Of a DNA stretch of 64,000 bases, positions 1 to 64,000 are shown piece by piece. Positions within the stretch are counted from its first letter, which is position 1, and the number at the start of each line of letters is the position of its first letter. The position numbers and the translations under genes are program-made. The notes under the pieces are model-generated. The model worked only from the letters and a program-made list of their open reading frames with translations, did not search any database and was not told the DNA's origin. Source of the DNA: Mobula hypostoma (Eukaryota); the NCBI RefSeq assembly GCF_963921235.1, contig NC_086097.1, forward strand, positions 135,162,001 to 135,226,000, given 5' to 3'.

Positions 1-547
1 TATACTACCTTTAAAGTCATGCGTATGATGATAACACTTGTCCAATGCAAATGCAAATAGTCCCATAGTGCAGAAGTGCAAGTTTTGCATTAAGGATGTG
101 TTGTGAGCTAGTATTAGTATTTTCCATAGATGCTGTCTAGCTTGCTGAGTTCCTCCGGCATTTTGTGCGTATTGCTTTGGATTTCCAGCACTTGCAGATT
201 TTCTCATGTTTGTAGTATTGGACCTTATGTTTTAAATAGGTGTTGTTATCTGTCATCCTGAAAGCTGAGTATGGTGGCTTGCCTATTTCCTGTTCACTCA
301 ATCGTAACCCTTGCCTAAGATCTTTAATGGCTAAAAATGAGGGTTTTGAGGGATGGATCTCACTACTTTAAAATAAGGGGGTTGGTCATTCAAGATATGA
401 GAAATTACTCCACTGAGAGGAGGAATCAATCTTTAGAATGGTGTACAGAAGAGAGCTGTGGTGGATCGGTGACAAGTCGAAGACCACTAGGCTTTTGGAA
501 AGTAAGGGAATTAAGCAGGAATGTGATGTCGAGTAAAATGTCGACTA

Positions 548-1249
548 CAGTCGGCCCTCCTTATCCGCTAGTTCCGCATCCGTGAATTCAACCAACTGCG
601 AATCGGGAAAACCTGGAAGTTCTCTCTCCAGCACTTGTTGTTCGAGCATTGTTCGCCTCGTGTCTCGTTTGTTTGTTCGCTACTTTGTGTGAAAAAATGG
701 CTCCTAAAAAGCAATTCATCAAAGGCTAAGAGGGAGCGTAAAGTGCTCTTTCTTGCTGAGAAATTAGAAATATTAGATCTTTTGAAAAGTGACATGTCGC
801 ATTCCAAAGTGGGCCGTAAAGTCGGTAAGAACGAATCGAGCATTCGCACAATAAAGCAGAAAGAAGCTGAAATTTGTGGAAGTGTTAGTGCTAGGAATGA
901 CTGGCTGGCTATGTAAAGCGCTACAGCCTCAAGAACTTAAGATCACGGGAGAATCGGGATCGGCTGATGCCGAGGCGGCATTGGCGTTCCCAGAAGAGCT
1001 ATGATGGTTGTGTCTGTACTGAACATGTACAGACTTTGTTCTTGTCATTATTCCCTAAACAATACAGTATAACAACTATTTACATGGCATTTACATTGTA
1101 TTAGGTATTAGAAGTCAACAGAACAAAAACACTGCGGGCGGCGGGTTCTGTGCTGGCCTGGGCCCCAAAGTCCACCCGCACCGAGACAGGTTAAATAAGG
1201 GACTTGAACATCCGCGTTTTTTGGTATCCGCGGGGTTGGGGGGCGACTG
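548..1249 (+). mobile_element. TcMar-Tigger internally deleted DNA transposon (MER2-like ends)
   Basis: TA|CAGTCGGCCCTCC ... GGGGGCGACTG|TA terminal inverted repeats with TA duplication; frameshifted CENP-B/psq-type HTH fragment KRERKVLFLAEKLEILDLLKS...VGKNESSIRTI. Confidence 0.85.
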
Positions 1250-1989
1250 TATTAACTTGTTGAATGCACACAGACACAGTGGTGAATGTGCTTTTATTTA
1301 TGTTGTAATACTACTGGACATGTAAATCCAATAAGTTAAATATTGATAGCCATGAAACTCCCAGATATCCAAGAAAGCCCATATAATTCATTCATATTCA
1401 TCAAAGCAGGCAATTTTATGACAAATAACCTACAATAGTGCCTCTCTATAGTTTAAGAGATCAGTTAGGAATGGGTTATCGGTCCTTGCCAGTGAGGCAA
1501 ATCTCGTAGGTGAATAAGTGCATAATTATTGCATTGTGGAGTCTTGTGTTCAAACACAAAATACTGATTAACCTTTTATGATCTTGTTTGTCTGCACTCA
1601 CTTTCTGGGAATTGTATAATTTAACATAATATCTTTTCAACACAGTAGTTTAGTACTTGAGCATTATCATTCTCTGCTTTAGCTCCCAAATTTATTCCTT
1701 CACATTTCCTATATATTGTAAGATTTTATCTGAAATATCACTGTGGCTAAATTCCTTATTTTCTGTACCAAGCAAATATATACTTCTATTGGCTAATTAA
1801 AAACAATTCATATCTAGAATGTTAGGTCTGGAAATGAAAAATCCCATTTCCAACACTTTTGTAATTGTTGGCATTCTTTTGGTTTCTTTTATATATTAAA
1901 AAAAACACTCAAGTAAAAACAGCTGAGCTAGAATCTCATTTTTATTTGCAAGTGTTGAGAACATTCAAACCAATTTTTTTATTTTGCAG

Positions 1990-2078
1990 GCCTATCTTAT
2001 GCGCCCTTCAATTATTTTCTTCGATGAAATAGATGGCTTGGCTCCTGTTCGTTCTAGCAGACAGGATCAGATACATAG
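1990..2078 (+). CDS. ATAD2: ATAD2 internal exon (AAA1 Walker B); upstream exons lie outside the window
   Basis: ttttgcag|GCC...CATAG|gtaagt; translates AYLMRPSIIFFDEIDGLAPVRSSRQDQIHS, matching the ATAD2 AAA1 Walker B region. Confidence 0.95.
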
Positions 2079-2673
2079 GTAAGTGTATGAAGAATTTAAA
2101 AAAAAAAGGTGTAATAGTTAGTCTGGGGATCCGATAAATCTTACCTATGTTACGTGTTTTAGAGATGAGTCTTCTCATGTTTACCAAACAGATGGAATGT
2201 CGGTAATGCAGCAGGAGAATAGTCCAAAAACGTTGATTTCTGGTTGCTTGGTATACTATATATGCAGGGCTGTGGAAGATTTAGGGGCAATACTTAACAT
2301 GAGGATAGAGTAGGAAGGTGGAGTAGTGTTAGAAGAATAGCTATGATTGAACGACAGAGCTGGATCAAGGAAGCAAATGGCCTGTTCCAATACTGTTTGT
2401 TCACTTGTTAATAGTTTAATTTTTCAGGAGAGTTCCTGTTTTTGATGCATCATTTTTCTTGTGGTTGAGAGAGTGAGCCTCATACTTATGAAAAAATGTG
2501 CAGTGTTGTGAGATGCACACTGTTCATTTTGAAAATAATTTAAGGTATTTTCTAGTTGGGCACACTTGGGTCTTCAGTGGGGGGGGGGACCCGCAATTTT
2601 TATGATTTTAACTTTTAAACTTCAAGTGAACTTCCAAGTGCAAGTCTGGACTTCAGTTGTCACATGTTTATAA

Positions 2674-2892
<219 letters not shown>

Positions 2893-3510
2893 TAATGCAT
2901 AATTTGAAGAAGTTCCTTTTGTTCCTCAAAGGAAAAGATTATGTGTGATCTGATTATTCTGCAAGGTGTTCTGTAATTTGTGCCATTTGGCATCTGATGT
3001 AGAATCCTGGTGCTGGCCCAATCTGTAGACCTTGATTAATGGTGTTCTTTGGCTGGTTTGGTGTTACAGCTGATGACAGTAGTTAATCTGTGTATTCCAT
3101 ACTTCACCTTGGAGCAGCATTTCATTGGGGTCCTGATTCTGTTTGCTTGGGGTAAAATCAAGTTTTGTTTTGCATGTTCTCTAATAAGAAACTGATCGTT
3201 GGAGGTGGTAGTTAACGGGCAAGAGATGAAAACATTGCATATGAATAATATCTGTTCAGCCTCAAATGTCAGTGTACAAATATAACTTCTTGCAGCTTTG
3301 TTCATGTTATAAAATTCCTGTTTTTCTTAACCTACTGTAATCCAGGGTACAAAATCAAAAATACCATATTAATCTTGCAGAAAATAAAAACTTGCTATTT
3401 GTTGAAGCATATCATCAAGTTTCACTTATTTGGAAAAAAAAAGTGAGAAATTTCCACCAATACTTGAATGTATTCATTTTTGTTTAAACTGTCTTCCAAT
3501 TTGCCCAAAG

Positions 3511-3601
3511 GCCCGAAAAGAGATTTTGAAAGTCCATACCAGGGACTGGAACCCAAAACCATCAGATGCATTTCTCCAGGAACTAGCGGAGAAGTGTGTA
3601 G
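3511..3601 (+). CDS. ATAD2: ATAD2 exon (AAA1 lid)
   Basis: cccaaag|GCC...GTAG|gtgagc; ARKEILKVHTRDWNPKPSDAFLQELAEKCV. Confidence 0.95.
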
Positions 3602-3680
3602 GTGAGCATCTTTTTTTGTATGTGTGCCTACTTAAATTATGATGCCTCACAAGTATTAACTAATCTGTTCTCTGTTGCAG

Positions 3681-3995
3681 GTTATTGTGGTGCTGATATT
3701 AAATCTGTCTGTGCTGAAGCAGCATTGTGTGCCTTGCGTCGTCGGTACCCCCAGATTTACGTCACCACTGAGAAATTGCTCCTAGATGTATCTTCCATTA
3801 ACATCACAGCACGAGATTTTGTGAAGGCCATGCAAAATATGACGCCCACTTCTCAGCGGGTGATGGGTACTCCTGCAAGGGCACTAACATTTGTTGTCAG
3901 GCCACTCCTGGATAACACTTTGTGTAGAATTCTAGATGTGTTGAAAAAGATTTTCCCACATGCAGAACAAGACTTTAAAGAGAATGGCGAGAGTG
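3681..3995 (+). CDS. ATAD2: ATAD2 exon
   Basis: Follows a 79-nt intron; ttgcag|GTTAT...AGTG|gtaaga; GYCGADIKSVCAEAALCALRRRYPQIY...IFPHAEQDFKENGES. Confidence 0.95.
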
Positions 3996-5008
3996 GTAAG
4001 AATTTAAAACGTGCAATATACAGTGCATAAATAATAGATCCATACTGATGCTTGGGTACCAAAAAACTCCCATTTTTCTGTAGAATCATATCCTTGTATT
4101 CCTTTCAGCCTTTCTTAACTTTTCTAGGTCACCTTCAAGTACGTGTTGCTCCCCTCATTGTTTCATCGCATTGTATGTTCTATATAATCTCCTAGTGGAG
4201 GGAACTGAAGTGTGGAGTTCTGACTGAAATAAACTGATTTGTTTTAAATGTGTTAATCATGCATTTAAACATTCATTAAATAAATCCAAGAAGATAACAG
4301 ATCTGACACCACTAAGGTTGTATCTATGCAGTGCTCATGTGCCAGTATTGCCCTGTATTGTTTTTAATCATTGTGTTCTGCATTTTTGGCACCTGACAGC
4401 AAGTACTGCAGAGGAACTTTTGGAATTATGCACTCACTCTCATCTCCTATGATTTGCCCTTGATTTAGCCTCGGGGTTGTCTTCCTGCATCATTTTAGCA
4501 TTGGGTCTGTAGTAATTCAAATTCATGTGGCTTGACTGTAGTTACATGTAGGTAGTTTTAGTTGACCTTAATCGCAGTTAGGCCTGAGGTTCAGAATGTC
4601 AAGGTACTCCTCTCTCTAATCATCTGTGTTGGGGAGAAGCTAGGATTCTGCAGACACTTCTCTATTTGTTTTCTCCCAGAAACAAACTGTTCCATGGTTT
4701 ACTACTTTTTTCTGAAGTGAGGAATTTGCTGGTGGTTTGTATATCTCTACTTTCTTTTGTTTCACTGTTGACACCATTACATTTGACTTCTTGGCCCCAA
4801 AATTTGGAGTTCTTTTCTTTCAGGTCCACCTTTCTCTTTTGCTAAGTTTTTGATTTTCTGACCCAATGTTCCAAATTTAAATTTTACCTAATAAAATGGT
4901 GAAGTGCTAAGGGATGTGTTTCTACAATAAATCTATTTCATGTTATTGGTTCTGAGGATAATGTAAAGTAATTATCTATTGTTAATTGTTTTGATTCTCC
5001 TGAAACAG

Positions 5009-5132
5009 ATGGAATAAGCCATATACTTAATGATGGTATCTACAGTGATGATGAAAGTCCATCTGTTTTTGAAAATGGACCACATCAAATATGTGAGCAG
5101 GAAAATAGTGAATCTTTCCTCAGTTATAGCAG
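5009..5132 (+). CDS. ATAD2: ATAD2 exon (linker)
   Basis: aaacag|ATGGA...AGCAG|gtagga; DGISHILNDGIYSDDESPSVFENGPHQICEQENSESFLSYSR; both phases fit neighbouring exons. Confidence 0.9.
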
Positions 5133-5477
5133 GTAGGAACATTTTCTTTATTCCATAACTGTATGCTTATAGGAGTTCAATGTGCAAATAATAGATGTTT
5201 CGAAATGGGTTTTCGGACGTTCCTGGATACAATATCTAATTCCAAATTGGGAAATCCACCCGGGGTTGGTTCAAACGTGTTTATTGTTATCATTGGAGGA
5301 GGCTACCCTTTCCCGCTAGTTTTAGTAATACTTGGGTATTAGAAAGTGAGACCCGTACAAGTAGTAGTTTCCTCATTTAAAGCTGTAATGATGTTTTAAT
5401 AGTAAACTTTGGATTTTTGCATTTTGTCTTAAATGAAGCATGTAAGTGTGCTTTTTGTGGGCTTTTTTTCCCAGTTC

Positions 5478-6476
5478 AGGTCAATCTTCTATAATCCGGC
5501 ACCATTGGGACTTGAGTGCCAGATTAATGAAAATGCCAAATTACAGAAGGATGACGTTAAGCAATAGCTAACCGCCTCATCATACCTTTAAAATATCATG
5601 AAAATCAGTACAAGTTAGATAATAATGAAACAGAAATATTAAATGAGTAGCAAGTGAAATTTTAATAAAGTAATATACTGTACAGGCACAGATTAAATAA
5701 AGCGTATGGGTAAATGTACAGGAATTATACAGAACAGTTGAGCACTTTTGCTTCTAAAGTGAGATGTTTAATATACCTTCAGGCAAAGTTGCATGTCTGC
5801 AAGTGTGGGGTTGTTGGGATCACCAACATCTTCATCTTGAAAAATGAGTGAAGCATCAGGAACTGCTGAAACTGGAACAACAGTTTCTTCAAAAACTGTT
5901 GGTGGCAGCACATCTGGGTGAGCGGAAGCAGAAGTCGGAGAAAGGAGGTCTTCTATACGCCACATTTCACGTGACCGCCAGGCGGCTGGGGATTCAGCGC
6001 TGTGCTCTTCCCTCTTCACTCACAGTTACGGAGGGAATCCTCATTAGTTTCTTTTCCTCTGCTTAGTAATATGCTTAAATTCAGCCACGTCTGATCTGAG
6101 GTCATAGGCAGAAGAGAACGGAGCGCCGGCTGGGCAACACCAGAGAGCAGTGTGCGACTGCTGGCAGGCGTGTGAGAAGGCGGATCGCACCAGCGCGCGC
6201 CAGCTCCCCCGCCGCTGGCGGGTGAGATGGGCGGGTGCCGGGTGGCCATGCCTCACACAAATGATATTAGTAAATGCAGGAAAACAAGCAGGAATCGCCT
6301 GTCTGTACTTATAAGAGCGCGCCAACACATGAACAGATCCAGCGCAACCAAAACAATGCGCAGCAGATTGGTACAGTGGCCCAGGAAATTTGAAATTACA
6401 GTTGCACGGAAAACTCAGTGCTGGATTATCGAAGGAATCGGATTATAGGTAGCCAGATTAGTGAAAGTCAACTTTA
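5478..6476. mobile_element. Degenerate pogo/Tigger-like non-autonomous element
   Basis: Imperfect inverted ends (gtcaatcttctataatccggcacc / ggattataggtagccagattagtgaaagtcaac) around a GC- and CpG-rich core at ~6100-6260. Confidence 0.45.
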
Positions 6477-6570
6477 TAAATTTTCATGTCTATTTTTATC
6501 ATTTCAGAGCTCAGTACAGTATTTTAGAAATTCTCTTACAGAAGCAGTGTTAAACATTTTTGCTTGGGTA

Positions 6571-6633
6571 CAGTATCACACAAAGGTCTTAGGCACATGT
6601 AGCTTTGGTGTCTAAGGCCTTTGCAAGATACTG
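6571..6633. mobile_element. 63-bp palindromic Tc1/mariner-type MITE
   Basis: TA|CAGTATCACACAAAGGTCTTAGGCAC-spacer-GTGTCTAAGGCCTTTGCAAGATACTG|TA. Confidence 0.7.
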
Positions 6634-7996
6634 TATTTGTTGACGTGTAAGGGAGAATGAGTTTGTAAATCTGTTGGGAGAAAAGGACGTTGGGAATGGC
6701 AAGGGTGGAGCGCTGCAGGAGGGGTGTGGGACAGGTAGCAGAGAAAGAGTGCTGGTTCGGGTGGGGATGGGGTGGTGCAGGTGTAGTTCTTTTGGTGTTC
6801 TGTCCAGCATTTATCCCAAGATCAGTAGGAATGGATTTATTCTGTAATTACCTATTTAGCATTTGTTGTACTATTTTGTGTACAAGTTTCCTGTAAAGCA
6901 AATGCCTACCTTTCTAAAGTTGACTAAAACGAACCTTTCAACATACTTTTGTGCTGATCTAAACTAATTCTATTTGCTTCCATTGGGAACATTTACGTCT
7001 TGCATATTTAAGTATCTATCTAAATGTGCCTTAAATGTAGCAATTGTATCTGATTACATCACTGCTTCTGGCAGTGTTCTGGATACTCTGCCACTGTATA
7101 TGTATGTGTATATATTTTCTCCTCAGATCCTCTTGAAATCTCTTTCCTCTCATTTTAAACTTGTGCCCCCTTATTTTTGATACCCCTATCATTGGTTAAA
7201 AGCTTTTGACTATCCACCTTATCTTTGTCTTTCATAATTATGTGTACTTCTATCCCATCACCCTTCAACTAAAAGTAACTCATTTTTTATGAAGCCCTTT
7301 ACAATATCTCAGTAACTTGAATGTATTATGTAGTTCATTTTTTTTTAGCAAGCAAAGTGCTTCTGTCATACTACAATTGTACCATTCAATGAAGATGCTG
7401 CATCAGGAGGATGTAACTGTAGACTTTTTTTATGGATAGCTTTTTTAATGGATAGCTTTTTTAAAACAAAAATGGAGAAAGTATCTGACAATATCCTCCT
7501 TTTGTTATCCCACTTTACCAGATAATTATACATTACATACCTAAAATGCCTCAGTAAAATGTCAAATTATGTCTTTGTGATCCAAGACACTCGATTATTG
7601 TTGTCGTAGGCATCGACAACAATATAGATAGTATATAAATGCCATGAAAATAAGGCTTTTGCAGCAGCACAGTACATAACTAATGTGACAAACATAAGTT
7701 CATTTAAATGTTAAATTACTTAACAATGGAGTACTGTGGCTTTTTGGACTTGCTCCTCATTAGTTAGCAGTGCTCTGAGGAAATGTTAACATAAGATCCT
7801 GCATCAGTATTGCTGTTACTTCTGTGTTTTGCATTATGCTTAAATTTCTTCCTAACATTTAAAAAAAAATGCAGGCTTTTGTTTTAAATTTAAAAGAAAA
7901 GTGTTTGTCTTGCTAAAGTATTGCTATAAGTACCTTAAGCATATGTTTACTGCTGCTTTTTGGGGGAAAAATTATGAATACCTGGCCTTTCATTAG

Positions 7997-8183
7997 GTGT
8001 GCTTATCATCAACCAACCTCATACAGACCACGACTGCTGCTGGCTGGGCTACAAGGTTCAGGTCAGAGTTCTCATCTTGCTCCTGCCCTGATTCACAGAT
8101 TGGAAAAATATGCTGTGCATACACTAGATCTTCCAGTGTTGTATGGCATTAGTACCACATCACCTGAAGAAACCTGTGCAATG
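7997..8183 (+). CDS. ATAD2: ATAD2 exon (degenerate AAA2 Walker A)
   Basis: cattag|GTGT...ATG|gtaaga; CAYHQPTSYRPRLLLAGLQGSGQSSHLAPALIHRLEK...SPEETCAM. Confidence 0.95.
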
Positions 8184-9702
8184 GTAAGATTATGTGTAGT
8201 TTATGATCTGGAAATGTATTTTGGTAGAAATGCCTTGTATTGATCAAGTTACACATCTTAGTTTGATTGTATGCTTCCAATGAAGTGATAATAAATTAAA
8301 CTTACAAATTCAAATTAGTATTATTTGAAATAAGTTTATAATGTCACTCTTGCAGGCAATCAACTTGATTTTTTTTTGTCAATTGATCTGCCATCGGATG
8401 TTTTCCCATCGTGGCTTTTTTAGGGACAACTATTTTTGATCTTTCATATTTGAAAATCTTTACACAACTTCCAGCATTCCCATACACTAGCTTTACTCTG
8501 CCACACAGTTTGTTGCAATGATCTAGCTTGCTATGAAAACAAACAATATTTTTGCCAGTTAGATGCTGAATGATCCTGAAAGCAAATCAATTATATTAAG
8601 ATCATTTAAATATCATAGAAATAAGTGAAGTTAAATATTCTAAAGTGCATGTCTCCATCCTTTTGTTTGTCTTGTCTAAACATTTAAATTGTAATTTGTT
8701 TTGGTTTACTTCAATTTGGGAGGGCTGAGGGAAGGAAATGAAAGGAGTTAAAGAATTTGTATGAAATTGTGCTTTTGAAACCCAACTTGTGTCCAGACAT
8801 GAATTGCATTTGAGGCATCTGCTTCATTTACCTTCCCTGCAGTGTAATATTAAAAAAATAAAAGATGGGTGCTTTCCAATCCCCACATAAGAACAAATCT
8901 CCACATCACATAAATGTCACATTGAATGTACCTCATCCCCAAATATTCATTGTAATTTCTGTGCAGAGAAACTACATGTTCAATTAGCCTTTTTTCCTAA
9001 CAGCAAATGGTAGTTTTGGCTGGCCTCTTCTACTCTAGCTGTGGAATCTCATATTATATGCCCTCAAAACACCAGGACAAATTGCAGGCTTAGCTGATGT
9101 CTGGTTGTAGACACGTTTCATATTTGCATTCCAGAGCAGCTAATCATATTTAATATCGTGATGTTCTCCACTGACACCCCCTCCCTTTAAGGGATCTACC
9201 AGAGCTTTAAATTTAAATCTCTCAATGTCTGTTTCTCAAAAACAAAAATTTTGCGGCTGACTGGTTTATTATGAAAATTGCTGCTGACTGGTTTATTTTG
9301 CTTGAATGCTTATCAAGAACTTTTTAAATAGTTGATTAAGGATGGTCTCGTCCTGCTTTTTAATGTTCTAGAAATATGAATAAAAAAGAGCAAGTTAGTT
9401 TCCCCGCCATTCAGCAAAGCTGTTGTGAACTGCAAACCTCAGTAGGAATAATATCAGATCAGATTCAATAAGTGGAATCTTGTCCTGGATATTCACTTTA
9501 TAAAGTAAAACTCCAGTAATGTGTTTATACCTTAATAATCCAAATATGGAACTGTTGATAAAATCCTTGCATCTGATTGGAGGTACAGTTGGGATGTCAG
9601 ATTCTGATAGGTTATGAGCAGATGTCAGTTTGACTTGCTACTAATATAATTTTGGATCTAGGATAGCACTTTAATTTTACACAATTATCTTGATCCATGT
9701 AG

Positions 9703-9888
9703 TTGTTTCGAGAAGCTCGAAAGACAGCCCCAAGTATATTATATATCCCTCACATTGATCAATGGTGGGAATCGGTTGGAGACACCTTAAAAGCTACGTT
9801 CATTTCATTACTTCAAGATATACCCTCATTTACCCCAATCCTGCTACTGGCAACATGTGATGTTCCACATAATGTGCTGGCGGAAGAG
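9703..9888 (+). CDS. ATAD2: ATAD2 exon (AAA2)
   Basis: tgtag|TTG...GAG|gtaaat; LFREARKTAPSILYIPHIDQWWESVGDTLKATFISLLQDIPSFTPILLLAT...EE. Confidence 0.95.
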
Positions 9889-9950
9889 GTAAATTTTCAT
9901 TTAATGTAAATCCTATTCACTTTTCATTGTTTAATTACTAGTTTGATGTA

Positions 9951-10728
9951 CAGTGGATTCCCATCAATTGGGGCACATCAGAACCACTACATTTTGGCTT
10001 AATTAGCTGAACTTTAATGGAAATAATTTAGAAAGGTATATATATTAAAAAAAGACAAATTACTGTTGAGGTGAGTAACAAATTATGTAATTAAATAAAA
10101 TTCGGAACAAATTAGAACATTATCAATACTACAACAGTACTATAAAACTGTGTAAGTTCCTAATAGTTATCAGTGGAGGAATTCAATGTATACTGCCGTG
10201 TTCTTTTGACCGTAAATGCACAAAATAATTACAGACACCTAGTGTACATAAAGGACGGACTTTGTGCAATACTGTTGACAGTTGCATCCTTCATTTTCAT
10301 TATAACATACCTTAATTCTTCGTAGTTCCTGACCTGAAGTAGCAGTTGTTTTTATTTTCACTTCTGCTTGTTTCTGGCATCTGCAAGTCTGAATGGTTGA
10401 AGCCTCTGAGCAAAACAGTTCTGAATCGTCTTGCTGCTTATTTCTCACCAGCTGTCAGTGACAAAAATCATTGCTTTTTGAACACAAACACATGCAGCTG
10501 ACACTATCTAAAAACTTTTCACTCTAAGCATGGTGCAGTATTTAACTGCCATACAAGTGTACACATCTGGTACTAGTTAGAAACTGTTTGGTAACAATCT
10601 CCTGCCCTAATTAAGTGACCATAGTGTCCCCAGTAAAGGAAGAAAATCCTGGCTATTTTCTAGATTTGTTTTTGTTCTTTCAGCATTGTCCCAAATAAGC
10701 GGCTGCTGCAATTAACCGGAATCCACTG
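9951..10728. mobile_element. Tigger/pogo-like MITE
   Basis: TA|CAGTGGATTCC...GGAATCCACTG inverted ends; a partial second copy at ~53020-53268 ends GGAATCCACTG|TA. Confidence 0.75.
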
Positions 10729-11280
10729 TGGATTGATTTTTTTTTTGGAATGGGGCTTCAACTTTCATCTCTAGTATCCAGTTTCTCCTTGAGAAAAGAA
10801 ACTCAAGGAATTTCCAGCTATCCTTAGCCTTTGAACAGATGCACTTGTAGAATACTTTCATGATGATTGCTTTCTACTTTGCTTTGAGTGTCCCAGCAGT
10901 TTTGAGTAGAATTACTCAGTACAATTTGTAAAGACAAGAAAGGCAAGGTGAAAAGGGTGTGATTAAATTGTTACAAATGTATATGTAGGGGCTGTTAATA
11001 AATAATTACTCTTTAAGATCAGCTTGCATATTCTCCCTGTGACTGTGTGGGTTTCCTCCCACAGTCTAAAGACGTATTGGTGAATTGAATTGACTTTATT
11101 ACTTACACCCTTCACATACGTGAGGAGTAAAAATCTTTATGTTGCATCTCTGCCTAAATGTTCAATTTATAGTAATTTGTAAATAGTATGTTCAACAGGA
11201 CAGTCAATATAACATAAAAATACAATTGTATCAGTGAATTTCAGTCTGGCCTGCTGGAAGAAGCTGTCCTGGAGCCTGTT

Positions 11281-11345
11281 GGTCCTGGCTTTTATGTTAT
11301 GGTCCTGGCTTTTATGTTATGGTACTGGCTTTTATGTTATGGTAC
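11281..11345 (+). repeat. 20-bp tandem repeat x3 within a decayed LINE 3' fragment (~11085-11450)
   Basis: ggtcctggcttttatgttat repeated three times with one substitution. Confidence 0.8.
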
Positions 11346-12327
11346 TGTTTCCCGTATGGTAGCAGATGGAACAGCTTGTGATTGGGGTAACTCAGGTCTC
11401 CAATAATCCTTCAGGCCCTTTTTACACACTTGTCTCTAAATCGTCCTGTTATTAGGCTAGTGTTAAATAGGTAGGTTGCTGTATTGAGAATTATTTTTTA
11501 ATTTGTTCTTTTCTTTTCTGGTTCAGCTTGGGGAATTTATATATGCATTTGCAAACAAAGGGGGAGGCACTGCACATGTGTTCGAAGGCCACAAGAAAAC
11601 ACTATTAGAACCAGCACCAAAGCAATACAGAAAGAGAAATGATTACTGATGTAGTACAGAAAATAACACTTAATAAGCAGATCTATACAATGCTGAAGGA
11701 GACCTACAGTTCAGACAACCTTTCTTGCACATCTGACTTGACGTACTGTAACCCTTTTGACATGCTTGTCCCCATCTTCTCCCAAATTCTAGCACTAGCA
11801 CTGGTCGGGACCTAAGACGGTTCTCCTTTGCACAAAGAAAGTGATCCTATACCATTTAAGAGACTTCAAAACTATAATATAATTATCAACCAGTACTTTC
11901 CATCCCTTAGTGGTACTAACTAACACCCACCCCTCCAACCCCCCCCCCCCCCCCATCCCGTCTCTTACAACCTTCAGCACAGGCACATGATTTAGGAAAG
12001 GTCTGTCAGGAAGAAGACCTTCTCATTATCAAATCTCAGGGACGTACAGTTGTGCACACCTTCAGAATCTCCAGGCTGTCACCACATTCCAAGCTGACAA
12101 CATTTTGTCTTCAGCTTCCATTTTCTTTTGGCATGTACAAACAGTTACCCCAATTAACTCTCCTTGCATTTGCTGGGTAGCATGGCTTGCTAAGCTGGAA
12201 GGGCCTGTTCTGCACTATCTCAAAATAAAATAAATGCCCTGTTATTTCCTCAGCTTCCTGTTTTATCCATTTAAAACATGATTAAAGATTTTTACTTTTT
12301 AATTATAATTCCTTTTTATCTTTTCAG

Positions 12328-12463
12328 GTAAAAGAATTGTTTGCTCACCATTCTGGGGAAGTTTTTAATGTTCCACTTCCAAACTATGAGGAAAGAAAGA
12401 AGTTTTTTGAAGATCTGATACTGAAGCAGGCTGCAAAGCCCCCATCACCCAAGAGGAGAGCCA
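12328..12463 (+). CDS. ATAD2: ATAD2 exon
   Basis: ttttcag|GTA...GCCA|gtaagt; VKELFAHHSGEVFNVPLPNYEERKKFFEDLILKQAAKPPSPKRRA. Confidence 0.93.
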
Positions 12464-13761
12464 GTAAGTTAGAAGTAATCTTGAAATTGCCACATTGGGA
12501 TTTTAAGCCATTGATTTAGTTGAATTTTAAGTGGATAATAATCTTCCATGTATCTTCAGTCACTTCCTCCAGTTTCCAGAATCAGTTACTTGCCACCCAT
12601 GATCATTTCAAACTTGATTCACTTTGGTAGGTTGACAGTCCTGCTAATATAAAACTTCTGTGGACATCCAGGCTATCTATCTTCTCCAATATCCCTTTTC
12701 ACATCACCCCTGCCTGACATGGTTATTTTTCATTACATTCTTTATCATAGCACCCACATTGCCCTTCCAATTTCCCCTTTTACGTTCTAGAATAAACTCC
12801 CTTATACTTACAATGCCTACAGTCCTTCAATTGATTTGCTCTTGTTCATTCCCAAATGTGACCTGTCCTCAGCCCCGTAAGTTAAGAGTTGTAGTTTTGT
12901 AGATTATATGGCATGCAGCATTTCAGCTAACTGTTGTTGGACCACAAATTCCTCCTTGTTCTCATTTGGCAGAGGATATTGTCCTAGAATGCAAAATACC
13001 CCAAGGTACAGTTCACCATAATAATTATCCACTACTTGTATTCACAGCATAAATTGGAAACGGAAAATGTTGAAAACATCATCTGTGAGAAAACAACATT
13101 TTAGATTAACGCTTAGTTTTAGAAATGTTAACTCTAACTTTCTACAGATAGCTGTGTAATTCCATTTTCGTTTCATATTCGCAAGCTCTAGAATTTTACT
13201 TTAACAGCAGAAAGAGTACTGCCTATGGCCTCAAGCCTGTACTACCAAAGAAGCAAAGTCATAGTTGATCCTGTGTCTGTTACACTTTCCCACCTGACTG
13301 ATTGCCATAATTCCCTTAATGTTCACTCGTTTATTGATCAGTTTTGAATATTCTCATGATCTGAATATCCGTACCCTCTGAGGTCGAGAACTTAGTAACT
13401 GCAACCTTCCTGTGTAAAGAGGTTCCTTATCTCAGTTCTGAATGCTTGGTTTATGATTGTAACTCTCCCAGATCACAATTCTGCCTCATCTCCCAACTAG
13501 ATAATATAATGGCATCGGGCCCATCATTCCTTTTCAGAATCTTGTACGTTTTAATATGATCTTGGATACCCCCATATAAAGACAAAGCAGTTTGTCTAAA
13601 AAAAAATAATTTCCATTACCACTTTTTAAAAAAAAGTCTAGTTGATTCCTGCACTCTTAAATTACTATCCCATCTTCCAGCTTCATTGTTAAACTGTTTA
13701 TGATTGCTCTGTTGTCCTCCAGCAGTGATGTGAATGTTAATCAAGTTTAAAATCACCCTAG

Positions 13762-13958
13762 TTCTTCAGGCTTTGGAAATCCTTCCGGTTGCACCACCAC
13801 CAGAACCACAGCGTCTCTCAGAGGAGGAAGTTATACGGCTGGAAGAGGAGGAGGAAGTCACTTTACGGGAGCTCAGGCTCTTCCTTCGAGATGTGACACA
13901 CAGACTGGCAAATGATAAACGCTTTAGAGCATTCACCAAGCCTGTTGATGTAGAGGAG
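13762..13958 (+). CDS. ATAD2: ATAD2 exon (bromodomain N-terminal part)
   Basis: ccctag|TTCTT...GAG|gtatat; ILQALEILPVAPPPEP...TLRELRLFLRDVTHRLANDKRFRAFTKPVDVEE. Confidence 0.95.
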
Positions 13959-14145
13959 GTATATATTAAACTCAGTGACGTATGTTGCCCCCTGAGTGTT
14001 TTAGATTTTACAGTGGAGCAAAATGCCATATGATCTCCTAATGAAATGTTGAGGAAATACGGAAATGGGTGAAGTTTTTTTTTGCTCTAATTCCTGTTAA
14101 AACTTTAATATTCATCTAGAGCCTTTTGTATCTCCAAGAAGGTAT

Positions 14146-17100
14146 AGCAGGCAACGGAGTTTGCGGGCTGCAGAGTGAGCCAGGAGCAGAGTGAAGGCTT
14201 AAGGGCTTTGGCTAAACGGGCTTAGGCGCAACCAGGCGAGGCGAAGAGGGTTTGGTTATTCATTTTTTTTTTCACTGTTATTTGAAGAGAGGGGGATGTA
14301 TGACTGTGAGGGCAGCTTGTTGTTCTCAGTGCCGGATGTGGGAGGTAGTAGTGTCTCCAAGCCTCCCGGACGTCCACATCTGCGCCAGGTGCGTCGACAT
14401 GCAGCTCCTAAGACAGCGCGTTAGGAAACTGGAGCTGCAGCTTGATGACCTTCGTCTTATCAGGGAGAGTGAAGAGTTGATAGGGAGAAGTTACAGGCAG
14501 GTGATCACACCGGAGCCACGGGAGGCAGACAAGTGGGTCAAGGTTAAGAGGGGGAATAGGAAGAATGGAGTAATAGAGAGTGCCCCTGTGGCTGTGGCTG
14601 TGCCCCGTGACAATAAGCACTCCTGTTTGAGTACTGTTGCGGGGGGACAGCATACCTGGAGGAAGCAACACTGGTCGTGCCTCCGGCACAGAGTCCAGCC
14701 TTGTAGCTAAGAAGGGTAGGGAACGGAAGAGGAGGGCAATAGTAATAGTAGACTCAATAGTTAGGGAGTCAGATAGATGATTCTGTGGATGAAGTCCGGA
14801 GACCCGGATGGTAGTTTACCTCCCTGGTGCCAGGGTCCGTGATGTTTCTGATCGCGTCCAAGAGATCTTGAAGTGGGAGGGAGAGGAGCCAGAGGACGTG
14901 GTACATATAGGTACCAATGACATAGGTTAGAAAAGGGGGAGAGGTCCTGAAAGAAGAGTATCGGGAGTTAGGGAGGGAGTTGAGAAAAAGGACCGCAAAG
15001 GTAGTAATCTCGGGATTACTGCCTGTGCTACGCGACAGTGAGAGTAGGAATGCAATGAGATGCAGGGTAAATGCGTGGCTGAGAGATTGGAGCAAGGGGC
15101 AGGATTCAGGTTTGTGGATCATTAAGACCACTATTGGCGCAGGCATGACCTGTACAAAGGGGACGGGTTGCACTTGAATCATAGGGGGACCAATATCCTG
15201 GCGGGGAGATTTGCGAGGGCTACTGAGATGACTTTAAACTAGAATGGGGGGAGGGAATCAAATTAAGGAGACTAGGAGAGGCGAGGTTGATGTAGCGGAA
15301 AAAGAAGAAGGTAACAAAGTTGTTTGCTCAATTACGGATAAACAGAGTGGGAGCTGGAGGGTTTCTTAAATGCATCTATTTTAATGCTAGGAGCATTGTA
15401 AGAAAGGTGGATGAGCTCAGAGCATAGACTGATACCTGGAAATATGATGTTGTAGCTATTAGTGAAACGTGGTTGCAGAGGGGTGTGATTAGCAACTAAA
15501 TATTCCAGGATTTCGTTGTTTCAGGTGTGATAGAATAGGAGGGGCAAGAGGGGGAGGTGTTGCATTGCTTGTCAGAGATTATTTAACAGCAGTGCTCTGG
15601 CAGGATAGATTAGTGGACTCGTCTAGGGAGGCTATTTGGGTGGAATTGAGGAATAGGAAAGGTGTTGTGACACTTATAGGGGTGTATTATAGACCACCTA
15701 ATGGGGACCGAGAACTGGAGGAGCAAATTTGTAAGGAGATGGCAGATATTTGTAATAAGCACAAGGTTGTGATTGTGGGAGATTTTAACTTTCCACACTT
15801 AGACTGGGAAGCCCATTCTGTAAAAGGGCTGGATGGTTTGGAGTTTGTAAAATGTGTGCAGGATAATTTTTTGAAGCAATACGTAGAGGTACCAACTAGA
15901 GAAGGGGCAGTGTTGGATCTCCTGTTAGGGAATGAGACAGGGCAGGTGACAGAGGTTTGTGTTGGGGAGCACTTCGGGTCCAGTGATCACAATACAATTA
16001 GTTTCAGTGTAATTATGGAGAAGGATAGGCCTAGACCTAGGATTGAGATTTTTGATTGGAGAAAGGCTAACTTTGAGGAGATGCGAAAGGATTTAGAAGG
16101 AGTGGATTGGGACAATTTGTTTTATGGGAAGGATGTAACAGAGAAATGGAGGTCATTTAAAGGTGAAATTTTGATGGTTCAGAATCATTATGTTCCTGTT
16201 AGGTTGAAAGTAAAGGTTTGAGAAAGCCATGGTTTTCAAGAGATATTAGAAACTTGGTTCAGAAAAAGAGAGGGATCTTCAATAAATATAGGCAGCTTGG
16301 AGTTAATGAGGTACTCAAGGAATACAAAGAATGTAAAAAGAATCTTAAAGAAATTAGAAAAGCTAAAAGAAGATACGAGGCTGCTTTGGCAAGTAAGGTG
16401 AAAATAAATCCAAAGGGTTTCTACAGTTATGTTAGTGGCAAAAAGATAATGAGGGATAAAATTGGTCCCTTGGAGAATCAGAATGGACGGCTATGTGCGG
16501 AGCCAAAAGAGGTGGGGGAGATTTTGAACAATTTCTTCGGTATTCACTAAGGAGAAGGATATTGAATTGTGTAAGGTAAAGGAAACAAGTAGGGTAGTTA
16601 CGGAAAGTATGACAACTAAAGAAGAGGAAGTACTGGCACTTTTAAGGAATATAAAAGTGGATAAGTCTCCAGGTTCGGACAAGATATTCCCTAGGACTTT
16701 GAGGGAAGTTAGTGTAGAAATAGCAGGGGCTCTGACAGAAATATTTCAAATGTCATTAGAAATGAGGATGGTGCCGGAGGATTGGTGTATTGCTCATGTG
16801 GTTCCATTGTTTAAAAAGGGTTCTAAGAGTAAACCCGGCAATTATTGGCCTGTGAGTTTGACGTCAGTGGTGGGTAAATTGATGGAAAGTATTCTTAGAG
16901 ATGGTATATATAATTATCTGGATGGACAGGGTCTGATTAGGAACAGTCAACATGGCTTTGTGCATGGAAGATCATGTTTGACAGATCTTATTGAATTTTT
17001 TTGAAGAGGTTACTAAGAAAGATGACGAGGGTAAAACAGTGGATGTTGTCTATACGGACTTCAGTAAGGCCTTTGACAAGGTTCCACACAGAAGGTTAAA

Positions 17101-18893
17101 TCGTTAGACATTAATATGGAAGTAGTAAAATGGATTCAGCAGTGGCCAGATGGGAGACGCCAGAGAGTAGTGGTGGATAACTGTGTGTCAGATTGGAGGA
17201 CGGTGTGTAGCGGTGTGCCTCGGGGATCTGTACTGGGTCCAATGTTATTTGTAATATACATTAATGATCTGGATAATGGGGTGGTAAATTGGATTAGTAA
17301 GTATGCAGATGATACTAAGATAGGTGGTGTGGATGATGAGGTAGGTTTTCAGAACTTGCAGAGAGATTTAGGACAGTTAGAAGAGTGGGCTGAAAGATGG
17401 CAGATGGAGTTTAATGCTGAAAAATGTGAGGTGCTACATTTTGGTAGAACTAATCAAAATAGGACATACATGGTAAATGGTAGGGCATTAAAGAGTGCTT
17501 TAGAACAGAGGGATCTAGGAAGAATGGTGCATAGTTCCCTGAAGATGGAATCTCATGTGGATAGGGTGGTGAAGAAAGCTTTTGGTTTGCTGGCCTTCAT
17601 TAATCAGAGCATTGAGTATAGGAGTTGGGATGTAATGTTGAATTTATACAAGGCATTGGTTGGGCCAAATCTGGAGTGTTGTGTACAGTTTCGGTCACCA
17701 AATTATAGGAAAGATGCCAATAAAATTGAGAGAGTACAGAGGAGGTTTACTAAAATGTTGCCTGGGTTTCATCTAAGTTACAGAGAAAGGTTGAACAAGT
17801 TAGGTCTTTATTCTTTGGAGTGTAGAAGGTTGAAGGGGGACTTGATAGAGGTGTTTAAAATTATGAGGGGGATTGATAGAGTTGACGTGGTTAGACTTTT
17901 TCCATTGAGAATGGGGAAGATTCAAATAAGAGGACATGGGTTGAGAATTAGAGGACAAAAGTTTAGAGGTAACATGAGGGGGAACTTCTCTACTCAGAGT
18001 GGTAGCTGTGTGGAATGAGCTTCCAGCAGAAGTGGTTGAGGCAGGTTCTATTGTCGTTTAAAGTTAAATTGGATAGATATATGGACAGGAAAGGAATGGA
18101 AGGTTATGGGCTGAGTGCAGGTCGGTGGCACTAGTGTAGCCCCCCGGCCAGCCTCAGGGTCGCTTGGCTCGCTGTCGTCTAGGGAAACAGCCCTCGGCCC
18201 CGCCAAACTGGGTAATTAGTTTGCGTGGATGCTGTGTGATGTACCCCACTCCGCCCAAATAACAGACAATACACCAGATACGATTAAATGATTTACAGTT
18301 TATAGATATTACTGGAACTATATAATTAACAGAGAATAAAATATAAAAGGCGCCCCACTTATCAAAGTTCAATCTCTTCATGCACAAAACAGTTGGAGAT
18401 CAGGACCCTTCTTCTTCACCCTGTGACCCCTTGGACCACCTCAACTGGCCGCCTGGGACCAACAACAGTGGTCGACCAGACGCTCCACACGAGTCCGTCT
18501 CCTCTCCTCGCCGAACGCCCTCTTCGGGGTCTGACCCCGTTAGCCGACATCACAGCACCTGGTCCATCCTCTATCTCTCTCTCCCGCCTTCTCCCCCAAA
18601 ACACCGCACATACAATATCTTCAAATACACCAAAAACATAACTATCCCAACTGGTTCGTAACATATTCTTATCACACTCTAACCCAAAACTAGCTGCTAG
18701 CGCAAGAACTTTCTCAGCATTTAACATAACAAGGAAGCATTCCCAAGTATAACATAAAAAAGAAGCCATTTTAATTAGCCTACGCAGTAACATAAAAGAC
18801 GAAACCCCCTTACACTAGGATAGGGTAAGAGTTCGGCATGGGCTAGAAGGGCCGAGATGGCCTGTTTCCGTGCAGTAATTGTTATATGGTTAT
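14146..18893 (+). mobile_element. Near full-length CR1 LINE (ORF1 Zn-finger/coiled-coil/SGNH esterase; ORF2 APE + RT), disrupted
   Basis: ORF1 CSQC...CARC and VVHIGTND; APE VYYRPP, GDFNFP, SDHN; RT GVPRGSVLGP, KYADDTK; frameshifts and stops; 7-bp duplication AAGGTAT at 14139-14145 and 18894-18900. Confidence 0.92.
18135..18814. mobile_element. Solo LTR inserted in the CR1 3' end
   Basis: TGTA...TACA termini with 4-bp duplication CTAG (18131-18134, 18815-18818); CR1 tail resumes afterwards; CpG-rich. Confidence 0.8.
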
Positions 18894-19519
18894 AAGGTAT
18901 GACAATAGAAACCAAAGGTAAAACTGAACTGGGGGCCACAACTGGTATCAAAGCTGGAATTCAAAAAGTGGAAATCAGCAAAATATTGACAAAGTAGGCC
19001 TGGAAGCTGAACATGATTAGAAGATAAATGAGCTGATTTTAAAACGGTGAAGGAAAGAAGTTTAGACCATGGGAAGAGGCTCCTGGAGGAGCTTGGATGT
19101 TAGTGAATGTAGAGAGAGAATTAAAAACTCCATGGGCAACACAATGTACTAGAGGAACTCAGCAGGCCAGGCAGTATCTATGGAGTGAAATGAAATTTCA
19201 GGTTGAGTATTTTATCAGAACCCAAAGAAAATGAGGAAGGTAGCCGTTATAAATGATGGGCAGAAGGGGTGGAGCATGAACTGGTAGGTGATAGGTGTAT
19301 CCAGCTCGGCTGGATTGGATAATGTCAGAAACAGGACAGTGGTGAGTGGAAGTGAGAGAGCTGAAGCTGGAATCTCACAGCTTTCAGCTTGTGAATCGAG
19401 ACCATAGAACTTAAATTGCTTCATAGTAAAGACAAATGGAATGCTTTACTTTAAGGTGAGAAATTAAAGTAGTACACTTTTCACCCTTAACATGAGTATA
19501 ACAGATCCCTTGTGGGGTG

Positions 19520-21113
19520 CAGGTGCCAAGAATCAGCTGCTTTAAAAGGGGTAGAGAGGGGGATAAAGGGGAGGAGGGGTGGCATTACTGGTCAGGGATA
19601 CTATTACAGCTACAAAAAGGGTGGGTAATGTAGCAGTATCCTCTTTTAAGTCAGTATGGGTAGAAGTCAGGAACAGGAAGGGAGCAGTTACTCTATTGGG
19701 AGTATTCTATAGACCCCCTGGGAACAGCAGAGATACCGAGGAATAGATTGGGAGGCAGATTTTGGAAAGGTGCAAAAATAACAGGGTTGTTATCATGGGT
19801 GTCTTTAACTTCCCTAATATTGATTGGCACCTGATTAGTTCCAAGGGTTTAGACGGGGCAGAGTTTGTTAAGTGTGTCCAGGACGGATTCCTGTCACAGT
19901 ATGTTGACAGGCCGACTAGGAGGAATGCCATACTAGATCTAGTATTAGGTAACGAACTGGGTCAGGTCACGGATCTCTCAGTGGGTGAGCATCTGGGGGA
20001 CAGTGACCACTGCTCCCTGGCCTATAACATTATAATGGAAAAGGATAGAATCAGAGAGAACAGGAAAATTTTTAATGGAAAATTTTTAATTGGGGAAGGG
20101 CAAATTATGAGGCTATAAGGCTAGAACTTGTGGGTGTGAATTGGGATGATGTTTTTGCAGGGAAATGTACTATGGACATGTGGTCGATGTTTAGGGATCT
20201 TGCAGGATGTAAGGGATAAATTTGTCCTGGTGAGGAAGATAAAGAATAGTAGGGTGAAGGAACCATGGGTGACAAGTGAGGTGGAAAATCTAGTCAGGTG
20301 GAAGAAGGCAGCATACATGAGGTTTAGGAAGCAAGGATCAGATGGGTCTATTGAGGAATATAGGGTAGCAAGAAAGGAGCTTAAGAAGGGGCTGAGGAGA
20401 GCCAGAAGGGGGCATGAGAAGGCCTTGGTGAGTAGGGTAAAGGAAAACCCCTTTACTTGGTAGTGTGGAGGAGCAGAGGAATCTGGGGGTACATGCCCAC
20501 AGATCCCTGAAAGTTGCCTCACAGGTGGATAGGGTAGTTGAGAAAGCTTATGGGGTGTTAGCCTTCATAAGTTGAGGGATAGAGTTTGAGTCGCGAGGTA
20601 ATGATGCAGCTCTATAAAACTCTGGTTAGGCCACACTTGGAGTACTGTGTCCAGTTCTGGTCACCTCACTATAGGAAGGATGTGGAAGCATTGGAAAGGA
20701 TACAGAGGAGATTTACCAGGATGCTGCCTGGTTTAGAGTATGCATTATGATCAGAGATTAAGGGAGCTCGGGCTTTACTCTTTGGAGAGAGTATTAAGAG
20801 GAATAGATAGTGGACAGCCAGTGCCTCTTCCCCAGGGCACCACTTCTCAATACAAGAGGACATGGCTTTAAGGTAAGTGGTGGGAAGATCAAGGGGAATA
20901 TTAGAGGAAGGTTTTTTACTCAAGAGTGGTTGGTGCATGGAATGCACTGCCTGAGTCAGTGGTGGAGGCAGATACACTAGTGAAATTTAAGAGGCTACTA
21001 GACAGGTATATGGAGGAATTTAAGGTGGGGTGTTATATGGGAGGCAGGGTTTAAGGGTCGGCACAACATTGTGGGCTGAAGCACCTGTGCTGTGCTGTAC
21101 TATTCTATGTTCT
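19520..21113 (+). mobile_element. 5'-truncated, internally deleted CR1
   Basis: APE fragment jumps at ~20451 to post-RT sequence; ends ctattctatgttct; same subfamily as 31441-33912. Confidence 0.85.
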
Positions 21114-21720
21114 CTGAAGTTGGTAGAAGGCAAGGTAGTTGTAACGTCAATGCAAGCATTCATTGGAAAATGCTTCTACGTTTGTACCTTTCACGTATCT
21201 ATAACAAAGGGTCTTTGTAAAGACTAAACATTCCAGTGTAAATAACTTGGAAAGTGGTGACTGCCATCTAATGGCATAAGCAAACTGATTGCGTGGGATG
21301 GCTGATCAGATAAGTAACTAATTTATAATGTGAAATTCAAGTATTGTTGGAGTTAAGTGTTTTAGTGGCATATTGAGAGACTACCTACTTAAAGGTAACC
21401 AAATTGAAAATCAGTTTGTTCCAGCCCACTTTCACCTTAAGTTTCCTGATGTCGCTATGGCAACAAGTGCTAATAATTGCTGGTGGAAGTTTATACATAC
21501 TAGTTTGACAAATTATTTTTTATTTTTAACATTTTTACAATTTTTGAAATTACTGAGATGAACGGGTTCCTGGATGATAAAGGAATGAAGATGAATTATG
21601 ATAGTGCACTAAGGGTGGTATTTTCCTGTTCAGCTTTTTAATATGATGAACTTAAATTTTGCCTGCACGTATTTTTTTTCAGTATTTTACAACTAACAAA
21701 ATAAGCTGCTTTTCTATTAG

Positions 21721-21880
21721 GTTCCAGATTACTGTACAGTTATCAAACAACCAATGGATCTCTCGACAGTAATGTCAAACATTGATCTGCACAAATACAT
21801 GACTGCAAAAGAGTATCTGCATGACGTAGAGTTGATCTGCAGTAATGCATTGGAGTATAATCCGGACAGAGATCCTGCTG
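21721..21880 (+). CDS. ATAD2: ATAD2 exon (bromodomain core)
   Basis: ctattag|GTT...GCTG|gtgagg; VPDYCTVIKQPMDLSTVMSNIDLHKYMTAKEYLHDVELICSNALEYNPDRDPA, retaining the conserved acetyl-lysine pocket Tyr and Asn. Confidence 0.95.
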
Positions 21881-21914
21881 GTGAGGAACTAAAGAGGAAA
21901 TCTATATTACTTTT

Positions 21915-22140
21915 TTTTTAAGAGATGTAGAATAGGTCCTTTCAGCCCAATGACCCACATGATTTAACCGTATCCTAATCACAGGTGAATTTACAATGAT
22001 CAATTAACCTACTAAATTGTACAGCTTTGGAGCGTCGGAGGGCATTGGAGCACTCAGAAGAAATCCCGCTGTTATGGGGGTGGGGAAAACATACAAACTC
22101 CTTGTAGACGGCATTGTAACAGCATTGCCACGCTCCGAGG
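21915..22140 (-). mobile_element. V-SINE/HE1-like SINE; further copies at ~45900-46165 and ~53486-53762
   Basis: ctaatcacagg..aatttacaatga..aattaacctactaa plus a V-domain-like segment, clearest as ggaaaccggagcacccgaaggaaacc in the 53.6 kb copy. Confidence 0.7.
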
Positions 22141-22560
22141 GCACCCCTATTGACCACTAAAAGTGTTCCAAGTTATAATCTTGATTCGTGAAAAGGCCGT
22201 TGTGAAGGATGAATTTTGGCACTCAATTATATTTTTTTTCTTCTATAATGTACCATGGGGAGAAAAACTAACCCCATCTAGAATATGGGTTTTTAATCAG
22301 AGGGATGATTGCTACAACTAACATACAAGTTTGATTTCTGGCTATTTTCTAGTAGTTGTAGGGCTTCAATGTTATATGTAGAGTGGAGCTTTTAAAAGCA
22401 CAATGTTTCTGCATTGCAGATAAAATTGTTCAAATTAGTCTAAAGATCAATTTAACAGTGAAGCTTTTATTAGACTATTGATTTTCCCTTTGTAGGTTTA
22501 AATTCAAATGTAGCTTATTAATGCTTCTAAAGAATGAATAACATAATATTGTTTCTTAAG

Positions 22561-22683
22561 ATCGTATGATCAGACACAGAGCCTGTGCTTTGAAAGACAC
22601 TGCCTATGCCATCATCAAATCTGAACTCGATGAAGAATTTGAAAAACTTTGTGATGAAATTCAAGAATCTCGGAAAAACAGAG
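22561..22683 (+). CDS. ATAD2: ATAD2 exon (bromodomain C-terminal helix)
   Basis: cttaag|ATCGT...AGAG|gtataa; DRMIRHRACALKDTAYAIIKSELDEEFEKLCDEIQESRKNR. Confidence 0.95.
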
Positions 22684-22903
22684 GTATAATTATTTACTTT
22701 ACCTAGTATTAAAATGAAAATCTAACAGTCGTCTCCTGCGGAATATCCCCCTAATAATCTGTATCAGAAACAGTAATATTTAAAATAGTCCCAGATATTT
22801 ACCAATATTAATTGAATGCCATGAGATGTTAAACCCTGATTTAAAGAGGGAAAAAGTGAATTTTAAATATTATGTTCTTCAGTTCTTGACATTATTATTC
22901 TAG

Positions 22904-23047
22904 GCTGTTACTCTTCCAAATTTGCACCAACATTTTATCATGTGCTACCAAGGAATTCAACGACAGATAAAAAGTCAGGTCCAGAGCTTTCCTCTCAAAG
23001 AATTGCCTTATCATCACCAATATCTGCAAGCACACCTTCAACTTCAG
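22904..23047 (+). CDS. ATAD2: ATAD2 exon
   Basis: ttctag|GCTGT...TCAG|gtgagt; GCYSSKFAPTFYHVLPRNSTTDKKSGPELSSQRIALSSPISASTPSTS. Confidence 0.92.
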
Positions 23048-23631
23048 GTGAGTCCTGCTAGAGTTTTTAGAAATTTCCCAAATCAATCTGCATTTTGTAG
23101 ATGCTTTTACAATACAAATATTTTCATTTCCACATCAAAATTGTATGAATTTAAATACATTTAACCAAGCAAATACGTAAACTTATGATCCCCTCAATTT
23201 TAATTTCGCAGCCTTGGTTTCTCATTCCTTCAAGGTCTCAATCTGTTTGGGTAATTTCTTCCCATTGCAAGCCCTTTGGATAATTTGCATTCCTCCACTT
23301 CTGTCCTCGGGCTCATCTGAGTTTCATCTTCTCACTCATGGTATTTGGTTCTGGCCTTAAATTCCCATCCCAAACATCTAAATACTCCCTCAATATATTC
23401 CTGGTTAACTAAATTTTAAGTTCTCTTCCCTAATATTTTCCTGTCTGGCCCATAGTAGCTTTTATGAATTGTTTTTAAATGTTGTTAAAGAAGCAATGTG
23501 AGTGAAGTTTGCTTTAAACTGTTAAGAGTCAAATCAAAATGACAGATCATCAAAGACAATGAACTGTATATGAAAAAATGTCTATTAGACTGCTTATTAC
23601 TCTTCTGCGCAGTAACAGATTATTTGTGCAG

Positions 23632-24054
23632 GTCATTCAAAGAGGAAACACCGTAAAAGAAGATGGCACCATGGTTTGTTTGCATGTAAACGCAAGAGGC
23701 TGCAACAAAACACGTCTGAGGATGCAGACAGTGAAGATATAATTGAAGGAAAAGATAAACCACATGATTTGAGAGTAGATAAGACGGACCGCAACAGAGA
23801 GAGCTCCCTAGAAACTTCGAAGCAACATCTTTATAATGAATGTGGCAACATTAATTCAACTGAGAAGTTTATTGAAGAGTATCCTGACACACTTGTGTCT
23901 GCTAGTGAAACCACATGCAAGAAGAGAAAGCTTTCCACCAATGAGACAGAAATGGAAGAAAATGTACTGGGCAATGATAATTGTCATAAAAACCATCAAC
24001 TGGAGATAAATGAGCACAGGCAAAAGAAGGGAGGAAATCCAAATCATTTTGCAG
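23632..24054 (+). CDS. ATAD2: ATAD2 exon (divergent low-complexity region)
   Basis: tgtgcag|GTCAT...GCAG|gtttgt; GHSKRKHRKRRWHHGLFACKRKRLQQ...; open frame, phase 1 at both ends as required. Confidence 0.85.
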
Positions 24055-25204
24055 GTTTGTATATATTTGAAAGTACTAGTTGTGCAGTTATTTTTGCAGT
24101 ACATTTTTTCTTAGCATTGTGTGGAATAATTATGTTCTTCAATAGTTTGAGCAGTTGGGGGAAGAGAATGCAAATGAAACGTGTTTTGCCTATAGCTGAC
24201 ATGATAGTGTCAGAAGCAAACATGATTTTGTAAAATTAAAGGCATGGAAAATCGATAATGTGCAGTTAGTAACTTTTATATTGACAATTTAACCTCAAAT
24301 GCAATTCCATGGATGATTATTTAAAATATGAAACAGTACATTTCAAAAATACTTTAAATGTTAAATCTCTCACTCAGTCCAGAAGGTGTGGAGAACATGC
24401 TGTAAGTTTAAAAAAAAACAATGGCAATGTTCACATTGAACCTGGTGCACTGTTTCACCACCCTGACCAATATATTGTTAGCTAATTAAAGTTTGTTGGC
24501 CTTAATGGTAGCAAGATGATTAAAACAATTTTTCAGCCGCTCAGTGCTGTGTTCATAAATTACTTGGTTACTCTTTCAGGGATTTATAATCTGAGCTTTT
24601 ATTTTGTTTCATTGCACTTGTGTTGATCATGAAGAACATCATGTTCTGGATATTCCCTTCCAGTTCCATCTAAAAATAGATATGGAGCATTCAGTGCTTG
24701 TTAGGCTCTTGCTGAGAATAACTATCAGCATTTTTTATTCACAGAACACAGGCATCCTTCATGCCTTGCTCTGCCATTTCAGAAGATAGTTAATTTTTCT
24801 TATACCATGCAAGTCCTTGGTGAGTTTTCCATTAGTTCATACTTTAAAGAATGCTTGACATAGCTTCTGATATAATCTGGAATCATTTGAGGAAAAACAT
24901 GGAACCAGACTGAGTGCTAATGTTTGTGTTGTTTTTCTAAATAATTTGCCCTCATTTAATTGCTGATTTCTCCCCCTTTGCATGTCCCTAACTGGAAGAG
25001 TTTGAGCTAGTTTTTGTGTTTTGTCTTATAACTCCCACATTTTTGGCAGCGTTCATTACTTTGGGGTGAGGTTGAGTGGATATTATTATGAATGATGTAG
25101 CAAAGGCTTTTAGAAGTTAAGTTAATGAAGATCTTAAAGATGAAAAAGAATTCTGCAGAATTATGAACACCACTAAAATTGCTATTTGTATTTTCTCTAC
25201 CAAG

Positions 25205-25338
25205 ATCATTCTACTCTGCAAATGACCTGGTGTAAACGAGTCCCTGTGGAACAGCAGCAACAAATTAATGTTGAGAAAGCAGTCAAGGTCCTATCTGAAC
25301 ATGCTCCTCCTTTAATTGTAGATCACAAAAGGCTAATG
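25205..25338 (+). CDS. ATAD2: ATAD2 exon
   Basis: taccaag|ATCAT...ATG|gtaggt; DHSTLQMTWCKRVPVEQQQQINVEKAVKVLSEHAPPLIVDHKRLM. Confidence 0.9.
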
Positions 25339-25778
25339 GTAGGTTCGCGTATAAACTGACATTGCTATCAGCATTTTCCTTGCCATCAGCAATTTTTGTG
25401 GTTCATTTATTCTGTCAACTGCATTCACCTTAAATTTTACTTATCTCTATACTGCCTCTATAAAAATGTGAAACTTAAAGGAATGTTAATTTACTAATTG
25501 TTTTAATGCAATAAAAGTGTTGAGATTTATTATCAATATGTTCAGTAAATAAATTTAAATTCTGGATGTCAAGAAACCTTGGTGTTATGAGTCATCTTCA
25601 TAAAGTGAAACCTCCAATGTAAAGGATATTGCTCTTTAGCCCATAAATTTTAACTAACAGATTTGCGGCCTAGTTAAATTTCTAACAAGATAAATATTGT
25701 AGAATTGAGTCAAATAAGATCTTAACTGCCCAATCAATATTGACTGTTAAATGTTCTTTTAATCTGGTTCACATACAG

Positions 25779-25907
25779 GACCTCTGGAAACAGATTACTC
25801 TGAAAAGTGAACGATGCACTGTAACTCATCTTGAAAAGTTGTATGCTGTGCTCAGTCAATGCATCTATTATCATCGTAAGGAGTTTGATAAGACGACGTT
25901 AATACAT
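25779..25907 (+). CDS. ATAD2: ATAD2 penultimate exon (C-terminal domain)
   Basis: atacag|GAC...CAT|gtaagt; DLWKQITLKSERCTVTHLEKLYAVLSQCIYYHRKEFDKTTLIH. Confidence 0.93.
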
Positions 25908-27287
25908 GTAAGTATTTTGAAACAATGCATTTACTTTTAGATCTAGACCATTGGTATTTAACAGCTTTACTATGATGCATTGTTTATGCTGAAAATAAGA
26001 TTAATTCATCTCTTATTTACAAATTACACATTTGTGGGAAAGTAATATTGGCGTTAGATGTCTAAAATGTTCTTTGGTAGACTTGGGATGGAAAGAAAGT
26101 ACCACACTATCACTGAGTAAAACTAGGAATACTAGAAACATTCAGCAAGTCGAGCAGCAACCACAAAGCAAACAAAATTAATGTATTATCACAAAAAGAA
26201 GTTCAAGTTAAATAAGTTTAAGCAAGAAACTAGTAAAGTAATGATATGGCAATGTTTACTGTTGATACATTTAAAAATAAATCAATGATATTTATACTTT
26301 GAGAGACTTAGACGTGGTAAGCTTGATGTCAAAAATTTTCAAGGATTCTTCTACAACTGACAATTATCTTTCTGGAATAATTAGATTTCATTTCCTTGGT
26401 TGTACCTATCAGTCATAGTCACATGATTTGCTGGTCAGTACATAAATCACGTCTTGGTTATCTGTTGATTGGATAGATCTTTTCTCTGCTTCCCACTTCT
26501 ATCTAATTTAAACTCTGTTCCTTTACTGCCTGTTATCCCTTTAAGTTACAGGGAGAGCAAGGTGGGGTAGAAAAGGAATGTTTGATAGGATGGGGAAACT
26601 CAGGTGCCACCATTCTATCAATGTTCTGAAAAGACCATTCCTTCTGGGGTCACTGGATCATTCTTCCGTCTCCAATACTCCCTTTCTCATGCAACTTTAC
26701 ATTGCAAGATCTGTCTTTCTATATTCTTCCTGCTATTCAAAACACCACTGCATTTTGCAGAATCTTGAAGCAGTGCCAGTTTAGTATTTAACACTGTGGA
26801 ATAAGACTGAGTTTCAGCTTTGCAGAACACCTCCCCTATTCAGTGTGCAAGGGTGGTTGTAATGGGGTCTGGCATCCGAATTTTGCTTCCACAGACACTT
26901 CACCTGTTGAGTGTTTCCAGCATTTTCTATTTTTACTCAAACTTTGGGCTCTCCTATTTCCTGCTTCTGATTCCAGTATGTGAATTCTTGTGAGATTTAG
27001 ATTTAAGTTTGAAATACACTATAGTGCTTTGTGATGTCTATGGGGTCTGTGGTAGAAAGAGAAATTGCTTTCAACTTCTCTATATCCAGAAGGAAATTCA
27101 GCTGAAGATTTCATTGCAGAATTCGATTATAATTATGCTTTTAATGAGGAAATCACCTTCAATGGGGGGCGGGGAAAATCTTTGTCCTTTAAGATATTGA
27201 TTATAAAAAATTAAGTTTTAATAAAAGTAGCATTTCAGAGTAAGTGTAAATGAATATCATTGATTTTTACTTTCTCTCGTTCTGTAG

Positions 27288-27326
27288 GAAATGGAAAATG
27301 AAATGAGGAAATTATGTCAGTCTTAA
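27288..27326 (+). CDS. ATAD2: ATAD2 last coding exon with stop
   Basis: ttctgtag|GAAATGGAAAATGAAATGAGGAAATTATGTCAGTCTTAA; EMENEMRKLCQS*, resembling the ATAD2 C-terminal helix. Confidence 0.88.
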   Translation, partial: EMENEMRKLCQS

Positions 27327-27553
27327 GCATGTGAAATGTGAATGGATTTTGAATTGTTTCCAGTTACTGTTTTGGACTGGTTGTTTTTTTAAATATATGT
27401 ATAATGTTAATGGCTGTAACAATTTAAAGCTATTCTCATTTATTAACCAAAAAGTTGTATTTTAATGTAAATAGATAGTTCAGCAAAAATGAAGTGGTAT
27501 GTTAAGTACACCTTTTGCCACATGTTTCTCATGAGCTTTTGTAATTTGTATAA

Positions 27554-27559
27554 AATAAA
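27554..27559 (+). terminator. Candidate ATAD2 polyadenylation signal
   Basis: AATAAA about 230 nt after the stop, at the end of an AT-rich stretch and just before repeats begin. Confidence 0.6.
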
Positions 27560-27664
27560 ATTTTGATGAAACAACTTGTCCCACCTATCAATGTTGTAAA
27601 TTAGTCAGAATTACCAGCTCAGAAGTAGGCCCATTGACAGCTGACTAAGTCTCTACTATCTATA

Positions 27665-27744
27665 CTGGGGTTCTCAACCTTTTTTATGCTATGGACCAAT
27701 ACCATTAAGTAAGTGGTCTATGGACCCACGACAGGGAACACCTG
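27665..27744. mobile_element. ~80-bp hAT-type MITE; second copy ~45407-45476
   Basis: ctggggttctcaaccttttt...gggaacacctg inverted ends; the second copy ends ggttgggaacccctg. Confidence 0.55.
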
Positions 27745-28681
27745 CTCTGTACTAATTCCATTTCTCAGTACTTGGTCCCTAACCAAGGACACTTTGATGA
27801 TTTAAGTCCTTGCCTAGATGATTAACTGTTCAAAGATTACCTGTCTCTACCATCACCTCAGGGAGCACGTTCCAGATTGCAACCATTCTCTGGATGGGGA
27901 AAAATCTTCCTCATAAGCCCTCTAGCCTTAGATACTTGTACATAATTTGGTATACATTGGAAAAAGGGATTGGATCACCCACAAGAATATATGAAAGGGT
28001 TTCGGCCCAAAATGTCAACTTTCCATAGATGCTGCCTGACCTGCTGAGTTCCTCCAGCATCTTGTGTGTGTTGCTTTGTAAATATAGGGAGGTTTGGGAC
28101 CAGAACAACACCATGTCATCTGAACAATTAAAAACAGTGCAATGAAGATCAAGTCGTTGAATCGTATTCTACTTTACGTTAGAACATTTTTTACTTTGAA
28201 TGTCATTCTGCATTAAGGTTTCAATGCTCTGCTTGTTTAGGAGAGGATTACAGTCAACATGAGAGAGATCTGTCCTAGAGGATACTGGGCTGTGTGGTTA
28301 AGTTGTTTTTGAAGGGGTGTTATTAATTTATTTTATAGGCATGGGAGATTTGACTGACTTGGCATCACTATCCAGGACCAATGCATAATTTGCAGTGACT
28401 CCAACTACTTATCAGGTCCCTCTTCAGCCTCTGCTCCAAATAGCCAATGCAGTCTTTCGCACCTTGAACCTCCATTCCAGGCAACATGCTGGTGAATTTT
28501 TCCTGCACTCTCCACCGCAATCATGTCTGTTTTATTGTGAGATGATCAGAGCTGCTCACAAATTCTGGCTGTGGCCTAATTGTTTATTCTGTTTTGCATG
28601 TGCTTAGATTACTATTCTAACTCGCAATGCTAGCTTGCTATATTGATCACTTCAGTCTTGAATACTGTTTCTGAAAGAGAA

Positions 28682-29014
28682 ATGGTATATTTGTCCTTGA
28701 TACTACGTTACCCGACATTCCAGCTGAGAACCCCTTATTGACAATTCTACGAACTGACCTCGGAATTTCTCATCTTTGTTCAATTTTGTTTACCAGATTT
28801 TATTCAGGTTAAAAACGGTCACAAACTTTCAGTTGAGGATTTGCAAGTAAAAGTTAGGAAAATAATATTGCCACAATTTGTGCAGACACTCTTCAAAGAT
28901 GAAGGTGTCTTGGAAATGTACATGTATCATACCAACAACCATGTCAATACAGGCGAAGGAGGAAGAAACACCCAACAAAAGATTTCATTTGAATAGCAAG
29001 AATACTTTGTACAG
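28682..29014 (+). pseudogene. Relic coding exon X1 of an unidentified multi-exon gene
   Basis: 111 codons MVYLSLILRYPTFQLRTPY*QFYELTSEFLIFVQFCLPDFIQVKNGHKLSVEDLQVKVRKIILPQFVQTLFKDEGVLEMY...KISFE*QEYFVQ with 2 stops; strong phase-0 donor CAG|gtaaga; 5' edge uncertain (ATG 28682 or acceptor at 28655). Confidence 0.6.
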
Positions 29015-29399
29015 GTAAGAATATTACATCTGCATCAAGGAAAACAAAGCAAACAATTTACAGAATTAATAGGAATGGGAAATGATGACAATAGACCCAC
29101 AACAGTTAAATGGCAATAATAAACAATTGTTTCAAACTTCTGCGGAAATAATTCTGTCCTTAGCTTTGTCCGGGTCTGGTAAACAAGTAGATGGTTTGAA
29201 TGTAACCATGATTTTCAAATTTATTATGAGAAAACCTATCACAACAAATAGTTTCACAGCTTATTTGATTTTAATGTTTTCTGGGGAAAGAATACTTAAT
29301 TACAATTAAATCAATTGTACTGCTCTTCTGTCAAAAGCAGAAAATAATTTGGCATGGTTACATCCAGCTTATTGGGCAATGTAAACTCCAATTAGCAAC

Positions 29400-30025
29400 T
29401 TTTTAGATACTTTATTGATCCCAAGGAAAATTAGTGTCTCAGTAGTCTTACAAATGCACAGAAATATTAGAAAATAAGAAAGAGTAAAAAATAAGTTACC
29501 TCAAACAGTCTTAACCGGTGGGGGGGGGGGGGGGGTCATCATTTCACCTGCTGTAGGTTGAGTTATTATAGAGCCTCATGGCAGACGGTAAAAGTGACCT
29601 CATGTAGCGCTCTTTGGAGCTGTGCAGTTTTCCTCTGTTCAGCCAAGGTAGCATACAGAGGGTGAGAAACATTGTCCAGAATTGCCAGGATTTTCCGTGG
29701 GGTCCTTTGTTCTGCCACAGCCTCCAGTGTGTCCAGTTTGACTCCTATAACAGAGCCAGCCTTTCTAATCAGTTTATTGAGCCTGTTGACGTCATCCATG
29801 TTGATGCCATTGCGCCAGTACACCACTGCATAGGAGATTGTACTGGCAACATCAGATTGGTAGAACATGTGAAGGAGAGGCCTGCATTAGTCAAAGGACC
29901 TGTCTCCCGAGGAAACACATGACCCTGACCCTTGTACGCAGCCTCTGGTGCTCCACTCGAGTTTGTCAGCCAGGTGCACCCCCGAGTACCTGTTGGTCCT
30001 CACCACAACCGCGTCCTCACCATCA
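29400..30025 (-). mobile_element. Rex1/Babar-type LINE 3' fragment; related piece at ~46525-46730 (+)
   Basis: MFYQSDVASTISYAVVYW...RLNKLIRKAGSVIG...SHPL; YLEVHLDDRLEWSTN...HLYFLRR. Confidence 0.7.
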
Positions 30026-30252
30026 ATTTAAAGATTTGAGGATATGAAGGGATATAAATTTAATGTAAGTCAAGTCTGAAGTACATTTATTATCAAAAAA
30101 TGTGTGTATATATCACCATATATAACCCTGAGATTTGTTTTTTGCGCATATTCAGTAAATCCAAGAACCCGTAACAGAATCAATAAAGGCAACACTCAAC
30201 AGGGATTCCAAAGGATTTTGCACTAGCTGATTTTTTTTTTCACTGTTTGTAG

Positions 30253-30391
30253 AATCATAATGGCAATGTAGTTGCAGTATAGAAGATACTTAATGCATTC
30301 TGTGCAATCTTTGAAGGTGGGATTTTGGATGATCAATGCCTGTTTAGCATAGACAAAATTTATTGTAAATATGCCCTTTGCTGTTATAAAG
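30253..30391 (+). pseudogene. Relic coding exon X2
   Basis: T-run acceptor ...cactgtttgtag|, donor AAAG|gtaact; NHNGNVVAV*KILNAFCAIFEGGILDDQCLFSIDKIYCKYALCCYK; enters phase 0, exits phase 1. Confidence 0.62.
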
Positions 30392-30831
30392 GTAACTGGC
30401 ACTGGAAGACCCATTAGTACAAATGTTTGACAAAATCAAATGTCTGGTTTAGTTACAGAGCAAAATACTTTCAAAGTGTTGGCATGATAACTTAAATTGG
30501 ATAATTCTGTATTATATTAGTTTAATACAGTACACAAGTACACAATGTAAAAGTTCAAGAAATGTTGCAAAGTAACAAACACTAGCTTTTAGCTGATTTT
30601 TTTTTTCAAAATGAGATTGGGGACATGTGTCTTGAGTCATCTGCAATCCCTGTAATTTTATACTGTTCTGCTGAAAATGAGATTTGAATCCATTGTTTTT
30701 TAAATACTGAACACTAACTGATATTCAATTTTCAAAGTATTATAATAATGTAAAAGTACTGGGGTCTTACTGATGTGCCTAATATTTCGTAGCAAAGCAA
30801 ATTCCTGTGCATTACTTCCTCTTTGTTACAG

Positions 30832-31313
30832 AGTGCTACCTTATTGACCTATTGCAATTTTACAGAAAACTAGATGCATTTGCAATGGCATATGCTTATT
30901 TCATAGCTAGAAAGGAAACTATACATTATCAGATGCTTAGATACCCTGAAGGTCAAAGATACCTGACAAACTGCAAATCAAGTTCTAAAAACGTGGTCTT
31001 GAATTATTACCTGGACAATCTTTTGTAAATGGCAAACATAAGTTGCCTTCCAAAATTTAAATTTGTCCCGAAGGCTGAAGATGTTCCCATTCCCTCTAGC
31101 TGTCTTAAACGTTGGCACCTCGAGCTTGAAAGGATAAACACCACCTCTCCTTAATATACAAAAAGAACCTGGTTTTTGGAAAACATTTCAAGTGAAGTTT
31201 CGTTAAGCAAAGAATGGGTAAAATGCATTGGTTATATCAGTATAGCTTCTGTATTCCTGATTAATTTACATAAGTTTTTGGTATGTTTTTAATTGATGGC
31301 ACAAAAATATTTG
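30832..31313 (+). pseudogene. Relic coding exon X3
   Basis: cttcctctttgttacag|AG completes GAG with X2; ECYLIDLLQFYRKLDAFAMAYAYFIARKETIHYQMLRYPEGQRYLTNCK...NLL*MANISCLPKF...TSP*YTKRTWFLEN...; 3' end uncertain (donors after 31217, 31280 or 31313). Confidence 0.6.
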
Positions 31314-31440
31314 GTGAGGAATTACTTTACCTACAGTAATATTCCATTCTGTTGTGCAGGCTATACTGTCCTGATTTTTAAAGACTGGTTTGTTACTGCA
31401 TTTTAAATACTGTAAAATAGCTTTAATGTCAAATTAACTT

Positions 31441-33912
31441 AGGAGAAGGTAATGGAGGCAGCAGTTAGGGCAGTCGAGTGCTCCGTTTGCAGGATGAGGG
31501 AAGTCAGGGCAAGCACAATTGCCCCTGATGACTACACCTGTAAAAGGTGCATCCAGCTGCAGCTCCTGACAAACCGAGTTAGGGAGCTGGATGAACTTCG
31601 GATCATTCATGAGGCAGAAATAAACAGGAGTTACAGAGAGATACTCACCTCTAAAAGTCAGGAGGCAGGTAGCTGGGTGACTGTCAGGAAAGGGAAGGGG
31701 AGTAGAGAGAATGAGCAGAGCACCTCTGTGGCCATTCCCATCAATAATAAGTATACCGTTTTGGATACTGTTGGTGGGGACGACCTACCAGGGACAAGTT
31801 GCAGTGGTTGCGTCTTTGGCACCGAGACTGGACCCTCAGCTCAGAATGGAAGGAGGGAAAAGAGGAGAGCAGTAGTGATAGGGGATTCGATAGGGGGACA
31901 GATAAGAGGTTCTGTGGAAGAGATTGAGAATCCCCGATGGTCTGTTGCCTCCCTGGTGCCAGGGTCCGCAATATCTCGGACCGAGTTCTCAGTATTCTCG
32001 AGGGAGGGTGAGCAGCCAGATGTCGTGATCCATGTAGGGACCAATGACGTGGATAGGAAGAAGGAGGAGCTCCTGCGAAGAGATTTTAGGGAGTTAGGTG
32101 CAAAGTTGAAGGACAGGACCTCCAGGGTTGCAAACTCAGGATTGCTACCCCTGCCACGTGCTAGTGAGGCTAGAAATAGGAAGATAATGCAGCTAAGTAT
32201 GTAGCTAAGGAGTTGGTGCAGGAGGGAGGGCTTCATGTTTCTGGACAATTGGGCCTTGTTCCAGGGAAGGTGGGACCTGTTCCGACGGGACGGGTTGCAC
32301 CTGAACTGGAGGGGACTAACGTCCTTGCAGGAAGGTTTGCTAGTGCTGCTCTTTGGGGGGGGGGGTTAAACTAGATTTGCAGGGGGAGGGGAACCAGATT
32401 GTTAGAGCAGATAGTGAGGTGGAGGAGGATAAAGGTCATGTGAGAACTGCAAGTATAGTGCATGAATTAAAGCCAGATCTAACATACAAAGAGGCTTTGA
32501 GGAAAGAGAAGCAGAATAAAGGGTGTAAAGGTAGTAAGGTAGAAGGGCTAAAGTGCGTGTACTTCAATGCAACAAGCATCAGGAACAAAGGTGATGAACT
32601 GAGAGCTTGGATACATACATAGAATTATGATGTAGTGGCCATTACAGAGACTTGGCTGGCACCAGGGCAGGAATGGATTCTCAATATTCCTGGATTTCAG
32701 TGCTTTAAAAGGGATGGGGGGGGAGGGAAGGAGGGGTGGCATTACTGGTCAGGGATACTATTACAGCTACAAAAAGGCTGGGTAATGTAGCAGGATCCTC
32801 TTTTGAGTCAGTATGGGTAGAAGTCAGGAACAGGACGGGAGCAGTTACTCTATTGGGGGTATTCTATCGGCTCCCTGGAAGCAGCAGAGATACTGAGGAG
32901 CAGATTGGGAGGCAGATTTTGGAAAGTTGCAAAAATAACAGGGTTGTTATCATGGGTGACTTTAACTTCCCTAATATTGATTGGCACCTGATTAGTTCCA
33001 ATGGTTTAGACAGGGCAGAGTTTGTTAAGTGTGTCCAGGATGGATTCCTGTCACAGTATGTGGACAGGCCAACCACGGGGAATGCCATACGAGATCTAGT
33101 ACTAGGTAATGAACCGGGTCAGGTCACAGATCTGTCAGTGGGTGAGCATCTGGGGGACAGTGACCACCGCTCCCTGGCCTTTAGCATTATCATGGAAGAG
33201 GATAGAATCAAAGAGGACAGCAAAATTCTTAATTGGGGAAAGGCAAATTATGAGGCTATAAGGCTAGAACTTGCGGGTGTGAATTGGGATGATGTTTTTG
33301 CAGGGAAATGTACTATGGACATGTGGTCGATGTTTAGAGATCTCTTGCGGGACATAAGGGATAAATTTGTCCCGGTGGGGAAGATAAAGAATGGTAGGGT
33401 GAAGGAACCATGGGTGACAAGTGAGGTGGAAAATCTAGTCAGGTGGAAGAAGGCAGCATACATGAGGTTTAGGAAGCAAGGATCAGATGGGTCTATTGAG
33501 GAATATAGGGAAGCAAGAAAGGAGCTTAAGGGGCTGAGAAGAGCAAGAAGGGGGCATGAGAAGGCCTTGGTGAGCAGGGTAAAGGAAAACTCCAAGGCAC
33601 TCTTCAATTATGTGAAGAACAAAAGAAGGACAGGAGTTAAGGTAGGACTGATTAGAGATAAAGGTGGGAAGATGTGCCTGGAGTTCAAGTGGGATATTAG
33701 AGGAAGGTTTTTTTTACTCAGAGTGGTTGGTGTGTGGAATGCACTGCCTGAGTCAGTGGTGGAAGCAGATACACTAGTGAAATTTAAGAGACTACTAGAC
33801 AGGTATATGGAGGAATTTAAGGTGGGGGGTTATATGGGAGGCAGGGTTTAAGGGTCAGCATAACATTGTGAGCCGAAGGGCCTGTACTGTGCTGTACTGT
33901 TCTATGTTCTAT
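31441..33912 (+). mobile_element. CR1 with ORF1 and APE but RT deleted
   Basis: ORF1 ECSVC...CKRC and VVIHVGTND; ORF 32736-33851 joins APE/tether to the ORF2 C-terminus at ~33683; CR1 tail ctgttctatgttct. Confidence 0.9.
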
Positions 33913-33975
33913 ATCAAGCTGGGAGTGTTCTTGGCCAATAAAGGGAAAAAATCATCCTCATTCTGTTGATTGTAG

Positions 33976-34132
33976 GAATTTGTATGCAAACTAGCTATGA
34001 GTCTATAAAACCATATTAACTTGAATGCTCATTAGAAAACAGTCAATGTATTTCCTTTTTCAAAAAGAAAGAATTTGAGGAACTGCAAGCCAGTTTACCA
34101 CATTGTTAGTATGATGATCAAGGAAACAACTA
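33976..34132 (+). pseudogene. Relic exon X4, 5' part (cut by the Tc1 insertion; continues 37608-37698)
   Basis: ttctgttgattgtag|GA ATT...; ICMQTSYESIKPY*LECSLENSQCISFFKKKEFEELQASLPHC*YDDQGNN; the same frame resumes YYPIATQNSFMKSTFYKFDRSQPTEHIVPM* after the TE block. Confidence 0.4.
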
Positions 34133-36580
34133 CAGAGGTACTAGAAAGTTTATTTTCTTCATAATTTTCTTTCTGCATAAATAGGCCCTAAAATGTGATC
34201 AGATCTTCAGGCAAATCCTAAAACTAGATAGAGAACCCAATTAAATAAATAACACAAAAGTTACACTTAATTTATTCATTGAGGAAAAACAATCCATATT
34301 ATGTATTTGTTAGAAAAAGTATGTGAAAGTAGCTTTCAATAACTGGTATGAACCCCCCTCCCCCAATACAGCAATAACTTCAACCAAACGTTTCTGGTAA
34401 CTTGATAAGTTCTGCACACTGGCTCAGAGCAATTTTAGGCCATTCCTCTTTACAAAACTGCTTCAACTCTGGGATGTTAGTTGGCTTCCTTGCATGAACT
34501 ACTTGCTTCAGGTCCTTTCACAACATTCCTTTAGGATTAAGGTCATGATGTTGAGTCAGCCATTCCAAAACATTAACTTTCTTCTTTTCAAACCATTCTG
34601 TTGTTGATTTACTCTTGCCTTTTGGATCATTGTCTTCTTGTATTATCAAATTTTATTAAGTTTCAGGCGATGGACTGCTATTCTGACATTCTCCTGCAAA
34701 ATATCTTGATACAATTTTGAATTCATTGTCCCCACAACGATTGCAAGCTGTCTAGGCCCCGAGGCAGCAAAACAGCCTCAAACCATGATACTCCTTCCAG
34801 CATGCTTCATAGTTGGGATGAGATTCTGGTGTTGGCATGCAGTGCCCTTTATCCTCCAAACATAGCGGTATGCATTTCTGCCATAAAGTTCAACTTTTGT
34901 CTCATCTGTCCCCAGAAGTACTGTAGAACATCTAGGTGGTCTTTTGCAAACTTGAGACATGCAGCAATTTTTTTTTTGGAGTGCAGTGGTTTCCTCCATG
35001 GCATCCTTCCATGAACACCAGTCTTGTTCAGTGTTTTTTCTTAGTGGATGCAGGAGATCCACTCTAAGAAAGTTCTAGAGATTTCCGTAGGTCTTTTGCT
35101 TGTTACCCTTGGGTTCTTTTTCACCTCCTTCAGTATTCAACATTGTGATCTTTGCAGGTTATCCACTCCTAGGGAGAACAGCAACAGTACTGAATTTCCT
35201 CCATTTGTAGACAATTCCTCTTACTGTGGACTGATGAACACTCAAGTCTTTAGAAATGCCTTTGTAGCTTTTTTTTTCCAACTTCATGCATCTCTACAAT
35301 TCTTCTACAATGCATCTCTACACATAAACAAATCTTCCTTGAAGAGTAGGCTCTGTTAGCAACCTGCCTTTGTCTCTCTTTTAATAGAGCAGGCAACCTC
35401 TACAACCCACACCTCCAATCTCATCTCATAAGATCTCAAGACAAAGGAGAAGTAGGCCATTTGGCCCATCGAGTCTGCTCTGCCACTCCACCATGAGCTA
35501 AACTATTCTCCCATCTACTTCCAATTTCCCGCCTTTTCCCCATATCCCTTGATACCCTGACTAATTAGATACCTATCAACCTCATCCTTAAACACCCTCA
35601 ATGATCGGGGCTCCAGAGCTGTATGTGGCAATGAATTCCATAAATCCACGACCCTCTGGCTAAAAAAAAAAACTCCATCTCTGTTTTAAATGGTACCCTC
35701 TAATTCTTAGTCTGTGGCTTCTTGTCCTGGACTCACCCACCAAGGGAAACAGCCTTTCCACACCTACCCTGTCCAACCCTTTGAACATTTGAAATGTTAC
35801 TAAGAGATCCCCTCTCGTTCTTCTATACTCTAATGAATACAGTCCAAGAGCTGACAAATGCTCCTCATATGTTGGCCCCTGCATTCCAGGAATCATCCTC
35901 GTAAATCTTCTCTGAACTCTCTCCAACATTAGTACATCCCTACTAAGATAGGGGGCCCAAAACTGCACACAGTATTCCAAAAGAGGTCTCACCAGTGCCC
36001 CATACAGCCTCATCAACACCTCCTTACTCTGGTACACTATTCCTCTTGAAATGAATGCCAACATAGCATTCTCTTCCCTTACCTCCAATCCAACCTGGTG
36101 GTTAACCTTTAGGGTATCCTGCACGAGGACCCCAAGTCCCTTTGCACTTCGAGTTTTAATTTTTCTCCCCGTCTAAATAATAATCTGCCCGATTATTTCT
36201 TTCAAAATGTACAACCAGACATTTCTCAACATGGTAGAAGAGATACAATTTCTTTGCCCACTCTCCTAAACTGACCAAGTCTCTCTGCAACCTTTGTTTT
36301 TTCAACACTTCCTGCTCCTCCACCTATCTTGGTGTCATCCGCAAACTTGGCCACAAAACCATTTAATCAATCTCATTGATTGTAATACCTGACTCCAAAA
36401 AGCTTTTGTAGAAGGCATTACCCTAGAGGTTCACATACCTTTTCCAACAAATACATGTAATATTGGATCATTTTTCTCAATAAATAAATGAACAAGTATA
36501 ATGTTTGTGCTACTTAATTTGGTTCTCTTTATCCAGTTTTAGGACTTAATGTAAAGATCTGATCACATTTTAGGTCCATG
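34133..36580 (-). mobile_element. Tc1-like transposon with ~200-bp inverted repeats, decayed
   Basis: TA|CAGAGGTACTAGAAAGTTT; 34185-34327 is inverted at 36430-36575; minus-strand TDETKVELYGRN...LIPTMKHAGRSIMV matches the Tc1 DDE-domain start. Confidence 0.85.
35430..36369 (-). mobile_element. CR1 3' fragment nested in the Tc1
   Basis: LVRPLLEYCVQFWAPY...LERVQRRFTRMIPG; 7-bp duplication ATCTCAT at 35423-35429 and 36370-36376. Confidence 0.85.
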
Positions 36581-36779
36581 ATATGCTGTCCTTTACCTAC
36601 TTCAGTATCAATCTAACCCTTCCTTCATACATAACACTTAATTATTCTGACATCCATATGCCCATCAAAGGGTTTCTTAGATATCCCTTATGTATTTACC
36701 TCTACCACCACCCCTAGCAAGGTGTTCCAGGTACTCTTAGGTCTGTGTAAAGAACTTACCTGTAACATCTCCCTTACAC

Positions 36780-37604
36780 AAAGATAGGTAGAGGGGCAGG
36801 TAGTTTTGAGGAAGCAGAGGGAATACAGGACTTGAGACAGATGAGGAGAATGGGCAAAAGATGTACCAGATGGAACATAGTGACAGGCCATGTACTTTGC
36901 CTTAAAGAAATAAAAAATGTAGACTACTTTCTAGATAGAGAGAGAACTCCAATCTGAGGTGCAAAGGAAATGGGGAGTCCTCATGTAGGGTTCCCTAAAG
37001 ATTAGCTTGCAGGATGAGTCAGTGGTGAGGATGGCAAATGGAATGTTCGCATTCTTTTTGAGAGGACTAGAATATAAAAGCAAGGAAGTAGCGTTGAAAC
37101 TTTCTAAGGCACTGGTAAGGCCTCACGGAGTACTAGGAGCAGTTTTGGGCCCCTTATCTAAGAAGGGATGTGCTGACATTGGAAAGGATGCAAAGACGGT
37201 TTATGAAAATAATTCTGGGATTGAAAGGCTTATAATGAGTGTTTGAGGGCTTGGTCTGTTGTCACTGGAATGCAGAATGACTGGATCTTATTAAAGCCTA
37301 TTGAATGTTAAAGGAGTGGATATTTCCTATGGTGGATAGTTTAAGACTAGAGGGAGCAGCCTCAGACTAGAAAGATGTCCATTTAACACAGAGATGGGAA
37401 ATTTCTTCAACCAGGGCGTGGCGAATCTGTGGAATTCACTGCCATAGGTCCAGGTGGAGGCCAAGTCATTGGGTATATTTAAGGCACAGGTTGATTAGTC
37501 AGGATATGGGGTGAAGGCAGGAGAATAGGGCTGAGCGGGAAAATGGATCAGTCATAATGAAATAGAGACTTAATGGGCCAAATGCTCCTATATCTTATGG
37601 TCTT
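36780..37604 (+). mobile_element. Decayed CR1 3' fragment
   Basis: ANGMFAFFLRGLEYKSKEV..LVRPH; tail cctatatcttatggtctt. Confidence 0.75.
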
Positions 37605-38049
37605 GTACTATCCTATAGCAACCCAAAATAGTTTTATGAAAAGCACGTTTTACAAATTTGATAGAAGTCAACCAACTGAGCACATTGTCCCTATGTAATC
37701 AATGATTTGTTTTAATATATATGTTTATAAGTTGGATAATTCACAAGTCAAAAAATACACGTCGCTCTATATAAGCATACCTCCATAGTATTGTAATGAA
37801 TGACATTTACTGCAGGAGACTCAAAGCATAAGTTACTTAAAAAGTCGCAGGTAGGAAACAAGTTCTGGTCTTAAGAATTAATGTACTTAAGACGTTTTAA
37901 TTTACTATATGGAAGCTCGTACGTAGGGGTGTTCATGGTGCCATGAAAGGCTGATGCATAAACGAAGAACACAGTATAGGAGGAACAGATGGTTGAAAAC
38001 GAGTTGGAATACATGGGTCCTTTCCAGGATGGATGGATGGATGTGATTG

Positions 38050-39200
38050 GTTGTTATTTATGATTTGCATTAACAACCACGTGGCCGGAATAAAACGCAA
38101 GGTTCCTCGCTGCTCGAGTCCCTGAAGCTGTACGGATTCTTTGCTGAAGGTCCCGAAACGTTAACCATCGTTCACCATCCATAGACACTGCTCGACACGG
38201 AGTTCCTCCAGCACATCGTTTTTTTAAGGCGTCCAAGTTGGCTACTAACACAAAAATGCAGTGACAGGCAATATTGCGATGAGGATGGCGCCTCTTACCT
38301 CAGAAGGACTATCACCGGAGCTGATCGGCCTGCGGCTGTCGTAAAGAATGGTTTACGGTGGAATCGTCAGATGCGAGCCGATTACGTCAACGCGTCGGGC
38401 GTCGCCCCTCTGATAAAATAAATCGGCGGATTAATTAACCGGGTTAATATCAAACGGTTCGTCGTGAGCCACTCCAGCCGGCCGGTTCCGTCATCTAAAG
38501 GGCGGAAGAAGGGGAAGGTGAGGCGGCCGGCGGTGGTATAGGAAGTGCCGCTATTTCCATCGGTATCTGTTCCACTCAACACTGAGGAGCCGGCGGGAGG
38601 CCGCAACCCACTGCTCCCCATCTCTCCATCCAGCATCGACGCGTCATAGAACCGACCCCCCCCCAACTAAGACTGGTGCTGACCGTTAGATAATGTGCGG
38701 ACCAATCAGTGCTCTCCGCACCGCGCCGGAAACACCAATCAACGCCTTTCCCTGCGCAGCGTGCACCAATCAACATCCTCTGAGCCGTCTCTCGCCCGCG
38801 CGCACGAATCAGCGCCCTTTCCCCGGTGTTGTTCCGTGCCATGCGCACCACTCAGCGTCTTTCTCCCTCCGCGCGCACCAATCAGGCGCCCTGCCTCGCG
38901 TGTTCAGCTGTCGGCGGAAGACGCACGGGCAGGACAAAAGGGGCCTAGCCGGAGGCGCGCCCCGCTCTTGCCGCCCTCCGCCCACTGCCGACTCCTATTG
39001 GTTGGCGGGGGTGGGGTAGGGTGGGAACGGGACTGCGCGCGACTCCTGACCTCCTTCCTTCCCTCCCTCCCTCCCTCCCTCCCTCCCTCCTTCAGGTGGG
39101 TGCCCTGTGTGTTCCCTGCTGCATCGTAATACCGCTCAGTATGGAGGCTGCGGGACGGTGCCTTTGGGGGAAGTATCTTTTCTTTGTTTCTTCTCTCTAA
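38050..39200. promoter_or_regulatory. CpG island / ZHX1 promoter region
   Basis: Most conspicuous CpG-dense non-repeat segment in the window; contains ETS-like GGAAGTG (38541), CRE-like TTACGTCA (38382), several CCAAT boxes, and + strand donors AAG|gtgagg (after 38517) and CAG|gtgggt (after 39095) as candidate first-exon ends. Confidence 0.85.
39050..39092 (+). repeat. (CCCT)n/(CCTT)n microsatellite
   Basis: ctccttccttccctccctccctccctccctccctccctccttc immediately before the donor at 39096. Confidence 0.85.
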
Positions 39201-41125
39201 CTCGTCTTGTAACGACAGTGGTGGAGGATAAAGGTGCATAGGGGGCTTAATTTGCCCCAAGTGAGGCAGGTGGTCTTAATTGACCAGAGGGAGCTAACAT
39301 TCTGTCATTACTGAGGGATGCCACCAGATCGGGGCATTGCTGTCATGAATGCATTACAAAACGGCAACGGCAAATCTCTTAAAGCCCTCCTCTCAGGCTT
39401 TTGGTGCTACCATTTCTAATTCTGGCTTGGTATCAGGTTTTAACGGAACTCGCTTCTGACATAGCACAGTGTGGAAGTCATTGTCTGTAGTTGTCATGTT
39501 TGTGCAACGTATTTTGGCATGTCAGCATTAATTAGTAAAAGTACCTTGCTGTGTCGTAAAGTTGCCGTGGCGTTTGTTTCTGAATTGTGTTGAAACTTGC
39601 TTCTGAACCTTTGGGTGTAAGTTAGGAAATAACTGAAACTGTAAAGTCAGAAGTGTTGTGACTGTGGAGTCCTTTTTGTTTAAGGAGGGAAGAGTAATAC
39701 TTTGGCATCATTTTAAAATGTAAAATTGCTGCATGTTTTATCTCGTTTTCTGAAGGCATGCTTCAATAAACTTTTCACATGAAAATTTAAATTAGATGCA
39801 CTTTATAACACTGCATTTCATAAACAGGAATGAATATTAATATGGGCAGATGGTTATTTACGCCCTCATGTCAGCGACTCTTCAAGCTTAATTGTTCTGA
39901 AGATTTTTTTAAAAATATTTACCTACTTAAATTTTCAAAAGTGAACTGATATTGGGAAATAAGATGTAATTGCACAAGTAGAGACCATGGTAAGTCGGGA
40001 GGAGTATTGCAAACATTTTATCAACTACTATATGCCAAGGTAGACTGCAACTAAGCGGTGATGTTCCAAAACAGATTTGTTGACATTTGAATTCCCTTAG
40101 TTCCTTTCCCTGCTCATCACTCCATATTTTCTGTTTCCATGTTTTCACTCAGTTTCACAATTTTGTCTTCTGCAATAGTAATATGAGTTTGTTCAGCTTT
40201 GCCTATTTGTACTCTCCATTGTCCCCTTTACTCCTTGTAATATTTTTGAAGATTGAAGGTGAGGTTCATTAAGGAAAGAGGTGGTTTTAGAGGAGGGGAA
40301 TTTTTGCAGGAATCAGCTTGTAGTAACGAGAAAAGCAGGAGAATAGATTTGAACGAGGGTAAATGGGATCAGCTATGACTGAATAAGAAGCATTAGAAAT
40401 CAACAAGGACAGGATGTATTTGCAACCTTAGAATGTAGCCTTGAATGAGAACACTTTGATGCACCAAGGCTGAATGTAAGAGAACTTTTAGTGGAGGATT
40501 CATTTAAAACAACTTTGGAAATGCCTTGAATTTTCTTTGCAAATGATAAATTTGGTAAACTGGAAATGTCGAGAACTAAAGCTACATTTAATTCAGACTG
40601 TTGCTTGAAAATTCCAATGAACTACCACGAAACATGCCTTCAAAATACCATCCTGTTATTCATCACTTTTCTCCTATTTTCTTTAATGTAATCTCTTGAA
40701 TTAAATGTGCAGTTTTACTCCGGATAATTTCATTGGTAACTGAGGTGGGTAGTACAGTAGAGACATGTGCATCATGGTAATTTGTTTTCCTACCTGAAAT
40801 TTTCAGTTACTACTAATGATGGTTTTATAGTGCAAAGAAATTCTAGGTTTGAAAGAAAGCCAAAATTCAGCAAAACCTCACCCATTTTTCAGAGAAACGA
40901 ATCTTGACCTCCAGCATAGTGCGGATCCTGATAGGGGTTGTGTTTGCTGGGTTTCAACATGTCTGCATTGTGACCATGTCACTTTCAATATCGCCATGCT
41001 CTAATGGTTGAGTTAGCCATTCAGACGAGGAAATTTGCAGATGCTTGAAATCCAAGTAGCATGCATAAAATGAGTCAACGTCTCATCTTTTTTCCCAGTC
41101 CTGATGAAGGGTCTTGGCTCGAAAC

Positions 41126-41272
41126 CACCTTGTGGCTACGGGGATCAGGGGGTATGGAGGGAAGGCTGGGGCGGGGTTCTGAGTTGGATGATCAGCCATG
41201 ATCATAATAAATGGCGGTGCAGGCTCGAAGGGCTGAATGGCCTACTCCTGCACCTATTTTCTATGTTTCTAT
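41126..41272 (+). mobile_element. Young ~150-bp CR1 3' tail
   Basis: Near-identical to 61739-61885 (-) and ~63549-63694 (+); flanked by GAAAC duplication. Confidence 0.85.
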
Positions 41273-42682
41273 GAAACGATGACGGTTTACTCTTTCCTAT
41301 GGATGGTACCTGGTCTGTTGAGTTCCTTCTGCATTTTGTGTGTGTTTTGGTTAACCATTCATTTGTGTTTAAGTATGTTCGCTTCCCAGGAAATGTAATC
41401 ATGTTCTCAAAGCATGCTGGGAGCAATTGATTAAGATCTTGTTTTTTTACCTTGTAGTATAGCAGCTGATTTGATCTGCTGCTTCAAGGCAGTGATGATC
41501 TTCAATTCAGGCTGAACTTTTTCTTTGTAGTATTAATATTTCAAGAACAACTTGATACTGAATTGAAACTTTTTAAAAAATCCTAGAGGGCAGCAAAGCT
41601 TTGAGTTGGCCTCTTTTGCATAGATCTATTTTACTCTTATGAATAGAATATCAATATGTGACGTGTTATCATTGGGAGTAGGCACACTGATCACTGCACT
41701 CAGAAAAGTGGCTGGAAGGGAGCTTTTGAGGTACTGTTTCTTCGGCAAAGTCTTGAGTCAGAGATGGCCTCAAATATCAATACGCAAGAGATCAGATTGC
41801 TCTTCTAATTCTGTTGACTTGTGAAATAAATGCCAAAGGAATTTATTTGAGTCATCCTATAACGAGTTTAATACTTTTGTAGTGATACCCAAGCTCAATT
41901 TTTTTTAAAACTTCTGCTAGAAACCCTCTTTTTCCCATGTGCTTATCATGAAGTCAGTGGGACTGTAATAAGTAAGTCCCATGTTCAATTTTAACTGCCA
42001 GGCCAAGCAAAATTTTCTGCTATAGTTTTATTTTCAATATCGATCCTCTACCTTTTATGACTGGAACTTCATATCCTGTTCTTAGAACTGAGGCTGGAGT
42101 TTATTGTTTGCTGGATTTGGGCACTGTGAATGTACGACTTCAAGTATCACACCTCGTTCTCGGTTTTGTGGTAGCAGCAAACTCTGCACAAGGCATTCAA
42201 AGTCAAATTAACTGCATTTCATTCTGAATTACAAATTAAGTGAGTTTTTCTTAATGTCCTTAAAGTTAACATTTTTATCATGATCTTAAAGTAATGGGCA
42301 CTGCTGATTAGGGAGCTGGGCCATACAGTATTTGATCTACTGGGGGAAAATCTTAATAACTTGTGAGTAATCTGCTTTGGGCTCTTGAGTTCTCATGACT
42401 CACTGGACTGCTATGTTCTTGACCAAAAAATTGAGAAGTAAAGTATTTAAAAGAAAAACATTCTGTTTAGAACTAATGAAAGCATTTTACAGAACAGATT
42501 AAAAACAGACAGATGTTTTTTTCCTGTTATGAAATTTACCCTATAGGGTAAAATAAAATTCCATTGTATGGGAAGATTTTAGCTTCCTCGCTACTCTTAC
42601 CTGTCCCCATGAAACTTATTGCCTGGCTATATTTGAATGTTATTGCTCCAAAATATAATTCAAAGTATTGTGCTGTTATTAG

Positions 42683-42805
42683 GCGTATGCTGGTGAACTC
42701 TGTGGTACCTGCACAGATGTAGATGTCACATAATGCAATCCTCCTGTTGGAGTTGACTTTCAATGGTGATGTACATTTATGAGAATTCATTTACTGAAAC
42801 CTTAG
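42683..42805 (+). other. Possible non-coding 5'-UTR exon of ZHX1
   Basis: Weak acceptor tgttattag and perfect donor TAG|gtaagt in non-repeat DNA; mammalian ZHX1 has non-coding 5' exons; no other support. Confidence 0.25.
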
Positions 42806-43433
42806 GTAAGTTAGAATTAAAATTCATTTGAGCTCAAATTTAATCCTTACCTTGGTCAGCAAGTCAAAAAAAAATTTACTTTTGGGTCTAAGTATTATAG
42901 TTAAATGGGTGTTGCATTTTTTCAAAATTATTGCAACGTGGGTGCCCTTCAGACTATGAATGCATTTTGGTAACTTTACTCTTTCTTACAGATGCATTTT
43001 GGAATTAATTTTGTACAAAGATCCTTTGACGTGTCCATTGCTTTACCACAGCATTCAAAAGAAATGAGCTGAGGCCGTCATTGACCACTCTGAGGGATAG
43101 AGAGATGATTTTCTTTGCTTTCAAAAAAAATGCATGGTCATTAATCTTTCTTGAGCAACATGTGCATATAACCAGTGCCACCAACGTTGTGGAAGTGTGG
43201 GCTGCACATTCCACAAGCTTTTGCCAGATCATGAACAACAAGCAAGATGTTGGAGGAACTCAGTGGGTCAAGCAGCAACTGTTGAGGGAAATTGACAGTT
43301 GACATTTTGGGTCAAGACCCTTCATCTGAACTGTCTGTGCTTCCCTTTTGTCAGATTGTGAAGCTTGACGTATCTGTTACCTGTCTCCAAAGGTTTTGGA
43401 ACTCTTACTCTTGATCAGTTTTCCAGCCTGATA

Positions 43434-43910
43434 CTTCTTTCTTTCTTTCTTCCTTTTCAAATCTTTTTATTGTTATATTATACAGGAAAAATAACGTGAG
43501 TACATTGAAGTAACAACACTTACAATGCCTCAAAAAAAAACATTATCTTAAAGATTGAAAAAAAATTTTGTGATAACAAAAAAACCTACTAAGCAGAAAA
43601 GTGAGAAAAAAAGAAAACCCATTAGGTGTACAACCCCGGAGTCATGCGTCATACAAAAAGCTTCTAAAAATAAACATCAAACCGCCAGCAAGAAAAGAAA
43701 ATATACTAAAAAATTTACAATTAGATCGTGGAAAAATTATATCAATTAACTCAAATGATAATAACGAGCAAATGAGCCCCATCTTTTCTCAAAATCAAAT
43801 AAAGGTTCAAAGGTTCAACTTCTAATTTTCTCCAAACTAAGACATAGCTTCACTTGAGAGAACCATTGTGACAAAGTGGGAGCTGATGTATCCTTCCACT
43901 TCAACAAAAT
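43434..43910 (-). mobile_element. L1/Tx1-type LINE 3' end
   Basis: Minus strand ILLKWKDTSAPTLSQWFSQVKLCLSLEKIR...KRWGSF, typical of an L1-clade ORF2 C-terminus, then a 3' UTR with AATAAA and a (GAAA)n tail. Confidence 0.7.
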
Positions 43911-46900
43911 GCAGTAACATGTTGGTCAGACAAGGAAGTACCATAAATATTTTGAGGAATTATTCCAAAAAGCACAGTTAATTTATTAGGTTGTAAATTA
44001 ATTTTAAGTGCTTTAGAAATTGTTGAAAAAACCGACTTCCAGAACTGTTCCAATATAGAACAAGACCAAAACATATGTAGCCAGTGTAGCTATCTCAGTT
44101 TTACATCTATCACAATGACTATCAACATTAGAAAAGATTTTAAAGTCTCTCCAGCCTGATACTTCACTCACTATATGGTGCTGAAATACTGTTGGAAGTG
44201 TCATCTTTCAAACAGTATTAAACCAAGGCTCATTTTGTAAAACTGAAAGTGCCTATGACTCTAGACTCTCGGAACAGTATTGCGGAGGAACTGACCATTT
44301 GGCCCACAATGTCTGTGGTGATTATATTGCCAAAGCAAACTGAATCTTTTCTCCCTGCACATGGTGTCGATCCCTCCATTACCTGTGTATTCAAATGTCC
44401 AACAGCCTCTGAAAAACCAGTAATGTTTCTGCTTCCACGATTACCTTTAGCAGCCTATTCCAAGCATCTGTTACTCTGTGTATTTTAAAAAAAAGCTATT
44501 CTCAGAAGTGAAAGCTCTGTGGTGTCTAAACCACCATTTATTCCTCATCCCACATTACAGAAATAGATTACCTAGTCATGTCACCTGCCTGATATTTTCT
44601 AAAGATATTCACCTTAAAAAGTTAAAGGATTCAGCTGTGTGTAATTAAAAATTGGAGTTGGGTCATTAAGAAACAAAATTGGGAAGTATTTTTTTTCTTT
44701 ACAGTTGTAATAATAATCTGAACTTTTAACTCATTGACACTTTCTGACAATGTGATTAGATTTGCTATCTGCCCAAGTTCTTTCCCTTGATTGTCATACC
44801 TAATTTGCATACAAATCGAATATTCACATGTACCATTCCTGCTAGTACATGACCGATTTTTTTTTGGTGCACCTTTAGCTCATGCTCCTTTTGGGTTGTA
44901 TCGGAGGCTGTTGCTTTATGTTAACTTCAAACTCTGCCGGACATCTTTGAGAAAATTTTTTTTTTTAATTCCAGATTTATTGAGTTAGTTGAATTTAAAT
45001 TCTGCATCTACTGATAGTGAGATTCAAGCTCCTGTCTTTGGATCAGTGGTCCAGAACTCTAGCTGCTGGTCCACCAACTTAACAGCATGTGGTATTGTTA
45101 TTCCTATGTGTGTGGGTCTTCCCTGTCCAGTCTGTCTTTTTGTGTTCGTGTCTCTCTGTGTGAGAGCGCAGGCATCTTTGTCAAATAGAAGCCATATTCA
45201 AAATATGATCGAGAATGTGGTGCCTAAAAAGAAAGCCTTTCTGTATTTTCATATTGGTTAAAAATAAATTTGCTTTTAAAGAATTGTGAATCAGAATACT
45301 TTTTCATTGTCAGGACTTGCAAATCCAAGTATGCATGTTACTTAAATTTAGTTAGTGTTGCCCTAAAGGCAGAAACTTGTTCTTTTTTTTTGAAGACTAT
45401 ATACATTGCAGAAGTTCCCACAGGCCCCTCAGTTTTTGGTAGCAGTCCATGGCATAAGCAAGGTTGGGAACCCCTGATTTAATGTGACTTTCTAGTCTTA
45501 GCTGTATGCCTAAACCAAAATCCCAGATTTTTAGCTGTAGAACAAATGCCTGTGATCCAGATTGTAGAATAGGGAATAAAATTTTGAAGCCATGTGATCT
45601 GAATTATTACATTATGTGATCTGAACTATACATTATTCACTTCATTGTCGAGTCCTAGTTTCTCAAGACTGCTTCAGCTAGTAAAACCAAGTCTGGTCAC
45701 TCCAGCTGATGTTGTTATATTATTTCAATTCAATGTCTTGTCCTCTTCTCTGAATTTGTAAAATTGGTGTGTATAAAAAATAGATGTATTACAAATTGTG
45801 ATGTTACTTGCATGACATAGCTCAAAAATTCAAAGTAAATTTATTTTCAAAATACATGTACGTAACCATGTACTACACTGAGATTCATTTTTAAATCTTA
45901 TTTATTTAGAGAGGCAGCGTGGAGTAAGCCTCTCTGGCCCTTTGAGCTATGCTGCCCAGGCAACCCCTGACAAACCACATTTAACCCTAACCTAATCATG
46001 GGACAATTTACAATGACCAGTTAACCTACCTGGTATGTCCTTGGACTGTGAAAGTAAAGCAGAGTACCCAGGGAGAACCGACACATTTCATGGGGGAGGA
46101 TGTGCAAAGGACGCCAGAATTGAACTCCAAGCTGTAATAGTGTCATGCTAACCACTACACTACCATTCATGTGGGTCTTCACAGTAAATGCAAAGAAACA
46201 ATAGAATCCATGAAAAACCAGATGCAACAAAGTCAACACACAATATCCGTTTTATTTATTATTTTAATGTTGGTATATTTAGCACCAAATATTCATGAAT
46301 TCTGATTTTATGAATAGACATAACTATTGTGAGGTTGAGGATAATTTTGTATGGGGAAAAAGTTCTAGTTGGAAGATAATTGGTTCATTGATTACTTTGT
46401 TCTGCAGCTTTTGCCATTTAGTTTTCATTAAAACAAAAATATTTTTCTCAACTTATTTTTTTCCTTGAGTGATGATTTAGCTAGGATATAGATTTTTGAC
46501 AACAGGCATTCTGATGCTATGATGATCTGCAAGTACCTGGAGGTGCACCTGGACGACAGACTTGAGTGGAGCACTAACACAGAGGCTGTGTACAAGAAGG
46601 GCCAGAGTCACCTCTACTTCCTGAGGAGACAGAGGTCCTTTGGAGTATACAGGTCTCTCCTTCACATATTCTACCAGTCTGTTGTCGGCAGTACAATATT
46701 CTATGTGGTGGTGTGCTGGGGCAATGGCGTTACCACAGCTTGTATGAAAAGTAGCAATGAAGGTTCACAGATGGTAAAGATCTATTGCCTATTGGCAAAA
46801 TCCTTCTTCCCCCCCTCCCCCCCCAGTTGGAAGGGAATGGTCCTCTGCTTACCCTGCAGTTGTCAGATGAGAGATTTCAAATGTCAAAAGAAAATCATGA

Positions 46901-48580
46901 ATGTTCAAATGGCCAGCTAAATAAGATTTTATATTGGGCCCCATTAACAGAAAGGATGGGTTAATAGAGTCATCGGATTTTCAGTGCCTATATTTTGGAT
47001 AGTTGACTGTTGGAAACTGGGAGAGAGTTTGTTTGCATTTCTTCTCGCACAATTAGGTTTAAAGATTATTGCCCTATAAAGGAAGTTATTTGGCCTGTCA
47101 TGTGTGAAAGACCAAATAAAAATAAATCCAGTCTAATTTCATTTTCCAGCTTTTGGAGATTCTGGTGTCTCGTGTATTTTTCATTCATTTTTTTAATTGA
47201 GGGCTTCTGCTTCCATTGTACTTGTAGAGAGTGAGCTCCAAACTCCCACCACTGTCATTGGGGGAAACTATTACTTGTCAACACTCCGCTAATCTTGCTC
47301 TGTCTTATTCCTTTGATGCATACTTAACTACCACATTAATTGGCCTTTAGAAAGTTGGTTGTGGGTTATCTATTTGAAATGCAGCAGTTTTTCCAGTGCT
47401 CCCACACAGCTATTGAATAGTGTTTCAAGATTTAGACCTAGCTTCCATGAAAGAGTGATTTTTTTTTTCCATGAGGATAAGTCTGACTTGGATTGAAATC
47501 TGCAGGTGGTGGTGCTTCTGTTTGCTACTAACCTTGTCCTTCGTCTCGTAGTCGTCATGGGTTCTGTCAGAGTTGGCTTGGCAAAAATTGTTTTACATTT
47601 TGTAACTTACATGTGGCCGGAGTAATGGATAGAGCTACTTTGTCTTCAGTGACGTTGGGTTATAAGAGATGGTCATCCTGGCAAGCATTCCCTCATACTC
47701 CCTTTTCTTGCTTTTATGCATTTTAGGGAATTGAAGGGTGAGATTGATGCCATAGCATAAACTGCCTCTTACCTGCTAAGTAGCAACAGTATTTGCGTTT
47801 TTTTCTTAAAGCAAAAAGTGATGAAAACACTTGGAAGGCTGAGCCGCATCTGTGGAAGGAGAATCAATGTTTCAGCTCCAGGGCCCTTCGTCAGAGAAAC
47901 ATGAAAGATTAACTGTTTCTCCTTCCACAGATGCTACCTTACCTCCAGAATGTTTCCAGTAATTGTTTTCATTTCAGATTTACAGCTTCTGCAATTACTT
48001 TGATTTTCAGCCACCAGTATTTATGTGATTTGCTCAACTTTTTTTTTGATCAATGTGACACACACAGTATTGATTTGTACCATTGAACATCAAAGGAAGT
48101 GGCTAGACTTTCCATTTCAAGATCATCATTGCCTTCCACTATCATATTGCAAATACTGTTTGCCACTTCCCAGCCTATGCCTGAATACTGTCTACGTCTT
48201 GCTGCATGTAGTCTTGATCTGCTCCTTTGGTGATGAATTCCAATTAGAATTGAGTGTATATAAGGTGAAATTGGTCTATTGTATAGTTAAGTGTGTGGCT
48301 TTTACTGTCTTGCTGTAGAAACTCTGCTAACATTGGGGCCAGTGTTCTTTATTTAGTTAATGCTCCAGTGATGCTTATTAAATAATGGATTTACTGTTGA
48401 GAAGTAAGTAGCTTTTGTAGTCCTGAAGTAACATTTTATTCTTTTTTTAATCTATAGATGAATGCACTGTGATAGAGCTACTGCCTGCGGGGTGGAACCT
48501 AAGAGATAATCCTGAAGATAGATCAACCTGCAGTGGCATTAACATTTTCTGAGAAACCAATCCACTTTTCACCACTGACC

Positions 48581-51259
48581 ATGGCCAGCAAAAGGAAGTC
48601 TAAAGTTCCTTGTATGGTCCCTGCAAATGAAAGTCTGGACCAGAACCAAGATCTGGATCTGGTTACACATGATGATGACCTTCCTCCAGATATTTCTGAT
48701 GAGAGTTTGACAGCAGATGGTACTGTTGTTGATGATGAGACTATTTCAGAAAAGGAAATACAAGATAATCAAATCAGAAAACTAGAAGGAGGCTATGAAT
48801 GTAAATATTGTACTTTTGAAACACAGGACTTAAATAAATTTACAGTACATGTTGACTCAAAGCACCCAAATGTTATTCTCAATCCATCCTACTTCTGCGT
48901 GGAATGTAATTTTATGACCAAAAAGTATGATACTCTTAATGACCATAATGCTAGATATCATTCAGGTGAAATAAATTTTAAACTTAAAATGGTGAAGCAC
49001 AATAATCAAACTGTCTTTGAACAGACTGTTGAAGAATGCAACAGTAATGGGATTCCTACAAATGAAGATCAGGCAGAAAACACTGAAGCTGCTTTAACAG
49101 GAATATCAATAAGTAAGACACCAATCATGAAGATAAAACATAAAATTGAGACCAAAAGAATCTCTCTGTCTCCAAGTTTGGTGGATGAATTCGCTGCTAG
49201 ACAAGAAAACAATGATGAATCTGTGGGAAGCAACTCAGCCTTGGGATCTACTAGTACCGGTGGACTTTGCATTAACCAAGAAACAAATGGTGTAATAATT
49301 GATTCAGCAGGTATGAGTCAATTAATACCACCTCCAAATTCTAATTTAATTCCAAAAGTTATGATTCCTTTAAACAGCATTCCAACTTATAACACTAATA
49401 TGGATGTAAATACTCACCTAGTGAACTCCTTCAACAAATTCCCCTATCCTACACATTCAGAAGTTGTAACACTAAAAACTCAGACAAAATATACGGAGGA
49501 ACAAATTAAAATCTGGTTTACTGCTCAACGGCTTAAACATGGTATCAGCTGGACCCCAGAGGAGGTGGAAGATGCCAAAAAAAAACTGTTTAATGGAACT
49601 GTGCACACTATACCACAAACAATTACAGTCATACCAGCACAGATTTCAACATCTAATGGATTGCAGCAAATCCTCCAGCCTTGTCAGATAGTTGGTCAGC
49701 CAGGCATTGTCTTGGCACAGGTTACCAGTACAAATGTGGTTGCTGGGAATTCTCCTGTCACTGTTACTGTTGCTGGAGTTACAAATCAAATGCAGTGGCC
49801 AAAACGCAGAACGCAGGTAAGTGAGATAGGTCCAGAAGCAAAAAGGCCAAACAACTCTCAGCTTCCTCAACTTGCTTCACAAGGAGGTTCCCTTAATTCT
49901 GCCTCGGGCACTGATCCCTACAGTGTCCGCCTCAAAAAGACAAAAGAGCAACTGACAGAGCTAAAGGCTAGCTTTAATAGAAATGCGTTTCCCAGCGATG
50001 CAGAGATTGCTCGAATTATACAAGTAACAGGCCTCTCAAGAGGTGACATCAAGAAGTGGTTCAGTGACACAAGGTATAATCATAGGAATTCAAAAAGTAA
50101 TCAAAGCATTAACATTGCTGAAGTCACCAACACCATAATTTTGGATTCGGGTGATGATACAACGACTTCTGAATCCCTTGTAATAAACCAGCAGCGCAGA
50201 CATGGGTGGCATGCCTTTCCGGATTTCACTCCCCAGAAGTTTAAAGAGAAAAGTACAGAGCAGCTTCAAATCCTTGAAGAGAGCTTTCTTTCTAATCCAT
50301 TTCCCACCGATGATGAGATTAACAAGCTAAGGACTGACACAAAACTCACCAGGCGGGAGATTGATGTCTGGTTTTGTGAGAGAAGGAAAGTTAAATATTC
50401 AGAAGATAAAAATGAGAGTGGAAAGGTAATCGATGGGGAGGTTGAAGTCAAGCACAAGGACTCTGAAGAAGGGCGCACCAAATCACATTATGGGCAAGTT
50501 CATGCTACGTCCTTGGCTAGTGGCTTAGCAATACCAAAAGTAATGGCTGGTGCTGCTAGTAGACTGTATAAGAAAACTCCAGAGCAGCTACATTTGCTTA
50601 AAAGTGCATTTGTCCGCACACAATGGCCATCCCCTGAGGAATATGACCAATTAGCTGCAGACAGTGGACTGGCCAGAACTGATATAGTAAGTTGGTTTGG
50701 AGATACAAGGTATGCTTGGAAAAATGGTAACTTGAAATGGTACTATTATTATCAAAGTGGTAATGTGGACAGTCAAAATGGACAAAGCCACATTTCCTTC
50801 AGAAAGTATAAAGGTAGAGGTAGATCGAGAGGTAGACCACGAGGAAGAGGAAGGTACAGAGGAAATGGAAGATCTCACAATTGGAGTGAAACAACGTCAA
50901 ACAAAACATCTTTGGGACTTGCTGCTTCAGGTCAAAATGTACTTGAACAATACTATTTGAAACACAAATATTTAAATGAAGAGGACCTTGATGATCTTGT
51001 GGCAAGATCACATATGAGTTATGAAAGCATCAGAGGATGGTTTGTACAAAGGCAAGCAGAAGGTGTTGTTTCAGAGAGCAATAACTCGGATGGACAATAC
51101 CCTGGTGAAGATGAGAAAAATGAGCCACTTGAAGAGGAAGAAGATTGGGCTGCTGAAGAAAATGAAGATGATGCCTCTGATGGAAGTGGCAGCAGTGACG
51201 TGTGGAAGCCTCCTTCACAAAAGCGAAATGAAGTAACTGAACCAGATGATGAATTCTAA
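48581..51259 (+). CDS. ZHX1: Zinc fingers and homeoboxes protein 1 (892 aa, single coding exon)
   Basis: accATGG Kozak; MASKRKSKVPCM; two C2H2 fingers (CKYC...H...H, CVEC...H...H), multiple homeodomains (IKIWFTAQRLKHG, IKKWFSDTRY, IDVWFCERRK, IVSWFGDTRY), ZHX1-type LKWYYYYQS and RG-rich stretch; tandem downstream of ATAD2 as in human; exon acceptor tctatag at 48457. Confidence 0.93.
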   Translation: MASKRKSKVPCMVPANESLDQNQDLDLVTHDDDLPPDISDESLTADGTVVDDETISEKEIQDNQIRKLEGGYECKYCTFETQDLNKFTVHVDSKHPNVILNPSYFCVECNFMTKKYDTLNDHNARYHSGEINFKLKMVKHNNQTVFEQTVEECNSNGIPTNEDQAENTEAALTGISISKTPIMKIKHKIETKRISLSPSLVDEFAARQENNDESVGSNSALGSTSTGGLCINQETNGVIIDSAGMSQLIPPPNSNLIPKVMIPLNSIPTYNTNMDVNTHLVNSFNKFPYPTHSEVVTLKTQTKYTEEQIKIWFTAQRLKHGISWTPEEVEDAKKKLFNGTVHTIPQTITVIPAQISTSNGLQQILQPCQIVGQPGIVLAQVTSTNVVAGNSPVTVTVAGVTNQMQWPKRRTQVSEIGPEAKRPNNSQLPQLASQGGSLNSASGTDPYSVRLKKTKEQLTELKASFNRNAFPSDAEIARIIQVTGLSRGDIKKWFSDTRYNHRNSKSNQSINIAEVTNTIILDSGDDTTTSESLVINQQRRHGWHAFPDFTPQKFKEKSTEQLQILEESFLSNPFPTDDEINKLRTDTKLTRREIDVWFCERRKVKYSEDKNESGKVIDGEVEVKHKDSEEGRTKSHYGQVHATSLASGLAIPKVMAGAASRLYKKTPEQLHLLKSAFVRTQWPSPEEYDQLAADSGLARTDIVSWFGDTRYAWKNGNLKWYYYYQSGNVDSQNGQSHISFRKYKGRGRSRGRPRGRGRYRGNGRSHNWSETTSNKTSLGLAASGQNVLEQYYLKHKYLNEEDLDDLVARSHMSYESIRGWFVQRQAEGVVSESNNSDGQYPGEDEKNEPLEEEEDWAAEENEDDASDGSGSSDVWKPPSQKRNEVTEPDDEF

Positions 51260-51954
51260 GTAACCTGTAAAATGTAAGTAGTAGAGGTAACCTTTTACAT
51301 TTGTTTCCAAGAATTATCAACATTGAGGAACTGAGCAGGTCAGGCAGTATCAGCTGAGTGGAATAAACAGTTTATGTTTCATCCCAAGACCCTTCATCGG
51401 GACTCATCTGTTTCCTTCCATAGATGCTGTCTGACTTGCTGAGTTCCTACAGCATTTTGTGTGTGTTGTTCAAGATTTCCAGCATCTGCAGAATCTCTTG
51501 TATTTATCAACCTGGTAGAGTTTGATCTTAGCATTAGAATTGTCTATTCTAATGATGTGTTTAATCAGTTTAGCACATCTATGTTGATAAAGGAAGATTC
51601 TTGTTTGACAATGGAATTAAATTAAGTCTTTTGATGGTAGCCCGTAATATGTTCCGAAGTGTGGCTGATGTAGAGGATATATCTAGCCTATTTTATGGTT
51701 CTATACCATTAGTCTGAGGTGATGTTCATGATTTCAATTCACTTTAATATCTTACAGGATTATGTTTCATACATTTAATTTTTTTTTAAAAACTGTCCCT
51801 GAAATTATTAGATATTTCCATTGAGTAATAGGAAGTGTATGTAATTAATTATGCCACAGTGTATAATTTTGATTTTGTACTTTATTGGGCTATGTATCAA
51901 GATTTTGATAAGTAATACTTTAATAGTACCTGGACTATTAAAAATGAAAAATGG

Positions 51955-52260
51955 TGTTGGCACGTGGCCAAGTGGTTAAGGCGTCAGTCTAGTGATCTGA
52001 AGGTCGCTAGTTCAAGCCTCAGCTGAGGCAGCGTGTTGTGTCCTTGAGCGAGGCACTAAACCACACATTGCTCTGCGACGACACCGGTGCCAAGCTGTAT
52101 CAGCCCTAGTGCGCTTCCCTTGGACAACATCGGTGGCGTGCAGAAGGGAAACTTGCAGCATGGGTAACTGTCGGTCTTCCATACAACCTTGCCCAGGCCT
52201 GTGCCCTGGAAACCTTCCAAGGTACAAATCCATGGTCTTATGAGACTAACGGATGCGTAA
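51955..52260 (+). mobile_element. tRNA-derived CORE-like SINE
   Basis: A box TGGCCAAGTGG, B-box-like GTTCAAGCC, core-like GTGTCCTTGAGCGAGGCACTAAACC; AGTACCTGGA duplicated at 51925 and 52263. Confidence 0.75.
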
Positions 52261-53369
52261 AAAGTACCTGGATTAATAGGGAACCTCTAGTAATTCTAAT
52301 CGTGAGTAAATATTTTAATATCTATTTTAAAAATTGATTTAAATATTACTTAATTGCTTGCCATTTTGATTTAATTTTAATTGTATTAAATCCTCATTTT
52401 TATTCTTAATTGATTATTTGGAAAATTGATCTATAATTTGTTTTTAGCTGTTACCCTCAAACCAGTCAAAATGGTTATAGTTAATGCACTTGTGAAACAC
52501 AAAGTAGGTTTTGAAAATGTTTATCCAATTCAGCTGAGTCCTATCTACCCGATGCAATTGGTTTTAAGGTGCCGGTAATCCATCTTTGCCCCTTCTCCTG
52601 TCAGTGGAAAAGCTTCATTTGGGCTTGGTAGCTAAGCCACATGTGAAGGCCAGGAGCTGGACTTGGTCATCAAGGGCTATTTGAGATGCACACCATTGGG
52701 AACATTCAATAGGTAGAGAGCTTATTCCCTCTACCCCCTCAGGCTATGCCAGCCTTAAAAAAAACAACTCTGATTTCCTTGTGGCTGTACTCAGTCATGT
52801 GGAAGGCTTCAGGGGTAAACACAGAGGAAAAATTTAGAGCTGGAGTTCCTGAGCCACACCTATGTTGAGTTCAACGTCGCTGGTGCCAACCTATATCGGT
52901 CTCTGCCATTCCTTTGGATTTATCAGCTGCTACATGGGCTACAGCTTTCTCTCTATATTGTACTGCCCTGGCTTTCATATCAAGATATCTGTGGTCGACC
53001 CTGACCAATGGAGGCCTTGTCAATGACAAAAATCACCTCTTTTTGAACGCAAGTGCACACATCTGACCCTATTTAAAAACTGTTCACCCTGAGCATGGTG
53101 GTGTGTTTAATAGCTAGACAAGTGCACACGTCTGAAGATAGTTAGAAACTGTTTGACAACAGTCTCCTGCCTCAATTAGGTGGCACAGTGTCCCAAATAA
53201 ACAGAATCCCAGCTGTTTTCTTGATTAGTTATTATTAAGTGACTCTCCCAATTAACTGGAATCCACTGTATTTTATTAGAATTTTATGTTTGTAATTAAG
53301 TGATCTAAAATCTTAATTTGTATATTGAATCCATTAACACTTGGTTGTATTATATCCGAAAATTTCAAT

Positions 53370-54990
53370 AGTCATAGAGCACAACAGCATAGGAACAGAC
53401 CCTTCAGCCCATTTATTCCATGCTAAATTGTTGTTATGCCTAGCCCATGGACCATAGCCCTCCATAACCCTTCTGTCCGTGTATTTGTTATTTATTTAGA
53501 GATAGTGTGGAACAAGCCTAATGAGTCGCACTTCCCAGCAACCCACCCATTCAAACCTAGCCTAATCACAGGATAATTTATAATGACCTACTAACCTGCT
53601 AACTGGTATGTCTTTGGACTGCGAAAGGAAACCGGAGCACCCGAAGGAAACCATGGATTGTGGGGGAGAATTTACAAACTCCTTACAGACGATGTCTGAA
53701 TTGGACTCTGTACTCCGATGCCCTGAGCTGTAATAGTGTTGCACTAACTACTACCATGGCACTGTGTACTTTATCCAATCTTCTCTTAAATGTTGAAATC
53801 AAACCTGCATTCACCACTTTCTGTGGTTGCTCATTCTACATATGCATCACCCTCTTGAGTGGAAAAAGTTCTCCCTCTAGTTCTTTTGAATATTTCACCT
53901 TTCACTCTTAATTTATGACCTCTAGATCTAAAGTGACCCAACCTCAGTGGAAAATTCCTACTTGCATTAATCCTATTTATTCCCCTCATAAAGTAGTATA
54001 CCTCTATCAAGCCTCCCCTTATTCCCCTACGGTCCAGGGAATGAAGTCCTAACCTATTTAACATTTCCCTATAACTCAGGTCCTCAAATCCTGACAACAT
54101 CCTTGTAAATTTTCTCTGTACTCCTGCAATCTTATTGATATAATTTGTTGTTGGTAGGTGGTCTGTACACAATACTTCAAATTTGGTGTCACCAATGTTG
54201 TACAATTTCAGCGTAACATCCCAACTCCTGTACTTAATACTTTGATTTGTGAAGGCCATTATGCCAAAAGCTCTCTTTACGACACTATTCACCTTCTTTC
54301 AAGAAATTATGGTTCTGTATTCCCAGATCCCTCTGTTCTACCAGACTCCTCAGTGCTCTACTGTTCACTGTAGCAAATTCCATCCGCCATTTTTCAACCG
54401 ATTCTTACACTGGTCTAGGTCCTGCTGCAAGTTTTGATAGCTTTCCTCTCAGTCCACTATGCCCCCAAAACTTGGTGCCATCCACATGTTTGTTGATCCA
54501 GTTTACCACATTATCATTCACTTGGTTGATACAGGTGACATACAGCAAGGGATCCTGCACTGATCCCTATGTCACACCACTAATAGCAAGCCTCCAGTTT
54601 GAGAGGCTACCATCTACTACCACTCTCTGGCTTCTCCTGTGAAGTTGGTATCGAATACAATGACCGATCGTGTCCTGAATGCCAAGCAACCGAACTGCCT
54701 TGACCAGCCTCCCATGTGGGACTTTGTCAGAGGGCTAGCTGAAGTCCACATTAGATAACATCTACTGCCATTCCTTCATCAACTTCCTTGGTGATCTTTT
54801 TAAATATTCAGTAAGATTGGTTAGAGACAACCTACCATGCAGAAAGCTATATTGGCTATCCCTAATCATTCCCTGTTTATCCAAATACTTGTATCCAGTC
54901 CCTTGGAATACTTTCCAATGATTTACCCACTACTGTTGTCAGACTCTCTGGCCTGTAATTTCCTGGCTTACTCTTGGAGCCTTTCCTGAA
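53370..54990 (-). mobile_element. Decayed CR1 3' half with a nested V-SINE
   Basis: VVKRAFGIMAFTNQSIKYRSWDV...VQRKFTRMLSG; SINE at ~53486-53762 interrupts it. Confidence 0.8.
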
Positions 54991-55519
54991 ATAGATACAA
55001 TCTATTAGTTCTAAACACAACTTAAATATAAATGATGACAGCTCTCATTGTCAAAACTCTTCATATTGAAAGGTCTTTATAAGAAATTGAGGTCAAATAT
55101 TTTAAAAGGAGAGAGTTTTCCAAAATATCATCTAAATTTTAAAAATTGGGTAATCTAAAGCATATGTCAGAAAATCCACAGTTTGACAGTTTTTTAAAAA
55201 AGCTTGGAGGCAACTTTCTATGTGCATGTTCTTGCAACATAATGTAAACTGAATGAATACAAATTCACTTGTGTACATTTGTATTCATCATTAGTTCTTA
55301 CACTGGAATGGATCTTGTCTTGAGTTCTCCCTTGAAAGATAGATGTTCGCTGTCTTAAAAGTATACCACTGTGGTGAGAGCTCTGGTCTTCTTGAATGTA
55401 TGGGTGCACCAAATTCATCAGGTGCTCTAAAGAATTTTATTTGTTAGTTTAGACTTGTAGTTTGACTGTGAAGTTGTAAAAGTTTCTATGTTTTTCTATT
55501 CCTGTCTAGTATTTTACAG

Positions 55520-58385
55520 AAATAACCTCTTCATCTGTTCAATGCTATAATTGTGACTTTAGCATTGCCTCCTCTTCCCATTTGAAAGAATCTCAAGGGT
55601 CAGTAGGTTATGTAATTGTGCATATTAATTATGTAGAACCATCTTAATTGACACCTGGATTCAGTTTATCGCTGTATTATTTTGTATTTTTATCTTGTAT
55701 TTCTTTGTCTCTTGGTGATAGAAAGGAAGTAGTTTTTTAAACCCTTCTAATAACGCAGATGAACCAAAATGGCCACAAAGGTACTTGGGTTGATTAAATG
55801 TAAAGAAGAAAAATATAATGGAGGGAATTTTTGATAGCAAAGTAAAATAGTCTGTTCCATTAAATATCTTTATATCTACAAAATTGAATATTTAGATTGA
55901 TATTTATAACCTGCAACAATCTTGAAACTAATGAAAATGCTACAGTGTGGAACAGCTACTGAATCAGCAGCGGAGCTTTAGAAGACAGTTTATATATTTC
56001 CTAATAGGCTTACTTTTATTCCTTAGGAACAGCAAATATGTGGAAGTCTTCAGTGGACACTTGGGATAAAGAACCAATTCAGAGAATCCGCAATTATGGT
56101 TATCCTCTTTGAGCTGCAAGATTATGTCTATAAAGAAATATCCATGCACAACACATTTTATTTGTCAGTAAAGTAAAGGCTTTTTAAAATCACTTCCACA
56201 TTGCCAAAGTTTTATTACTGCAGCTAAAAGGACTTTTGTACATAGCTATTGTTCTGGGTCAGATTTGTACAGTTCGGGATTTTACTACCTTTTTACTGAG
56301 GTTTAATTTTTTGAGATATCTTTGAGCACAATTTTTCTTTAGATTTGGCTACCATATTTTTCTCATGCAGGCTCTTGATATTGTCCGCATAGTTTGCCAC
56401 TGTGATATAGTAATTTGCCTTCCTCGGATACTGGCAGTGCAAGTAAATCTTGAGCAATCAAATTATATTTCAGCATTTGTTTAAAATGCTGATAACTGCT
56501 TGCCAGTAAAGAAGTATAAACTCCTATATTTGTGACTTAATTATGCATGGTGCATTTGTATATGCATTGGTAAAATCACATGGTTAACTTTATAATTTAA
56601 TCTTTCATAGCTACTTGAATTGACACTTATTGTAGGTGTAGATAAAACCAGCAGAATTGTTTTCCATAATTACTTTCTTCAGAAGCCATATTCCATTTGC
56701 TAGTATTTTTCAGTATCTTCTGCAAGTCATTTTGTATGCTGAAATTAGGAAAATGCTGCTTCTATATATACAGTACTACATTTATATAATATATATAGTA
56801 TTTAAATATTATAAACATTAAGGGGGTTGCAAACTGTGGTTTGAAGAAAATCAATGTCCAGTTCTAATTTTTCACGCTATTTATTGTATTTTTGAGTATG
56901 TGTACTGTGAGAATAAACATTCGAGTTGATTAGTATGCTTTTATTTTTAGTTAGCAATTCACCACCATAGTTATTTGCAGTTAGTCTTACTTGTGAAAAA
57001 AGTGACCAGTTGTGCTCGCTCATTTTATTACTTATAGTTTAGATTACTTTCTGAAAGTTTATGAAAACTATAAAGCACTAATGGTGAATTAACCCAGTCA
57101 ATATGTACTTAGTTTTAGATATTTTCTACTTCTATACAAATTTTAATCATGGTTACAGTAATGGCTGGTGACTGCACAGTTTTATTATGCAAAAGGAATT
57201 TTGCATGGTTATTATACAAGTACTGTATACTAGATTCTTCAGTTTGATCATTATTAGATTATAACTTTGGCTGTCTAACCTCTGGCACACTCAAGTCATA
57301 GCAGTATTTGGACTTGTATTAGTAATTCCCAAAAGCAGTTTAAGTTTTTCCCCTTGACAGTTTGAAACTCATGAAGGATTATGGCAAAATATGTCCAAAA
57401 TTATCATAAAAAAGGACTTTACCTTGGTCAAGTTTTGAGGTTTAAAGTATACAAACAACATGTTAATATTTAAATTTGGCAAAGACTTATTGTTACACAT
57501 TACTGTGCAGCTTATTTATCCAAACACCTTTGGGGAAATGCTAACTTGTTAGGCCAATGCTCATTCTGGCTTGCAAGTGCTGCAGGTTTTAATTTGCACA
57601 GAGCTAGTCATCTTAAAGATATGTTTTTAAAGATGTTAACAATGATCACTATAATAATGAATGATTTGCAAGATAAGCAGACCCATGCAGTGTTCTTCAA
57701 AACGGAACTCGAAATGGTACTACTATCTCCTATCAAAATTGTAGAAAAATAATTAAGCATCTTTTTAAGTCTCAGAGCTACATTTTTAATCAAAAATTTG
57801 GAAGCCTTAATACATCACATTCAAAATTATTTTTCTAGGATACTATAGTATTAATGCCATTTTTTTGCTATGTAATCCAATGGCTTGGGTTGGATTGCCT
57901 AAGGCATTGGTTACATGCCTTGTAGAACTCTTATTGCCATTAACAGGTGAACCTTGCACCCTGATTTAGTCTAAAAATCAAATCTTAAAAGTACATTCAC
58001 ATTTGCCCTTCTTTTGGGTTTGCACTGTAATCCTTTTGTTCAGCCATTGCCTCTGTAATACTTGTGTAAAAGATGATCTGAAAAGAATTTTAATGTTTTT
58101 AAGAATATCTGTGACTATCCAATCAGCCAGCATTCTGGGCAGTTTCCAAGTAACAGCACATTATAAGGGTTTGAGGAAATTTTGTATAGGCTTTTTTTTT
58201 TGAACATTTTATCTGTTATATTGCCACATTTTGTTTTTAAATTGAGATCTGTTTAGCGCTCTACTGCAGTTTTGTCTTGAAGGTTGCGTTTGTAGATCTG
58301 ATGTTATTTTCCATTGACTACAATGCAATGATTGTAATATGTGAATATTACGCATTTCAAAATAAACCTCCATTCTGTGATTTAT
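55520..58385 (+). other. Candidate ZHX1 terminal 3'-UTR exon
   Basis: Pyrimidine-rich acceptor ...ttttacag at 55519, then ~2.9 kb of AT-rich sequence without recognisable repeats; AATAAA at 56912 and 58361, the latter followed by a GT-rich tract; donor AAT|gtaagt after 51273. Confidence 0.55.
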
Positions 58386-60519
58386 AGAGTTGGGTTTTGT
58401 GCTACTTTCTGTGTGACTGGCAGAAATTAGTTTTTATTACTGTACACTTGTATGACTTCACTGACTAATGTGCAGTTTGTGGAAAATGTTTGAAATAATG
58501 TATATTTGGGTGAGTGCCCCCTTCCCTTTGTTAGTATTTAAACAGTTACATTTTTCCCCAAAACTCCAAATCTGCATGAACAAGGAGATGGAATGAGCTT
58601 GCAAATATGTGGCAAAGCGTTGAGGGTAGAAGGGAGGTAGAAGATGCAGAAAGTGGGGGAGAGAGAGTATATGAATACCTGAGATTGAGTGAAGATGGTT
58701 TTCTCCAAATCTGCATTTTTAGTCATCTATTTGCTTTCTCTGAGCAATGTGAACTTTTTTTCGTAGTAGTGAAGCCATCAACCTTCCCCTGATAAATTTG
58801 CGGATCTCGAACTTTTGCACGTAATTTAAATCATGGAACAGTAAACATGAAAGCCTATGTAAACTGCTGATACTCATTCTCTTGAGAATGAAATTTGTAT
58901 CATGTGACCTCTGGTTCAAAGTGCTTTTCAGCCAATGTGAAGTGTCATTTTTGGAAACTAGGCTGTCATTTTGTCAATAGCGAGCTTCCATGCAACACTG
59001 GCGTGATGACAACCAGATAATGTTTACCTTAACCGATGTGGATTTATGGCACAGATATCGATTGGCACACAGTGGATAATTGCCCTGCTCTTTGATATGG
59101 TGTCATGAAATATTTAGTGGTCCAACTGAGAGAGCAAACAGAACCCTCGCTTAATGACTTCTAAGAAAGACTACAGTTCAGATTCACAGCCTATGTTCTG
59201 TGTTCAGGCTTGTAGAGTGTGATGAACTCTGAAAACTGGTACTGAGGCAGGAATGCTACTCGCTGTGCTTTGGCTGAATTTGAAAAGTACTTGTAAGTGT
59301 TACATTGCAAAGTCAGTCAGCCTGTGGTACTCCAATAAAATATTGTCAGGTTAATCTGACAAGCAAAACTAAATATAGCTGGGGTAGTGTTGCTATAGTT
59401 TCTCAACTTGAACTATATTTTTAAAAAGATGCTAATACGGGATTAAGAAATGATAACATGGAGATGATACACTTGGTTAATAACAATAAAAGTAGAAAGT
59501 ATTCTGTCATCACAGTGATTCAATCTAAAAGATAACAAAACAAAAATTCTGCACAGACAGAGAGTGGTAGGGATGTTTTGCAGTCATGCAGACTCTCAAA
59601 TCTTATCTGCCATTCTGAAATGTTCACTGATTTGTATCCATCACCGGTCTGTCCTTTTATAATTCAGTGAAACCTGGCAATTTCAACCTCATTTGATTCA
59701 GTTTCTTGGAGCAGTAAATTCCAGATTTCCTTTATGCTGATTTTTGGTGCACCATCCACAGCCAAAACAGCTTTTGGGGTGCAAGGAACAGAAATGAACA
59801 TTGATTGGACCCTGTTTAGACCACAAGATTTACCAGTGAAAGTGTAACTTTTTCACTCAACACCCTTAAAATAAAAATTAATATCATTAGACTCTTCCGG
59901 CTTTAAACTGGTTTCATTGATTCACTCAAATGGCCATTTCTTCTATGACACTCAACTGCTCTCCATTAGTATTCCAATTACATTTTTTGTTTGGATACCC
60001 ATGCTTTCAGTATTGAATTTAATGTGTCACAAAATTTGCTCATTCTCATTTCTTTGGTATATCTATGTTTTATTAGCTATTTGTCTACAAATGGTATGCC
60101 ATGTGATAATTAGGGGATAATCTTTCCCTATTAATTAAAAGATGACTCAAAAGCAGCAAGTGTTGAAAACACTCAGCAGGTTGGGAAGTAGCTGTGGAAA
60201 GAGAATCTGTGAGCATTGCAGGACCCAGATATTTCATTGATTTTTGGCAGGGACAACCGCCCTGCTCTTTGAAATGGTCTAAATGAATAACTTGACCCAC
60301 TTGATAGAGGAGTAGACTGCGTTTTGGGTTCAGTGCTTGTATTATTGGGTAGTTCCTTCAGTGCTCTAAATGCTGCAACTGGTGTGTCAACTCTTTTCTA
60401 CCTTTATTTGTTCACAGAATGTGAGCATGGCTATTTATTATCCATTCCTGACTACCCCCTCATTCTACAGGCTTCTAGTGATTTCAGTAAAGTCAACCAC
60501 TTTAATTTGTAAGTTGAAC

Positions 60520-61280
60520 AAGTGTGACACATGCCCCTACACCACATCCCTCATTCCCATTCAGGGCCCCAAACAGATCTTCCAGGTGAGATGACACTTC
60601 AGCTGTGACTAATTTACTGTATCCGGAGCACCCGATGTGGCCTCCTATATAGCGGTGAGACCTGATCTAGATTGAGAGACCTTTTCGCTAAGCACATACG
60701 TTCAATCTGCCAGAAAAAGCAGGATCTCCTGGTGGCCACTCATTTTAATTCTACTTCCCCTTACGGCATGTCAGTCCATGGCTGCCTCTGCCACAATGAA
60801 GCCACACCCAGGTTGGGGGAGCAACACCTTGTATTCCATCTGGGTAGCCTCCAACCTGATGAACATTGATTTCTTGAACTTCAGTGATTGCCCCCCCTTC
60901 CCCATTTCCCTCTCACCTTATCTTCTTACCTGTCCATCACCTCCCTCTGGTGCTGCTCTCCCCTTTCTTCCATAGTCTTGTCCTCTCCTACAAAGATTCC
61001 CCCTTCTTCAGCCCTTTATCTCTTACACCAATTGACTTCCCAGTTCTCTACCAGCCCTCCCCCTCTTCATTTCACCTATCACTTACCACCTTGTACTTCG
61101 TCCTCCCCTCCTCCCACCTTCTTACATTGACTTCTCATCTTTTTTTTTCTCCAGTCCTGATGAAGGGTCTCACCCCAAAGTGTCGACTGTTTGCTCATCC
61201 CATAGATGCTGCCTGGCCTGCTGAGTTCCTCCAACATTTTGTGTGTGTTGCTTAGATTTCCAGCATCTGCAGATTTTCTT
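60520..61280 (+). mobile_element. Penelope-like element 3' portion (GIY-YIG endonuclease remnant plus terminal repeat)
   Basis: KCDTCPY...IQGPKQIFQVR and RDLFAKHIRSI..VATHFNS...EQHLVFHLGSLQP; pyrimidine tract, then CAGTCCTGATGAAGGG...GTCGACTG and the gatgctgcctggcctgctgagttcctcc terminus. Related termini at ~125-205, 19135-19220, 27990-28075, 38130-38220, 41030-41345, 43250-43335, 47825-47990, 51325-51500. Confidence 0.8.
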
Positions 61281-61289
61281 TAAGAGTAG

Positions 61290-64000
61290 ACCATAAGAGA
61301 TCAGAGCAAAGTTAGGCTATTCAGCCCATCGAGTCTGCTCCGCTATTCCATCATGGCTGATGCCAGATCCCGCTCAACCCCATATACCTACCTCCTTGCC
61401 ATATCCTTTGGTTCCCTGACCGATAGGAAAAGATCAATTTCTGCCTTAAATATAGCCATGGACTTCACCTCCACTGCAATCTGTGGCAGAGCATTCCACA
61501 AAAGCACTACTTTCTGGCTAAAAAAAAAAGTCCTCCTTGACTCTGTTTTAAAAGGTCGCCTGTCAATTTTGAGGCTGTGGCCTCTAGTTCTGGATACCCT
61601 CATCATAGGAAACATGTCTCCACACCTACTCTATCTATCCCTTTCAACATGTGGTAGGTTTCATTGAGATCACCCCTGCATTCTTCTAAATTCCAGTGAG
61701 TACAGGCCCAAAGCTGCCAAATGAACCTCATATGTTAACATAGAAACATAGAAAATAGGTGCAGGAGTAGGCCATTCGGCCCTTTGAGCCTGCACTCCCA
61801 TTTATTATGATCATGGCTGATCATCCAACTCAGAACCCCGCCCCAGCCTTCCCTCCATACCCCCTGATCCCCGTAGCCACAAGGGCCATATCTAACTCCC
61901 TCTAAATATAGCCAATGAACTGGCCTCAACTGTTTCCTGTGGCAGAGAATTCCACAGATTCACCACTCTCTGTGTGAAGAAGTTTTTCCTAATCTCGGTC
62001 CTAAAAGGCTTCCCCTTTATCCTCAAACTGTGACCCCTCGTTCTGGACTTCCCCAACATCGGGAACAATCTTCCTGCATCTAGCCTGTCCAATCCCTTTA
62101 GGATTTTATACGTTTCAATCAGATACCCCCTCAATCTTCTAAATTCCAACGAGTACAAGCCCAGTTCATCCAGTCTTTCTTCATATGAAAGTCCTGCCAT
62201 CCCAGGAATCAATCTGGTGAACCTTCTTTGTACTCCCTCTATGGCAAGGATGTCTGTCCTCAGATTAGGGGACCAAAACTGCACACAATACTCCAGGTGT
62301 GGTCTCACCAAGGCCTTGTACAACTGCAGTAGTACCTCCCTGCTCCTGTACTCGAATCCTCTCGCTATAAATGCCAGCATACCATTCGTTCCTGGAATCT
62401 TCCTCTGGACTCTCTCCAATGACAACACATCCTTTCTGAGAAATGGGGCCCAAAACTGTTGACAATACTCCCAAGTGTGATCTGACTAATGTCTTATAAA
62501 GGATCAGCATTATCTTTTTGCTTTTATATTCTATTCCCCTTGAAATAAATGCTAACATTCCTCTTGCTTTCTTTACCACAGACTCAACCTGTAAATTAAC
62601 CTTCTGGGAGTCTTGCATGAGGATTCCCAAGTCTCTGCACCTTTGATGTTTGACCATTTAGATAATAGTCTGCACTATCGTACCGTTTACCAAAATGCAT
62701 TATCATACATTTCCCACACTGTATTCCATCTGCCATCTTTTTTGCTCATTCTTCCAATTTGTCCCAAGTCCTGCATTGCTTCCTCAGCACTACTTACCCC
62801 TTCACTTATCTTCATATCATCTGCAAACTTTGCCATAAAGCCATCAATTCCATTATCAAAATCATTGACAAACAATGTGAAAAGCAGTGGTCCCAGTATT
62901 GACCCCTGAAGAACACCACCAGTCACTGGCAGCCAACCCTTAATTCCTACTGGCTGCCTCCTGCCTGTCAGCCTATCCATGCCAGTTCCTTTCCTGTAAT
63001 GCTATAGGATTTTATCTTGTTTAGCAGCTTCGTGTGTGACACCTTATCAAATGCCTTCTGGAAATCCAAGTAAATGATATCCACTGCCTCTCTTTTAGCC
63101 ACCCTGCTTGTTACTTCCTCGAAGAACTCTGTCAGATTTGTCAGGCAAGATTTCCCTTCACAGAAACCATGCTGAAGTTGACTTATTTTATCTTTTAGTC
63201 TCCAAGCACCCTGAAACCTCATCCTTAATAATAGACTCCAACATTTTTCCAACCACTGAGTTTAGGCTAACTGGCCTATAATTTCCTTTCTTTTGCCTTC
63301 CTCCCTTCTTAAAGAGTGGAGTGACATTTACAACTTTCCAGTCCCATGAGACCATGCCAGAATCAAGTGATTCTTGAAAGATCATGACCAATGCATTTGT
63401 TATCTCTTCGGCAACCTTTCTCAATACTCTGGGATGTAGTCCATCTGGGCCAGGTGACTTACCACCTTAAGACCTTTGAGTTTGCCCAGCAATTTTTCCT
63501 TTGGCACTCACTCCTGTTCCGACACTCACAGACCTCTGGCATACGTCTGGCCCTTGTGGCTACGGGGGTCAGGGGGTATGGAGGGAAGGCTGGGGCGGGG
63601 TTCTGAGTTGGATGATCAGCCATGATCATAATAAATGGCGGTGCAGGCTCGAAGGGCCGAATGGCCTACTCCTGCACCTATTTTCTATGTTTCTATACTG
63701 CTAGTGTCTTCCACAGTGAAGACTGGTGCAAAGTACTTATTAAGTTCATCTGCCATTTCTTTGTCCCCCATTACTACCTCACCAGCATCATTTTCCAGTG
63801 GTCCAATATCAACTTTCACCTCCCTTTTACTCTTTATATAACTGAAAAAACTTTTAGTATCCTGCTTTATATTATTGGTTGTTTGCCCTTGTATTTCATC
63901 TTTTCCCTTGTAGCTTTTTAGTTGCCTTTTGTTGGATTTAAAAGCTTCCCAATCATCCAAATTCCCATTCATTTTTACCACCTTATATGCCCTTTCCTTG
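61290..64000 (-). mobile_element. CR1 (minus) running off the window end, with nested younger CR1 pieces at 61739-62388 (-) and ~63545-63694 (+)
   Basis: RT motifs KFADDMK, YLDFQKAFDKV, NYRPVSL; nested copy KALVRPHLEYCVQFWSP; ATAC duplication around the 63.6 kb insert. Confidence 0.9.

Follow-up and report, generated by a model that had tools for sequence, protein, structure and literature searches.

The window analysed here, a stretch of 64 kb in whose coordinates all positions are given, lies in the largest contig of the 3.48-Gb genome of the ray Mobula hypostoma and contains the interval between ATAD2 and ZHX1. A reading made from the sequence alone (hereafter the sequence-only reading) had named these flanking genes rightly: the upstream exons align with human ATAD2 (E 8.7e-40), and the ZHX1 protein shares a 90% cluster with the ZHX1-like proteins of Mobula birostris, Hypanus sabinus and Hemitrygon akajei. 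The ZHX1 coding sequence, within 48503-51259, runs as a single open frame from 48581 to its stop and encodes 892 residues, and exactly this protein is present in the protein collection searched. A CpG island at ~38.2-39.1 kb probably represents the ZHX1 promoter. Within the island, a strong minus-strand donor at 38299 (GAG/GTAAGA) points toward the ATAD2-ZHX1 interval and a plus-strand donor at ~38518 (AAG/GTGAGG) points the other way; judging by these motifs, the ZHX1 promoter is likely bidirectional, its antisense first exon being directed toward the 3′ end of ATAD2.

According to the passages of PMC7144352 that bear on it, the Zhx1/Zhx2 region has remained stable between elephant shark and human, and the legend to Figure 1 of that paper lists ATAD2, DERL1, FAM83A and HAS2. 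A search of literature listings returned no paper on any gene of the ATAD2-ZHX1 interval.

Anatomy of the three-piece frame

The last exon of ATAD2 and its AATAAA at 27554 are located ~1.1 kb upstream of a reading frame that is distributed over three pieces of the forward strand. The proposed GT/AG junctions of this frame (29014/30253 and 30391/30832, phases 0 and 1) are confirmed, as are the spliced length of 286 codons to 31217 and the five in-frame stops (TGA 28739, TAG 28994, TAG 30280, TAA 31026 and TAA 31152). The interval contains the following features.

28682..29014, forward strand: piece 1 (111 codons), which may be the first coding exon; in-frame stops 28739 and 28994, donor CAG/GTAAGA
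29015..30252, forward strand: putative phase-0 intron 1, with high-copy repeats over ~29430-30200
30224..30242, forward strand: 19-nt direct repeat, copy 1, perfect
30253..30391, forward strand: piece 2, candidate exon of 139 nt; stop at 30280, donor AAG/GTAACT
30392..30831, forward strand: candidate intron 2, phase 1; single-copy, GC 31%
30590..30608, forward strand: 19-nt direct repeat, copy 2, perfect, within candidate intron 2
30832..31406, forward strand: piece 3, which may be the last exon; in-frame stops 31026, 31152, 31290 and 31404
31443..33915 (approximate ends), forward strand: LINE-type insertion directly behind piece 3
33937..33942, forward strand: AATAAA just past the LINE, possibly an old polyadenylation signal

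Both ends of the frame have to be redrawn. Position 28682, taken previously for the border of a spliced segment, is not an acceptor; the site is an ATG in a good context, with G at -3 and at +4. The frame of piece 1 is open upstream to 28634, and a possible phase-1 acceptor is present at 28656. According to an approximate splice-site matrix, the two donors score 7.4 (29014) and 4.3 (30391) and the two acceptors 4.8 (30253) and 6.9 (30832), and the exon end that had been placed at 31217 would have to rely on a very weak donor (score -0.3). The frame continues beyond 31217, through one more stop (TAA 31290), to TAA 31404. Just upstream of 31290, piece 3 encodes a hydrophobic stretch in which the 19-residue hydropathy reaches 1.9; single-sequence AlphaFold2 models are unusable (mean pLDDT 45.9 for piece 3 and 38.5 for piece 1).

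The two copies of the 19-nt direct repeat lie 366 bp apart and flank piece 2, the intervening DNA being single-copy. The repeat may have arisen as a target-site duplication or through templated copying. The acceptor at 30253 takes its pyrimidine tract, and a CTGAT that resembles a branch point, from copy 1; given that this tract is a direct-repeat copy, it need not be a splice signal. The insertion behind piece 3, which we take to be of LINE type from its endonuclease-like ORFs, has a second family member at 19533-21113, 12 kb away in the same orientation and ~91% identical over the shared parts.

Stop sparsity and composition against chance expectation

The five stops in 286 codons compare with 20.3 expected (uncorrected P 3.7e-5). 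Chance was assessed by searching for the best three-segment chain with junctions and frame freely chosen, and on 27561-31440 this unguided search picks exactly the same four junctions. The score was reached in 7 of 4313 simulated 3.9-kb stretches under an order-4 model and in 24 of 8761 under an order-5 model of the unmasked neighbourhood, a null rate of 0.2-0.3% per stretch of equal length, which by our scaling amounts to ~2-4% per 64-kb window and to about a thousand chance chains of equal score in a 3.5-Gb genome. In a control on real sequence (264 kb of neighbourhood, both strands, 268 overlapping tiles, 40% masked by self-comparison), the frame ranks second of 97 chains with 16.1 bits, behind a chain that contains true ATAD2 exons and ahead of one that is an ATAD2 exon; the best chain off recognised genes scores 11.2. 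When splice scores are added, the frame is third at 39.5, behind two ATAD2-containing chains, and the next chain reaches 37.6, so that the margin of the frame is small under this scoring. Thus, the frame is a local outlier, yet by the same scaling a few per cent of windows yield such a chain by chance. The downstream flank of the window contains, at ~131175-134003 of the forward strand in window-relative numbering, a three-segment chain with five stops in 298 codons, a splice score of 29.6 and a nearly equal combined score.

The earlier point that each of the stops lies a single C>T transition away from CGA, CAG or CAA carries no information because it holds for every stop codon. An excess of G at codon position 1 over position 2, a statistic picked after inspection of the data, is equalled by 13 of the 1144 null chains that score at least 8 bits. 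Overall codon periodicity is weak, with a chi2 of 13 (reached by 148 of the 1144) against 28-70 for pieces of ZHX1. The translation had also been called protein-like, which applies to part of it: the composition of the whole frame gives a z of 0.69, which is not significant given that 23% of 1413 control stretches reach it, and protein-like composition is confined to the core of piece 1 (28742-29014), which clearly favours its frame.

The absence of frameshifts can be set against the number of stops. We estimate that ~4-5.5% of random substitutions in the frame create a stop, so that five stops imply 10-14% decay. At an assumed 0.03-0.08 indels per substitution, 3-10 frameshifts would be expected in the course of such decay and none is seen here; under the assumed indel rates, finding five stops together with zero frameshifts has a probability of at best 0.001-0.02. 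This combination fits neutral decay poorly and keeps chance in play, a difficulty that is softened by ascertainment, since only relics free of frameshifts get noticed.

Searches for homologues and further copies

The most extensive search, a full HMMER comparison that covered piece 3, yielded two matches among 1.84 billion protein representatives, both of them tandem-repeat proteins reached through summed short stretches, and no credible homologue. Word-based searches of the protein collection with pieces 3 and 1 gave 0 of 1485, 0 of 565 and 0 of 8 candidates, blanks that count as weak evidence by the tool's own account; the collection includes the RefSeq proteins of three other rays and likely covers sharks. 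These large searches used single pieces (3 and 1) rather than the joined frame, which lowers the sensitivity to remote families. No credible match for the pieces was obtained in NCBIfam or PHROGs, nor among viral contigs and phages, and Rfam has no match in the interval. A Pfam match of piece 1 to Omp85_2 (PF19143; E 0.0024-0.0037) was rejected as noise: it reaches 17 bits against a cut-off of 23.1 and spans 87 of 351 profile positions, and pieces 2 and 3 match nothing. Likewise rejected was the best hit of the PDB sequence search, multicystatin (E 0.0048), in which no single stretch passes alone. Possible resemblances to a NACHT P-loop (GEGG..T..KI), STING, C8orf76 and FAM83A were considered and dropped.

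Within the genome itself, no second copy was found: among the first-look candidates scored, and in tblastn of the neighbourhood, only self matches fall below E 0.29. Two weak matches (E 0.3 and 0.66), not significant genome-wide, fall in one repeat family. This shared repeat, present at two distant loci (L002:1251-2123 and L003:981-1909) and 76-83% identical between them, contains a frame with a faint resemblance to residues 97-160 of piece 3 (genome-wide E 0.3-0.7).

These results offer no support to the suggestion that the gene may be intact in other jawed vertebrates, in that the protein searches returned no protein homologue; searches of annotated proteins neither demonstrate nor refute an intact orthologue in sharks.

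Other samples and related species

Contigs from 4 of 23 sequencing runs were compared with the window, such contigs omitting rare variants; among the 12 of 67 indels and 40 of 199 substitutions listed, none of the listed substitutions lies inside the three pieces. One contig, derived from a different sample of this species, spans 30924-31161 with 0 differences, the stops TAA 31026 and TAA 31152 included. The agreement with this independent sample indicates that these two stops are not assembly errors.

The frame had been described as free of frameshifts, which is correct for this genome; organisms B and E are one base short at 31112. The missing base is seen at depth 8.3 in B and 4.6 in E, in data from different studies, and in its absence the frame of piece 3 terminates after a few codons and meets 9 stops downstream; the change may have gone in either direction, although it is this genome that carries the sparser frame. 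In piece 3, substitutions amount to 31/497 positions in B and 28/404 in E (6.2-6.9%), and contigs rich in intron sequence show 44/830 and 27/546, respectively (4.9-5.3%), a difference that is not significant (p 0.46 and 0.21). Hence, judged by its divergence relative to the intron-rich contigs, piece 3 gives no indication of being under selection in the compared species. A contig of organism B that covers piece 1 and its flanks differs at 30/853 positions (3.5%), somewhat less.

In organism G, a close relative, a contig that is 2% divergent departs from the reference at 30343, inside piece 2, and continues with 89 unmatched letters. The DNA runs of this organism contain 0.07 of the words, close to the 0.05 that would be expected with 30200-30343 alone present. 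Together, these data hint at a deletion (or an insertion) inside piece 2.

With respect to transcription, contigs from runs that we guess to be RNA bridge the borders at 30253, 30391 and 30832 unspliced, at depths of 2-10; they may represent read-through, an antisense intron or DNA, and spliced forms may coexist with them. Neither of the joints 29014/30253 and 30391/30832 appears spliced among the 15 of 26 joints listed, a repeat-crowded set from 4 of the 23 runs that leaves room for splicing. None of the runs listed among the 23 is both on record as RNA and a carrier of the locus, and run X5 covers neither piece 1 nor piece 2.

Origin of the frame

The stretch is not a working protein gene, and the full protein cannot be made from it today. 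Its stop sparsity, its in-phase splice sites and the G bias at the first codon position make a coding relic the likeliest single reading, as had been proposed from the sequence. We suggest that the three pieces are an old orphan pseudogene, the remnant of a small three-exon protein gene, and consider this proposition evenly balanced between being right and being wrong. The further claim that the gene was inactivated in this lineage is too narrow, in view of the loss of 31112 in two species and of the conservation of piece 3, which is no better than that of intron.

Such a gene would have been transcribed from the forward strand just behind the ATAD2 polyadenylation signal, and translation would have started at the ATG at 28682. 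Removal of one phase-0 and one phase-1 intron would have joined the pieces into a message for a product of ~310 residues, or of 348 if the stop at 31290 is a later one. The hydrophobic tail at the predicted C-terminus might have served as a membrane anchor. The 3′ end could have been formed at the AATAAA at 33937, subsequently set apart by the LINE insertion. The death of the gene would probably predate the split of this ray from at least two of the sampled relatives, and thus the divergence of organisms A, B and E, or would have occurred in parallel in each, to be followed by neutral drift that introduced stops here and a one-base deletion in other species. A parent gene that was fast-evolving or confined to cartilaginous fishes would explain the missing homologues.

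The main competitor is a chance pattern, in which neutral AT-rich intergenic DNA that never was coding happens to combine low-stop stretches with phase-compatible GT/AG sites; we consider this a serious explanation, if on balance a somewhat improbable one. It accounts readily for the lack of homologues in all searches, for an amino-acid likeness that is not significant, for a conservation of piece 3 that is no better than that of intron and for an acceptor, at 30253, that sits in a direct repeat. Moreover, five stops without any frameshift are awkward for a long-dead gene, and the null rate of 0.2-0.3% per 3.9 kb, a few per cent per window, has to be read in the light of the many windows that were read. 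Against chance, the frame stands out clearly from 318 kb of unmasked neighbouring sequence, it shows the additional G bias, piece 1 opens with a well-placed ATG, and the frame remains stop-sparse here past 31112, where the shifted frame of the relatives meets 9 stops.

The readings other than an orphan pseudogene and chance are, even taken jointly, unlikely. The pieces could conceivably derive from a decayed coding sequence of a transposable element or virus, or from a fragment captured long ago; the apparent introns would then have been inserted later. The 19-nt repeat that flanks piece 2 in the manner of a target-site duplication would suit such an origin, as would the location of both weak own-genome matches in one repeat family; nevertheless, the pieces are single-copy at both the DNA and the protein level, these matches fall short of genome-wide significance, and Pfam, PHROGs, NCBIfam, viral contigs and phages reveal no mobile-element domain or relative, so we regard it as quite improbable. 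A non-coding transcript with no coding past, either read-through from ATAD2 or antisense from a two-way ZHX1 promoter, would make use of the strong donor at 29014 and of the minus-strand donor aimed at the interval, and in three organisms the interval is partly represented in contigs whose runs we guess to be RNA. However, these contigs, which may be DNA, continue across the borders between exon and intron without splicing, Rfam has no match, and the stop sparsity is left unexplained; this explanation is very improbable. Barely credible is a live gene whose stops are edited out, read through or misassembled: the disruptions of the frame in this genome consist entirely of stops, and its splice sites seem intact, but the independent contig reproduces two of the stops without a difference, two other species carry the frame-breaking deletion, and piece 3 lacks exon-like conservation. 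U-to-C editing that removes stops occurs in some land plants and is not known from vertebrates.

A broader version of the pseudogene reading posits an undescribed vertebrate family, located between ATAD2 and ZHX1, that is intact and unannotated in some sharks, skates or chimaeras and was lost in stingray-type rays; its product would be a protein of ~310 residues, possibly tail-anchored, without a known fold or relative. We consider this version distinctly unlikely. If an intact outgroup orthologue exists, the locus would give access to a jawed-vertebrate protein family missed by annotation and would allow a gene loss in rays to be dated, within a block that PMC7144352, in its passages on this region, otherwise describes as stable from elephant shark onward; if there is none, the frame would be one more dead or accidental one. 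The case also illustrates that chance alone brings together low stop density and in-phase splice sites in a few per cent of windows, and therefore such finds need cross-species support.

Comparison with known systems

ATAD2, which is listed for the syntenic block of Zhx1 and Zhx2 (PMC7144352), is a neighbour of ZHX1 in the ray. Where the ray has the candidate relic, between these two genes, the passages of that paper on the block mention no gene.

Several known kinds of non-functional or unusual frames were considered and rejected. A processed pseudogene does not agree with two intron-like gaps and with the lack of a parent gene in the same genome, and an ORF derived from a transposable element does not agree with a single copy devoid of any element domain recognisable in Pfam, NCBIfam or PHROGs. 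A recoded gene, whether edited or read through, is contradicted by a contig that is identical across two stops, from a run whose RNA status is a guess, and by the broken frame of two relatives.

The closest parallel is provided by the unitary pseudogenes, such as GULO or UOX in humans. What defines the established examples is an intact orthologue elsewhere, and for the frame of the ray none was found among annotated proteins, either in the protein collection or among the 1.84 billion representatives; the frame is thus filed as a candidate unitary pseudogene only. With respect to the other hallmarks of this class, the disabling mutations are truly present in the DNA, as five to six in-frame stops of which two are confirmed independently, and no functional paralogue was detected in the genome among the first-look candidates scored. 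Like the unitary pseudogenes, the frame is single-copy, intron-bearing and disabled, and lies between conserved neighbours in a genome in which no working paralogue was found.
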